A stretch of DNA of 63,588 nucleotides, filler included, from Reticulomyxa filosa (lineage: Eukaryota; Protista; Foraminifera): the NCBI GenBank assembly GCA_000512085.1. It is 16 parts of 16 records of this genome, joined end to end, with 100 filler letters (N's around TTAATTAATTAA, not from the genome) between each part and the next. Parts side by side here need not be neighbours in the genome. Positions count along the whole stretch, not along the records: positions 45,713 to 47,954 come from ASPP01014052.1; 15 more parts are not named here. One strand, written 5' to 3'. The notes beneath the pieces are model-generated. The model had not been told where the DNA came from, did not search any database, and worked only from the letters and a program-made list of their open reading frames with translations. Both the position numbers and the translations under genes were made by a program. Shown here piece after piece: positions 1-63,588 of this stretch. Every line of letters begins with the position of its first letter. The stretch's first letter is position 1.

Positions 1-2356
1 AATAATAATAATAATAATAATGACGATGATGAAAATGCAAATAGTGATGACAATGAAATCATCGAACAATACGAAATGGAACTGCGCGAAAAAGATAACG
101 TCATCAGTGAATTGAAAGACGAACTCGCCCATTTGAGACAAGTCTTAGGTATTCCCGATGACGTCAATCGCGACCTGAATGACGACGTCCCATCCGAAGA
201 AAAGAAAAACTCGCTTTATGAACAAATGGACACATTTCGCAGCAAAATATACGATCCAAAACAGGTTTGAAAAAAAAAAAAAAAAAAAAAAAAGGGAGAG
301 ACAGATCGCACCAGTAGCAAGAGGAGGAGGGGACACTATTATAATGTCACTCATAGTCACCACAAGATCTGCTAGCGGAATTACGGAAGATAATACGTGC
401 ATTCTATTCCGAAGCAAAGTTGTCTGGTTCCGCAGACGTGGATAACAGCGACGAGACATTGACGTTTGTGAAGCACTTGTCACCGGCAATCGACGAGTTA
501 GAACACAATGGTGCGAAGTTGATGACGATGAGTCGTAGCAGCAATAAGCACAACAGCGATACGTACCAAGACTGGAAACAAGAAACGGAACAAATTCAAG
601 CGTCCATCGAAAGCCACTTATGCCAACTCTATTCTCAACTGGCACACGCTTCGCAAATTCAAACAACTGTCCGAGACGTGGAAAACAATTTGCAAATGTT
701 GAAGTCGATCGTATCGTATTTGGCAAATAAAGTCGATCTCAAAGCTGAAGAGGTCTTATGCAAACCTTTGTTTTTTTTTTTGAAAGGGGAGTTTTAAAAA
801 TTCCGTCTTAATTAAAAAAAAAAAAATAATATATATATGTATATATGTACATATATCTTTTATAGAAAGAATTGGAGGGACTGGAATCAAGGATTGACGA
901 TACCTTAAATCGAATCCAAGAGGCGAAAGGGGACCTCCGAGACGATGAGCTGCGCAGCAGAAAGTTGCAAAAGAGACTGCGTGAAGCGCAGGTGACGGTG
1001 CTGGAAACTACAGTTTAGTAGCATATATACGTGTGGTGTACAGAAAACAACATATCGATTTAGAGGACATAAATGAATGCAAATAGCTGCAGCTGCAAAA
1101 CCAACAAAAAAAGCTGAAAGAGGAACAAGAAGAGATTGGAAATGAGGAGGAATTGATGGAGCTGGAACGACTACAGACACAATTGGAGGAGGAAAAACGA
1201 CTGAACGACGACTTGAAAGAGGAGTTAAAGGACTGTTATCACCAATTGAAAATTGCAAAATATGCAAATGATCCTTTGTTTTTAAGCGATTTAAAGGACA
1301 TTGATATTTTGAAACAATTGCAAGGCAATTTGGAGCAGTTGAGAGACGAAATTGTGCGCAGCGAGTTCAATGATGACAGTAACATGCAAATGATATTCGA
1401 TCATTGCATCAAAGTGTTGCGAAACTTGAAAATCCTTTAGATGACTTGGCCAATGATTTTGACAGTGATTGTCTCAGGGCTACGTATAATCAGTTGGGTG
1501 AGTGCATTAATTGTGTCAAACAAATCCATCAACACCCCAATCCTCTTTGTCCCGATCGTCATCAGTCCGATCTAGTTCAAATTTTAAATGACATGATGGA
1601 TCATGTCCGAGATGCTGCTGATTATATTATTTCTTCTCATAACAGCCAGGTCTCCTTTTTTTTTTTCTTCTCCCCCCCCCCCCTTCCCTTTATCCCCTTA
1701 TAAATCATATTTCCGATGTTATACGTATATGGCTTTGTTTTTGATAATCTCAAAAACAAAGGATAATACCAAAGACTCCAGCAGTAACGAAGTGGATGAG
1801 CAATCAAAAGAAGAACCTCCCACCATCATCACCTCCCCTACTAAAGTGACCACAACTCAAACTATCCCTTTCGAAGCCACTTTCCCATTTGTCAAAAGAA
1901 TTACTATAAAAGGTGGGTTTTTCAACAAGTATCCAGTGGTATGTTACGTACATTCTGTACGCACACTTTGTCTTTTTATTTCTCTCCATTGTTATAACTT
2001 GTCGACTAAGAGAGAGCTACGACAACAAAAAAAAGTGTGAGATAGCTTATGAAAATGTAGCGTTTGAAAGAGAAATAAAGTATTTTAAATGGCTATGGCG
2101 AATGCTATTATTATTTGTCGGTGGAAAACTTTGTGTGCCTGATTTTCCCAATGACCTGCCAGAGTCACATTGGCCGGAAGGATACTTAAAACGAAGAAGA
2201 AAAGAATTGAATTTATTTTTGATGCAGTGTCATTGCATTCAATGGATTCGTGACAGTGAAGTTTATTCCATTTTTCTTACGACGGATTCAAAGTTGTTTG
2301 ATCTCAAACGCAAAAATTGGGACAAATACTGCATACAACAATTCAAAGCGAGATAG
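1..2356 (+). CDS. Multi-exon coiled-coil protein with C-terminal PX-like domain (5' truncated)
   Basis: Successive E/K/Q/L-rich exons separated by GT-AG introns. Last exon REIKYFKWLWRML..VPDFP..YLKRRRKELNLFL..IRDSEVYSIFL fits the PX pattern. Stop at 2356. Confidence 0.6.
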
Positions 2357-4554
2357 ATATATTTATTATATATAAATGTCAAATAGTCATGCCTTTTTTT
2401 GTTTAGCGGACATATTTCTACTTTTTGCAAAAATCATAAGCTTTGCTGTTGTTAGAAAGCTTAAGAACATGACCGATGTTGCCAAACAAATGTGTTGTTT
2501 TGAATAACGTTCTATTTTGGATATAGTATAAATTTCAGAATTGTGTTGGACAGTATTTGGCCAAAAATTTAGTTTCGTTATTTTTCATTTGATATACGTA
2601 CAAACTAGATCTTATTATACATAAACATTTAATTATAATATTAGAAGTAACTTCAAAAGTAGTTCAAAGTTTATTTTTAAATTTACAATTTGCGGTTTTT
2701 CTAGAAAACTGTAAGTTTAGTGCTAAATAAACTTATGTACGTCGTATAAAAAACGTCTCACCATTTCAAAGTTTAGATAATTTGTACATCAATTGATCCA
2801 ATCAATGTGTGCTACATTTATACGAAACCATCATTTGTGGATGGTATGAAAAAAGATATTGTTATTCTTGTCTTATAACTAGAAAGAAATGCAAGTTTAT
2901 CTGTTAGTACCAAGTGATGTCACATAGATTGATAATGTGCATTAAAACTGATAGATACAGCAATATCACAACAAAGACATCAATGAAATAACTTTGTTGT
3001 CTTTTGGTTGATCTTATATTAAAAGCAAACATACACTGGTAATTAAATATTTAAGTGTTTGCACAATAACAATGAATCAGAGAATTAAGATAAATGTGTT
3101 ACTTTACATACAGTCACATAGGATGAAATTGAAATAATTACTGTGTATACTTGTAGTGGCTGTGAAAGTTAAAATTATTTATTGTTTATAACTTATACAA
3201 ACAATAATTTAGCGCATTAATTGTGAAATATTATTTGTTGATAATATTTGAAAAATAATATAAAGTGAATTCAAGCAGTTCGAGTGTTCTATTTAAAAAG
3301 ACACAATTGTGTACTTGACCGTACTTTGCATATTCAATTGAGTAATTGCTTTGTATATTTTATAATAATAATGAAATAAGTACATATCATTTGTGAAAAT
3401 AGCTTGATAATTTTGTAAAATTAGAAACAAATAAATTGAGAAATTATCAATTTGTACATAATTTTTTTTTACCAAACACAAATAAACTTTATGTAGAAAA
3501 TATTAAAAACATAAAACATTTATTAAATTGTGTTATAAACTTTGGATCTGTATATAACCTCGATAAATTAATGATGAAACGGTAAATAATTAAATATATT
3601 GAAAGCATTCAAATTGTGTAAATGAATATTTGCAATTTTTTAAATATATAGTAGAATAAAAAAGATAACACATAAAGCGTAATTTATGAGATAATTGATT
3701 TTCTTCGAATACAGTTTAATATCAGATCATTGCAAGATCATCAACACAGTTATTTTGTCATTTAGTTTAACATTGTGGTTCAATTGATCCACTTTGTTTC
3801 AAATTAAATTAAGCATTTGTCGTTTTAGAAGAGATTACATTAAGCAATTTTTATTAACACATAATAATTATCTTAAAAAACAAGCTGCAAATAAAAAAAT
3901 TTAAAATACAAATTAAATGTTGTTTTTCATAAAAAAATCAATTATTTTAATAAAGTTGTTTTGTGACGTTCTTTTATTCTATTGTATTGCGTCCAGATTT
4001 TATTTTTATACAAATGTGTAGTTTTTTGTATTATTGTTAATGGAAAAAATGATTTTAATCTTCAATGTACGTTTTAAAGCTATTCAAAGCTTAGAACTGT
4101 AATATTTTTGATTTGACAAACATAAAAAAAGATTATTACATTGGAAAAAAATAACAAATAAATATATGAATCAGATTAAATTATAGTAACGTATAACGTG
4201 TTTAATGCCCGGTGCTAGACAAGCGTTATGTAAGATTAGCATGGCAAGCACTAACTTATTAGTATCACAGACGGAGTAGTAACAAACTCAACGCTGGTCT
4301 AACTCACGTATGTCATATACATTGTTCACAAAAGAAAGAGCCTGCACGTTTGGAAGATTCATATGCTGATTTGTTTTTAATAAATAAAACAAAACAACAA
4401 AAAATGACAAGTAAATAATAAATAATAAATGTCACGAGGACTCCTTCATTCACACTCCCTGTTTGTTACTATTTCCTTCCCTCCCATTCCCTCGTCTTCC
4501 CTTTTAAACAGCTGAGTAATTCACATCCACCGCGCTATGTAAATAAGTAAGCAA

Positions 4555-6445
4555 TTAACTCAGACCATATCCGTCACGTGACGAAGTTTTATGAAGATGT
4601 TTGGAATCACTCAACTCCTTGTAAGTGATCCCTACACCAGTAATGTTAATATCGGTGTTGTCCAAAGAAGTTTTCGAGCGAATTTTAGAATCGTTTGCGA
4701 TTGTTTTGTGGGCCGAGCTGGTCTCAGTTTGCTGAACATATTGCTACCATATTATCATAAAAAAAAAAATTTGGAGTCAATAGAATAAAAAGAAATATTT
4801 TACCCTCTCTACTTTTCAAAAGAAAAAAATTATATACACGTATACATTCTTAACTTCCAAAGCCTTCCATTTTTCCTCATTTTTTTTTCGCAACTCTTGG
4901 GTGTTGGAGGCAGTGGAAATAACTGGAGGATTAACATTCGTAGCCGTCGTAAATGCGGAGCCATCATGACGAAAGGGATGCTGGATTTGGATTTGATGAT
5001 GCAACTTATTGCTAATATCTTGAATTTGCGACTTTTCTTTGGTCAGCTGAGCAACAGTTTGCGTCAGCTCCAAAATCTTCGTTTGGTACTGTTTCTCCTT
5101 TGCCGCAGGTAACGCTTGGCTCATTTTCTTGTGCATCTCTTCCATGTTCTTCCGCATGTCCCGAGTGACTCCGCGAATGTTGTTATTTTCCGTTCGTAAG
5201 CTGCTATTCTCTTGTCGCAACAGCTCGTTCTCTGCTTCCAACTTGCCGCACCCACTCCGAAGTTTCATATTTTCTTCCATTTTATCTTTTCAATTTATCA
5301 TTACAAAAAAAAAAAAAAAAGGAAGACCTTCATTCAGAGTGTTTATGTACAAATAGATCAATATTTGTTTATACATACGTATACATACATATATACGTAT
5401 GTTGTATATAATTACTAAACTAATTTGATCTTTTTGCATTTGATGCATTTGCTGCGTCAACTGATCAATATCGGCTTGCATGTGAACAATCTTTTGTTTG
5501 TATTGCTCGACTTTTTGGAAGCGTGATTGCTGCTCGGTTTCGAATTGTTGACAAACTTGTTTGGACTCTAAGAGTTGCCGTTTCAAAGTTTCATTTTCGT
5601 TTTGCAAGTATTGGATTTGACTCGTGCAACGCGAAAGCTGCGTTTTATGTGCGTCCATTTCCTTCACCAGCATTTGTCTTTCATTCTTGTGGCTTTGCGA
5701 GTATTGCTGATATTGCTGCAGCGCCTTCTGTGCTCGCTCGATTTTGCAGTCAAAGCGTTGCTGACACGTCTCCGTCGTCTCTTTCAATCTGCCTATGCGC
5801 TCGTTCATTTTCTCCAATTTCGCTTGGCAGCTGCTCCTCTCCAGCTCCGTTTGAGCTTGGATTTTTTCGATTTGATACATTAACGTTTTCAATTCCATGT
5901 TGTGTTGTTGGGTTAGCGACTGATCGTTTGTTATTTGTTTTGTTTTTACATTTTTACATAAATGTATATTCATATATACACATATACACATATACATATA
6001 TTCATTTTTATGCTTTGTTAAACTTGCTCTGTTTGTAATTGTGACTTTACTAGACGTATCTTTTTTTCATAGTCACGTTTCATTTGTTCATTGTCCAATT
6101 GATATTTCTTTCATTATTTTATTTGTTTTCATTCATATAATGCATATGCATATATGTAAACAAACAAACGGAAAAAAAAAAAAAAAAAAAAGCGTTTGGA
6201 AATTACGCCTTGTTTTTTTTTTTTTTTTTTTTTTTGGAAACATTTTGATGTATTGCATTTTGCAAAAAAACCTGAATGGATGCATGGCATGTCTCCAATT
6301 GTTGTTCCAGCAGTGATATGTGTCGTCCGCATGATTGCACCTTCTCTTGTGACGAGTCCAGCTGACCTTTTAATACCCGGATTTGGTTTTCCTTTTCGTT
6401 TTTCGTTTCTGCGATCGCCTTCTCGTATTCATGGAGGATTGACAC
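4555..6445 (-). CDS. Multi-exon coiled-coil protein of unknown function (5' truncated)
   Basis: Q/E/K-rich heptad exons at about 6440-6240, 5930-5415, 5280-4850 and 4740-4555, separated by TA/poly-A microsatellite introns. End position approximate. Confidence 0.6.
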
Positions 6446-6524
6446 ACACATATACATGTACATATACATATATATATGCATATATGTATATACATATGTC
6501 CAATTTCAAACTTTTTTTTTTTTT

Positions 6525-6624
6525 NNNNNNNNNNNNNNNNNNNNNNNNNNNNNNNNNNNNNNNNNNNNTTAATTAATTAANNNNNNNNNNNNNNNNNNNN
6601 NNNNNNNNNNNNNNNNNNNNNNNN
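6525..6624. other. Artificial contig linker N44-TTAATTAATTAA-N44 (first of 15)
   Basis: Identical 100-bp spacer with stops in all six frames. Others at 14015, 16501, 18276, 19376, 22747, 24206, 34518, 36320, 39744, 42071, 44159, 45613, 47955, 54876. Confidence 0.98.
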
Positions 6625-6964
6625 TTTTTTTTTTTTTTGAAAAAAAATAAAAGCATTGACGATCCTTTGCATTGTTAGTTAGTAGGTGTGAAGTGCAATA
6701 TTGAAGAGAGGAAGAGATTTCATATTTAACCTTAAGGAGAGCTACAACAGATCTTCTTCTCCTTCTTTTATTTTTAATTACAAGTTGCAGAGCAAAGAGA
6801 TTTGAAAGTACAAGAGCCAGGAGCAAAGCAAAACAGGGAGGGGAAAAAAGAATTTACTTATTTTTTTTTTGGAAGAAAGGAAAGGGGATGGAAGGGGGGG
6901 AGGGGGAGCATGAAAAAAGTAAATTGAATACCAACCCGAACAAAAAAAAAAAAAAAAGAAAAAA

Positions 6965-8986
6965 TTAACCACGAACAGGAGTTTCCAAAGCAGACATTTC
7001 AGAAGTGGGTTTTCTAGTAAGAGCAGATTCGTTACGTTTGTGATCTCCACCATCATGTTTTTCCTCCTCTTCATCATCATGACCATGACGATGATGATGA
7101 TTATCGTCATCATCATTATGATCATCATTATCATTGTCATTATCATTGTCATTATCATCATCATTTTCTTCTTCTTCTTCTTCTTCTTCTTCTTCTTCTT
7201 CGTCTTCATCTTCGTCTTCTCGTTCGGCGACAGCGATGCGAACCTGAGGAATGCGAGGGGGATTGGAAGACGGCTCAATTTTTTTAGAAGAGGAAAGAAT
7301 CAAGTGATCGACAATTTTGGCAACAAACTGATCGCTGACGACATTTTGAGTGGTTTCGATGCGATCGACGATCCAGTCCAAAAGGAAGAGTGTAGCCACT
7401 CCAGTTTCGACAACGGTGGTGTCAGCAAGCTGTCCTCCGAGAGCCTCGAGAATGACAATGAGATAGATCATACCAGCATTGGGAATGGGTGCAGTGCCAG
7501 TGGAGCAGAACATGGAGAGGACGACGAGAGTGATTTGCGTGCCAACTTTGACATTGATTTTGTAGAGTTGAGCAATGAACAGGACCATGATGGGGAAGCC
7601 AAGAGCCGTGCCGTCCATGCTGAGTGCAGCACCTAAAGGAATGACGATATTGCGCACCTCTTTGGACACCTGTCCTTTCATGGCGCTGTCCAAAGCCACA
7701 CTTAAGCTAGCTGCGCTAGACGACGTGCCAAAGGCCATCACGGCAGAGTCCTTCACCATCCACCAGTATTTGAATGGATTCGATCTGGTTAGCACAAAGA
7801 ATAGCAAAGGATAGAACATGAACATGTGCACAAACTGTCCGATGCACATGCTCAATAAATAGTATCCAAGGGCTTTTAATACCGACACAAAGTTATTTGC
7901 ACTTGCCGATTGGTGCAACACTAATGAAAAAATTCCTATCGGACTTAACCACACTAGGTACATTATGCTTAGCATTATTACTCGTAAAAAAGCCTTGGTT
8001 ATTTGGATCAATGTCTTAGCTCCATGTGCGTAGTCGCTCATATTACTCATATTGCCACGCTGTCCTCCTCCTCTTTGTCCTCCTCCTCTTTGTCCTCCTC
8101 CTCTTCCTTCTTCTTGGATATATTTTAAACACACTCCAACTACTAAGAAAAATACAATCACTCCCAACACGTTGTTGTCAAACATTGCCTCCACAATGTT
8201 TGGAGTCACTCCGTTTTCTCCGATCTGATATATCGAGTCATACCACGTCCGTCCACTATTGCCATCCACTGTCTCCGCCTGGTTCTCTTGCACTCCGCCG
8301 CCACTGTTCAGATCTTCTAAATCACTCACCTTCCCGTAACTTCCCGGCTCTATCAAATGCGCGATCAACAGTCCTTCCAATGATGCCACCAATGCTGTAA
8401 ATAAATATACCAACACCGCGTACTTGCTTATCTTTTGCAATGTAAACTGATGTGTCAATCCCATCGACGACGACGACGACGACGATGATGCTGCTGCTGA
8501 CGCTGTCGGCGACATGGACGTCGAAGGGGATGCTGCTGTTGCTGCAACTACTCCTGATGATGACGGCAGAGATGCTGATAGACTCGATGGAACCAATATC
8601 ATTAAACAACATAACAATGGCAATATCACACATTTCAATGCGTTCAACCAGATCTTTCCTGGAAATTCTATCGTTACTAATAACCATCGATCTAACTTCA
8701 CTTCTAACACCACGTTCAATATCATACCTATTGTCAAGGCCGTCGCTGCCAACAACACCGTCGCGCCTGCCAATGATAGCTCCAATTTCTTCTTGCACGG
8801 ACACCGGATCCAAGGCTGGTCCAACTGCTGTCCCAAGTCGTCACTAAAGTAACCTGCGTTAAATGTGCTTTTTCTTCGCTGCCGCTTCTTCGCCGACAGC
8901 AATGGTGCCTTCATCTTATCCTTCAGTGCACTGCCATTCGCTTTCGTATGCACAAGATTACTGCCATAGGAAGATGCTGGATCCAT
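6965..8986 (-). CDS. SLC1/DAACS (EAAT/GltPh-like) amino acid:cation symporter, intronless
   Basis: Motifs FPGKIWLNALKCVILPL, NVLGVIVF, WLSPIGIFSL, HP1 AFGTSSSAASL, TM7 PLGAALSMDGTAL, HP2 STGTAPIPNAG, TM8 DWIVDRIETTQNVVSD. Acidic/His low-complexity tail. Confidence 0.93.
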   Translation of the reverse strand: MDPASSYGSNLVHTKANGSALKDKMKAPLLSAKKRQRRKSTFNAGYFSDDLGQQLDQPWIRCPCKKKLELSLAGATVLLAATALTIGMILNVVLEVKLDRWLLVTIEFPGKIWLNALKCVILPLLCCLMILVPSSLSASLPSSSGVVAATAASPSTSMSPTASAAASSSSSSSSMGLTHQFTLQKISKYAVLVYLFTALVASLEGLLIAHLIEPGSYGKVSDLEDLNSGGGVQENQAETVDGNSGRTWYDSIYQIGENGVTPNIVEAMFDNNVLGVIVFFLVVGVCLKYIQEEGRGGGQRGGGQRGGGQRGNMSNMSDYAHGAKTLIQITKAFLRVIMLSIMYLVWLSPIGIFSLVLHQSASANNFVSVLKALGYYLLSMCIGQFVHMFMFYPLLFFVLTRSNPFKYWWMVKDSAVMAFGTSSSAASLSVALDSAMKGQVSKEVRNIVIPLGAALSMDGTALGFPIMVLFIAQLYKINVKVGTQITLVVLSMFCSTGTAPIPNAGMIYLIVILEALGGQLADTTVVETGVATLFLLDWIVDRIETTQNVVSDQFVAKIVDHLILSSSKKIEPSSNPPRIPQVRIAVAEREDEDEDEEEEEEEEEEEENDDDNDNDNDNDNDDHNDDDDNHHHRHGHDDEEEEKHDGGDHKRNESALTRKPTSEMSALETPVRG

Positions 8987-10979
8987 TATCAATTTTTATT
9001 CTTTTTCCGTTTTTTTCATTTAAAAAAGCAAGCCTTCCAAAAAAAATAAAAATCGACTCTGAAACAGCCAACACAAGGCAACAATACGTCTCTGTCACAA
9101 ATTAGAAATATTTGAGTGTTCAATAGCACTTTTAAAACATGCATTGTCTCGTTTCTTAGTTAAAGTTGTTGTAACTATGTTTTCCCACGAAATCTCTCAA
9201 CATCACACTACTTCTTTATGACAAACTAACTTTATTTTATTACCACAACAATATAATTTTTTATCTACTGTTGATATTGGCATATAGTATAGGTTGCTAA
9301 CAAAATACAGTATTTTGCAGAAAAAATGTCAAACATATTATGCTACTTTATGAACATAATCAATTTTCTCCACGAAAAACAAGCATTTAAACTTAAAAAA
9401 ATCTCAACTTTGTAGTTTAACACATGAACTTAGTTTTTTAAGAACTACTTATGATGGATAAAATGTATTATTCGTATGATTTTTAAAAACTGTCGAAAAT
9501 ACGTATAATTTGTACTTGTATTAGCACAACGAAACTTTTAAATTTTAATTTTAGGAATATTCAAGTCAAACAGTATATTTTTTAAAAAATCAGCGTTTTT
9601 GAGGAAATTGGTCATCTTCATAATGTAGCATTTTATGTAGTTTAATTTTTCTGTATGTTGTAAAAAAAAGAAAAAGAAAAAGATTATCGTGAGTCAGACC
9701 ATTGTTCGCTTGGAACAATTTATTAGTTATTGTAATTACTTTATGTTACACATGTTTATGATATTGTCAATATATAGGCTTAACCATTTAAACTAAAATG
9801 TTCAAGCAATCGTGTAAAACATATTTTGTTCATTAAATTTGCAGAATAACATTTTCACTTTTGGATCATTTAATTATTGCTATTTCTAACACTATTTTAC
9901 TCATCTTCTGATGTGACTACAAACATTAATATTATTTTATTTTTTTCTGGGACACATACAACTTTTTCATTACATCTTTTCTTCCTTCAATCAAAAAAAA
10001 AGAAATTTTTGACAAAAAATTTTTCACTTTTATTGACAATAGCGTAGTGCTCATGATACGCCGTAACAAGCAGTTCTCGCAAAATCCAAGTGAACTTTAG
10101 ACCCCTTTATTCTAACAGCACAATACTCCTTTCACGAGTTATCTTTCCTCTTTCACTTGGTAGAATCTTGTCATTTGTTTTTTTATTTATTTAATTAATT
10201 GTTCCTTTGTTTTAAATTGCTCAGAAGAGCGAAACTTTCGTATTACATTTCGTGCACCTCTTTCAGCAGAAAACCCACAATAGCCAAGCGATTCGTTTTT
10301 TAATGTTTTTTTAAAATTAGCTTCGTCTGATTTTCTCTAATTTGTGTGATTATTAATCGTCACCATAAGTTTTTTTTGGCGGACTCACAGACAAACAAAG
10401 AATACCTTCATAATTAGCAAACGAAAAAATGGTAAATAGAAATTTTTCTCTCCTTGGACGATTTTTTTTTTTGTTGTAAACGGGGACTCATTGGCAAATT
10501 TGCCATTGAAGAAAATAGAAAGGAGGAGAGGATGGGGCAAGGACGGCAATTGAACCGAAATAAGCATATATATAAAAAAAACCACTTAAAAGAAAATATG
10601 CACATAATCATAATAGTGTTTTAGTTTTATTCTACCATGTTTCAATTGTTTGTTTGTTTTTCCTCCAAAGAAGTTGAAACACGTTTGCAACTGGAGATGA
10701 TTTACATTTGAAAAGAAACAAAAGATTGGAAAAAGGAATACAAAAGCACAAAAAAACAATACCAAACAAACAAACAAACAAATAAAAGCAAGTGTGGGAG
10801 AGGAACACAAATCAAAATCATACGACAACAAAAAAAAAAAAAAGAAAACGAAGGAAGGGAAAGGGTATAGGAAAAATAAGAAAAGAGAAAAAGGGTGAGG
10901 GTCACACAAAACAAAACAAAACAACACTCAAGAAAAAGCTAAAACAAACAAAACAAATAACAACGACAACAAAAAACAA

Positions 10980-13900
10980 CTAAACAGGTGGAAGTTCGGT
11001 GGCTCTAAGTTCGGGCGGCAAGTCAATATTGGAGAGATTGAAAATGCTTCCAAACTTTTTGTTGTAGTCATAGTAATGTTGCAATCGATCCGGAGGGACA
11101 CTGGCTCTGACATTGCGCAAGGACTGTTCAAAGTGTTTCATGGAGATATCCGGGACTTCATCTTCGGAGCTGAAGTTGACGATGTTGGCTCCCAAGTCTC
11201 GAATGGGTCCCATGGCGGCGTCCTTGCACAAGTTTTTGATGTCACTGCAGCTGTAGCGATCGGTTTTTTTGGCGACGAGGAGGAACTCTTCCTGCGTCAA
11301 GCTGTTCTTTTGATGTTGCATGAGATTGCGTAGCAAGCCATAGCGTGCGTCAAAGTCGGGTTGCGGGACTAGAATGCGTTTGCTGAAGCGTCGTAGTACG
11401 GCGTCGTCCAATTCCTCAGGCAAATTGGTTGCGCCAATGATGAGCACTTGCTTTTCTTGGTTGGATTGGGTGGACGCGCCAACGCCATCGAATTGGACGA
11501 GGAACTCGGTTTTTATACGTCGCGAGGACTCTGCTTCGGACTTGCCACCTCGCGCAGTCAGCAGCGAGTCGATTTCGTCGATGAAGATGATGGACGGCGC
11601 CTTTTCTCGAGCCATTCGAAACAATGTCCGCATCAAACGTTCCGCCTCTCCGATAAACTTGCTGGTTATCGAGGATGCGCTTATACTGAAGAAGGTGCAC
11701 TTGCAAGAGGACGCCACACATTTCGCGATCATTGTTTTGCCATTGCCAGGAGGACCAAATAATAATATGCCTTAATATACATGTATATATATATATATAA
11801 ATATAAATATATATGTATATATGTATATATACATATATACATATATACATATATACATATATACATATATACATATATACATATATACATATATACATGT
11901 ATATACATCATATATACATATTGTATATATAAAATCAAAAACTACTAACCCATGCCAGGCTCTCGTAGACCTGTAAACAATTGCGGCTTTAACGCGGGAA
12001 GAATGACGGTTTCGTACAGGGCCAGTTTGACGCTGTTCAATCCCAGAACGTCGGCGAATGAGATGTTAGGCGACTCGGCGATGATGTCTTCTTCCAGCCT
12101 CGCTTCGAAGGCGGCATCGGGGTTGTCATCCGAGTTTTTGTGGGGTTTTTTTTGGAGGGTTCGTTGTTGGCCTCACCAGCATTGATATTGGAATTTGCAT
12201 TAGCACTAGTAGCGTTGCTAGTTCCTTTGGAAGCAGAAGCAGAAGTAGAAGTAGAAGTAGAAGTAGAAGTAGAAGCAGAAACAGAAGACTCTTCTTTTTT
12301 CGATCATCCTCGGGAGTAATCGTGGCAAACGTCGATTGCGTACGACGATGATGATGGGGTTGGGGTATGTGATTGGAGACACTTCCCGTGCGACCTGCAC
12401 GACGCTGTTGCAAGACAGTCTTTTTGGACAAGCGCAATACTTTGACGCGGAAATCGCTGAGCTTGTTGAAATAAGTCTTTTTCAAGGAATGGTCTTCGGG
12501 CAGCTCGTCGTACGCACTTTCCAGCAATTTCACGCCCTTTTGATAATTGGCTAGGGCGGCGGAGAAGTCGTTGTTGAGCTCGCTCTCGCTGGCCGATTTA
12601 AACCACGTGGCCCCAGGCAACTCGTGCTCGACGGCTAGCACAGACGAGGACATGTCTTCCAGGTCTTTGAAGTCGACCGTGAATGATGTGATCGACGACG
12701 AGTGCGTCAAGCTGTCGGACCGACTGAGCGTCGGCATCTCCACCTCATTGGTCTGCGAAGGCGATAATGCGAGCGACGACGCCGTGTTGGACTTGACGAG
12801 ATATTTATTGGACGCGATGGAGTTGGTGAGCATGGCGTTGTTCGTTCCTGTTTTTTTCGATGCCTTCATTTGAGCTATGGTCATTACACTCACGCTTTTT
12901 TCATGTCGCGATGGGGCATTGGTATTCATATTCATATTCATATTCATATTTACATTCGTATTGGTGTTCATATTGCCATTGGAATTGATGTTTGGAGTTA
13001 TGCCCGTGCCTTTGCGTATATGAGTTTGTGTCATGGATCGTTTTACCGCTTTCATTGATGACACATGTTTTCCTTTCTTTTTATCTTTATCTTTATCTTT
13101 TTCCTTTTCCTTTTCCTTTTCCTTGAGCTTGTTCGCTCTTTCCAACTTTGCCTTCTCTTCTTTTTGCTTAGCCTCTTCCTCTCTCAGCTTCTTGACTCTC
13201 TCAAAAGGATTCGTAGTCCACTCGTTGAGTCTCTTGAGTCGCAGCACGACGGGGAACTCTTCGCACGCGTGGAGACGGTCCATGACCTCGTCGTAGCTCT
13301 TGGACTCAATGTTCTTGCGATTGATTTCGAGAATGACACAGTTAGACTTGAGTCCGCACTCCTCGGCGACGCTGTTGGATTTGACACGGTCGATGACTAC
13401 GTAGTTGCGCTTGTCGCTGTCGGGGACCACCACGAATCCAAAAGGCTTGCGATCCAAGCTGATCTCATATTCGTGCTCGTCGCGACACTTATCGCAAACG
13501 CGCTGCGATTTCTTCCGGTCGTATCCGATTTCTCGACGACGCGTCTTGCTGTGTGCACTGCATAGCTTGCGTCCGCATCGTCGACACCAGTGTTTCTTCG
13601 TCGATGTTTTCTGACATATGTCACACACGTAGACTTCTCCGTGCTCGAAATCCTCATCGACTCCAACTTCTGTTTCCATTTCTGTCTCTGTCTCCGCCTC
13701 CGCTTCTGTTTCTGCCTCCATGTCATTGTCTCCTAACACCTCCACCTCCGTCTCCATTTCCGCATCTCCATCCGCACCCACGTCCACATCATCGTTATCA
13801 TTGTCGCGATATGCAAAGGCCTCGTCCGCATATGCGTATGTGTCGGCATACGTATACGACGATTGTCGCGCATCCGTCTCTTCGCCATCATCTTGGTCCG

Positions 13901-14014
13901 TTTTGAACTTGTCCGAAGCAAAGCTGTCCTCCGGCATCCCTACGCCAACGCTCTTACGACGTTTATTTTCTGTCGTTCCAACACTACCACCTGTTCTTGT
14001 TGTTGTTGTTGTTG
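10980..14014 (-). CDS. Spastin-like microtubule-severing AAA ATPase with N-terminal FYVE-like, PDZ and MIT domains (5' truncated)
   Basis: [77 protein letters not shown] and a Vps4_C-like end. Intron 11771-11949. Two single-base homopolymer frameshifts near 12295 and 12150. Confidence 0.9.
11771..11949. repeat. Intronic (TA)n and (CATATATA)n microsatellite
   Basis: Tandem 8-mer CATATATA inside the spastin intron; similar TA/TACA repeats fill many introns in the window. Confidence 0.9.
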
Positions 14015-14114
14015 NNNNNNNNNNNNNNNNNNNNNNNNNNNNNNNNNNNNNNNNNNNNTTAATTAATTAANNNNNNNNNNNNNNNNNNNNNNNNNNNNNN
14101 NNNNNNNNNNNNNN

Positions 14115-16500
14115 CGAGTGTGGTAACTCGAACAATAGAAAAGAAATGATTTGCCATCAACGTAGGCAATTGTTGAATTGGCACATTGCCAAAGATGGCA
14201 TCGAAACTTGATCTACCGGCGTCAACGAATAAGTGAAACTCGGTTGTCACGAAAATTGCTTTAGATGTTGTAGTGTGTCGATAAAGTTAGCGTCGACATT
14301 GGGAACTCGTATAAAAACTGATTGCGTGCGTATGCACATTCACAACTTTGATTTCTCGATTACGAATATGCCGATAGTAAGAATCTTTGCGACAAATACG
14401 CCCAAGAATGAAAAATAAAATAAGAATATTACTCCATCACTATTTGGATTGCCAATAGAAACGTTGAATGTACTGAAAATATCTGCGCAAAGTAGAAACC
14501 ATATTTGCATGGTGGTGTCGCAACGATGACAGAGAAGTGGAACGCAATTAAGAAATTAGTGTGGAAGTTGTTAAAAAAGGCCCGTACATGGCGATCGAGA
14601 AAACCACTAATTGGTAGAACATTTTATGTGATTTGGTTCAATTTGCTGGAGGAACTGTGCGAAACTCCGTCAATATATTGTCAACCAAGAAGAAAAAGAT
14701 TAGAAGGATGAGAATGATGATGAATAAAAGAAAGAGACCTCAAAATCATATCACGTTGGAAAAAACAAAAAAAACAACTAGTCTACCAGTTTGGTATGTA
14801 CTGGCTCTTCTCATGCATGCAAGTAGCACTTTGAGTGTTTCCATAGAGCGCGCCGATCAAAAGACAATGAACAAATGTGTGCGTGGAAATGTTCATAAGC
14901 GGTAACCCAAACCATTTGAACGAAGTTGGTCGTCATCAGCGTAAGCTTATACAAGTCTATGTGCGGATAATTATTGACTTGCACCAGTGCCAAAGATACC
15001 ATGGAACTGCGATTTACCGGCTCCAACAAACAAGGTTGTTATAAAAATCGTGCTAACTACCCGTGTCAAAACTGGTGATGTGAGTTTGCATATTCTGAAT
15101 CGTGGGTGTGTGCTACTGATTGGATGAATGATGGGCTTGCGAATGACATTGAGCATTGATAGTCGGTGAAGGGAGAAAGAGAAAGATAGAGAGAGCTAGT
15201 TGCATTTTCTAACTCCATCACTGTAAGAGTCGTTTGTTTGAAAGTCTCCGGAATCGCTTATGCACTACAGAGAAGAGAAAGATGAGGGAGATGATAATAA
15301 AGAAGAAAAAAAAGCAAATTCCAAGGCCATATCATCGTTGGATTTATTTTAAAAAGAAAAAAGAAGATAGTTACCGCTGTTATTTTAGTTATGGCTCTTT
15401 ACACACACACACAAGTAGCCACTTTGCGCTTTTTTTAAACATGTATCAATTTCACATAGTGCGTCCTCAATGGAGGCTACATGATGAACGTGACAATATC
15501 AAACATAGTGCCAGCCATGCTGATGACGACAACGACCACGAAATGCAGTCCATGTTTTCCTCTATTCATTGTCAATTACTCAAAATACATTGGACTGATG
15601 TTATGTGTGCCAATATTGGATGCAGCTGTTGTTGACGTGCGTGGAAGAAAACTGATATTGTTGTGCTCTTACTCAAAGAAATTGGCACTGTGGAATGGAG
15701 CGAATTTTATGAGCGCAAAAAAAAAAAAAAAAAAAAAAGAAACTGGTCGTATACATGCGCACATCCGCAATTTTGGAGTTTGGATCGTGCATATGTCGAT
15801 AGAAGCAGCGAACACTCCCAAGAATGAAAAAAAAAAAAAATAAGAAGAACGCTAGTTAGATCGCCAATTGAAACGTTAGCTAAATTGGAAATACTCACGC
15901 AGAACGTGTCTCTCATTACAAGAGCAATGATTTCTTCAAGTACAACATCCATCAGCTCTCATGGATAAAGATGTCCATAGTTCAATCTGGACAATCGAGA
16001 TCTTGGCATCTAAACGACGAAAGCAAACTTACCAAGAAGAAAAAAAAAAGAAAAAGTGAAAGGCGAGGAGTTGTTAAAAAATATCCACTCATTACGATCG
16101 CCACATCGGGGGAATCGTTCCACGTTAGAGTGGTTCAATTCCATGGAGGAGTTGCGCGAAACTCTGTCAACACACAGGCAAGCAAGAAGAAAAGATGATT
16201 AGTAGAAGGATGATGGAGATAAGAAAGAAAATACTTAAATCATATCACGTTGGATCTTAAAAAAAAAAAAAAACTAGTTTGCCGATGGAAGGAATGGTGA
16301 TCTCGCGCGTGACATAAGTACTGATGATCAAATAAAAGATAGTTGCATTTTCTGACTCCATCACTGTAAGAGTCTCGTGCCTTGCGTTTTCGGCAAAAGA
16401 TAATCGGTAGTCTCTGGAATCGAATATGGACTACGAACAACGTGTGTTGGTGTGAAATAATTACTTTGTACGAGTTGCATTTTCCAGAAAAAAAGAAGTA
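14115..16500 (+). repeat. Degenerate tandem duplication of a decayed coding unit (about 3 copies)
   Basis: Recurring words: AATCATATCACGTTGGA (~14743, ~16238), CTCCATCACTGTAAGAGTC (~15213, ~16356), CCCAAGAATGAAAA (~14401, ~15816), CGAAACTCyGTCAA (~14660, ~16157). No long open frame. Confidence 0.75.
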
Positions 16501-16600
16501 NNNNNNNNNNNNNNNNNNNNNNNNNNNNNNNNNNNNNNNNNNNNTTAATTAATTAANNNNNNNNNNNNNNNNNNNNNNNNNNNNNNNNNNNNNNNNNNNN

Positions 16601-17013
16601 AAAAAAACTAGTTGTGTATTTTCATTTATTGATATTTTGTTTGTGTAGTTAACTTGATTATTGTATGTAACATCTGCAATCTTGATATCCAACACTTCGG
16701 TTCCATTTCGAACTTGAATTTTCAATAATGACAAGTCCACAGTATTTAATGTAATAAAATCACTATCCTCTTTTACCAATAGATCAATTTCTACACGTCC
16801 AAAAAATCGAAAATGTTTGATTAAATCGGGAGTGATTGAAAGGAAATAATGAGTAGGGATTACATTTTTTGGTAAAACCTCTTTTTCTTTCTGCTTTCAC
16901 CACACATACAAAAAAAGGCATTCATCTTTTCTTCAAATTCCCACAAATAACATACATAGATTCGAGAGAAAATATAGAAACACTGGCTTTACCTTCTCTG
17001 GTTTTTGAGACAT
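16601..17013 (-). CDS. M1 aminopeptidase (APN/puromycin-sensitive type), N-terminal fragment
   Basis: MSQKPEK, intron, then VLPKNVIPTHYFLSITPDLIKHFRFFGRVEIDLLVKEDSDFITLN, matching the M1 N-terminal LPxxVxPxHYxLxxxPD..FxGxVxI motif. Truncated by linker. Confidence 0.75.
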
Positions 17014-18375
17014 ATCACAGAATATTATAGAAATTTTTTAAAGTTCTAAAAAAACAAGCCCCATAACAACAATAAAATCAGATCAAAATAAACAAATATC
17101 ATTGAAATCACAAAAATTTACATTTAAATAAAAACAATATAGCTCTACTATTGATATTAAGATTTCGTTTGAAGTTTGAAGTCTCCTTTTTCTCATTTAA
17201 TTAACTTATTTCTCTTTTACTGATAAGTTGTTCATAGAGGACTATTTTCATATTACACTTGTGCAAGTTAAAGTGACAGTTGGTATCCCCATGTTATTCA
17301 ATAGAACGAAATTATTCTTCAGGTTAAGATATGCAAGCTATTGTTTTATATCTGCATATACAACGATGTCAATAACAAGATATATTCATATATTTGTAAT
17401 TTCCCAAAATGATAATTTACTTCCATTCGAAGTTACATAAGCCTATATTATTTACAATACATTTGTATGCTTCAAAAATGTTTTTATTCTCAGAACTTCA
17501 TATCACGTAGATATTCTTTTGTAAAAAATGACAAATATATTATGCCAAGATGGCTTTATTGTATTTATTTGTTTTTCAATATTTTTTTTAATTGAATTGA
17601 TTTTGTTTTTTTTTTCGATGCACAAGACATTATAACATAACTTTCAAACTTTTCTTGAAAAAAATTACGAAGCAGTTTAATAATATTCACAATTAAAAAT
17701 GAATTCAAATATGGAAGTGAAATAAATATATAGTACATAAATATAATATTTTTAAAAAATATTTGCAGAAAGTGATTATAGAGTACAAACAATCGTTGTG
17801 TATGAATTAAAAATGTTAATTTGAAAAAAATTATTAAAACTATTGAAGAATATAAGTATATTTGCAACATAAAATTCATTGAATTGTTTGAACAATTTGC
17901 ATTAACTTGCAATGCAGATTTCATCAGTATTTTCACTATTGATATTCCATTGAATAATTGAATATCTTATGCTCTGAATGAAATAAAAAATCGTTTGCAA
18001 ATACTATTGCAGAACTAGCAATATTCCTGCACAATGCGTATTACATAAATGAAATCACAGAATTATCTCCTTAATTATCTTTATAAGACACAATAAAATT
18101 ATATGAATCAATAAAAATAATAATAAAGTCAAAGAAACAAACATATACAAAGATAAAATGAAAAATTAGTTTTAAATCAAAAATAAATCATTTATTAGTC
18201 TATTGTGTAGTGAGACAATTTAAAATCAAATTAAGTTTATTCGTGGACCAGATATTGCACTAGACAGTAGAACTTNNNNNNNNNNNNNNNNNNNNNNNNN
18301 NNNNNNNNNNNNNNNNNNNTTAATTAATTAANNNNNNNNNNNNNNNNNNNNNNNNNNNNNNNNNNNNNNNNNNNN

Positions 18376-19375
18376 TCTTCTTCTTCTTCTTCTTCATCAT
18401 CCTCATTGACCATTTCTGGATAGTTTTTTCTTATAAAATCGTCCTCACGTTTCTGCTTGCGCTTTCGTTCTTCTTTTTGTATGTTCTTCTTTTTGATTTT
18501 GATCGAAGACTCACGCTCTGCCCTTGCTTCTGCAGCTTTTTGTCTCTCTCCTTCTTCTTTTTGTTTGCTCACATTGGTCGACGCACGATCGATACGCTGT
18601 CGCGCCAATTCTTTCTCTTGCTCCAATTCTTTACGCTTGCGCTCCTCTTCCTCTGCACGCTTTTGTTCTTCCAATTTTCGGGCTTCTTCTCTTGCGCGCT
18701 CTTCTGCTTGTATGCGCTGACGTTCTTTTTCCATTCTGTCTTCGGCTTCTTTTCTTGCTTGTTCACGCAAGCGCTCTTCTTCGGCTCGACGAGCATTTTC
18801 CGCCAATTCTTTTTTGCGTGCTTCTTCCATACGTATTCTCTCCTCCTCTTTGCGTTTTCTGGTTTCGATAACTTTTTGTTCCAACCAGCTCTTCAATAGT
18901 CTTCGTTCGTTCCAGCGTCGATACGAGATCCAAATCATCTTTGTCGCTTTCTTGACTTTAACAATGTGTTTGCGATATCTGGAACATTCGTATGTTCCTC
19001 GGAAAAATGATTGAACGACCAGTGCGCTTTGGTTGCGTTTGCGTTCCAAAATTTGTTCTCGGGCCATTCGCAAATGGCGACATAAGCTGAAAGCCAACAA
19101 TGAGGATATACGTCCAACATGTTCCCATCGTTTTGCTGCGCGAGCCAATCGCACACGGTGACGAAGCTCCAAAAATGCTTTGCACGTACCCACCAATTGT
19201 TTAATTCTCTTTTGGACCACCCATTTGGTGATTTTTACGTTTTGTTCCGGTGAAAGTGGACGTCCGGCTTGGGCCATGATTGTTTCTAATACTGCTGCTT
19301 TGGCGGGTTTGAAGAAGATCTTTGTCAATCCCAATTCGTAGTCGTCTTCGCTGACGTCGAATGCGATCAACAAGG
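18376..19375 (-). CDS. Myosin heavy chain fragment: end of motor, IQ-like motifs, ER/K-rich helical tail
   Basis: YELGLTKIFFK (converter GxTKIFF), VVQSFFRG IQ motif, then about 130 aa of E/R/K-rich helix. Both ends truncated. Confidence 0.85.
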
Positions 19376-19475
19376 NNNNNNNNNNNNNNNNNNNNNNNNN
19401 NNNNNNNNNNNNNNNNNNNTTAATTAATTAANNNNNNNNNNNNNNNNNNNNNNNNNNNNNNNNNNNNNNNNNNNN

Positions 19476-20908
19476 GAAGAGGAAGAGGAAGAGGAAGAAG
19501 AAGAGCCAGCGGAAACAACAGAAGAAGCAGAAGACACAGATAATTTCGTGGCCTTTTTGGGGTTGCGATGGATCTCCTGATTGGAGTGGTCAAATTTGAA
19601 TTTTTCCATTTTCCGAGTGACTCCAAAATCACAGATCTTGGCGACAAAGCGCGATTCTTGGAGTCTTCGTAGGAGACGTAGTCGTAGTTGACCACGACAT
19701 TGGCGGTTTTCAAGTCTCGGTGAATAAAGCCATGTTGATGCAAGAAATGCATCCCTGCAGCAATGTCTTTTAAAAACAGCAGACGTTGTCGGATCTCTCG
19801 CAATTGGGGAATGGTATCTTTGTGGATGTTTTGGACAAGATTTGCTGCAAGTCCCCGTACACGCAGTATTCGTAGACCAAATAAAACCCTTCCAAAGTCA
19901 GGGATGCACCAATGAATTTGACAATGTTTGGGTGCGACAATGAACTGCTCAAAATCGACTCACGGAATATCAACGTCAAGTCGATCCAACCCATTTCATC
20001 ACGTTTGTCCAATCGGAGCAAACACTTGATAGCGACGTCTTGCTTCCGATATCTCCCACGATACACTTTGCTCGTCGACCCTTTCCCTATTGTCGTGTTG
20101 TCCGGTCCTTTCAGCTCCGTCACTTCGCTATACGCGTCCGTTTGGTCTGTCTTGTATGACGTATCACTACCAATTGAGCCAGACCGACTTATATATATGT
20201 ATATATGTATGTATATTGTGATGTATATGTATATGTATGTACATGCATTTTGCAGTGATGTATTGAACGAAACAACTCCTTGTTACGTATACAAACAGAC
20301 AAAAAAAAACACAAAAAAACACACAACATAATACAAACGCATACAACAATGGCAATAAATGAAAAATTACAAACACTCAAACCGAGTTCTTTTTTTGGAA
20401 GATGAACTATTCCTACGTGGATCCTGTAAATGCGGCCATATGTATTCCGGCTCACTACCCGAAGAAAGACCAAAGTCATAAATTTTGATTTTGGAAAAGG
20501 GAATGACGGGGACGTAGCCAGATACAATTTGTTGAAATTTTCGAAAACGTGTGTATTTGTCATTTGATGAATCTATTCATACACACATATGTACATATAA
20601 ATATATATATATGTATATATATGTATATATATATGTATATGTACATATAAGTGTATATTTACAAAGAAAAATAATAAGTTACCAAAGGTCGGAAGTCTGA
20701 ATAAATGCATTCCAGCTAAAGTTTCTTGGGTCGAACCTAAGATAGGCTCGCTGGCGCTGAACCACCAGAAGTCACTGTCGGCCTTCACAGTCCAAAAAAA
20801 AGTGAAAGGATAGAATATAAACCATACACATCGGCCAATCATTCCAATGCACGAAGCGTCATAACCTTTGGCCAAGTAAGTATCTTTTGTGTCGTATATG
20901 TGTAGAGA

Positions 20909-20944
<36 letters not shown>

Positions 20945-21866
20945 GTGCAATATTCATAGGCCTATGGCATATGCGTTGGTGCAGAAAGCACAAAAAAGTA
21001 CCCTCTGCAATTTGAAACGACTGTATGAAAAAAACGACAAGCAGGTATTTGAAAATGATATTTTTGCGTGACCAAGAGTATGAACATTGTCGAATCCACA
21101 AATATAAGCCAAATAACACTGCAGAGCCATCGGACACTAAATGAAAGCAAGTGGCCATTGTTGTCGTTCTGCATAAGTTTCCCAGCAAACGCACGGACAA
21201 ACAAAACGTAGCATATACAATGCTATAGATTACTGCACGCCAAAAGGCTATGCATATTTAATTATATATGTACAACATTTCATTATAAATAATATATACA
21301 CATATATTTATTTATTTTTTTTTTTTTTTTGCTTATTTTTCCATTTACAAATATATTAATATTTGTAATTTTCAAAAAAAAAAAAAAAAAAAATCAAATC
21401 ATGATTCGCATCCATAGTTCATACCTCGGTTTGAAATTGTATTTTTGGCAAATAAACACATCATGAACACCATCTGTGTTGGCGGAATTGTGGTTATTAT
21501 GCCATCAAAAGTGGCCAGAGTGATATCAATGCGCTCATGCAACCAAAGCAATATGAACAGAGCATTTATTGCTCCACATAGTAATACCATGAACAAATAC
21601 AGGCGAATTACCTTTCCATAAATGTGAAGATATGTTGCATTTGCAAGATCTGCTTTCCCTGCGATCATGTATTTTTCACGTTTATGTAGCCAAAAATATA
21701 GCCCACAGCACACTATTATCGATATTGCTGAGAACACGACACCTTGTAAGCCATAACCTTTTCGATTATTATCAAACACATCCAAGGAATACAGTGTTCC
21801 GCAAATTGCAACTGGAAGATTATCACAGTGATTAAGCATTTTGCCTTGTTTGTCTGGAGGGTACAA
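19476..21866 (-). CDS. Seven-TM receptor-like domain fused to a TKL-type protein kinase (3' truncated)
   Basis: Seven hydrophobic segments over three exons ending FFWTVKADSDFW, then GKGSTSKVY, VAIK, HPNIVKFIG, DIAAGMHFLH, HRDLKTAN. One homopolymer frameshift near 19828. Start uncertain. Confidence 0.78.
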
Positions 21867-23559
21867 ACAACGAGAACTGGAAAAAAACTTTGACGTTTCT
21901 AAACAATAAATTACTCTTTTTCTAGTGAAACACGTAATATTATTTTTTTCAGAGCCAGAAAAAGATCTTTGTTGATGTTAATGTTTTCACAACATTTGAA
22001 TTCGACTGACGATTATTAATTACTTATTATTCAATGAAATATATTTATTTTAAAGCCGTCAAACTAAAAAAGTAAATTTGAATTGAAAAGTTTATAAAAG
22101 ATCACTTCTAAAGCAATGAAACACAAGTTAGCATTCAATGGGTTTGTTACTTTTTTGTTTTTTATTCATGTTGAGTATATTTTGTGCAAAATGACAACGT
22201 TGAAAGTCGACATGAACTTGGGAATTCCTTTTTTCCAACATCATATATTAAAACACATTTTTTGAATTTCAAGATCTTTTCGTGTTGTGCAGTTTACTAA
22301 TCGAGTCAGCAGAACTCAAAGATTTGTATTAGTAATAAATTTTGCTGTTAGTCAATGAAAAAAGTGGCGCAATTGCGGACAAAAAGTTCAATACAGTTAA
22401 ACAATAAAAACTTTGTTAAAGAAAAAAATTATTTGAAAAATAATTAATGCGATTGTACAAATATAGACAAACTTAATTTTACAATTTTGCAAAGATTGTA
22501 TATATTTTTAATGATTAAGTTATACATAAACTAAATGAGATATGCAGTTTAGTACGTATAACAGAATGGCTGAAGTCAATGATGTTGTATATGTAAGTGA
22601 TAAGTTTGAAACAGAATGTAAAAAAATATTGTAAAGTCTTAATAAAGTAAATGACAAAGAAAATACAGTCAGTTAAAAAAGTAAAAATATATTTAACAAG
22701 CTGGTAAACTTAAATTAAATTTTAAAAAACAAATATTATCATAATCNNNNNNNNNNNNNNNNNNNNNNNNNNNNNNNNNNNNNNNNNNNNTTAATTAATT
22801 AANNNNNNNNNNNNNNNNNNNNNNNNNNNNNNNNNNNNNNNNNNNNGACTCACTACAGCGCCAATAGCAACATAAACAGCAACAACTTGCCAATCTGCAA
22901 TCCAAAATGCATGTAACGTACGTCCATTTCCATTTGCATACATTTCAATATCTATTCAAAAATTTCAAACAACACATACGACACAAGTCTAAATAAATAA
23001 TCAATATACGTATAAAGATATTATGTACACAAAAAAAAACTTTTTCAAGCAATGGACCCAAGCATGATTATAGAATCAGGTAGCAGAAAAGAGGACAGGC
23101 GCACAAATGACCAACTAAATAACAACAATTCATTGAGTTCTTGTGTCAAATGCGCTCTTTGATTTCAATGATACTTCTTCCACAAATATTTCGTTATTTT
23201 GCACGATTGAATGGACTTGAAGGAAGTTTGCATCATTGAAAAGCTCGTCCCCTAGAGCTACCATTTTGAGTGATGGTCTTGTCAATATCAAACCCTTCCA
23301 CTTTTTGAATCCGAGTAATTCGTTCGACAACGTCTTTGTGAGTGAGCGAGAACGTGAGAAGGGGTATAATATAATGGACTGCTGACACTGATGTTGCCCA
23401 CGTATCCATCCAACACATTGAAGAGATTCATTGCCTTGTTTTGCCAAATGACGGAGTGATCTTTGAATCGTCAATCCAATTGTCGACTAGCACGACGTTG
23501 TTTTTGTGACAAATGACGCAACCAACATTAGCTCTTCAACGCACACGAAATCAAATTTG

Positions 23560-24205
23560 CTCGAATACAGCAACGATATCCAAACATTGGCGCACACAAC
23601 ACCAGTCAAATGTCTCGAAATAATTGACCAATAAATAAAAGAACATGGACTGCGTCGTCACCACAATTGTCATAACAGCCAAGCAGCTTCCATTGGGGAA
23701 GGGGGCGTACTATGTGAAGCTAGTATATATTTGAGGATTCGCAAAGTCGCCACTCGTGGGTGTAGAGAGCCATTCCATAACCAAAGTAAAGTCGACAGGC
23801 AAATTTTTCTTTTTTTCCTCCTCCTCCATTATCTTCTTCTTCTTATTCTTTGTCTTCCAATCCAGTCGCTGCTGTTGTCGCGACACAGTAATATCAATGA
23901 AGTGAAAAAGTGCAACTAGCTCTCTCTCTCTATCTCTTCACCAAGTAATAAATACACAATGTAACTTGCGAGCTCGCAATTCATCCCATCAACACACACA
24001 TGGCTCAAAATCCAAAGTTGCGCACGTGCGCACGCGCACACAATGAAAAACAGTTTTGACACGAACGACCAATCCACACGTTTCGATTGTTGTTCCGCGT
24101 CATAAACTTGGAGCCACCTTTCTAATGCTTCGGATTGCCACTTGCTCGCGTTCAGCAGCTACTATTGAGTTCAATCATGCCTTTATAATATCGGATGAAA
24201 ATTCG
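23560..24205 (-). repeat. Dispersed copy of the 14115-16500 repeat family
   Basis: Reverse complement aligns by eye to about 15060-15630, with shared CGTGTCAAAACTG, GAGAGAGCTAGTTGCA, ATGGCTCT, TTCACATAGT and GCAGTCCATGTT...GTCAATTA...GCCAAT in the same order. Confidence 0.75.
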
Positions 24206-25252
24206 NNNNNNNNNNNNNNNNNNNNNNNNNNNNNNNNNNNNNNNNNNNNTTAATTAATTAANNNNNNNNNNNNNNNNNNNNNNNNNNNNNNNNNNNNNNN
24301 NNNNNAGAAATTTTCAAATTTTTTTGTTTACATTTTAGAAATCTCCAAGATTTGTAGATATTTTTTAAAAAAAATTAGGTCTAAATGTTGATTTTTCATT
24401 GATAAAATCAATTATCATCATAAGATATCGTTTTAGGCGTTCAGTTTTCTTTGCAACTTACTGACATAACAAAAATTATTTATATTTTTGTATATCTAAA
24501 AAATAATTTTTTAAAAAGAATTTTGATTCATGTAAAATCAAAATAGATAAATGTTCGATTACTTTCTATATCATGTCCATTACGATAAATATGAAAAAAT
24601 AAAATATATAAATGAAATGCTATTGACTCAGGCAATAATTGGACATGTTTTCATGAAATAAGTTTGCTTTAAAATCTAATTCACTTTTTACATTTTTTTT
24701 TAATGAATAAATTTTATGTGTTTGAAGAAAAATTTTGACTGTGTTCATAAAATTTATATTAGAAATCAGTTTAGCTTTGTTTAGTCAACACTATGTATTT
24801 GAAAAAAACATTAATCAAATGACATAAGTGCTAGCTTTTATACAAAAAAATTGCATTTCTCTTTTTACAATATATAGCAGTATGTTATAATTGTCAAGTT
24901 CAAAATCAATGTCTTTGAAAAGATAATATTATTGACAAGAACAAAACATCAAATGTATAATTTGCAATTATTGTACATTTAATGACTGTGAAATGCACTG
25001 TTTTCTAAAATATTTATTGTACAATATATTCAAAAGAGATTAAAAACAAATTGTTGATGAAGCAATCACATTTACAAAATGCTTTGCTTAGCTGTTAACT
25101 TTTTTATGTTCTGATAACAATGAAAAAAATTACAATTTATTTGATATTTTAAAGTATCACAAAGAGCAATGTATTTACTTTTTTTTTTACAAAAGTTGAA
25201 AAACTCAAATTTAAAAAGTAGGCAAATGTATCGAAAGAAAGTGAAATTTTTA

Positions 25253-27022
25253 TTAAATACATTCACTTATGTGAGTATGGAATAACGATGTTGCCAATTT
25301 CTCTGTTTTAATCCTTTGATATACACCAGCAGGTATTTGTGTTCTCAGTTGTACATTCCCTAATAAATTATGTTTGTAATATTTTGAAAATTCCACTCGT
25401 ATCGCCATTCGTTTTCCAGTTCGATATTTATTTGATTTTTCGCAAAGTATTTTTGGAAAGATCTGGCTTTTACTTAATGTCCCTTTATTCTCAATCATTT
25501 TCCTCTGTGTCTATTTCAATAAATCCAAAAAAAAAAGGCTGTTTAATTTAATAAAATTCGAAAGAGTCTTCACTTTTTGACTGGAACAGACTGAACTGAT
25601 TCCCTTCGATGTTTGAAAAATTCATCTATCCACCACTGCTCGTATTGGGTGTGTCTTTTTCCTCCCCAAATCTGTCTCTCCATTTTATGTGAGCTAACTA
25701 TTGGATTAGATACTAAATGATCACAAACATTTGTTGTTTTTTTTCTAGCGAATTTGGGGACTCTAAAGTTTTCTGATCTTTAAAATGATTAACAGATGAG
25801 ATGATACTAGGAGCTGTTTGTGGGCGACTAGTAAATTGCTCTTGCGGCAAACTGTCCTTTTTTTGTGACAAAGATTGAACGATTGGCTTTGATCTAATTG
25901 GCCAAAAATCTGGTGGATGAGTTAAATCTACATTACTGTTTAAATGTCGCGAAGGATGAGCTCCTTTTTATTTTGAGATTTTAATTTCTGAAGACTTTAA
26001 AAAAAGAAGAAGAGTCACACAGTAAAACACTTTTGTTGCAATTATTGGAGATCTCCATTGTATTTGCTTGAGATAAATACTCTTCTAATCGTTCCAAAGT
26101 TGGATTGAGAGTCTTCAAGTGATTTTCCATGTGTTGTAGTTCTGTGTCAGTCAAATGTACTCCTTCTTTTTTAAATCTCTATTTTTGTCATATAAATTGA
26201 CAACAGATAAAATAATCCATTTTTGTATTTGTTTCATTTCATTTATTTATGTCTAACACAAGATTTTGAAATTATGTTTGTTATCACAACAACCAGCTAG
26301 GTTGGAAGTTTTTTGTAGAATAAAAAAGTATCTCGTAGTAAGATGGCAGAATTTGACACGATTGATAGACACAACAAAAGATCTATTTTACAGATCTATT
26401 TTCAGCATGACTTAGAATATTGCATACATTGTCTCATCTGTACCTCTGTTAGTTGTAAAATGTCCAATGAATCGTTCGATCCAAAAAAACAATGCAACGT
26501 TTGTCTGGTAATTTTGGAGTTTATTTTGGCCAAGATTTGTTGCTTGATAGTTTGATCTTTAGCATTGAAATATGCTGAATTCCATTTCACGACATCCAAA
26601 AGCTCTGTCTTGGCCCTTCGTGGGTGTGTGTTGCGATACTTTGCTCCTCGAGGTCTATATAACAAAATTCAAAAATATGATTAATTTTTTTGTTTGATGA
26701 CTGCACAACTCAAATTTAATTTCTTTTTGAATACGTTGTCGAGAATTTAAAGTGTTCATCCTTGGACTCTTGAAAAGCAGGAATAGCTTCTTTTTTGTTC
26801 CAAATATGAGTCTCTGGGACACTACATTGTTCAATACTTTCTATAGCCCGAGTAAGATGGGTAATTTCTCTTTGAAGTGATCTATCTGCAAAATTACACT
26901 ATTAATTCATAGGAAAACATATTCTTTTGTATGTCTTTGTGTGATTGTACTCAGAGAAATGCAATTTTTGTGATTTTTCCGAGAACTTCTTGTTTTGTTC
27001 TACTGCTCACATTTTCGATCAT
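25253..27022 (-). CDS. Hypothetical intron-containing protein
   Basis: Several coding-like open segments (26402-26665, about 25980-25520, 25253-25498) between AT-rich gaps. No recognisable domain. Confidence 0.35.
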
Positions 27023-27352
27023 TTTTCAAATATGCTTGAAATTATCGGTTGATTATTTTAGCACATAATCTTTTATATGCCTGTATGTCAAATGTGAGAT
27101 ATCACTCATAATATTACTGATTCAACTCTGATTTTCTGCTAAAGTTATGATTTGTGTATTTGTATAAAATAGAGTCTTATGAAAAACATTAACTATCGTA
27201 GAAAAAGTATTCTTATTGTCACTCTATTTCATTAAAATTTGAGTATATTGTTCAAAAATCAATTGCGTCAATATGCAAAACGAAGTAAAAACAATTGCCA
27301 GAAAAACTCGTTCAAAGGGCCTCAAGCCAATATATTGAGCATTTCTTCAAAA

Positions 27353-28996
27353 ATGCTTATTTGGCATCCTTGGAAAATTGTGAAATCAAAATCTATTCCC
27401 TTAAATAATCATTTGGCGTTATCGCTTTTTCATTGTCGTAATAGCTCCTTTGAAACAAATAGACTTGTCGACTGTGACGCCGTGGTTGTAGGTGGGGGTA
27501 TTGCTGGTGCATCGACAGCATACAATCTCGCATTGCATGGTCTGACAGTGAGATGTGTAGAGCAAGAGGATGTTCCTGGTTATCACTCAACAGGTCGAGC
27601 AGCGGGGTTGTTTTCAGAAAACTATGGAACAAATGCAATCCAAATTCTGACAGCGGCATCAAAGCCATGGTTTGAGAGCCCACCCAAAGATTGTTCAATT
27701 CCTGGCCAACCTCCAATCTTGACCCCTTGGTATGAAAAGAATTAGAGAGAGAAAAAAAAAAATCTAGTATATATTGTAAACTAATCAAAGAAAGACCGAA
27801 AAGTGGCAAAAAATAAAATAAAATAAAAAAAAAGAAAAGTGGTTTACTCTCAGTCTCGAAAGTGGAAGCCCAAAATGCATTACTCCGAGCGAGAAGTCCG
27901 CATCATCAAAACAACACGACATTGTCCCCGTCATTTAAAAAAAAAAAAAAAGAGGCGATTGAGATTGTATCCAAAGACAAAGCCTCGGAGATATATCCAT
28001 GGCTAAAGTGGGATCAATTGGCAGACTGGTTGGTGTGGGAACCCAAAGCGACAATGTTGAATGTTGGGTAAGTTTGACGAAACGATAACGAATTATTTAC
28101 ATATATGTATATGTCTATTTAATGTAATGTTTGTATGGTATATACTGTTGGAAAGATTGGTACATCAATGTTACATTCGTGGGTGCAAGTCACAGAACAT
28201 TTCGATCGAATGCAACCAGAAAGTAACAGAAATAAAGAAATTTCGGGGCAATGACACATGGGAGGTAACGACAAACCACGGTAAGGGGTATCGATGTCGT
28301 TTGCTGATAAATGCAGCCGGGGCGTGGGCTGATGACATTGCACAGTTGGCGGGACTGAAACGTTTGAATGTACGACCGCTGCGGCGGTCCATTATCACGT
28401 TTGTTCCGACGTGGCAAACTATGCGTTGGAATGTTCCTGGCACCACGGACTGCATTACGCGGCTGAAAGATTGTAACTTTCATTTACCATATATCCACGG
28501 CGTAGATGAACACGGGAAACAATTTTGGTATGTTGCCGCACAGGGACATTCAGGACTACTTTTTGCTTCGCCTGCGAATACTGATTTGGATCCTGAGCCT
28601 TGTGATGCGCAATGTACGGATTGGGATGTTGCTTTATGCGTTGACCGAGTTTTGTTTTGTTTTCTTTTTGCAGACAAAGAAATAAGTGAGGAAAGGAGGG
28701 ATTTGGATAAAACGATCTCGAACATAGATTGAAAATAATACGTATTACAAAATATCCAAAATCACTTCCAAATGGGCTGGACATAGGTGTCATTCTGATG
28801 ACACTAACTTCATTTTGGGAATGATCTCACTGATCCTTCTTTCATTTGGGTGGCTGCTTTGGCTGGACAAGGAATACAAAGTGCTCCTGCTTATTCCAGG
28901 CTGGTTGCTTGCTTGGCATTAAACAAACCCATTCCTCAGGACATTGTCGATTATGGCTTCAATGTTCATGACGTCTCCCCAAACCGATTTCAATAA
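27353..28996 (+). CDS. FAD-dependent D-amino acid dehydrogenase (DAO family), D-arginine dehydrogenase DauA-like
   Basis: VVVGGGIAGASTAY, GYHSTGRAA, LTAASKPWFESPP, LINAAGAWADDIAQLAG, PLRRS, ASPAN, KWAGHR, IWVAALAGQGIQSAPA, VSPNRFQ*. About 4 GT-AG introns. Confidence 0.88.
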
Positions 28997-29736
28997 TTTG
29001 CTTGTTTCTGCAATTTTCTTGCTTTTCATTTTTTTTGCATTTATTCTTGCAAAATAATTCTCAAAATGTTCGTTAGTATTAAATACAACAAAAAAAACAC
29101 AAAACAATGAATGAAGGCTTTTACAAAAAGATTGCTATACTGTTGAACAAAAAAAAAAGAAAACTGCACTTAATTGCAAACATTAAATAAACTTATCTTG
29201 TGAAAAATACAATATTTTGAAAGAGTTCAATGCTTCAAACAAATAATACATCATAATATTGACCTGATACAAATAATTTATATAGAGCTTGTCCATATCA
29301 CGTATTTTTGAAATGCACATAAAAAATTGAATAAATTGCAATTTAAATTTTCCAATTTTTTCACATAAACGACTACAAATTTTTATTTGTGTCATTACCG
29401 TTTCGAGCAACTGTGAGTGTTTTTCTTTTGGGGACAAATATTCGGGTGTCGGATTGAGTGCATTTTGGGAACATTCAAGTAAGAAAAACAATGGACAAGC
29501 AACATAAATTTTATCCAAGTGAATTTGTGTTTTTTTGTTTGTCTTGTTTTGGAATTGCAATAATATCTTGAAAGCCCGGCCAACACCTGTTGAACGGTCA
29601 GCAAGGCTTTAACAAAATTTTAATGAGTAAGTAGGAAAAACAGATCAATTTGCACAACAGATATAACAAGCAAATAAATAAAATAAAAAAAAAAAAAAAA
29701 CAAACGAAAAAGAAGCTCCGAAAACAATAAAAAGAG

Positions 29737-31397
29737 ATGGAAAAAGAAATGAAAAATGAATCAGTATTTAAAACCAATTTGAGAGCATTGGTAGCAATTT
29801 ATTCATCGGTAATTTTATGGATAGGTGCGTGGAACATAATGACAAACTGTTATCATTACTTTCCAAAAATGTTGGACACGTATTTCAATGAAAGAATGAC
29901 TCAAAATCTGATTTACGCGGCGATCGGAATTGCAATGGTTTGGTATAGCGGGACGTTATATCAAAACGCAGGATTTCAAGGTTCGAACCGGCCTTTTGAG
30001 TATTTTTTGCAAGGTAATGAAAAGTTGGAACAAAAGAAAGACGTTGCTCCGAAAAAAAATAATCCAGGAACACCGATTGTCATCGACAGGGGCGAGTCCC
30101 CATTGACAATTATAATTGATGACAAAGCAGAGAAGATGAATGTAAGCATGGATGCGCATCCGGCTAATAATAATAATGACGACGACAGCAACGACAACGA
30201 CAACGACAATGACAATGACGATGACGTCACACCGCAAGAGGATTCAATATTGACACCTTCAAGCACCACAATATGGAGTGACGAAGCGCCGATGAATAAA
30301 GGAGTAATTGTGCAAGGAGGAATAAGCAATGCAAGAAGGGACTCCAAAGTGAGCAGTCGAAAAGATCGTAAACGAAGAAGAACAAAAAGAAAAAGAAGAA
30401 GCAGCAGCAGCAGCAACAATAGTGGTGTCAATTGGATAATGAAAAAAAGCAAAGAAGAAACAATGACAGACTCTATTTTAAGCAAAGGAAAAGAAATGCA
30501 TGTGTCCTTTTTATTTGTGTTGTCGTCCTTACCATTACCATTGTCAGTGTCATTGCCATTGTCGTCTTTGTGTTCTTCTGTTTGTTGTTGGAAATATCAC
30601 ACCTTACGATTTTGGTTTTTAACTGCAATTAGTCTCATTGGAGAGTTCCTATTGTTTATTGGCTTATTCAATGCTTGCGATATTGTTTACCAACATAAAA
30701 TGAATTCGATTCCATTGATTGCCAAAAATTTTTTTTGGTTATTTATTGCAGGCATCTTAATATGCAATAAATATGTGAATACGTTTTTTCGGTATCTTGT
30801 GTGTTCCCGCCGTGGTATCAATCCCGTCGGTGTGATTACTATGAGTCTGCTTGGAAACACGCCGAAATGTTTTTTTGCAGTATTTTGTCACTTATTTCCG
30901 TGAATATGCTGGCGGTTATCATTCAAAACACTTTAGAGAATGCCTTACGTACATTCATAATGCTACACTATTCCATTGTCAAACCTTTATTCTTATGTTC
31001 CACTGGGCTATTGCTTTATGTGGCCACTGGCTCTTTCATTGGCAATAGCTTCATTTGGCTCCATGACACCGAACTTCAAACTACCACATCGAATCCTTAT
31101 CTTACTCTTGCCAACTTTCATCAACAACGCAGACAATATACTTGGAAAGTGCGTCTTGGGTACTTCCTTCGAGCAGCTCTTTCCTTTTTTGCTCAAGTCG
31201 AACACCAGCTAGGAGCGTGGGAAATTTTCGACGATTATCTTGTCAAACCCACGCTACGTAGGGATATCATCTATATTATTATTGGAATTGTGGGTTTGCA
31301 GTGGAGCAAGGCTTTGCTTATCAATGCTTGCTTAACTCCATTTAGTGTGTCGGGCATATACAACAATAAAGAAGAGACAAATACCTTAGAAAATTAG
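29737..31397 (+). CDS. Polytopic membrane protein with internal repeats, possibly Fuseless-like
   Basis: Repeated units VILWIGAWNI..LIYAAIGI, LLFIGLFNACD, HQLGAWEIFDD..IIYIIIGI. One extra T in the T-run at ~30784 joins ORFs 29737 and 30801. Confidence 0.6.
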
Positions 31398-32012
31398 CTT
31401 GTTCTCCGTCTGACATGTACTAATTTTCAAATGATGAAAATCACTTCATTTTTTTTTTTTTATGCTTTTAGGAAAGAAAATGGGAGACGAGAAAGGATTC
31501 ATTTCTTAAGAATGCACGATTTTTTTAAAAATCACGTTCATAAATAATACAACCTTTTTTCTTTTCAGTAGTAATAAAAACTTTTTTTGACACGCACAAA
31601 ATGACCAATTTTTTTTTATCGATACGTATCATTATCAAACAGAAAACTCATTATCTCCGTACTTGTTTTTAAACCGGTGCTCATAGCAAATCGCTTGAAT
31701 CAATTCGACTGAAGCTTTGGAAAAAAGCTACAAAAGAAATGCAAAAATTGTGTCAGCAACAACATTCCATTCTGTTTTGCTGAAACAAGGTACAAAAAAT
31801 AGGCCACCATACACGGTTCTTAATATGTTGTGTGATGACATGTCAAAGAAACAATTGATACTGACAAAAAAAATATATATCCAGTTCACCAAAATCAATT
31901 GAGTCATGCCAAGTCCACCTTCTAACAATGATACAAAAAAACTTTTAGATGATATTTGACCAAAAAAAAAATGCAGTAACAGTCCCAGTTGGATCAAAGA
32001 CAGACCCAAGAT

Positions 32013-32885
32013 TCAAGAAAAGTTCCACTTTTTCAATTCATAAAAAAGAGTATATAAAAAAAAATTAATTCCATAAAATTTCCAAAAAAAAAAAAAAGCA
32101 AAATAAAACCCATTTGATGGAACATAAAAAGACATAATAATAAAAAAATATCTACACATGTAAAAAGATTCAGTCAAGTGTTGTTGACTGAATCTTTTGA
32201 TTGCTCCATTCGTGTCTCCAAACTTAACACACAAAGACTCTTTTGGTTGGGAAAATGTGTTTTGTTTGGAGTAAAAACATGAAAGTAGATGTTTCACAAA
32301 GATAAAAAAAAAGATGATAACAACAAAAAAAGGTGAAGACAATCTTGAGAAAAAAAAATTTTAATCGTCACTTATGTCGTCCGATTCAGTACCCGAGCAC
32401 GCCGACAATGAAGGGGAAGATAACAAAAATGAGTAGTCACAGTGGGGAGAACTACTTACTGATGGTGATGATGGGATGTAATCGGAATGGAAATGAGATG
32501 AACAAGCAACTTTTTTATCAAAACGGTATTTTGATGATACGAAATGATTTCTCATCCTTTGATACTCGAATTGCCGATCACTGCACAAAGAATTAACACC
32601 TTCAGGCACTGGTTCGTTTGGAATGTCTTCCTCGGACTCACCGAGATAACTTAAAATTATAGGCGATACTTTGAGCTAAAACACATGGTTCAATTTTTGA
32701 CATTTATCAAAGCACACCCCACTCTGTACTTCAAGCAGTTTCTCTTTAAAGTATACGTAGGCTTTGCTCTTAACAACAACGTCAATCGGGATCAGGTTTT
32801 TGATCAATACTTGATCCAGGATATTGGAGCTCTCTTCTTCGATATCTGCATAGAACTGTTCAGAAAACATTCCAATATACACCTT
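32013..32885 (-). CDS. Possible hypothetical gene
   Basis: Coding-like segments 32676-32882 and 32361-32660 (Ser-rich). No domain recognised. Confidence 0.25.
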
Positions 32886-33296
32886 GAATAAAATGTAATG
32901 AAGAAGATTAACAAAGAAAGTTCATTTTATAACTGTCGTGCACACTAAAAAACTTGACAGTCAAGCTGTTCTGACTACAAATTTTAGAGTAAAGCAAGAC
33001 AGCTAGAAATTAAAAATTTTAATTTGATGCAGTGGCGGATTAATTAACGCCTTAACAATAAAAACATTAGCTAACTATGGACCTGAACTTTTCAAATCCA
33101 AAGATTAATAAGTTAAGATTTGGCAAATATTCTTACAAATTACAAGCACATTGATAGTCTCGCAATTGTATAAACAGTGATAAAAGTTGATTGTTTTCGC
33201 GTTTATGTGAATTGTTTCTTCACTTGCAAAAGAAGATGTTCAGTTGCCGTACATTCTAAGTTAAAAAACACTCTATTCTGTCTCAGCTGTACATCC

Positions 33297-34490
33297 ATGT
33301 CTTATATAAGCTTATTAGCACTCCTGTTTGGACTGAAGATTGTCCATGTAAATTCTCAGTGCCTTAGTCCATATCAATTGTGCACTACGTCTGGAGAATG
33401 CGCGCTAAGCCCAAATGCGTGTGGCCAATGTAAACCGGGACAATATATTTGTCCGGACCAAACCACTTGTGCGCAGAATGCAGCAGATTACGGTGTCACA
33501 AAAACAGACACACACGATAAAACATACATCAAAAAAAAGCCCAAAGAAAAGACCTCGCACAAAGGGGGATGAGAAGGGGCTTGTTGCCAAAACCCACAAA
33601 ATTGAAGTTTTTTTAAAAAAAACAACACATTCGAAAAAATTGTTCAGTGAACTGTCCAAACTTGAAAGGAACGCATTTTGATTGGACGCTTCCAATTGAG
33701 CAACGCGTGAATTATTTGGTCAATAATGCGACGTTGCAAGTGTGTTTGTTTGTTTTTTGTTATATGTAACGTATCTACGTAATATGTATATACTTTGAGC
33801 CGAAAAGTACAAGCAGATCTTGATTAAATGTACATTAGAACAAAATAAAAAATAAACAAAACAAAACAAAAATATGCGATATTGAAATCCAATACCATTG
33901 TAATCAAAGGAAAGATACACTCAATTGACCAACGGTGAGGAAAATAAGTATTTGATTTATACTAACAATTTCACACTCAAATTTTTTAAAAAGTAAAATT
34001 AGTATTTTTGAAACAACGGCATTATATGTATGTGTGTGTGTGTGCGCAGACGCGCCGGAAATATATCGTTTGGGCATTCCCGCATACAATTGGTTAAAGA
34101 AACATATAAAAATACAAATATATGTATATTTGTTGGACACATCATTTGGACACTTGTAATGTGCACACATCTATTGCATTGACATAACAAAACAATTTCC
34201 AAAAATTGACGTGTTGATTGTGGTTGTGTCACTCATTGGCTTATGTACTATGTACCGTCCTTGTTTGTGTTTAAACAATAAACGATGACCAAAGGTTGAA
34301 TGATGATGAGGCAAGTTTTTTTGTTTTATCATTGTATTTTTATTTTTTGACATACTCTCTATTCTCAAAGAATTTGAAATGATAGTCAACACACACACAC
34401 ACACACACACGCATACACATACAAACAACAATTGTATAATTACAATAGCATGGTGTTCGCAACAGTCATGCCACGGTCTTTCCGGACGGG
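33297..34490 (+). CDS. Secreted GH3 beta-xylosidase/glucosidase, N-terminal part (3' truncated)
   Basis: Signal peptide MSYISLLALLFGL, Cys-rich segment, then spliced LPIEQRVNYLVNNATLQ-ERYTQLTN-DAPEIYRLGIPAYNW-LNDDE-HGVRNSHATVFPDG, matching GH3 RLGIPxYxW..HGV..ATxFP. Confidence 0.85.
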
Positions 34491-35124
34491 TACGTGATCG
34501 AATCAAGAGATACATACNNNNNNNNNNNNNNNNNNNNNNNNNNNNNNNNNNNNNNNNNNNNTTAATTAATTAANNNNNNNNNNNNNNNNNNNNNNNNNNN
34601 NNNNNNNNNNNNNNNNNCCCCTCCTCGAACTTTTTCAAAGTTTTTTTTTTGAAAAAACTGGCTATTTTTAAAAATTGGCTACTTTCGGATGTTGCCAAGA
34701 AAAAATTCTGACATCCACACGTTTTTTTCTTTTTTTTAAAGGGATCAGTTTCAATATGATATTTTTCTCATCACAAATGCAGATGTATTTATATCAATGT
34801 GGGAAAATATCAAAATTGAATTTAAATTCCATTCGTGTTGATATAACGTGATAGTCATATGCACGATAAAAAAAAAGTTTCATTAAAACAAAATAATCAT
34901 TCATTCATTTGAAAGCTTTTGTGTCAAATGATATTTCATTATTTTGTTCTCTCATTTGTATTTTACTGACACAACTTTTCCCAACACAATCGACGAGTTT
35001 GCTCATTACAGCCATTCTTCCTATAATAATAATAATAACACGATACAATATAAATTATTATATTATACATGATATCATATGTACAAGAAATTCTTTTTTT
35101 GACATACTCAATAGTCTGCACTAA

Positions 35125-36066
35125 TCAAGGGATGTCACAACTAATTACATTTTTGACAGCTTGGTCACCAGCCTCAATGAAAGTAGCGCTATCAACTGTT
35201 GCATTATTTATTGCTTTTTCCATTTTCCATTTGATTTCCAACATTTGACAAGGTAATTTTCCTTTATAGTTGCCTTTTCCATCATTAGTCGCAGCTTTTA
35301 ATTGTTCTGAAATGATCTTGAACAAATTCCAAAGCAGTAAATTTGGTTATTCGTTTTGGTGGGCAGTGCCATAAATGCACATCAAATCACCAGTGTGTGT
35401 GTGTGTGTGTGGCATATTTCCTTTTTCACGTTTGCACCAACGTTTATCACTAGCTTCGGCTTTGTCGACTGTTTTGTTGTGTATTCGTTGGATAAAAACG
35501 AACAGGGACACGCCAAGGGGTAATTGTTCCTTGTCCAATGTGTCTAGTGATCACATCATCAACTTCTTTAATGTCATAAACATCACTGATTGACATACGG
35601 AATGATGTCTTTGTTTGCCTTTTTGGTTGACTGACGGTTTTCTTCAAAGCATCCATCAAAGTCATATCAATAATGGTATCTTTTTCAATTTGAACTGCAA
35701 ATCCTTTCCACCATCACATATTTTCGCTCACTTTTGTCAAGTTTTCTTCTTTGAATCCACTCATTGGAATAAATGGGATCTTTTTCGTTTTATATCCAAT
35801 CATTATTAACATTTTCTCGACCTCCGATTTAATTTCCTCAAAGCAATCTTGAACGTAGTTCACAAAAGGATCATTCCATTTTGTTTACACAAACCATCAA
35901 TTGTTCAATCCTAACAAGTGGCGCAATCGAGCATGTTATCGGGTTTGTTCTTGAATTTCTCTATTTTTTTTTTTGTTTTTGAAGATAAAAAAAAAATTAT
36001 TACTCCTTTTTTTTTTTTTTTCCACATAAACATACTATGTTTTATGTTCCCTTTCGCAATCAATGT
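35125..36066 (-). pseudogene. EFL: EFL (EF-1alpha-like GTPase) pseudogene
   Basis: IAKG..EIQEQTR*HARL..LLG..QLMVCVNKM, IPFIPMSGFK, FRMSISDVYDIK, EIKWKM..FIEAGDQA. GEIQGQTRQHARL is an EFL signature. Multiple stops and frameshifts; one intron retained. Confidence 0.85.
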
Positions 36067-36319
36067 CTAAAGTCCAATGAAGTTTGGTTTGAACAAAACT
36101 TCTTGGCATCGGAAGCGTTCAGCACCAACGGCGATGACTTGGCAATCAGGCAATTTGTAGTTTTGTTGCAATTTGGTGGAGGTGTCAGCTTTCTTCAATT
36201 CATTGTCATAATCCAAAGCAACATATGACAATATTTCGTTAATATCTCATTCTCTGCGGTGGTTGTGAAGGAATATCATCTTTCCATTACAATTTTTACA
36301 ATTATCCAGTCTTGTACTC
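36067..36319 (-). pseudogene. ACT: Actin pseudogene fragment
   Basis: KIVMER*YSFTTTAE / DINEILSYVALDYDNELKKADTSTKLQQNYKLPDCQVIAVGAERFRCQEVLFKPNFIGL*. Stop codons and a small frameshifting deletion. Confidence 0.92.
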
Positions 36320-39300
36320 NNNNNNNNNNNNNNNNNNNNNNNNNNNNNNNNNNNNNNNNNNNNTTAATTAATTAANNNNNNNNNNNNNNNNNNNNNNNNN
36401 NNNNNNNNNNNNNNNNNNNTATTCATTTTTTTTAATAAACACTTAGATCTTGAGTCATCATTCATTACAGTAATACAATACTAAACATCATACAACCCAA
36501 CCAAGTGGCGCTTTGGAAAAAAAAGCACGTAAGACAAAATCAAAAAGAAAAGTTTCGCCTGAGGGCGCCGCATGATTTAAATTTTTCTTTTTCGATTTTT
36601 CCTTACGTCCTTTTTTTTTTAATGGTAAGGATATTGCAAAAATTTATCGCAGAGAAGTAAATGGTAAATATTTAATTTAATAAATTTTGCATTGTGTTGA
36701 AAAACATATATCATTTTAATTATGTTTGTCAAAGGGTCAGTGATATTATTATTTACACTTTCATATAACAGGTGCAATCATTACTAGCTGATAGTTCAGA
36801 ATTACTGTTTTTATTATTTTTAACTAATTTTATTTTTAACAAATAGTATCATTTTGTTTCCCTTTGTTTTTATCATATCTTGTTTATTTTTTGACTTTAA
36901 TATGAGACAATGAAGTTTTATTCCATAAAACATCATGTTTAATACACTGGACTGTATTTAGATCAAACACATTAATTTTATTTTTTGAATAAGTGATAAA
37001 TAAATGGTTGCATATACTCCTTGATAATTTCTTGGATAATTGTATGTCTGTGAAATGATTGATTACAATTGTTTGGTTCTTTCATTTCGCACTTGCCTGA
37101 ACAATAAATAATAAAACTACAGAAACATGATGTATTGATTTGCTTTTGTTTTTATTTTATATTTTGATATTTTTTGTGAGTTTTTGAATTAAAAAATATC
37201 ATTGCTTCAAATACTATACTTTTCTTTTTTATTCAATGTTTGCTTATACAGTAGAATGCGAAGTAAAGTGAACACATAAAATGTCACCTTATAGAGATCG
37301 TTGATTTTCTTCATGAAAAAACAACATTCAGATATAATTTTTAAAAAAATATCTACAAATCGTGTAGTTTTTAAATATCATTTTGGCTTTTTATTACATC
37401 TTTTTTATTGACCTTTTCTGTATAATTTGCACGATATATTTAATGTTTCATCGTATTGTCTCTAAAGTTTGTCTTGCTTTTGTAAAGTGGTTTTTGAAAA
37501 AAATATTTCTTTACCAAATTGTACAACATAATTACAATAAAAAGGAAAACACACTTGACTTTCTTTTAAAAAAACATTACAGTGTAATTTATCTATTTCA
37601 AAAATTTTATTTTAGTACGAGAAACAAAGTTATCTTAAAAAAAGAAAGAACACATTGCATTAGCAATGTTTTTTTCTTTGAATTGATTGGTTCATACAGA
37701 AACGGACAAATTGCTTGGATAAATGTAAAAGACTTAGTATTTTCTTAGTGCACAGAGATATAATTATTGTTGTTGACATTATCCGTACGCTGGCCTTTCT
37801 TTTTTATCATCATTGAATTGACCATTTCGTTTGTCAAATTGTGAAACGACTGAATTGACATTAAAAAAATATATCTTGTTAGTTAAACTGTCGTTCGCTG
37901 TTAATACTTCCAAAGATTTAAAGTTTGACAACTAGTGAGTCAAACCTTCTTCAAGAAAGTTTTCATTGTCTCAGGCAGGTTAGTGTGCAATCACTTTTTC
38001 TTGTGCCATAGTAGTAATGGTTTTTTAAAGAGTTCAACAACACCCTTTTTTTGTTGTACCAAAATTGAAATATGTAGCATCAATTTGAATATTTAGATAG
38101 TTTAATAATGAATGTATCAGTTACGCATGGAGTGGATATATTTGTTGCATGCTGAAAACCAATCGACAAACATGTAATATCCGATTATTATTTTATAATT
38201 TGATTTATATTTGCACATTAAGTGATTTTGAGTTACATATACATACAGGTTCACATTGAGCGCTATAGAACATTAATTTGATGTATACAAACTCAAACAG
38301 TTTTCAATTATATTTCTTGCCGATCATTCTTCAGAAATATAGTCTTATGGAATTATTTCATCTATCAAATATCATTTTTAAATTCGTAGTTTTTCTATTT
38401 GAAATTTTACCTTTAATAACATAGAACTGCTAAAAATACTTACAAAACAGAGTAATAGCAATTTTATTTTATAGAGAATAAATAAAGAACACAAAAAGTT
38501 GATTTGATGTCAATCAGTACAAAAAAAAAGATTCATTTAATCAATTTTCATAAATTGTCAAATATTAATTGATATGATGTACAAAATTTAGTTTCACCTT
38601 GCAAATCAAAAAGTAGTTAAAATATTGAAAATGTGGATCAGTTTTAAAAAACGGGGAAATGGACGCGTATGCATTGAAAAAAGTTTGACTTATTACAAAT
38701 GGATACTTTGTCCTTAACAATGCGCTATTCGTTATTGAGGGACAGGCATTTAGCCTTGGAAAAGTATTTGCTCATTGGACATGGCAAAGATCAAGCAAAA
38801 ACCAAGAATTTAGCTTATCACATGTCAGAAACCACAGCGACAAACACAACCTACAAATACAAGTCTATGTGTATCTATCAATTTCGACAATATTTCTATA
38901 ATTAACGCAAACAGCAAAAATGGCAAGAACAATAATCCGATTGAAACGATAAAGAGCCAGTGCAATTATTAGATAAAATATTGGATATAACTCAATATTT
39001 GCCAAATATCGTTACAAAAATGGCTTTAGCTTTGACTGCTCCACAATCTATCATTACACGTCCATCAAATCTTCAATATCCATTGTAATTACCATTGTCA
39101 TCGTTATCACAAATGCGACAATTCATTGTTCGTAGTTTCCTACTCCATGGCAATTTAAGTCACAGCAACGATCGTTTCAATCACTTTCTCTATATCAATG
39201 ATTACATTCAAAAAGTTTTACAATTTAAATGAGTTTACATTTATATATGTACATGCATATACGTATTTATTTACTAAAAAAAAGATAGCAAAAAATTGTT

Positions 39301-39843
39301 GACTGAATTGTCTGTACGACTGCCGAATAATGTGTGAAACACACAATCGATTCCATTGGTGAAGGAGGACAAAGTGGTGGATGTGTTGGATAGTGGAGTT
39401 TTGGAAAGTCGGATATCAACAACATCAAAAGGAGATCGATCATTTTCACTACTGCCAACAGTCAATTCATGTTGACGAGGCTGACCAGCGGAGCTGAGAC
39501 TATATCACAGGCTTTTCTCGCGTTTCCACAAGTCTCTTGAACAGTATAGTCTCACTTTAGATAAAATGTAAATGATTGAAAAAGCTACTCAGCACAAGTA
39601 TTGTATCCACAAAAATAATGCTCCAACAGTCACTTTATCAAATGCAGTGACAACATAATAGAGATAAACACGATTGAGTTGTCTTTGGTAAGTGACAACT
39701 ATTGCAATCTTTATATTGGTATTAACTACTTTTTTTTTTTTAANNNNNNNNNNNNNNNNNNNNNNNNNNNNNNNNNNNNNNNNNNNNTTAATTAATTAAN
39801 NNNNNNNNNNNNNNNNNNNNNNNNNNNNNNNNNNNNNNNNNNN

Positions 39844-42045
39844 CCAATGGAAATAGTGATTTCTTTGGAGTACGTGATTTTTATGCATTAATCAAACATC
39901 AAGCCACTCATTCTGAAGGATCCAATAAACAGTCATTAGAAGGTTATTTTCGTAATTTTGGTGGACTTGATCATAGTGACTACAGAAAACAATTGAGTAA
40001 GATTTTAAAGGACGTACTGAACAGGACTGAAAGTGAAGTTATTCAAGAATTGAAGAAATGGACTCCTGTCATGTGTGTGGAAAGAAATTTAATGGAGAAG
40101 AAACGTGGTCAGTCATCAGATGATTTGATGGTAAGTCGACATTGTATGATAATCAGTGAAAATTATTATTCTTGGCAATTACTTTTGGAATACAATATTT
40201 TGGATTTCAATCAAATATTTTTATTTAGGAGTTATTTTCCTGATGATAAACATTCGAATATTGCCAATTACAATCAATTGAATAAAATTATTGATTGTAT
40301 GGGCACTGGAAAAACTGTCATTTTACACAAGTTGGAAAGTATTTGTGAGAGTTTGTATGACATGTTGAATCAAAGATATCAAATAAGACCTTCAGGTATT
40401 TTCATCTTTTTTTTTTTTTAGTGCAAGCAAAATCACACTTATTTAAAATAATCAGGAAATGTGTATTGTCGAGTGGCATTGGGAACTGAAAGTAGAGATT
40501 GTTTTGTTCATGAAAATTTCAAATGTGTCATCGTTGTTCAAAAGGAAGATGCTCACTCAAATATGCCAGTTTACTTTTATTTTTTTTGAGAATGTTAAAT
40601 GTGTATGCATGATACACATATGTTTAATATAAATATAATAAAAAACAAAAAAGATTGCATTTCTCAGTCGTTTTGAGAAACAATTCATTTCATATCGCAA
40701 TTCATTGCCATCCAATATCAATCAACATGTCGAATATGCAAAGATAGTGTTGATGGAAGAATTTAAAGTAAGAAACTTATCCAATTTATTTTGTGGATAT
40801 TGTGAAGATACTATTTTCTCGGCATTACTTTATTTGGCTGCACAAAAAGCAATGCAAACAAATGATATCGAAGATGATGATAAAAAGGAACAAACGCAAA
40901 TATTAAATAAGAATTTAAATGACATTGAGTTTGGCAAAGATGAATTGAAATCGAAATTACTTAATTTATTTCATCCATTGTGTCGATCAGAGGAAATTAT
41001 GAAAATGCAGCGTAATGAAGATATACAATCTTATTCATTGGTTAAGTAAAATTATCTTTTTTCGAAAAACAACTCTTTTCTTTTTTTTTAAATTGACACA
41101 AATACAAAAAAAAGGGAACAATTGTGGAGACTAAGAAAAAGAACTCCAAAGATCAAATGGCAATGATAATAACGAATGACACGGAGCGCAACATCCCAAT
41201 AGAGTGGATCCACTGTACAAAAGAAATCTCATCATTCAAAAAAGTTGACAAGTTTGAAAAAACAGTCAAAGAATTTTTCAACAATGAGGTCTCAGAAGAT
41301 GTTTTAATCTTGCAATGTCGTTACACACCCAAAAGTAAATATCAATTGGGACAAATCATACATATTCTTCAGCTCGAACACCATCTGTTTTATAAGAATT
41401 CAGAAAATGGTAAAAAACATAAATTGATTATTTTGCTGATCCATACCAGCAAAAAATCACTATTTCCTTTGATATTTCGACAGTTAACAAAAAATAATCT
41501 TTTTTGCTAAAACAAAAGTGGAGTCCCTCTTTTTTAAAAAAATAGGAAATGGAATATCATTTACGTTGATTATTTATTATCAACGGATACGATATTATCG
41601 CAAAAAGATTTGAAAGAACAAGTAGCAAACGCGATTGATAGACAACTCAAACAAGTTAAAAAATACTTTTTCCTATTCTTTCGAATAGATGATGGACATT
41701 GTCTGTCTATTGCTTTATAGGACTTATCCGGATATGCACTCAGGGCTTTCGGAAAGTTGCATTTTCCACATTCCGTTGATTCTTTGAAGGAAAGAAAATC
41801 TGTATCGTCATTGTTTAAAGGATAAAGGATGTGTAGCCATCCTTGTGAAAAGATTAACAACTCTCTTGTCCAAAATTGCGGCCTACAATTCAATTGAATA
41901 TATTTTGTATAATTTAGAGAAAAGTGGAAAGAAAAGGATGAAAGGATCTTTTTTCGAAAGATATCAAGATATCATTGATACTTTGTTAACTTTGACTTTT
42001 GTCAATGTGTTAATTGCTGTTTATCAAAATGGTGGTTTTGCAGTT
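39844..42045 (+). CDS. RNF213/mysterin-like dynein-related AAA+ protein, internal fragment (later AAA modules)
   Basis: FFGVRDFYALIK, RNFGG, SRHCMIISEN, SYFPDD, CMGTGKTVIL..ESLYDMLNQRY, CRVALG..VHENFKCVIV, PIAFLSRFEK; all parallel recalled RNF213 motifs. GT-AG introns. Confidence 0.85.
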
Positions 42046-43385
42046 TCGTTACATTTTTCATTTTATTTTTNNNNNNNNNNNNNNNNNNNNNNNNNNNNNN
42101 NNNNNNNNNNNNNNTTAATTAATTAANNNNNNNNNNNNNNNNNNNNNNNNNNNNNNNNNNNNNNNNNNNNCATTTAGGTATGGCAGTTTTTTTGCAATCT
42201 ACTGTATAAATATTAAGTCTTTTATTTTGCTTTAATATGTACTTCAAAGCTGCACAAAATTTGATCGTTAAATGCGATTTGATGAAACCGATATTTGTGA
42301 TAGAATGTTATATTTGTTAAAGTAAATTAGCAAAAACTCTTAAACTAATATTACTATGTACAATATATATGTTCATTATTCTTTTATGGTGAAATAATAC
42401 ATCTTTTGATTCTTCGACTTGACGTAAAAATTTTGGTCCAAAGAAATAGTAAGATGCATCTAAAAACAATAGCAATAATTGATTGTTTGTAGCTATCTAA
42501 AAGCGTATGAACAAATGTTAATAGAAAAGCAATGAGTGATATTTATTTTATTAAATAATTGAAACTGATACTTACGAAACATAGTCTATGTTGAATACAT
42601 ACTATCACATTAGATACATGTAGCACATAACATGCGTTTTATAAATGTTCAAAAAAGTCAAAGACAAATGTAATTCTATATTTAAAATACTTAAAAAGTG
42701 CAATGCTAAAAATTTAAAATGGCAACACTAAAATTAAAACTTTTCCAATTTAAATTAATATTATAAATTTTTCAAAAACAATACTTTGTGAATACAAAGC
42801 AACAACAAGTATTATTGCAAAGCAGCAGGAGAGTGATTAACTGACTGTCAAAATGGGAACAACAAAAAAAAATGAAAATCTCTTTAAAAAAGTACCATAA
42901 ATTTCAGTGTCCGGTACAGCGTTGCTTTTATTTTTGCGATAAAAAATACGTATATAACTGTTTCTAGCCTGCAATGACAAATTCAAAGTGAATAGTGTGG
43001 TCAAGAACTTTAAATTGAAATTTTTTGATAAAACCGTCCAACACAGACGATATCATATAAACAATGTGCTTCATTGAGTAATTCGAAACTGTTTGTATTC
43101 ATCGAAGGCCTCATTAACTTGGGAATTGATCAGACTCATTGTAAGCAGAGGTACGTATCGTCTAACTCATCAAATGTGAAGTTAGAAAAATTTGGACTAC
43201 TAAAACTTTAAGTTGAGATTTGTTTAGAACTGGAAAAAAAAGACTTGGTCTGTGTGTCAAACGTCAAGAGAAGTTTTTTCGAAACCTTTTTCCATCGAAC
43301 TTTTTTTTTTGTCCTGTCCGAATCGGAGAGCTTTCTTTGCAAAGAAAAAAAAAGGAAATTTGTTTGTTTGAAATCGCTTTCAAAG

Positions 43386-44030
43386 AATGGCAAGTGCATA
43401 TCAATATTTAGAGTTGGTAAAAACCACTTACAGGAACCAACCACGAGTGTACGAACAATTTTTAGAAATTATGAAATCATTTAAAGAAGACAGGTGTGTT
43501 TGTGTCTGGAAGAGGAATATTGAGTAGCAGCAGTTTGTCAAACATTGAGAGAGGGAACAAGGAGGACACCACACATGAAGGAAGGCAGGAAGGGGAGGGG
43601 GGGGGGGAGGAAGGAAGAGTGGGAAGGGAGAAAGAGGAATAAGATGAGGGAAAAAAAAAATACATCCATCCTAAAACCTCACACTTTCGACCTGAAACGT
43701 ACAAACAGATTGAGTTCAAATGTCGTGATAGCAAAAGTGAGTGAACTGTTCAAAGAGCATTTGAACTTATTGGAGGGTTTCCAAATGTTTATTCCAAACA
43801 ACAACAGCAACAACAGCAACAACAGCAACAATAGCAACAGCAATAACAACAATAACAACGCACCACCCCCTCCGCCACCACCTCCGTTGAACACAAGTGC
43901 AATGGCAAGCGGTAATGAAGAAAAGACCAATGGGATGCTGGTCCATGCCACAACTACATCCAATCCTACAGTGGCTATTCCAGTCATGGGTTCCATTGCC
44001 GTCCCATCTTCTCAACAAAGAAGAAGTTTG
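43386..44030 (+). CDS. Sin3-type PAH domain protein, N-terminal fragment
   Basis: MASAYQYLELVKTTYRNQPRVYEQFLEIMKSFKEDR, intron, LSSNVVIAKVSELFKEHLNLLEGFQMFIP fits the PAH consensus; followed by poly-N and poly-P. Confidence 0.88.
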
Positions 44031-44812
44031 TTGTCATTGTTCATGTGTCTGTGTATCTATGTATCTGTGTCTGCTTCAACTTTTCTATTTTATTTTTTGC
44101 AAATCTTTATTTTCATTTGTTTCTGTCCTCACCCTCCCTCTTCCTCCTCTTTTTTTTTNNNNNNNNNNNNNNNNNNNNNNNNNNNNNNNNNNNNNNNNNN
44201 NNTTAATTAATTAANNNNNNNNNNNNNNNNNNNNNNNNNNNNNNNNNNNNNNNNNNNNATTCTGCAAAAAAAAAATTTTTTGTTAACAAAAAATTGAGTT
44301 TTATCAAAAACTACGCAACATAGAAGACTACGAATATCTACTCATTTAGAACTTTCTGAAAATGCTTAAAAAAAGTTGGCAAGTTTCGTTGTTACGACAT
44401 AGTCACAATTGTCAACTTTATTTTCATTCTGCTGTATTTTACCAGTCAACTTTTTAAAATTCTGCTGTATTTTCTAAAATTTTTTTTTATGCAATGTGCA
44501 CTATATTAAAAAATTTTTAAAAACCGTATTCAAAACTTCAAATTTAATTTTTATTTTAGGTAAATTTTCAATCAAGAAAATTTAAGTGATAATTTTTTTT
44601 GAAGAAATTGCAAGTTTGTAATTATTCATTAGGAAATTTTAAAATTTTCTTTCTGGGAAATCATACGTTTCAAAATGTTTGTATTGAAGAGAGTTCTTCC
44701 AAAACATCAACAATTTTGCACATATTCAAGACAACAAGAATAAGAAAAAACATTGATTTAAACATTTTTTAGTATTTGTTTATTTTCTTTTTTACTACAT
44801 ACACGCTTTAAA

Positions 44813-45562
44813 CTAGAAATTGGAGGCACTAGTACAAAAATAGAGGCTTTGCAATGAGCATAACATTTGGAAGATTGTTTCTATTGAAAGACAATTGTAA
44901 AAAATAAAATAAGAAATATACATATATATTAACTTAATTTCAAATAAAGTAAAAACAGAAGGAGAGGAGGAAAAATAGACATACCTATTATCCAAAATCT
45001 AATTAAAGATTTCTTTTGGAGTGACTTCAAAATAGTTTTGCAAGGAGCCCGAATGTACAATTGAAAAAAAGGAGGACGGAAAATGTAAAAGAGCAGCATC
45101 CAAAGTCGTCGTCTGAGTTCTTTTTTTACTCGTTGACAAGGATTATTTAACCTATGATCCGATAAAAAAGTAGAGCCAATTGTTTTTTCCTCAAAGCAAA
45201 AGCACAACGAGAAAGAAAAAAAAAATTAACCGATGTATCAATTGGCTGAAGGAATCAAAACAAAAGGATACCCACAAAGGCAGCCAAGCCGTGGCACTCA
45301 TGCCAGTGTAAAGGAAAAGCGATACATAGACAAAAGGTCTAACGATGTACAGTACTTCAGCGATAACTCGAGATTGCCGCAGTCGGCGATACACTTGTAA
45401 TTTTATTGAAGGTGGTGGATCCTCTTTTGCCTCCTCGTTGTGTCCAGTGTTTGCATGTGCCCCTCTGGCAGGAGGGACTCCGTTCTGAACGCTAGCATGT
45501 GTTGAAAAAACGCGCCTAGATATGGAGCCATTAAGTCTTGAGCTCGTTATTTTCTTATGCAA
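44813..45562 (-). CDS. PEX16: Peroxisomal membrane biogenesis protein PEX16, C-terminal part
   Basis: IAEVLYIVRPFVY, AWLPLWVS, ELRRRLWMLLFYIFRPPFF, terminal LYFCTSASNF*. Confidence 0.85.
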
Positions 45563-45761
45563 GCAATTAAAAAAAAAAAGATACGCTTTGTCTTTTTTCA
45601 GTATTTTTCCCCNNNNNNNNNNNNNNNNNNNNNNNNNNNNNNNNNNNNNNNNNNNNTTAATTAATTAANNNNNNNNNNNNNNNNNNNNNNNNNNNNNNNN
45701 NNNNNNNNNNNNCCCCCCCACACACACACACACAAAAGATAAAAAGAGGTAATGTACGAGA

Positions 45762-47174
45762 ATGAATGTATACGTAAAAATAGAACAATGCGCCAAACAA
45801 AAGTTCAAGACGTTGCTGGATGCACCGATGTCACGTTTGCCGCAATATTTGCAGCAAATGGCGAACGTATACAAAGAATGGAAGGAAGCAGGGAAGCAAG
45901 ACAACGAAGGTTCAAAGCAGTTGTGGCAAGCGATTGTGGACATCAAAAAAATGACGGATGAGATTTCAAACAAATGTCGAGACCAAAAAGCTCGTCAGTT
46001 GTTAGGACATTTACAAAAAGAGCTATTCAATGATAAGATTTCGCTGACAGCAGCGCATCGATTATGTGTGCGACATGGCGAACTGAAAATTGTGAAGAAC
46101 AAAGGATTGCATACGCAAATGTTTATTCTGTGTAATGATATTTTGGTGATTAGTACCGTTGGGTCGCGTTGGAAAAGTAGCGAATTGGTCGCTGTGTTTC
46201 CACTCATTGGATTACGTGTGCTGCATAATCCACTGGTCGATGAGTCGCTGCAAAGCGAAACCAAGTTCCGATTTGCCGTGGTTCCACAAAATAAAAATTT
46301 TGCACTGGCTGATAGCACCACAATGGGAAGTGTGATCATTGTGTGTGCACACGAGGCCGAATTGCAAGCGTGGGTCGATGAAATCGAACAAACAGTCGAC
46401 GAGGAAGAACATAATTTGCGTCCGTGTAATCCGGTGGATTTGGAAAAGCGATTGCGACGTGAACCTACTTGTCCAGAAGGCAGTGCGTCTACGGTTACTA
46501 TTACTGACCCTGTCAAAATTGAAGCGATTGAACAATGGAGAAAACATAAGGAAGAAAGTCGATTCAAAGTCAAACTCAAAACTAGAAATCAAATGCAATC
46601 AACTGTCATAATGTCTGCGGATTGTCATCATGTAAATGCGTCTTCGAATCCTCCTCTTGCATCTATACATCCACCTCCTCCTCCTCCTCCTCCTCCTCCT
46701 CCTCGTCCTCCTTCTTCCAATAAAAGACTCACCACGAATAGTGCCCCTTCACAATCTGTTGTTTCGAGTAAATCTCCAGATATTACTTCTCATTCTATGA
46801 CTGGTCTTGCTTCTCGTCCTCCTCCGCCTCCTCTACTGCACAGTCAACAAACTCAGGTTGTGGGACAATCATCTCCTACTGTTACGGTCACAACGGCCAG
46901 TTCGTTGTCGAGCTCAAGCATGAGTACAAATACAAGACCGAGTCAATCGCAATCCTCGACCAAAGCTACGCTTTTGGGACAAATTGCTGGGTTTCAGAAA
47001 GACTTGGCACTCAAAAAAGTTAATATCGAAGAGACGCAGGCCGCTGCTCGGTCCATTCATGATCCACAAGATGTTGCTTCCTTGCTGCAAACAACATTGG
47101 CAAACTATAGAATATATGTGCAAGGTGACTCTGACGATGAAGAGTCGGAGGATAATGACGAAGATTGGGAATAA
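45762..47174 (+). CDS. RhoGEF DH(C-terminal part)-PH, polyproline, WH2-C-A (VCA) protein (5' truncated)
   Basis: FKTLLDAPMSRLPQY (DH end); PH VRHGEL..MFILCNDILV..ELQAWVDEI; poly-Pro; WH2 KATLLGQIAGFQKDLALKKV; C DVASLLQTTLANYR; A GDSDDEESEDNDEDWE*. Confidence 0.85.
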   Translation: MNVYVKIEQCAKQKFKTLLDAPMSRLPQYLQQMANVYKEWKEAGKQDNEGSKQLWQAIVDIKKMTDEISNKCRDQKARQLLGHLQKELFNDKISLTAAHRLCVRHGELKIVKNKGLHTQMFILCNDILVISTVGSRWKSSELVAVFPLIGLRVLHNPLVDESLQSETKFRFAVVPQNKNFALADSTTMGSVIIVCAHEAELQAWVDEIEQTVDEEEHNLRPCNPVDLEKRLRREPTCPEGSASTVTITDPVKIEAIEQWRKHKEESRFKVKLKTRNQMQSTVIMSADCHHVNASSNPPLASIHPPPPPPPPPPPRPPSSNKRLTTNSAPSQSVVSSKSPDITSHSMTGLASRPPPPPLLHSQQTQVVGQSSPTVTVTTASSLSSSSMSTNTRPSQSQSSTKATLLGQIAGFQKDLALKKVNIEETQAAARSIHDPQDVASLLQTTLANYRIYVQGDSDDEESEDNDEDWE

Positions 47175-48789
47175 CGAAGAAACCTCTTCTAGTTAGCCCA
47201 ACTTATTTTGCTTTCTTTTCATAATAATTCCATTTTTGTTCTTTTGTTCCGATTCGATTCTGCTTTGATGAAAATTAGTATTTTTGTTTTTTAATTGTAT
47301 CAAGTTGCAAAAAAAAAAAAAAAAAGTAAGTTCAAGTTTATTATAAGTTTTACATTAGCTTGTTCGATTAAATGTATGATCTTAAACATTGTTGATCGAT
47401 CTATCAATGTTTTGATGCAATATAAAAGATAACTTATTTTCAAAGTGATGATTGCCACGTAAGTGTAAGTCACATTCTGTCAAAACTTTTCAGCTAAAAT
47501 TTGAATAAAAATTGAAATTGTAGAAAATTTTAAAAAAATATCAAAAATTAGAGAGAATTTAGATTAAAATTCAATACTTTGATAGCATTTTGTTCAAACT
47601 ACTTTTGCTGTAATTGCTGTGTGGCTGGTGTCATTATCTTGCTGAAATATATAATCTTCATTATCTTCTAAACAACAATTAATGCTTTTGAGCATTTCAT
47701 CACATAGAACTTCTTTGTAAATATATTCATTGCACATTAATTAATATTACATGCATAAACAGATCATAACACTACAAAGCAAGTCCACATGATTATGATT
47801 ATACAAACAATTTTTGATGTTTTTATGATTGACCGTCAGCTTCCATTTACGCACACATTCATGACTTAAAGTAAAGTTTTTTTCAACTTTGAGCAAACTC
47901 CAATCCTAATGCAACAGTTCAATAGCACGTTTTTTGTTAAAATTCTAAATCATTNNNNNNNNNNNNNNNNNNNNNNNNNNNNNNNNNNNNNNNNNNNNTT
48001 AATTAATTAANNNNNNNNNNNNNNNNNNNNNNNNNNNNNNNNNNNNNNNNNNNNTTTTGACATAATTGACGTTGTTTGTTTTTTCATTGACAGCCGCAAC
48101 CCGTCTGTTCAAAAAAAAATAAATGTATACGCCAAACTCACCAAAGAAAAATTTCGGGGTTGAAGCCACCCCGTGTTGCAAAAAAACGAAAGAGTTTGTA
48201 TCTTTTATTTTTTTATTTTTTTATTTTTATTAAATGTTTGTGTGTTTGTCAATAGGCATGCCCCCCACAAACAAAAAATTTTATTTGCTCACTACACTCG
48301 TAACAAAAGAAAAAAAATAGATTTTAGATTGTAATTGGAGCTGTCAGCTCCACATCAAATGTATTTTTTTGTTTGTTTTTTTAAATGAAAAAAATATTTC
48401 AATTTGTGACTGTGTTTATAGTGTTCAAAAGTCACAAACATATTGATATTTATTTTTTTATATTTTTATTTATGTTTGAGAGAAGGGTGATAGGGAACAT
48501 TTGGGATGAAAATAAAATAAAATGTAAAAAGGAATTGAAAAAAATGGATTGTAAAAAAAAAATGAAAAATGGAATAAATGGGAAAATAAAATTAGAAAAA
48601 TGGTTGTGAAAATTTTTATTTAAGAAATTGAAAGAAATGAAAAAAAGTTGAAAAAAAGAAAAATAAAATAAAAAAAAGATAACAATGAGAAAAAAAAGTA
48701 AAGAAAAAAGTCAAAAAAGACAAAAAAAAAAAAAAGGAAAAAAGAGAAAAAAAAGAGAAAAAAAAAAGTTGGAAAAAAATTGTATATGC

Positions 48790-49330
48790 GCATGAGCGCA
48801 CTGTTCAAAGGAGATGTCGTTCTCCACAAGGAGACGACATTATCAATGTTTTATTTGCTGAACGGTCAGCTTTTATGGCAAAGAATTATCAGATAACAAG
48901 TGGATCTGATGCATTTGGACAATTGGCATTGCATGTTGATTCGTCAATATGAAAAAAAGATCACATCGTCGTTGTCAACGATTCCTGAAATTGGTGATCG
49001 CTAGTAGTTATTCGTTTCATTGGACCCTTGGCTTTTCCAGATATATGATTATTGGAGTCGAGCTGAATCGGTGGAATAATAATACAACGACTGTAGTGTC
49101 AATGGAGTTACTTATTTTTGATTATATTTGAGTATTCTTTTATTTCAATTGCCTGTCCAATCTAGTCGAAAACTTGTGATCTGTTATGTAATTGTTAAAA
49201 CAAGAAACCACCAAACTGAATGACGAAACAGGCTCTCAAGACGACTCGCCTCATTTCAAAGTCGAAGATGAAATTTCGTTGTTACGTCGCGACATTGGTG
49301 TTATTCGTTTCATTGAAACCATCGAAGTAT
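48790..49330 (+). pseudogene. Decayed CAP-Gly domain gene
   Basis: IGDR..VIRFIGPLAF..IIGVELNRW..NDCSVNGVTYF, and a second unit FKVEDEISL..IGVIRFI. Frameshifts and stops. Confidence 0.7.
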
Positions 49331-49479
49331 CTAATTGTTTTTTGTGTTATTTCTTGTTTATGATAATAAACAAACAAATAAACATATATATGTACATGTT
49401 TATACGTATACTTGTTATTATTATTCATAATTAACTTGTTTTTGTGATCAAGACTATATTCATAGTATACAATGAAGAC

Positions 49480-52330
49480 CCGCTCAAAAAAAGACAGCCA
49501 CACGAAATTGAAGGCTTGCGAAGCGTGACACCGATGAAACGGATCGTGGCCACAATATCATTGATCAATTCCACAGTTCCACCCAATTCGAGATCATTAT
49601 CGTTATTTTCTTCGATTATATCTATTTTGAGGCTCTTTCGGGCTGCGCTGTTGTCTTGGTCGAACTCGGGCAGCAAATTGGTTGCAACGTTAAAGCGTGA
49701 GCTAGTTATGCTATGTCAGCGCCATTGAAACGCATTGTTCTTCCCACTTCAGCGTTTTGCCTCTCCAATCCGTACGTTGACATCGATGAAATATATTTCT
49801 CCTTCGCCCATCCTTCAATATATTTTATGTGTCAATGGTGTTCACCGCTTAATTTCACTCGGCCTCCAAAATACAGTGTTGAAACGTCGTCTTCGTCGAT
49901 TAGCGTTTTGATTCCATATTCCCGCATAAGTATACCGCCGTCCGGTCTTTTTTTAAAAAAACAAAGATAGCATAAATATTGAATTTCTGCTTTGTTCATT
50001 TGCTCTAATCTCCCTTCTATCTCAACAGCAACCGACAAACAATAACAAACCTGCACATGAAGCTTCTCATTTGATTGTACTGCCCATCAGCACCTTTAGG
50101 TATCATATTTTCTATTTTTTCAAATTTCAAAGTCTATCATTGCACACCGTTTAAAAAAATATATAGACAGATTAGCCCCTTTTTTTTCAGTGTTAATCTA
50201 TACTCGTTATCCGATGCTGTATTTGTTTCTTCACTTTCGCTGTTGCTGTCGTCTATTGCTTGGTTTCCACTTCCGGGATTAATTGAATCGTGCAATTAAG
50301 TTGTTTGGCGAAAATAACTCTTTCTTGGGACACTGTATTTTACATTAAAGTCAAGTCATTATCAATTGGTTCAAGTGAAAAAAAACACCTGAAAGTATCC
50401 GTATTTATTGTATACGACATCATGAGCACCAGGAGTTGATACGTCTATAAAAAAGGACACACATCATTACATATTAGAAAAATTGTTTCTAAAAAAAACT
50501 TAATCCAATTACAATAACTTCGCTAAGCAAAAGGAGGATAACCAATGCATTTGATGAAACCTCCATTGGCGAAAATTACGCAATCGTTGAGTTTGAATGG
50601 TTTCAATTGGAAAGTCGTATTCAAGGTTTTCAGATCAATGGCTTCTCCCGCGCTGTGCCATTATGTCCAACTCCAAACCGATAGCTCTCCTTTCGTGATA
50701 ATAGGTTTCTCCAATGTACTCACCACTCACGCTTTACGTCGAAATAACTGCACGTAGCCTCCAATATTGAATTTGATTTTCGGTTATTGCTCTTGTGGCA
50801 GTGGCGTTGTCTCGCTTTCGTCATCGATGTTGTCATCATTGCTCCTGTCAGTTTGCTTTCTAACAAAAACAACATCCAACAATAATCAATGACTTATTTA
50901 TTTTTTCTAAAACAAATAAACAAATCATACCACTGACCGCAGATTCTACAACGAAGTTATATCGGGTGCGCACTAGAATGCAATAAGGTAAAATCAAAAC
51001 AAGACAAGAATAAATAAATCGAAAATAACCTTGAAATGGATCTTTCCTCGCACAATTCCGTCAGTTGAGTTAGAATACCAACTATACAACTATATTTCAA
51101 TAATTTTTCGTTGAAAACTCCACATTGCAAGATAGCACACGACACATGTTTGCTTCCCAAGATTTGATAAAGCAATGAAGAAGCAGAATGAATGAGAATG
51201 CGGACGAAAACGAAAGCGAAGACGAAAAAGCGAAACATGGACGGGCAAAAAACATGGTGGTGAATTTCGTTAACGTGGCTGTCGGCGATCGATTTTGTTC
51301 TTTATCTTCAATCGCTTTTTTTTTATCATCCAAAGATATTTTGCCTTGCCTCAATTCACTGGCCGAGTTTCCATCGTGTTATTTTTCACGAGTCAAGCTG
51401 CGAGTTTGATGAGGGGATGTTTCCAAATGGTGCAATCTTATTTGAATTGGTCTCTTCGTCCAACACTTCGATATGGCTTTTACGCAATGATTCTTTGCTG
51501 ATCAAGTGTCTTTCGTACTTTTCCATCGCTATTATGTTGGCACGTAACGTCGACAAGCAAGTATCCACTGTTTTCGGTACACTGTATTGAAACACGCACA
51601 AATATGATAATACAACGTAAGTATAGTTTTTTTTTGTTGATGTTGTGAACTTGTGATATTTCTTCAATCATAGTCATTGATTCATCAATTATCGGATTCG
51701 GTTCCCATTTCTCGCCGCGAGTAAAGGCAGCTAAGACAATCCATTTCACAACACATGTACGATCACAACCCAATTCAATACGATCGCCAATGTTGATGTT
51801 TTTGCCTCTTGTGTCGATTCTGTCATCGTTACTGTCGGCACTTCCACTACATTGACTTTTCCGTCATGGCCTCCCCCCCTTGTATCGATTGAGCAACTCC
51901 AAAATAATCACCTACTCATATTTGCTAAATTTCAATGAACTCGACATCGTTTAATTTTGCCACGAACCATTTTTACTTTGTCGCTGATTTTGCAAGTTTG
52001 GACGAATTGAAGCGGGACTGGACTCCGTCGTACTGGCCCAAGTTCAAGCAGCAAAAACCACACTCAAAGCATCCGGATTCGTCTTGTCAATGTGAATGAT
52101 AATGAATTCTTAATTCAATCATTTGCAGATATCTGCCACTCGCTCAGCTCAATGGCAATGGCAATTTGATTTTGGAACGACTTTCCCTAAGAAATAAATT
52201 GTTCCAATTGCGCCGCCTCTTTTTCGAACATGGCCTCCTATTAAAGACATCCAATCAATCGTCCTTGGGCAGACTCAGATGGTATTTCCCAAGTAAACAA
52301 TAAGACCACGTTTTCTTCCTTCAATTCCAA
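49480..52330 (-). pseudogene. Decayed multi-CAP-Gly gene
   Basis: Remnants RGLIVYLGNT, INIGDRIELG..CVVKWI, FNIGGYVQL..YIGET..IGLELD, FKLNDCVIFANGGFIKCIG..PGAHD..YF, LYFGGRVKL..IKYI, LELGGTVEL..ATIRFIGVT. Confidence 0.65.
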
Positions 52331-54371
52331 ATGTTTTTTTCTTTTTGCTATACAATTTTACCTTCCATGTTGCTTTTCTGGTATATAGTCAATCGTCTTT
52401 ACCACTCGGCCATTGAAGTTCGTCACGCGTTTCGCAACAGATGAACATATATGTGTGGGAGTTACGCGATTGATTGGGCAAGCACGATCACACGCACAAA
52501 GGAATACGTACTTTACGTATCGACCAAAGCGATTGCCATTTGCGAAAGAAGCAAAACGTCTCCACAGCGATGATCACAGTTGACAATATTTGGAACGACG
52601 ATGTCCGGAATGTGAATGCGATCTTTGAAGTTGCAACGCCCTCCTAGATCTTATAAAGGCGTCGGCATGGTGTGACCACAGCTATCGCCATTGGAGCAAA
52701 TTCACCAAATAATGCGGTTTTTTCAATGCTCAAAATGTGAAAATTGGCTTGTATTGGATTGCATACGAAAACCACACTCGTCGATGATAGTCACAAAGAT
52801 GACATCCGCGATCGTCTAATTGCTAGTCCATCGGACGATATCAAGATAATCTTTGAGGAAATCAGCACTGGATATGCAATGTCCGAACTGTTTCAAAGAG
52901 ATCAAGACGCTGATCATGACATTAAGGAAAAGACAAATACAAATGAAAAGCAAATTCAACTTTGATTTATAGTATTGTCATTGAAATCGAAGTTTGTATT
53001 TGAACAGCATGAACTCAATTTAGCACGCTACAAGGATTTGTTGTTATTGCGACTGTTCATTTTTCTTGTCACCTGCGTTATAATTGTGATTGGATCTATT
53101 GCTTGAAAAAGTATGTTTTTTATATACATATTCAACATAACATCTTTATACGTATATTGATTATTTATTTGATATGTGTTGCTTGAAATTTTTTATAGAT
53201 ATTTAAAAGGTACAAATGAAAATAGAAAAGTTGTCACTGTTTACATTGCCATTGGTGCTGCAGCGAGTTCCAAGCAATAATGTCAACAGTGACAACGATG
53301 ACAATAGTATCAGCAAGTATCGGTTGTTGCATATAGAAATCAAATATATCAAATCGCTAAGCCAAACTTGTGACTGTCATTTTTCCAACTAAATGTACTT
53401 GTTCATCATTGAACAATATCAATTTTAATGACAGTGTGCGTTGAATATTGGTCATTGTATTGCGCTTTGAATTGCGTATAATTTGAACAAAAAATGTCCA
53501 TATTATGTGATGTGGTGCATGATATATTGAAAAAAACTCGAACAATTTGAAATTAGTGATCTGATGATTATATGCACAGCCTATATTCCAAGTTAATGTT
53601 TTATTATAATGTGATTGTAAAATTGTTTAGACACTTATAATCAACACACGTATATAACATAGATCTCTAGAGAATCAAATACCTGTCTGTCGAGCAGTTG
53701 GAAAGTAGCTGTTGCGGTGCCAGCAAGCAAATGTGAAGTGAATTTTGAACAGCTCCAAGTTGTTAGCATATTTGATCGCAAATGTTTGACACTTGCCTCA
53801 AATTTTTTGTTTAAAAAATTTCGTTTTGTTTGTTTGTTCATTTTCTTGAATGATAGTTCAACGCCAGTTCTCCAGTTCACTGATATCTTTCTAATTCAAT
53901 TAAATTTTTTGTAAAAAATTTCTAAATTTTTACATTTTAAATCTAAAGAAAGTCGAAAATATGTAAATAGATAAATTTTGTTCATCTAGTTTTATTTGTG
54001 TACACTGATGCAAAAAAAAAACAATAACACTAGATTAGTTCAACTCATATCAAGTGCTTCAAAAGGGCCACAAGTAAGCATCGGCTGCGAAATAGGAACG
54101 CAAATTCATTAACATTTTTGACTTTGTCCGAAATAAGATGAAAGACATATTGTAGATTAAAAGGAACAGACCTTTAATCAATAATTTTTACAATCTTCTG
54201 GTTAGAAACCAATATGAAGTTAATAAAGCAAGGAATTCTTTTTTTTGTAAGTTCATGTGCTCTTTTAAAGAGAATTCCAGATATAATTTTACCAATACAC
54301 AACAACTATTGTACGATGATTTTAAAAAAAAAATTTCAAGTACGAAATTGAATTATGCATTAATGTTTTTC

Positions 54372-54540
54372 TGTTGCTTGTAGCTTTGCAATAATTCGTC
54401 AAACTGAAGATTACATTCTGGTTCCCACGAATCGTGTATTGGATTATATCCAACCTAGTGAATTAGGTACTGTCTTTCCATGACTTCATGTCGATATATA
54501 GCTCTATCACCAAGTATCTTTTGACTTCATATTTCTCCTC
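54372..54540 (-). pseudogene. Inactivated chromodomain, possibly a chromovirus integrase remnant
   Basis: EEKYEV / KILGDRAIYRHEVMERQYLIH*VGYNPIHDSWEPECNLQFDELLQSY; a frameshift plus TAG at the conserved Trp (54455-54457). Confidence 0.8.
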
Positions 54541-54990
54541 TGCTGACTGCAGGCAATTATTTGCCAACACTTTGCGAGCAACATTGCCGTTGTTTTGAAT
54601 GGCATCACCAACATTTGGGAGAACAAATATATCAGGCTTACGCCAATCAGTGGGAAGGTCTTGAGTTTGATGTGGAATTGAATTATCAGCATTTTTATTC
54701 TTTTGTTTTTTGTCTTTTGTTTTTTTTTTTCTTTTACTTTTTTTTGTATTGTCATGTTTATCTTGATTTTCATTTGGATTTGCAGTAACATGTTCGCTGA
54801 TGTTTCAATCATTTGTAAAATAACGACGAAATTTCGCAAATTCGAAGCCACGCAGCAGTGTTTTCTTTTTTGTTTNNNNNNNNNNNNNNNNNNNNNNNNN
54901 NNNNNNNNNNNNNNNNNNNTTAATTAATTAANNNNNNNNNNNNNNNNNNNNNNNNNNNNNNNNNNNNNNNNNNNNTTTTTTTTTTTTTTT

Positions 54991-57900
54991 TTGCATGTTT
55001 GCGGCGTGAAGATAAATATAACATTTCCAAGCAGCATTGTACCAGGAGTAACCAAATTGCGTGATGGGGATAAATTATCTTTTCGGCTTCGATTTGAAAA
55101 AAAGTACATACTTGTGGATGTGAAACTGATTGAAAAAGCTCCTATGTATGCACATACACATATATGTGTATACAATATATTATGTACATATATAATTTTG
55201 ATTCCGTACAAACTTTTCTGTTTGAACAGTCGTAAAATCAAAGATATTCCGGTATCTCCAGAACTTGAAGAAAAAGTAAGTAGTTACTGTGATATCAGTA
55301 GGTGGTTCGAAGATCCATCTCAAGGTATATACACACACATATGTATATATTTATTTATTTTTTTGCATACCTGTCAATTGAATGATAAGTTACTTTGTCT
55401 AACACACAGAACCATCATGGGGACAATGGCAAAACAAGGAGCTGCCGAAAATGTGTTCCACATTGATGAAACTACTCCAAGAAGGGGAAGATAGCAACGT
55501 TAGAGAAAGCAAAATGGAGCAAGTAATGTGGCAAAAGAGAGCCATCCAATTGGAGTTGGCAAAGTAATTATGCAATGCATTTGTGAGCCATGCCAAGTAC
55601 CAGATTTATTGTTATGTGCATTGTCTCCCTCAAGACAAAACCAAGATGTAAATGAGGATGAGCATGACGAAGAGGTAAATCCCGCAAATTCGAGTGAAAA
55701 AAATGAAGAAATTGTGAAGCTGCTTAAGCTCGTGGAAGAATTTCATGAAATGACCGAAGAAGACAATTTGCTACCTTTGTTACAAAAGTGTATCGACATT
55801 ATTCTTGAAGAAAAAATTGTGGAGTGTGACATACAATCAAATTTCGTCATTCCAAATGGGTGTGCTAACGACAATACTTCTAAAATCGTGAGGATTTATC
55901 TTTACTGTCGTGAGATTTCATCAACGAGCACAAATAAGCCACTTATCTTGCTTCAAAAAGGTATTTTTTTTTTTCTGATTTATTCTTTTTTTTTTTTGCT
56001 TAATTTAGAGTTACTCGGAAAAAAAAATATGTAGGGCAAGGATATCCAATGAGAGAAGTTAGTGCTGAAACCGCATATTTGTACGTGGCCGATTTTCGAG
56101 TAAAAAAAAACACGAGTCTATCTGTTGATGTCAAATATCGACATTTATGCACGTCCGTGATTGTAGGACAAAGATGTGCGTATTTTGTGGAATTAAAGAA
56201 CCAGGTCTATTTTCAGTCAGTTCACAACGCTTTTTCTTATATGAAGTCTAAGGTTGTGGATAACCCGTCTCAATTCTCCAATGTCTTTGTGACTCGCCAT
56301 TTGATGGAAAACATCCGTGACGAAGAGTCATTTCAATTTTCCCGGCAAGCTATGCGTGATATGGTCAAGGAGGTTCAAAAACCTACCAAAGAACTCCAAA
56401 GTTTATTTCAAAAAATAACAGATCAGCTTAACAAAAACGAAGTAGATATTAAATTAGTTAAGATTTATGATATATGCATATATTATATTTTCCTGTTTTT
56501 GGTACAATTTGGTCATTAAAAATTCTTTAAAAAAAAAAAATAGATTTATCAAATTATATTTGTATGTGAACAACTTGGAGAACAACGACAATATCTATAT
56601 CCACCACAACTTTTTGCTGCAGTGAAATGTGCGATAACAACACCAAACATAATTGAAACTATGAAAAGCATGTTCTGGATTGACCTGAAATGCAATATAT
56701 ATGGGGATAAGATAGCTAAAGCAGAAGGCTTCCAACAGTTTATGTTAATCCCTTGCTTTAACCTTTTGGGAAGCAGACAAATGCAAATGAATGACGATTT
56801 TTTGAGACGTTTCGACTCCAGAAATTTTAGGAAAGTACCACAACTGGCCATACGGTGTATAGACGTTGTCGAGACAGATCTAAAAATTCGACGTTTGCTC
56901 ACTTTCAGTCCAAAATTATGCACAGAATTATATTTAATGCAAATATTGCATTGGCAAGATGATGATGATCTATCTCAAGAAGTATTGAAACATTTGTTAT
57001 CTAATAATGAATTTATGACTGTGCAAACGTGGGCTAAGTTGTGGACATCTTATAACTCGAAATGTGCTGATGTTATTTCCAAGCTGCACAAATGTAACTT
57101 TGAAAAGTGGAGTCAGTTTGTAGAGAGACTCCAAACCATTCAGGCATTAAAAGAGGACCAGACTCGCAAAAAATTGTTGGCCATATTTGATGAAAGAGAC
57201 TTCCAAAAGTCTGTGGTTTTGTCCGATAAAACATTTATTGCTTTCATTTCTTTTATACTGAAACACAAAGATATAATTTGGCAAAATTGGGAAAATGTGT
57301 TGCAAACATTGGATTATTACATTGACAAAACGGAGATGATCTATCATGCCGATACATTAATGGCTATTTTTGGCGTGCTCTGGAAATACTGTTTATTTGA
57401 CCAAAAGCTATTGAAAGGCATGTCAGTGATGCTTCTGAGAAATTACTAACACGACTTGTATCAGAAGGAAAGCCGCTCGCATTGTGGCTAAAATTGTTTA
57501 CGTATGAAACACAAGAAGAAAGAAAGCATACTTTTAAAAACATTTTGTCGAAAAGTTTGATTGACTGGATAAACAACAAGATGATTGGAAGAAATATTGA
57601 TTCTCCTCAACAACTTGTGGATTTGATGATTTATCCAGAATTTTGGAGTCTCCCCAGTGAATACCAAAACATATTTTTGACTGAAATAACAGAGAAAAAA
57701 GAGGCCATATTACTCAGCGGAAAAAAATGGAGCAATAAATCTTTGGAGTCAATGAAAAAGCTTTTGGGAACGTCCATATCTATTAATTTGATATTATTGA
57801 ACAAAATATTTGAAGTTATTGTGGATGTCCCCGTTCAAGTGGAATCTGATGTAAATAAAGAAGATGCCAACAAAGACAAGGGTGCAATCGAAGAAAAAAA

Positions 57901-60900
57901 AGAAAATCAAGATGAAGAAAACGAAAACAATGAAGATAATGAAGAAAACAAAAACAATAAAGAAATACCCGAAGATGAAGAAAAAAAACAAGAAGTACTG
58001 AAAGAAGAGAAAGTAGATGAAGACACATCAAAGTTGTTAATACATCATTTGGAGTATTGCTTTTTTTGTATTCCATGGTTGCCATTAATTCAATATGAAT
58101 CAAAGAAAGTGGAACGATTAAAAAGCTTGCAAGTTTTTATGGGAATAACATTAAATAAATTATTTGCAATGGTCGAAAATGGATCAATTGTATTTTGCAT
58201 ATGTGATTTTCTCGAACGTGATAACAACAAACAAAATATCCAAACTGTCAGCAGATCTTTGCCGGAATGGAAAGATAGCAATATCATTCAAAACAAAGTC
58301 AATACATTATTAGCTACGCTAACAAAGTATAAAGAATTTGTATATTTCAAACAGTTATACATAGTAGTGTCGACAAATTATATGATTTCTGATGATCTCT
58401 CTGAACGATTACAAGAATTCGGTAATTTCTGTAGCAATTGGGACTTGGAGCCATTTATAAAAGCAAGCCAGAACTATCAGCATGAACAAAAGATGTTTCA
58501 AAAACGGGAAGAGGCAATGAAATATTTGGCAAGTATAAAAGACAGCTCTGCATTTAAAAAATTATGGACCCAGTATCGAATACAAATGAAAGAACAAGGA
58601 AATTTGACATTTGAAAGTAGCATGGATGAACTCTACACTCGAGTAAATAAAAAATGGAGGGAGTTGAGAGAAATGATAGAAAAGGAGTCATATTCTACAG
58701 AAGATTTGAAATGGTTTGAAGCGAGTGATTTACATTTGGAATTAAAGTTTTTATTTCCAGTCTGGTCTGAGGAAAAAAGGAAGATGATAGCAAACAGTAT
58801 CGATGACAAATGTAAAAAGATCAAACAATTAAAAGAAATGGTGACTCCTTGGACAAAGCTGAGAGACGCTACCGAAACTTTAAAAGAATATCACAAATCG
58901 AACCACACAATAAAAAACGATAAAAATTGGAATACTTTTGTCCAATCATTGGAGAACAGCTTTAATGCACTCAAAGAACGAGAACCTGCAATCCAATACT
59001 TGTCCAAATGCTACGATGAATGTATCAGCTGCTTTGGAAATGGAGCTTTTCAATGTGTGGAATTGCTAGATTTGATTGTGAATAAAAAAGAACTGATCAA
59101 ACAACTGGCGACTAGCGAAAACTTTGCAAACAAAGAGCATTTTGCAAACACTATGGAGACATTGGACAATTGCAAGGAAGTCCGATTCCAGCAATTGGTG
59201 AGCGCATTACGTGCAGTCAACGGAAATATACGCGAATATATTTGGGATGCCGATTTAAAAGAGACAAGCCAAGTTGCAAAAGCAATTTTAGCAATTCACA
59301 AACGTGACAACGATTTCACTGTCAAATTCAAAAAATGCTGTGACGAGGACCTGAGTCGTGTCTCTTTCCTTGTCGAAGAAGCCGGTCGATTACAAGCTGT
59401 CCAAAGTTTTAGCTTATTGGAAAAAGCAAATCAGATTGGACAATGGAATTTTGCTGGATGTGACCAAGTATTACAAGCCAGTTCCATTGTTATTGACAAT
59501 AGCGAAGAGAGAAAGCAGACAAATGAGTGGCTCGTCTTACAAATTGGATCAGATAAACTCAACTACGATCAAATTGAACAGGCTATTGATCGTGTATTGT
59601 TAGGATTTTCTAAAGAAAAAGAGTTGAAAGGAGTAGAGTCACTGATTAAGCAGTTTGGTATGTGCAAGGATATTGAGACATTACGAGTGATGTTCTGGAG
59701 GAAAGGTGGCCGACAAGAAACAGAAAAATTGCGCTTGTCCGTGAAAGAGTCATTAGAAGTGTTTAAAGACCTTCAAAGTCAATGGAAAAATAGATTAGAA
59801 GAATGGCAAAAGGAATGTGTGCAATTGAGGACAATATATCCAATATTGAATTACTTTACATTCAATGAAGTACGTTGTCTTTCCAAAAAATTAAATGATA
59901 TTGTAAACTGCCGTCAAGAACATCGAGCAATACTTTGCTCCAAATTTATTTTACCATTTTTACAACGTATTGATCCTAACCTCTCTGATGCCTTACCTTT
60001 TGTTGAAAAATGGAAATTTGAAGCTGCAGAAGGAGACAAAGCGTTGATTCAATTTGGGAATTTGTTTTCCGATATTTGGACCAATTTGAAACAGTCTGGT
60101 AGTGTATATCGTAATGTATCTTCGTGTGGACTTGAATATGGCAAACCTAACTTAATAATTCAAAATGCCAATCAAATGCTCAATGTTTTGGAGCTGTTCA
60201 AAAGTGTTGGAGTCATTCCTTGCAGCGAACATATTTTGATATGCAAGGAAAATACGACAGAAGAGGAAATTGAATGCTTGTTGTTCCGAGCTATATCAGC
60301 CAAAGTGCACGAAGAAACAGATTGCCAAGATGAACAAGAACAAAAGCTCGCTGCAACTCCTCCTCCCATCCCTTCAAAACAAACTACTTTGCAGCCTCCA
60401 TTGTATTGCTTAATGTGGCCAGAAATGTTATCATTGGAAACTTTGGAGCAAGTGACTAAGTTGTTCCATACTCTGTTGCTGAGTGAAAACGCGCTGAATG
60501 AACTGAAAAGAACTCCGTATTTATTGGCTGTGATATCAACCCCTCCTAATAACATGTTATCTCAAAAACTAAATTCCTTTCGTTTGTCCCAACGCATTGT
60601 ACTGAATGATCAGACTCCAAATCACTTGGTGCAACAATCATATTGTAATGATTTGGAAACATTTGCTTTACAAAATCCCTAGTCAATCGCAACAGCAACA
60701 AGTCATTTGTGCAGTTGTATATCTCTGACCAAATTGGTATGGGCAAGAGCTTTAAAATTGAACAAGACATTGCATCAATCCGAAAAATTAATCCAAAAAC
60801 ACAAGTGGTACGCGTTGCGTTCAATAGTAGTACCATGGACTGGAAGAGTATAATGGAAGGGTTTTGGAGATATCATCCTTGCACAAATGAAGAACAAGTG

Positions 60901-63588
60901 CAAGAAAATTTAATTGGTATTGAAAGTAAGTGTTCCCAACTCAATTATCATGCTGATAACCTGGTAGTATATCATCTAGATATTTCCTCTTGTGTTTCGG
61001 CTTCAATGAATACGTTTTTATTTGAGCTATTGTTTTTGCAGCATATCAACACCACATTGAACGTGCCGGCGTCGCAATGTTTCCATGTCAATACGAACAT
61101 GGCCTTCTTAATTGAAATGCCTTTCAAATTGAATGGAAGTAATAACGATTACAAAAAGGTGTTATATACAATATTCTCTTTGTCAAAGCTTCCCATTGTC
61201 AAAGTGTCCAAAGATACCAATCCATATGTATTCGGTCCAGAAGCACAGTTTGCTATTAAATGGATGAAAGAATTCTTTGCTGACAACTTAAAGTTGCAAA
61301 AAAAAACAAAAAATCTTTTTGTATGATTATCTTGTGTACAATTAAAACAGATAAATAAATAAATAAAACATAGGAATAAAGATCCTGACGTGGAGGAAAT
61401 TCCTGATCTGCAACCCGCAGAGATGATTCAAATCATGAAAACGAAATGTCTAGCAATTGAGCAAGCTTCCCCATTGCATCAAACTGCTTTTTACAAATAT
61501 CTATTTAATCAATTTGCTCCTTTGGTTGACTCGGTTTTTTTTCAAAATGGAGCTGCAGAAAGCCAATACTGGCCTCTGCGTTTCAAACACGAAGCCACCA
61601 AATCGGTCATTGCGATCAGCACAGATCTTTCCAGTCGGTTATACGAGAGAGGGAACGCACACAACGGAAACGATCTCGAAGAAAGTAAAGGAGAGGAGGA
61701 GTTTTATTTGTGCGAAGTATGGCAAAAATCCAAAGATTTTTTATATTTAGTCAATCAGGATGATTCAGGTTTGTCCAATTTGTTGGGGTTGATTTCCAAT
61801 GAAAAATTCACTTTTGAGTATGTGTGCATACTAAATATGCCTTTGCTTTTGGCTTCCATCTTTTTCTGAAAAGGTACGATTTCAATGCTGATAAATGACA
61901 CAAAATCGGTGTCTCGATCTAGTTTGCAAGCCTTCAACGATTTGGGTTTTACACTATTGAGCTGGGATGAACAGATGAAAGCTCGGCACAAAGCGATTGC
62001 AACCGAATGGAAGGTCTTATTCATTGATCCTTGTATACATATAACATATATTTGGAAATGTGGAGGCTGTGTGCGTATATACATAAACACTTTGTAAGAT
62101 ATCTGTACAAAAAAAATAGAAGGCAAAGGCAGACAATTCGAAATCTACAGAAATTGAAGAAAAAGATAAAAGGACAGAATTATTGTTTCGCATTGTTGGT
62201 ACAAAAGAAACGCTAAAGACAAAGATTAAAGTGGAATTGTGGGGAATGGAGTTCATGCCAAACCAAATGAAAATTGAAAATATTGACATTGGAGAGTTCC
62301 GATATTATGTATTAACTTATGACAATATATTGAAAATGATTGCAATATATTTGAGGATACAATCCAATACACCGATTATTTTAATGGGAGAAACAGGCTG
62401 TGGAAAGACATCATTGATCAAGTGTCTGGCCAAAGTAGCTCATATTTCCTTGCGAGCCATAGATGTACATGGTGGATTTGGAAGGCAAGATCTTCGGGAC
62501 ATTGTCAAAGCATGCGTAAACAAATGGGAGGAGGACGGAAAAAGGATTGCAATGGAAGAGGAAGAGGAAAGAAAAAAGAAAAAAATTGAAGAAGAAAAGA
62601 AAGAGAATGAGGAAAAAAATAGAAAAAAGAGGGAAGCAGAAGAGAAAATGAGCGAGAAAGATAAGAAACAAATGGAAAAAATGAAGAAAAGATGGAAGAA
62701 ATGAAAAAGAAGCAGAGTGAGAGAGATCGGGAACAATGGATATTTTTGGATGAAATCAATACGTCTCCAGATATTGGTTGGTTGAACGAATTAGTGTGTA
62801 ACCATACGTTGGATGGAGTGAAAATACCAGAAGGCATTAAAATCATTGCCGCATGCAATCCATATCGAAAACGTAAATTGAGTGCCGAAGAAGATGAATT
62901 GCTTGCAAACGATGAATTGAGCAAATACGTATACCGAGTACATCCATTGTGTGAAACCATGAAGGAGTACGTATGGTCATTTGGAAGATTGTCTGAACTG
63001 GACGAACAGCAATATATTGTAGAAATGACGAATCAAGTGAAAAGTGAGCTTGCATCTGCATTACATGGAGAGTTTGATAGATGGAAAAGTGAAATTTCAA
63101 AGAAGATTGCGACAGCTCAAAAGCATTTACGCGTACATTTGAGAGATAAAGCTATTGTTTCATTGCGAGATGTATCAAGATGTTTAAAAAATATTTTTCA
63201 TGGTTGATGAAGCAAGGAATTGTATTAAATAACAATAGTATTCCTTGGATTTGTCGAAGTTTGAACATTGCCATTGGGCTATGTTATTACTTTCGATTAA
63301 ATATTGATGAAAGACGAAAGTTGAGTAAAGAATTGTCCACGAATATTGCATTTGACAAACTCTTGGAGAATGAAGTGAACAATCTTTGTGATTCATTTTC
63401 TGTTCCCGGTGGTGTTGCACTGAATCAAGGATTAAAAGAAAACTTATTCATTTTGTTCATGTGCATTGTCACTACAACTCCAATTGTGTTGGTGGGCAAA
63501 CCAGGCACCTCAAAGACTCTATCTTTTCAGATTGTTCGTGATAATCTTTCTCACAATAAGACAGAGTTTGAAAAAAAATTAATAATAA
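54991..63588 (+). CDS. RNF213/mysterin-like giant dynein-related AAA+ ATPase (both ends truncated)
   Basis: Long helical N-terminal region, then SDQIGMGKS, YHLDIS, YVLTYDNILKMIAI..PIILMGETGCGKT, IFLDEINT, IIAACNPYRK, YVYRVHPL..VWSFGRL, VSLRDVSRC, ALNQGLKENLF..PIVLVGKPGTSKT. Introns; frameshifts near 57435, 60680, 62680, 63190. Confidence 0.92.

What the first reader, a model, noticed from the sequence alone, without database searches (positions are those of the whole stretch)
45762..47174. RhoGEF (DH-PH) fused to a WASP/WAVE-type VCA tail: candidate new class of Arp2/3 nucleation-promoting factor
Seen: one uninterrupted frame running DH C-terminus, PH, poly-Pro, WH2 (LLGQI..LKKV), amphipathic C (DVASLL, like WAVE DVATIL) and an acidic tail ending DEDWE*. 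Known: poly-Pro plus VCA with a terminal Trp defines class I NPFs (WASP, WAVE, WASH, WHAMM, JMY), whose N-termini are not DH-PH. Inference: a GTPase-activating module wired directly to the Arp2/3 activator, shortcutting the usual GEF-to-Rho-to-WASP relay. The DH motif is divergent (DAPMSRL versus IxPVQRI), so it may bind GTPases rather than catalyse exchange.
Basis: partly seen in the sequence, partly recalled or inferred. Interest (0 to 1): 0.8.

Follow-up and report, generated by a model that had tools for sequence, protein, structure and literature searches.

The report
Rhizarian RhoGEF fused to Arp2/3-activating tail
This is the last exon of a Reticulomyxa filosa gene from a family found across foraminifera and cercozoans, in which a Rho-GTPase exchange-factor module (DH-PH) is joined to a WASP-like actin-nucleating tail; I found no paper describing this combination, and it may be switched on and off in a new way.

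Summary
Window 45784-47174 (+) is the intact terminal exon of a gene on R. filosa contig ASPP01014052.1. It encodes the last third of a DH domain, a PH domain, a conserved about 55-residue linker, a Pro-rich stretch, a WH2-like motif, an amphipathic C helix and an acidic tail ending DEDWE.

Full-length relatives carry a complete DH domain plus the same tail. They come from Ammonia, Bolivina, Nonionella, Rosalina, the cercozoan Mataza and a Cercozoa MAG. One foraminiferal scaffold holds all parts within 2.1 kb, so the fusion is real and Rhizaria-wide.

A profile of the tail finds the V-C-A ends of WH1- and CRIB-bearing proteins at significant E-values, which supports VCA homology.

The DH domain keeps the CR1 Glu. 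It lacks the CR3 Gln in 12 of the 13 members where that motif was found, and the alpha6 Asn is A, S or T in all 13.

A complex prediction places the C helix in the DH GTPase-binding groove (0.77 against best control 0.30), which suggests autoinhibition.

No paper found describes this architecture. Nothing has been tested biochemically. I rate it a new variant of the WASP-family nucleation-promoting factors.

The parts
45713..45783 (+). 3' end of an intron, with a (CA)n microsatellite at about 45719-45734 and an AG acceptor at 45782-45783. The ATG at 45762 is probably not a real start.
   Evidence: There is an in-frame stop upstream. The R. filosa paralogue contig has the same 'ag|AA' junction, and scaffold L004 has a 68-nt intron at the homologous codon (KIN|ETC, P0003 residues 139/140). 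Genomic gene models P0001, P0002 and P0006 all lose homology just upstream of E-x-C.
45784..47174 (+). Terminal coding exon (phase 1) of the DH-PH-VCA gene, including the stop codon.
   Evidence: intact frame, dN/dS 0.16 against the paralogue, homologues at E down to 1e-135.
45784..46046 (+). C-terminal third of the DH (Dbl homology) domain. The CR3 helix LLDAPMSRLPQYLQ lies at 45813-45872 and alpha6 (...AIVDIKKMTDEISNKCRD...) at 45921-46028.
   Evidence: Pfam RhoGEF profile positions 123-179 of 180. Full DH in relatives scores 78-91 bits.
46074..46394 (+). PH domain.
   Evidence: Pfam PF00169, E 1.2e-5, above the gathering score. The model of relative P0003 aligns to DH-PH tandems at Z 23.8 and TM up to 0.76.
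46392..46553 (+). Family-specific conserved linker (TVDEEEHNLRPCNPVDLEKRLR...PEG...TITDP...WRK). It is the most conserved block of the foraminiferal family.
   Evidence: It holds most of the invariant columns of alignment A1. It is present in the Cercozoa MAG protein P0060 and in P0059. It has no Pfam or Atlas match. AF2 gives pLDDT 93-97.
46554..46961 (+). Disordered Pro/Ser/Thr-rich region with poly-Pro tracts at 46668-46712 and 46815-46838.
   Evidence: It is 34% identical to the paralogue with dN/dS 0.45. The equivalent region of P0003 has pLDDT below 50.
46968..47021 (+). WH2-like (beta-thymosin-like) actin-monomer-binding motif, LLGQIAGFQKDLALKKV.
   Evidence: A relaxed WH2 pattern matches 19 of 22 family tails. 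Pfam WH2 hits 5 of 9 tails weakly. It exceeds the cut-off in Mataza P0066 (2e-12) and in the unnamed P0078 (1.5e-18). The window copy itself has no Pfam hit.
47070..47120 (+). Amphipathic C (connector) helix, DVASLLQTTLANYRIYV.
   Evidence: Residues L, L, T, L, N, Y, R and V are invariant or nearly so. The pattern of hydrophobics at i, i+4 and i+8 followed by Arg occurs in 21 of 22 tails. AF2 gives pLDDT 81-88 for this helix in P0003 and P0066. It is predicted to dock in the DH groove.
47121..47171 (+). Acidic A region ending DEDWE.
   Evidence: The last 22 residues hold 6-12 Asp/Glu, and a Trp lies within the last 3 residues in 22 of 22 family members.

Best explanation
The piece carries the last exon of a Reticulomyxa filosa gene. 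It belongs to a Rhizaria-wide protein family built as DH - PH - conserved linker (or WW domain) - proline-rich region - one to three WH2 motifs - C helix - acidic tail with a near-terminal Trp.

Shown:
- The architecture is real.
- It is encoded by one gene and by single transcripts.
- It is under purifying selection.
- It occurs in Foraminifera and Cercozoa.
- Its tail is sequence-similar to the V-C-A ends of WH1/CRIB (WASP-like) proteins.

Inferred:
- The tail recruits actin monomers through WH2 and, via profilin, through the proline-rich region. It activates the Arp2/3 complex through C and A, so the protein is a class I nucleation-promoting factor placed on membranes by its PH domain.
- In the resting state the C helix, with the invariant Tyr-Arg of NYR, lies in the GTPase-binding groove of the protein's own DH domain, formed by the CR3 helix and alpha6. 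This predicted groove includes the position of the usual catalytic Asn, which in this family is Ala, Ser or Thr.
- Binding of a Rho-family GTPase to that groove would compete with the C helix and release the VCA. The DH domain would then act as the GTPase sensor, a role played by the CRIB/GBD in WASP. Whether the DH still catalyses nucleotide exchange is open.
For: Architecture and conservation:
- Searches give members from Ammonia, Bolivina, Nonionella (three paralogues), Rosalina, Reticulomyxa (two paralogues), Mataza and a Cercozoa MAG.
- Pfam RhoGEF scores 1e-21 to 1e-25 in full-length members.

One gene:
- Transcriptome-derived full-length proteins exist.
- Scaffold L004 has the DH exon, PH, linker and tail within 2.1 kb.

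Selection: dN/dS is 0.16 overall, and the C+A part has pN 0.13 against pS 0.94.

VCA identity:
- The tail profile searched against 1.84 billion proteins gave 53 hits at E of 1e-3 or better. These include P0067 with WH1, P0058 and P0062 with CRIB plus SH3, and multi-WH2 proteins, each aligned over nearly the whole V-C-A length.
- The WH2, C and A patterns are counted.
- All seven Arp2/3 subunits were reported in foraminiferal transcriptomes (PMC5455982).

Autoinhibition:
- Complex prediction of P0003 1-420 with its tail 564-631 scored 0.77, against 0.30 for the best of 3 controls. That mark was reached by 51 of 78 solved complexes and 2 of 108 mismatched pairs; on eukaryotes by 39 of 65 and 2 of 126.
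- The runs agree in at least 54% of contacts, and partner pLDDT is at least 60.
- The contacts are DH residues 152-173 and 183-208 with tail residues 42-54, which is LLQSTLANYRQFVM.
- AF2 gives the C helix pLDDT 81-88 between disordered flanks in two distant members.
- VIA alignment ranges for the DH-only chain 8zlf_A and for Ephexin4 DH-PH-SH3 extend to model residues 607-623.

DH hallmarks: the CR1 Glu is kept, the CR3 Gln is present only in P0059, and the alpha6 Asn is A, S or T in all 13 members where the CR3-alpha6 region was extracted.
Against: - There is no biochemical or expression evidence for this gene; no RNA run was listed.
- Pfam WH2 does not hit the window copy, and the hits in foraminiferal relatives are below the curated cut-off.
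- A PDB search with the tail profile found no solved WASP or WAVE VCA, only a weak cordon-bleu WH2 hit at E 1.7.
- The C motif has a single Arg, not the Arg/Lys doublet that Kollmar et al. describe.
- The complex test is not calibrated for peptides or disordered chains. It may also echo solved helix-in-DH-groove autoinhibited structures such as Vav1.
- I could not inspect the contacts of the AF2 models.
- The alpha6 Asn assignment depends on register. The ECT2 alignment puts Asn on Ala201 of P0003. The ARHGEF16 alignment puts it on the invariant Asp198.
- The window copy lacks its 5' exons, so its own CR1 and CR2 are unseen.
Confidence: 0.62

Rival explanations
1. The DH-PH is a fully active exchange factor and the VCA is constitutively available. 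One polypeptide both loads a Rac/Cdc42-like GTPase, which then drives other effectors, and directly nucleates branched actin at the same membrane spot. It would be a feed-forward device with no intramolecular gating.
For: The DH fold is complete and the CR1 Glu is conserved in full-length relatives. The fold is closest to active DH-PH tandems such as P-Rex1, intersectin and collybistin. The VCA features are conserved.
Against: The CR3 Gln and the alpha6 Asn, both of which contact the GTPase in solved complexes (established knowledge: GEF-dead mutants of Dbs, Vav1, Trio, P-Rex1 and ECT2 target these sites), are replaced in nearly all or all members examined. The complex prediction places the C helix on that very surface. 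Known class I NPFs are almost always held inactive.
Confidence: 0.2
2. The tail is mainly a regulator of the exchange factor, not an Arp2/3 activator. The C helix would be a Vav-like inhibitory helix that plugs the DH groove. The WH2 would merely tether actin monomers or filaments. The acidic Trp end would be incidental or would bind something else.
For: The predicted docking of the NYR helix in the DH groove scored 0.77 against 0.30. Helix or SH3 plugs in the DH groove are a common theme: autoinhibited Vav1, Asef, collybistin and Ephexin4 are among the best structural matches. The WH2 hits in foraminifera are weak.
Against: The full V + C + A arrangement, with Trp within the last 3 residues, is kept in 22 of 22 members over the Foraminifera-Cercozoa distance. 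The same tail type ends WH1/CRIB proteins and a Kelch transmembrane protein that have no DH domain, so its conserved function cannot be DH-specific.
Confidence: 0.13
3. Artefact: a chimeric assembly, a mis-called ORF or a decaying pseudogene.
For: The contig is only 2.2 kb and is cut inside the gene. No RNA run could be listed. A decayed transposase-like remnant lies 400 bases downstream.
Against: The same architecture occurs in independent transcriptomes and genomic scaffolds of at least eight organisms. The frame is intact at 463 codons with dN/dS 0.16.
Confidence: 0.02

Closest known systems
WASP / N-WASP (class I NPF with WH1, CRIB-GBD, PRD and VCA)
   Same: Both have a proline-rich region followed by WH2, an amphipathic C helix and an acidic tail with a near-terminal Trp. 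The tail profile significantly matches WH1- and CRIB-bearing proteins. In both, the C helix is predicted or known to be sequestered by an N-terminal GTPase-responsive module.
   Different: This family has no WH1 and no CRIB/GBD. The N-terminal module is a DH-PH tandem. The predicted docking site for the C helix is the DH GTPase-binding groove. The C motif has a single Arg and an invariant Asn-Tyr-Arg.
Lineage-specific VCA fusions WAML (IMD + VCA, Entamoeba) and WAWH (GBD + VCA without WH1), Kollmar et al. 2012, PMC3298513
   Same: They set the precedent that the PRD-VCA cassette is shuffled onto other membrane or GTPase modules in amoeboid protists, and that each such fusion is named as a new WASP-family subfamily.
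   Different: Those N-termini are IMD/WAID or GBD. Neither that catalogue nor the Dbl-RhoGEF catalogue (PMC5499878) mentions a DH-PH version.
Intersectin-1L with N-WASP (separate proteins)
   Same: A DH-PH exchange factor for Cdc42 physically and functionally coupled to a VCA-bearing NPF (established knowledge, from memory). Intersectin DH-PH is among the best structural matches at Z 23.4. The rhizarian protein looks like a fused, 'Rosetta-stone' version of such a pair.
   Different: Here the two activities sit in one polypeptide, and the DH lacks the Gln and Asn that intersectin uses on Cdc42.
Autoinhibited Dbl-family GEFs: Vav1 (Ac helix with Tyr174 in the DH groove, 3ky9), Asef, collybistin, Ephexin4
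   Same: An intramolecular element occupies the DH GTPase-binding surface. The predicted central contact is a Tyr on a short helix (tail residue 49 against T197, D198, I200 and A201), and Vav1 also uses a Tyr (Tyr174). These structures are among the top fold matches.
   Different: The plug is C-terminal and is itself the Arp2/3-binding C helix of a VCA. Release would therefore activate a second output, not only the GEF.
FGD / frabin and FARP RhoGEFs
   Same: They are the best sequence matches of the DH-PH in the PDB: FGD6 at 6e-14, FARP1 at 3e-13 and FARP2 at 4e-12. FGD4/frabin also combines actin binding with DH-PH (from memory).
   Different: Frabin's actin-binding region is N-terminal and bundles filaments. 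It has no WH2-C-A and no link to Arp2/3.

Membership tests
Dbl-family RhoGEF (DH-PH) | DH domain recognised by the family profile or fold | tested here: met
   The window shows only profile positions 123-179 of 180 (E 0.0054), because the 5' exons are off the contig. Full-length relatives score 78-91 bits against a cut-off of 27.6. The model of P0003 matches DH-PH tandems at Z 23.8 and TM 0.76.
Dbl-family RhoGEF (DH-PH) | PH domain immediately after the DH | tested here: met
   PF00169 at residues 105-211, E 1.2e-5, above the cut-off.
Dbl-family RhoGEF (DH-PH) | Conserved CR1 Glu (Dbs E639 / Vav1 E201 equivalent) | tested here: met
   S-E-x-x-Y-V was found in all 9 members where the CR1 motif was matched. 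This part of the window's own copy is not on the piece.
Dbl-family RhoGEF (DH-PH) | CR3 motif P-x-Q-R-x-x-K/R-Y with its Gln | tested here: not met
   The window has P-M-S-R-L-P-Q-Y. At the Gln position the family has G, A, S, H, N or E, and Gln only in P0059.
Dbl-family RhoGEF (DH-PH) | Alpha6 Asn (Dbs N810 / Vav1 N371 equivalent) | tested here: inconclusive
   The ECT2 alignment and the heptad register put Asn on Ala (rotaliids) or Ser/Thr (Reticulomyxa, Cercozoa) in all 13 members where the region was extracted. The ARHGEF16 alignment shifts it by 3 onto an invariant Asp. No member has Asn at either position.
Dbl-family RhoGEF (DH-PH) | Catalysis of nucleotide exchange on a Rho-family GTPase | not testable with these tools
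   This needs a mant-GDP exchange assay.
WASP-family class I nucleation-promoting factors | WH2 (V) motif: short helix plus LKKV-type motif | tested here: inconclusive
   The window has LLGQIA-x7-LKKV, which fits a relaxed pattern (19 of 22 members) but has no Pfam hit. Pfam WH2 hits 5 of 9 tails at E 0.002 or weaker. Mataza P0066 (2e-12) and the unnamed P0078 (1.5e-18) exceed the cut-off.
WASP-family class I nucleation-promoting factors | C motif: three large hydrophobics at i, i+4 and i+8 followed by basic residue(s) (Kollmar 2012) | tested here: met
   The pattern V-x3-L-x3-L-x2-Y-R occurs in 21 of 22 members. There is one invariant Arg rather than a doublet.
WASP-family class I nucleation-promoting factors | Acidic end with Trp at or near the C-terminus | tested here: met
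   The last 22 residues hold 6-12 Asp/Glu, and a Trp lies within the last 3 residues in 22 of 22 members. The window ends DEDWE.
WASP-family class I nucleation-promoting factors | Proline-rich region upstream of the VCA | tested here: met
   A run of 11 Pro and the tract RPPPPPLL in the window. All members have Pro-rich regions.
WASP-family class I nucleation-promoting factors | Sequence relatedness of the tail to the tails of accepted family members | tested here: met
   The tail profile hits P0067 with WH1 (1.6e-4) and the CRIB+SH3 proteins P0058 (7e-6) and P0062 (3.5e-5) over profile positions 4-70. No solved VCA was found in the PDB.
WASP-family class I nucleation-promoting factors | One of the named subfamily N-termini (WH1, SCAR homology, WAHD1, WMD/JMY N-terminus, IMD, GBD alone) | tested here: not met
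   The N-terminus is DH-PH with no WH1, PBD or IMD hit. It is therefore not a member of any named subfamily.
WASP-family class I nucleation-promoting factors | Activation of Arp2/3-dependent actin nucleation | not testable with these tools
   This needs a pyrene-actin assay.

The most novel reading that the evidence does not exclude
A GTPase-gated nucleation-promoting factor in which a catalytically degenerate DH domain has taken over the sensor role of the WASP CRIB/GBD. The Arp2/3-binding C helix, through its invariant Asn-Tyr-Arg, plugs the DH GTPase-binding groove, whose usual Asn is replaced by a small residue. A Rho-family GTPase docking on the DH displaces the helix and switches on branched-actin nucleation. 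This would be the first exchange-factor fold used as an effector-type switch for Arp2/3. It may also be a major pseudopod NPF of Foraminifera and Cercozoa.
Probability: 0.33. Interest if true: 0.88.

Novelty: new variant of a known kind. Interest (0 to 1): 0.78.

Why it matters
Class I nucleation-promoting factors are defined by a shared VCA output and by subfamily-specific N-terminal regulatory modules. Every well-studied one receives Rho-GTPase input indirectly or through a CRIB/GBD. A conserved family that welds the VCA to a Dbl-type DH-PH module adds a new regulatory logic to Arp2/3 control.

It also gives a natural 'Rosetta-stone' fusion for the GEF-NPF partnership known from intersectin and N-WASP.

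Rhizaria build the largest and most dynamic pseudopodial networks known. These networks underlie chamber formation and biomineralisation in foraminifera, yet almost nothing is known of their actin regulators.

The hypothesis is directly testable with short recombinant fragments. If the C-helix-in-DH-groove model holds, it shows how an enzyme fold can be repurposed as an allosteric GTPase sensor.

A second lineage-specific fusion seen in passing, a Kelch transmembrane protein with the same tail, suggests that VCA shuffling has been unusually active in this group.

Tried and rejected
- The look-up of sequencing runs listed no RNA run, so expression and the 5' exons could not be examined, and read laying was not used.
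- The PDB profile search with the tail found no WASP or WAVE VCA. It gave a chance-level fumarate reductase hit and a weak cordon-bleu WH2 hit at E 1.7.
- Pfam gave no WH2 hit for the window's own tail.
- A word search with the tail region alone gave only one extra protein.
- The conserved linker has no Pfam match and no Atlas hit.
- The two minus-strand ORFs downstream resemble a Tc1/mariner transposase from memory, but they have no Pfam hit.
- A strict rendering of Kollmar's WH2 pattern matched only 1 of 22 tails. I therefore used a relaxed pattern and say so.
- I considered testing the tail against actin or Arp2/3 with complex prediction.
The upstream exons of the window's gene are not on the piece, and relatives were used whole as the tools returned them.
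- Nothing on the piece looked human.
- The pseudogene and chimera readings were rejected on dN/dS and on independent transcripts and scaffolds.
Full report
**1. What is on the piece**

The piece (window 45713-47954) is Reticulomyxa filosa WGS contig ASPP01014052.1 of assembly GCA_000512085.1. One long frame runs from 45762 to the stop at 47172-47174 (470 codons). It has 44% G+C, against 27% in the 780 bases downstream.

Pfam finds two domains.
- A PH domain at residues 105-211 (E 1.2e-5, above the curated cut-off).
- The C-terminal end of the RhoGEF/DH profile at residues 8-68, matching profile positions 123-179 of 180 (E 0.0054).

The frame is closed by a stop 12 bases upstream of the ATG, and the contig ends 49 bases before the ATG. 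Three observations place an intron acceptor at 45782-45783|45784.
- The window and its R. filosa paralogue (RFI_01661, contig ASPP01001640.1) both read 'ag|AA' followed by (E)QC or (E)LC.
- Gene models made from genomic DNA (P0001, P0002, P0006) all lose homology just upstream of that Glu.
- An independent foraminiferal metagenome scaffold (L004) has a 68-nt intron at the homologous codon, P0003 residues 139/140.

The real coding exon is therefore about 45784-47174. 'MNVYVKI' is probably intron. About 140 N-terminal DH residues are encoded beyond the contig edge. I built no joined model.

**2.

Downstream of the PH domain the frame encodes five elements.
- A conserved linker at 46392-46553.
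- A Pro/Ser-rich region with a run of eleven Pro at 46668-46712.
- LLGQIAGFQKDLALKKV at 46968-47021.
- DVASLLQTTLANYRIYV at 47070-47120.
- An acidic end, ...DNDEDWE, at 47121-47171.

Against the R. filosa paralogue (58% amino-acid identity) dN/dS is 0.16 overall and 0.45 in the Pro-rich spacer. In the C+A part pN is 0.13 against pS 0.94. The tail is under purifying selection.

**3. It is a family, and the fusion is real**

Word and profile searches returned full-length proteins of 631-1225 residues. Each has a complete DH domain (Pfam 78-91 bits), a PH domain, the same linker, a Pro-rich region and the same tail.

Named sources fall into two groups.
- Foraminifera: Ammonia sp. (MMETSP1384), Bolivina argentea, Nonionella stella (three paralogues), Rosalina sp. 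(MMETSP0190) and R. filosa.
- Cercozoa: Mataza sp. D1 (P0066) and a 'Cercozoa sp. M6MM' MAG protein (P0060).

P0066 has RhoGEF at 1e-25, a PH domain, two WH2 at 2e-12 (above the cut-off), and C plus A. P0060 is partial and has PH, the same NP[IV]DL-KR...TS-EG linker, two WH2 and C-A.

Unnamed metagenomic members add two variants: GYF + DH-PH + WW + VCA (P0064) and DH-PH + WW + WH2 + CA (P0071, P0078). For P0078, tblastn finds DH-like exons just upstream on its 24-kb contig.

Several sources are transcriptomes, and scaffold L004 carries all parts within 2.1 kb. Chimeric assembly is therefore excluded.

**4. Is the tail a VCA?**

Counts over 22 tails:
- A relaxed WH2 pattern matches 19.
- The C pattern of Kollmar et al. 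(hydrophobics at i, i+4, i+8, then basic; PMC3298513) matches 21, though with a single invariant Arg.
- All 22 have 6-12 acidic residues in the last 22 and a Trp within the last three.

Pfam's WH2 model hits 5 of 9 foraminiferal tails only weakly, and not the window copy. The motif (I-x-x-F-x-K-x-x-LK) is of the beta-thymosin type.

The strongest evidence comes from a profile of 12 tails searched against 1.84 billion representatives. It gave 53 hits at E of 1e-3 or better. Besides the family, these include:
- a WH1 protein (P0067, 1.6e-4);
- CRIB+SH3 proteins, one with a WH1-like N-terminus judged by eye from its sequence and not detected by Pfam (P0058, 7e-6; P0062, 3.5e-5);
- multi-WH2 proteins.

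All are aligned over nearly the full V-C-A length.

Against this, a PDB search with the tail profile found no solved VCA. The target of a VCA exists in these organisms: all seven Arp2/3 subunits were reported from foraminiferal transcriptomes (PMC5455982).

**5. The DH domain is atypical**

In alignments to solved DH domains and in a motif extraction from 15 members:
- The CR1 Glu is kept (S-E-x-x-Y-V) in all 9 members where the motif was found.
- The CR3 motif was found in 13 members. It reads P-x-[GASHNE]-R-x-P-Q-Y; Gln is present only in P0059.
- In the same 13 members the alpha6 'hydrophobic-Asn' position is Ala in rotaliids and Ser or Thr in Reticulomyxa and Cercozoa.

From established knowledge, these Gln and Asn positions contact the GTPase switch regions. 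They are the sites of standard GEF-dead mutants: ECT2 PVQR to AAAA, Dbs N810A, Trio N1406A/D1407A.

One caveat applies. The ARHGEF16 alignment shifts the register by three residues and puts the Asn on an invariant Asp. The ECT2 alignment, the spacing and the heptad pattern all favour Ala/Ser. No member has Asn at either position.

**6. Structure and a regulatory hypothesis**

AF2 on P0003 with a 29-sequence family alignment gave the following:
- pLDDT above 90 for DH-PH, and also for the linker (330-405);
- below 50 for the Pro-rich region and the WH2;
- 81-83 for the C helix (599-620).

The Mataza protein behaves the same way, with its C helix at 88 between flanks below 50. The P0003 model matches DH-PH tandems: P-Rex1 at Z 23.8, rmsd 4.5 Å over 329 residues, with Foldseek TM up to 0.76.

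I used the single complex job on P0003 1-420 against its own tail 564-631.
- Score 0.77, against 0.30 for the best of 3 controls.
- That mark was reached by 51 of 78 solved complexes and 2 of 108 mismatched pairs. On eukaryotes it was reached by 39 of 65 solved pairs and 2 of 126 unrelated pairs.
- The runs agree in at least 54% of contacts, and partner pLDDT is at least 60.
- The confident contacts are DH residues 152-173 (CR3 helix) and 183-208 (alpha6, including T197, D198, I200 and A201), with tail residues 42-54 (LLQSTLANYRQFVM). The Tyr is central.

This is the surface that binds the GTPase in solved DH complexes. The VIA ranges for the DH-only chain 8zlf_A and for Ephexin4 DH-PH-SH3 reach model residues 607-623. 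That is compatible with the AF2 model also packing the C helix on the DH.

The test supports binding but does not show it. It is uncalibrated for peptides, and it may echo solved autoinhibited GEFs such as Vav1.

The resulting model is as follows. The C helix is held in the DH groove. A Rho-family GTPase competes for that groove and frees the VCA for Arp2/3. The PH domain supplies membrane targeting, and the Pro-rich region supplies profilin-actin.

**7. Comparison and novelty**

The family works like a class I NPF, but it has none of the named subfamily N-termini. It is not a member of WASP, WAVE, WASH, WHAMM/JMY, WAML or WAWH.

The WASP-family catalogue (PMC3298513), the Dbl-RhoGEF survey that included R. 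filosa (PMC5499878), the rhizarian cytoskeleton study (PMC5455982), a recent Filoreta preprint and six full-text searches gave no description of a DH-PH-VCA protein. The R. filosa paralogue is annotated only as a hypothetical or PH-domain protein.

The library holds open-access papers only, so a description elsewhere cannot be excluded. I rate the family a new variant of a known kind. The possible use of a DH groove as the VCA lock would be mechanistically new.

**8. Limits**

- No expression data exist for this locus.
- There is no biochemistry.
- The window copy lacks its 5' exons.
- The taxonomic range beyond Rhizaria is untested, because the tail-profile search can only find tails similar to this one.

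Noticed in passing
P0040 / P0081 (Bolivina argentea, Nonionella stella; 517 aa): This is a second foraminiferal VCA fusion. It has a signal-peptide-like N-terminus, a Kelch beta-propeller (Pfam Kelch_1, 1.6e-10) and a hydrophobic stretch that looks like a single transmembrane helix. These are followed by a cytoplasmic WH2-C-A tail of the same type (tail-profile E 1.4e-12). It would be a receptor-like transmembrane nucleation-promoting factor.
   Followed up: partly
window 46392-46553; P0003 residues 340-405: The linker after the PH domain (TVDEEEHNL[KR]PCNPVDLEKRLR...TS.EG...TITD...W[KR]) is the most conserved block of the foraminiferal family. It also occurs in a Cercozoa MAG protein and in P0059. 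It has no Pfam or Atlas match, and AF2 gives it pLDDT of about 95. The WW-containing cercozoan branch keeps only a short F-E-x-K-[IV]-R-K-K remnant. Its function is unknown.
   Followed up: partly
window 47594-47896, minus strand: Two short ORFs in one frame are broken by stops. They include ...YIFQQDNDTSHTA..., which resembles from memory the second-Asp motif of Tc1/mariner transposases. This is probably a decayed transposon remnant cut by the contig end. Pfam gave no hit.
   Followed up: partly
window 45713-45735; L003 1-85: Both R. filosa paralogue contigs end about 50 bases upstream of the ORF, inside the same intron. The window contig ends in C7(CA)n and the paralogue contig in T15A25. 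Simple repeats in this intron seem to have broken the assembly at the same place in both copies.
   Followed up: no
P0068 (543 aa, source unknown): A protein with a signal-peptide-like start, three identical WH2-bearing repeats (ANLL[AT]SIESFDAS.LKTV) and a terminal WH2-C-acidic-Trp tail was hit by the tail profile (E 1.9e-4). It looks like a secreted VCA mimic of the kind made by intracellular bacteria. Its origin was not determined.
   Followed up: no
P0014 (1225 aa) and P0016 (843 aa), Nonionella stella: Paralogues with long Lys/Pro-rich N-terminal extensions of 280-600 residues before the DH. P0016 has a degenerate WH2 and a doubled acidic tail with two Trp.
   Followed up: no
P0064 (806 aa), P0071, P0078 / L002 5955-7859: A cercozoan-type branch of the family carries a WW domain between the PH and the Pro-rich region, and two or three canonical WH2. 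P0064 adds an N-terminal GYF domain. tblastn finds DH-like exons upstream of the called P0078 gene (L002 about 4964-5809), so that gene model is truncated.
   Followed up: partly
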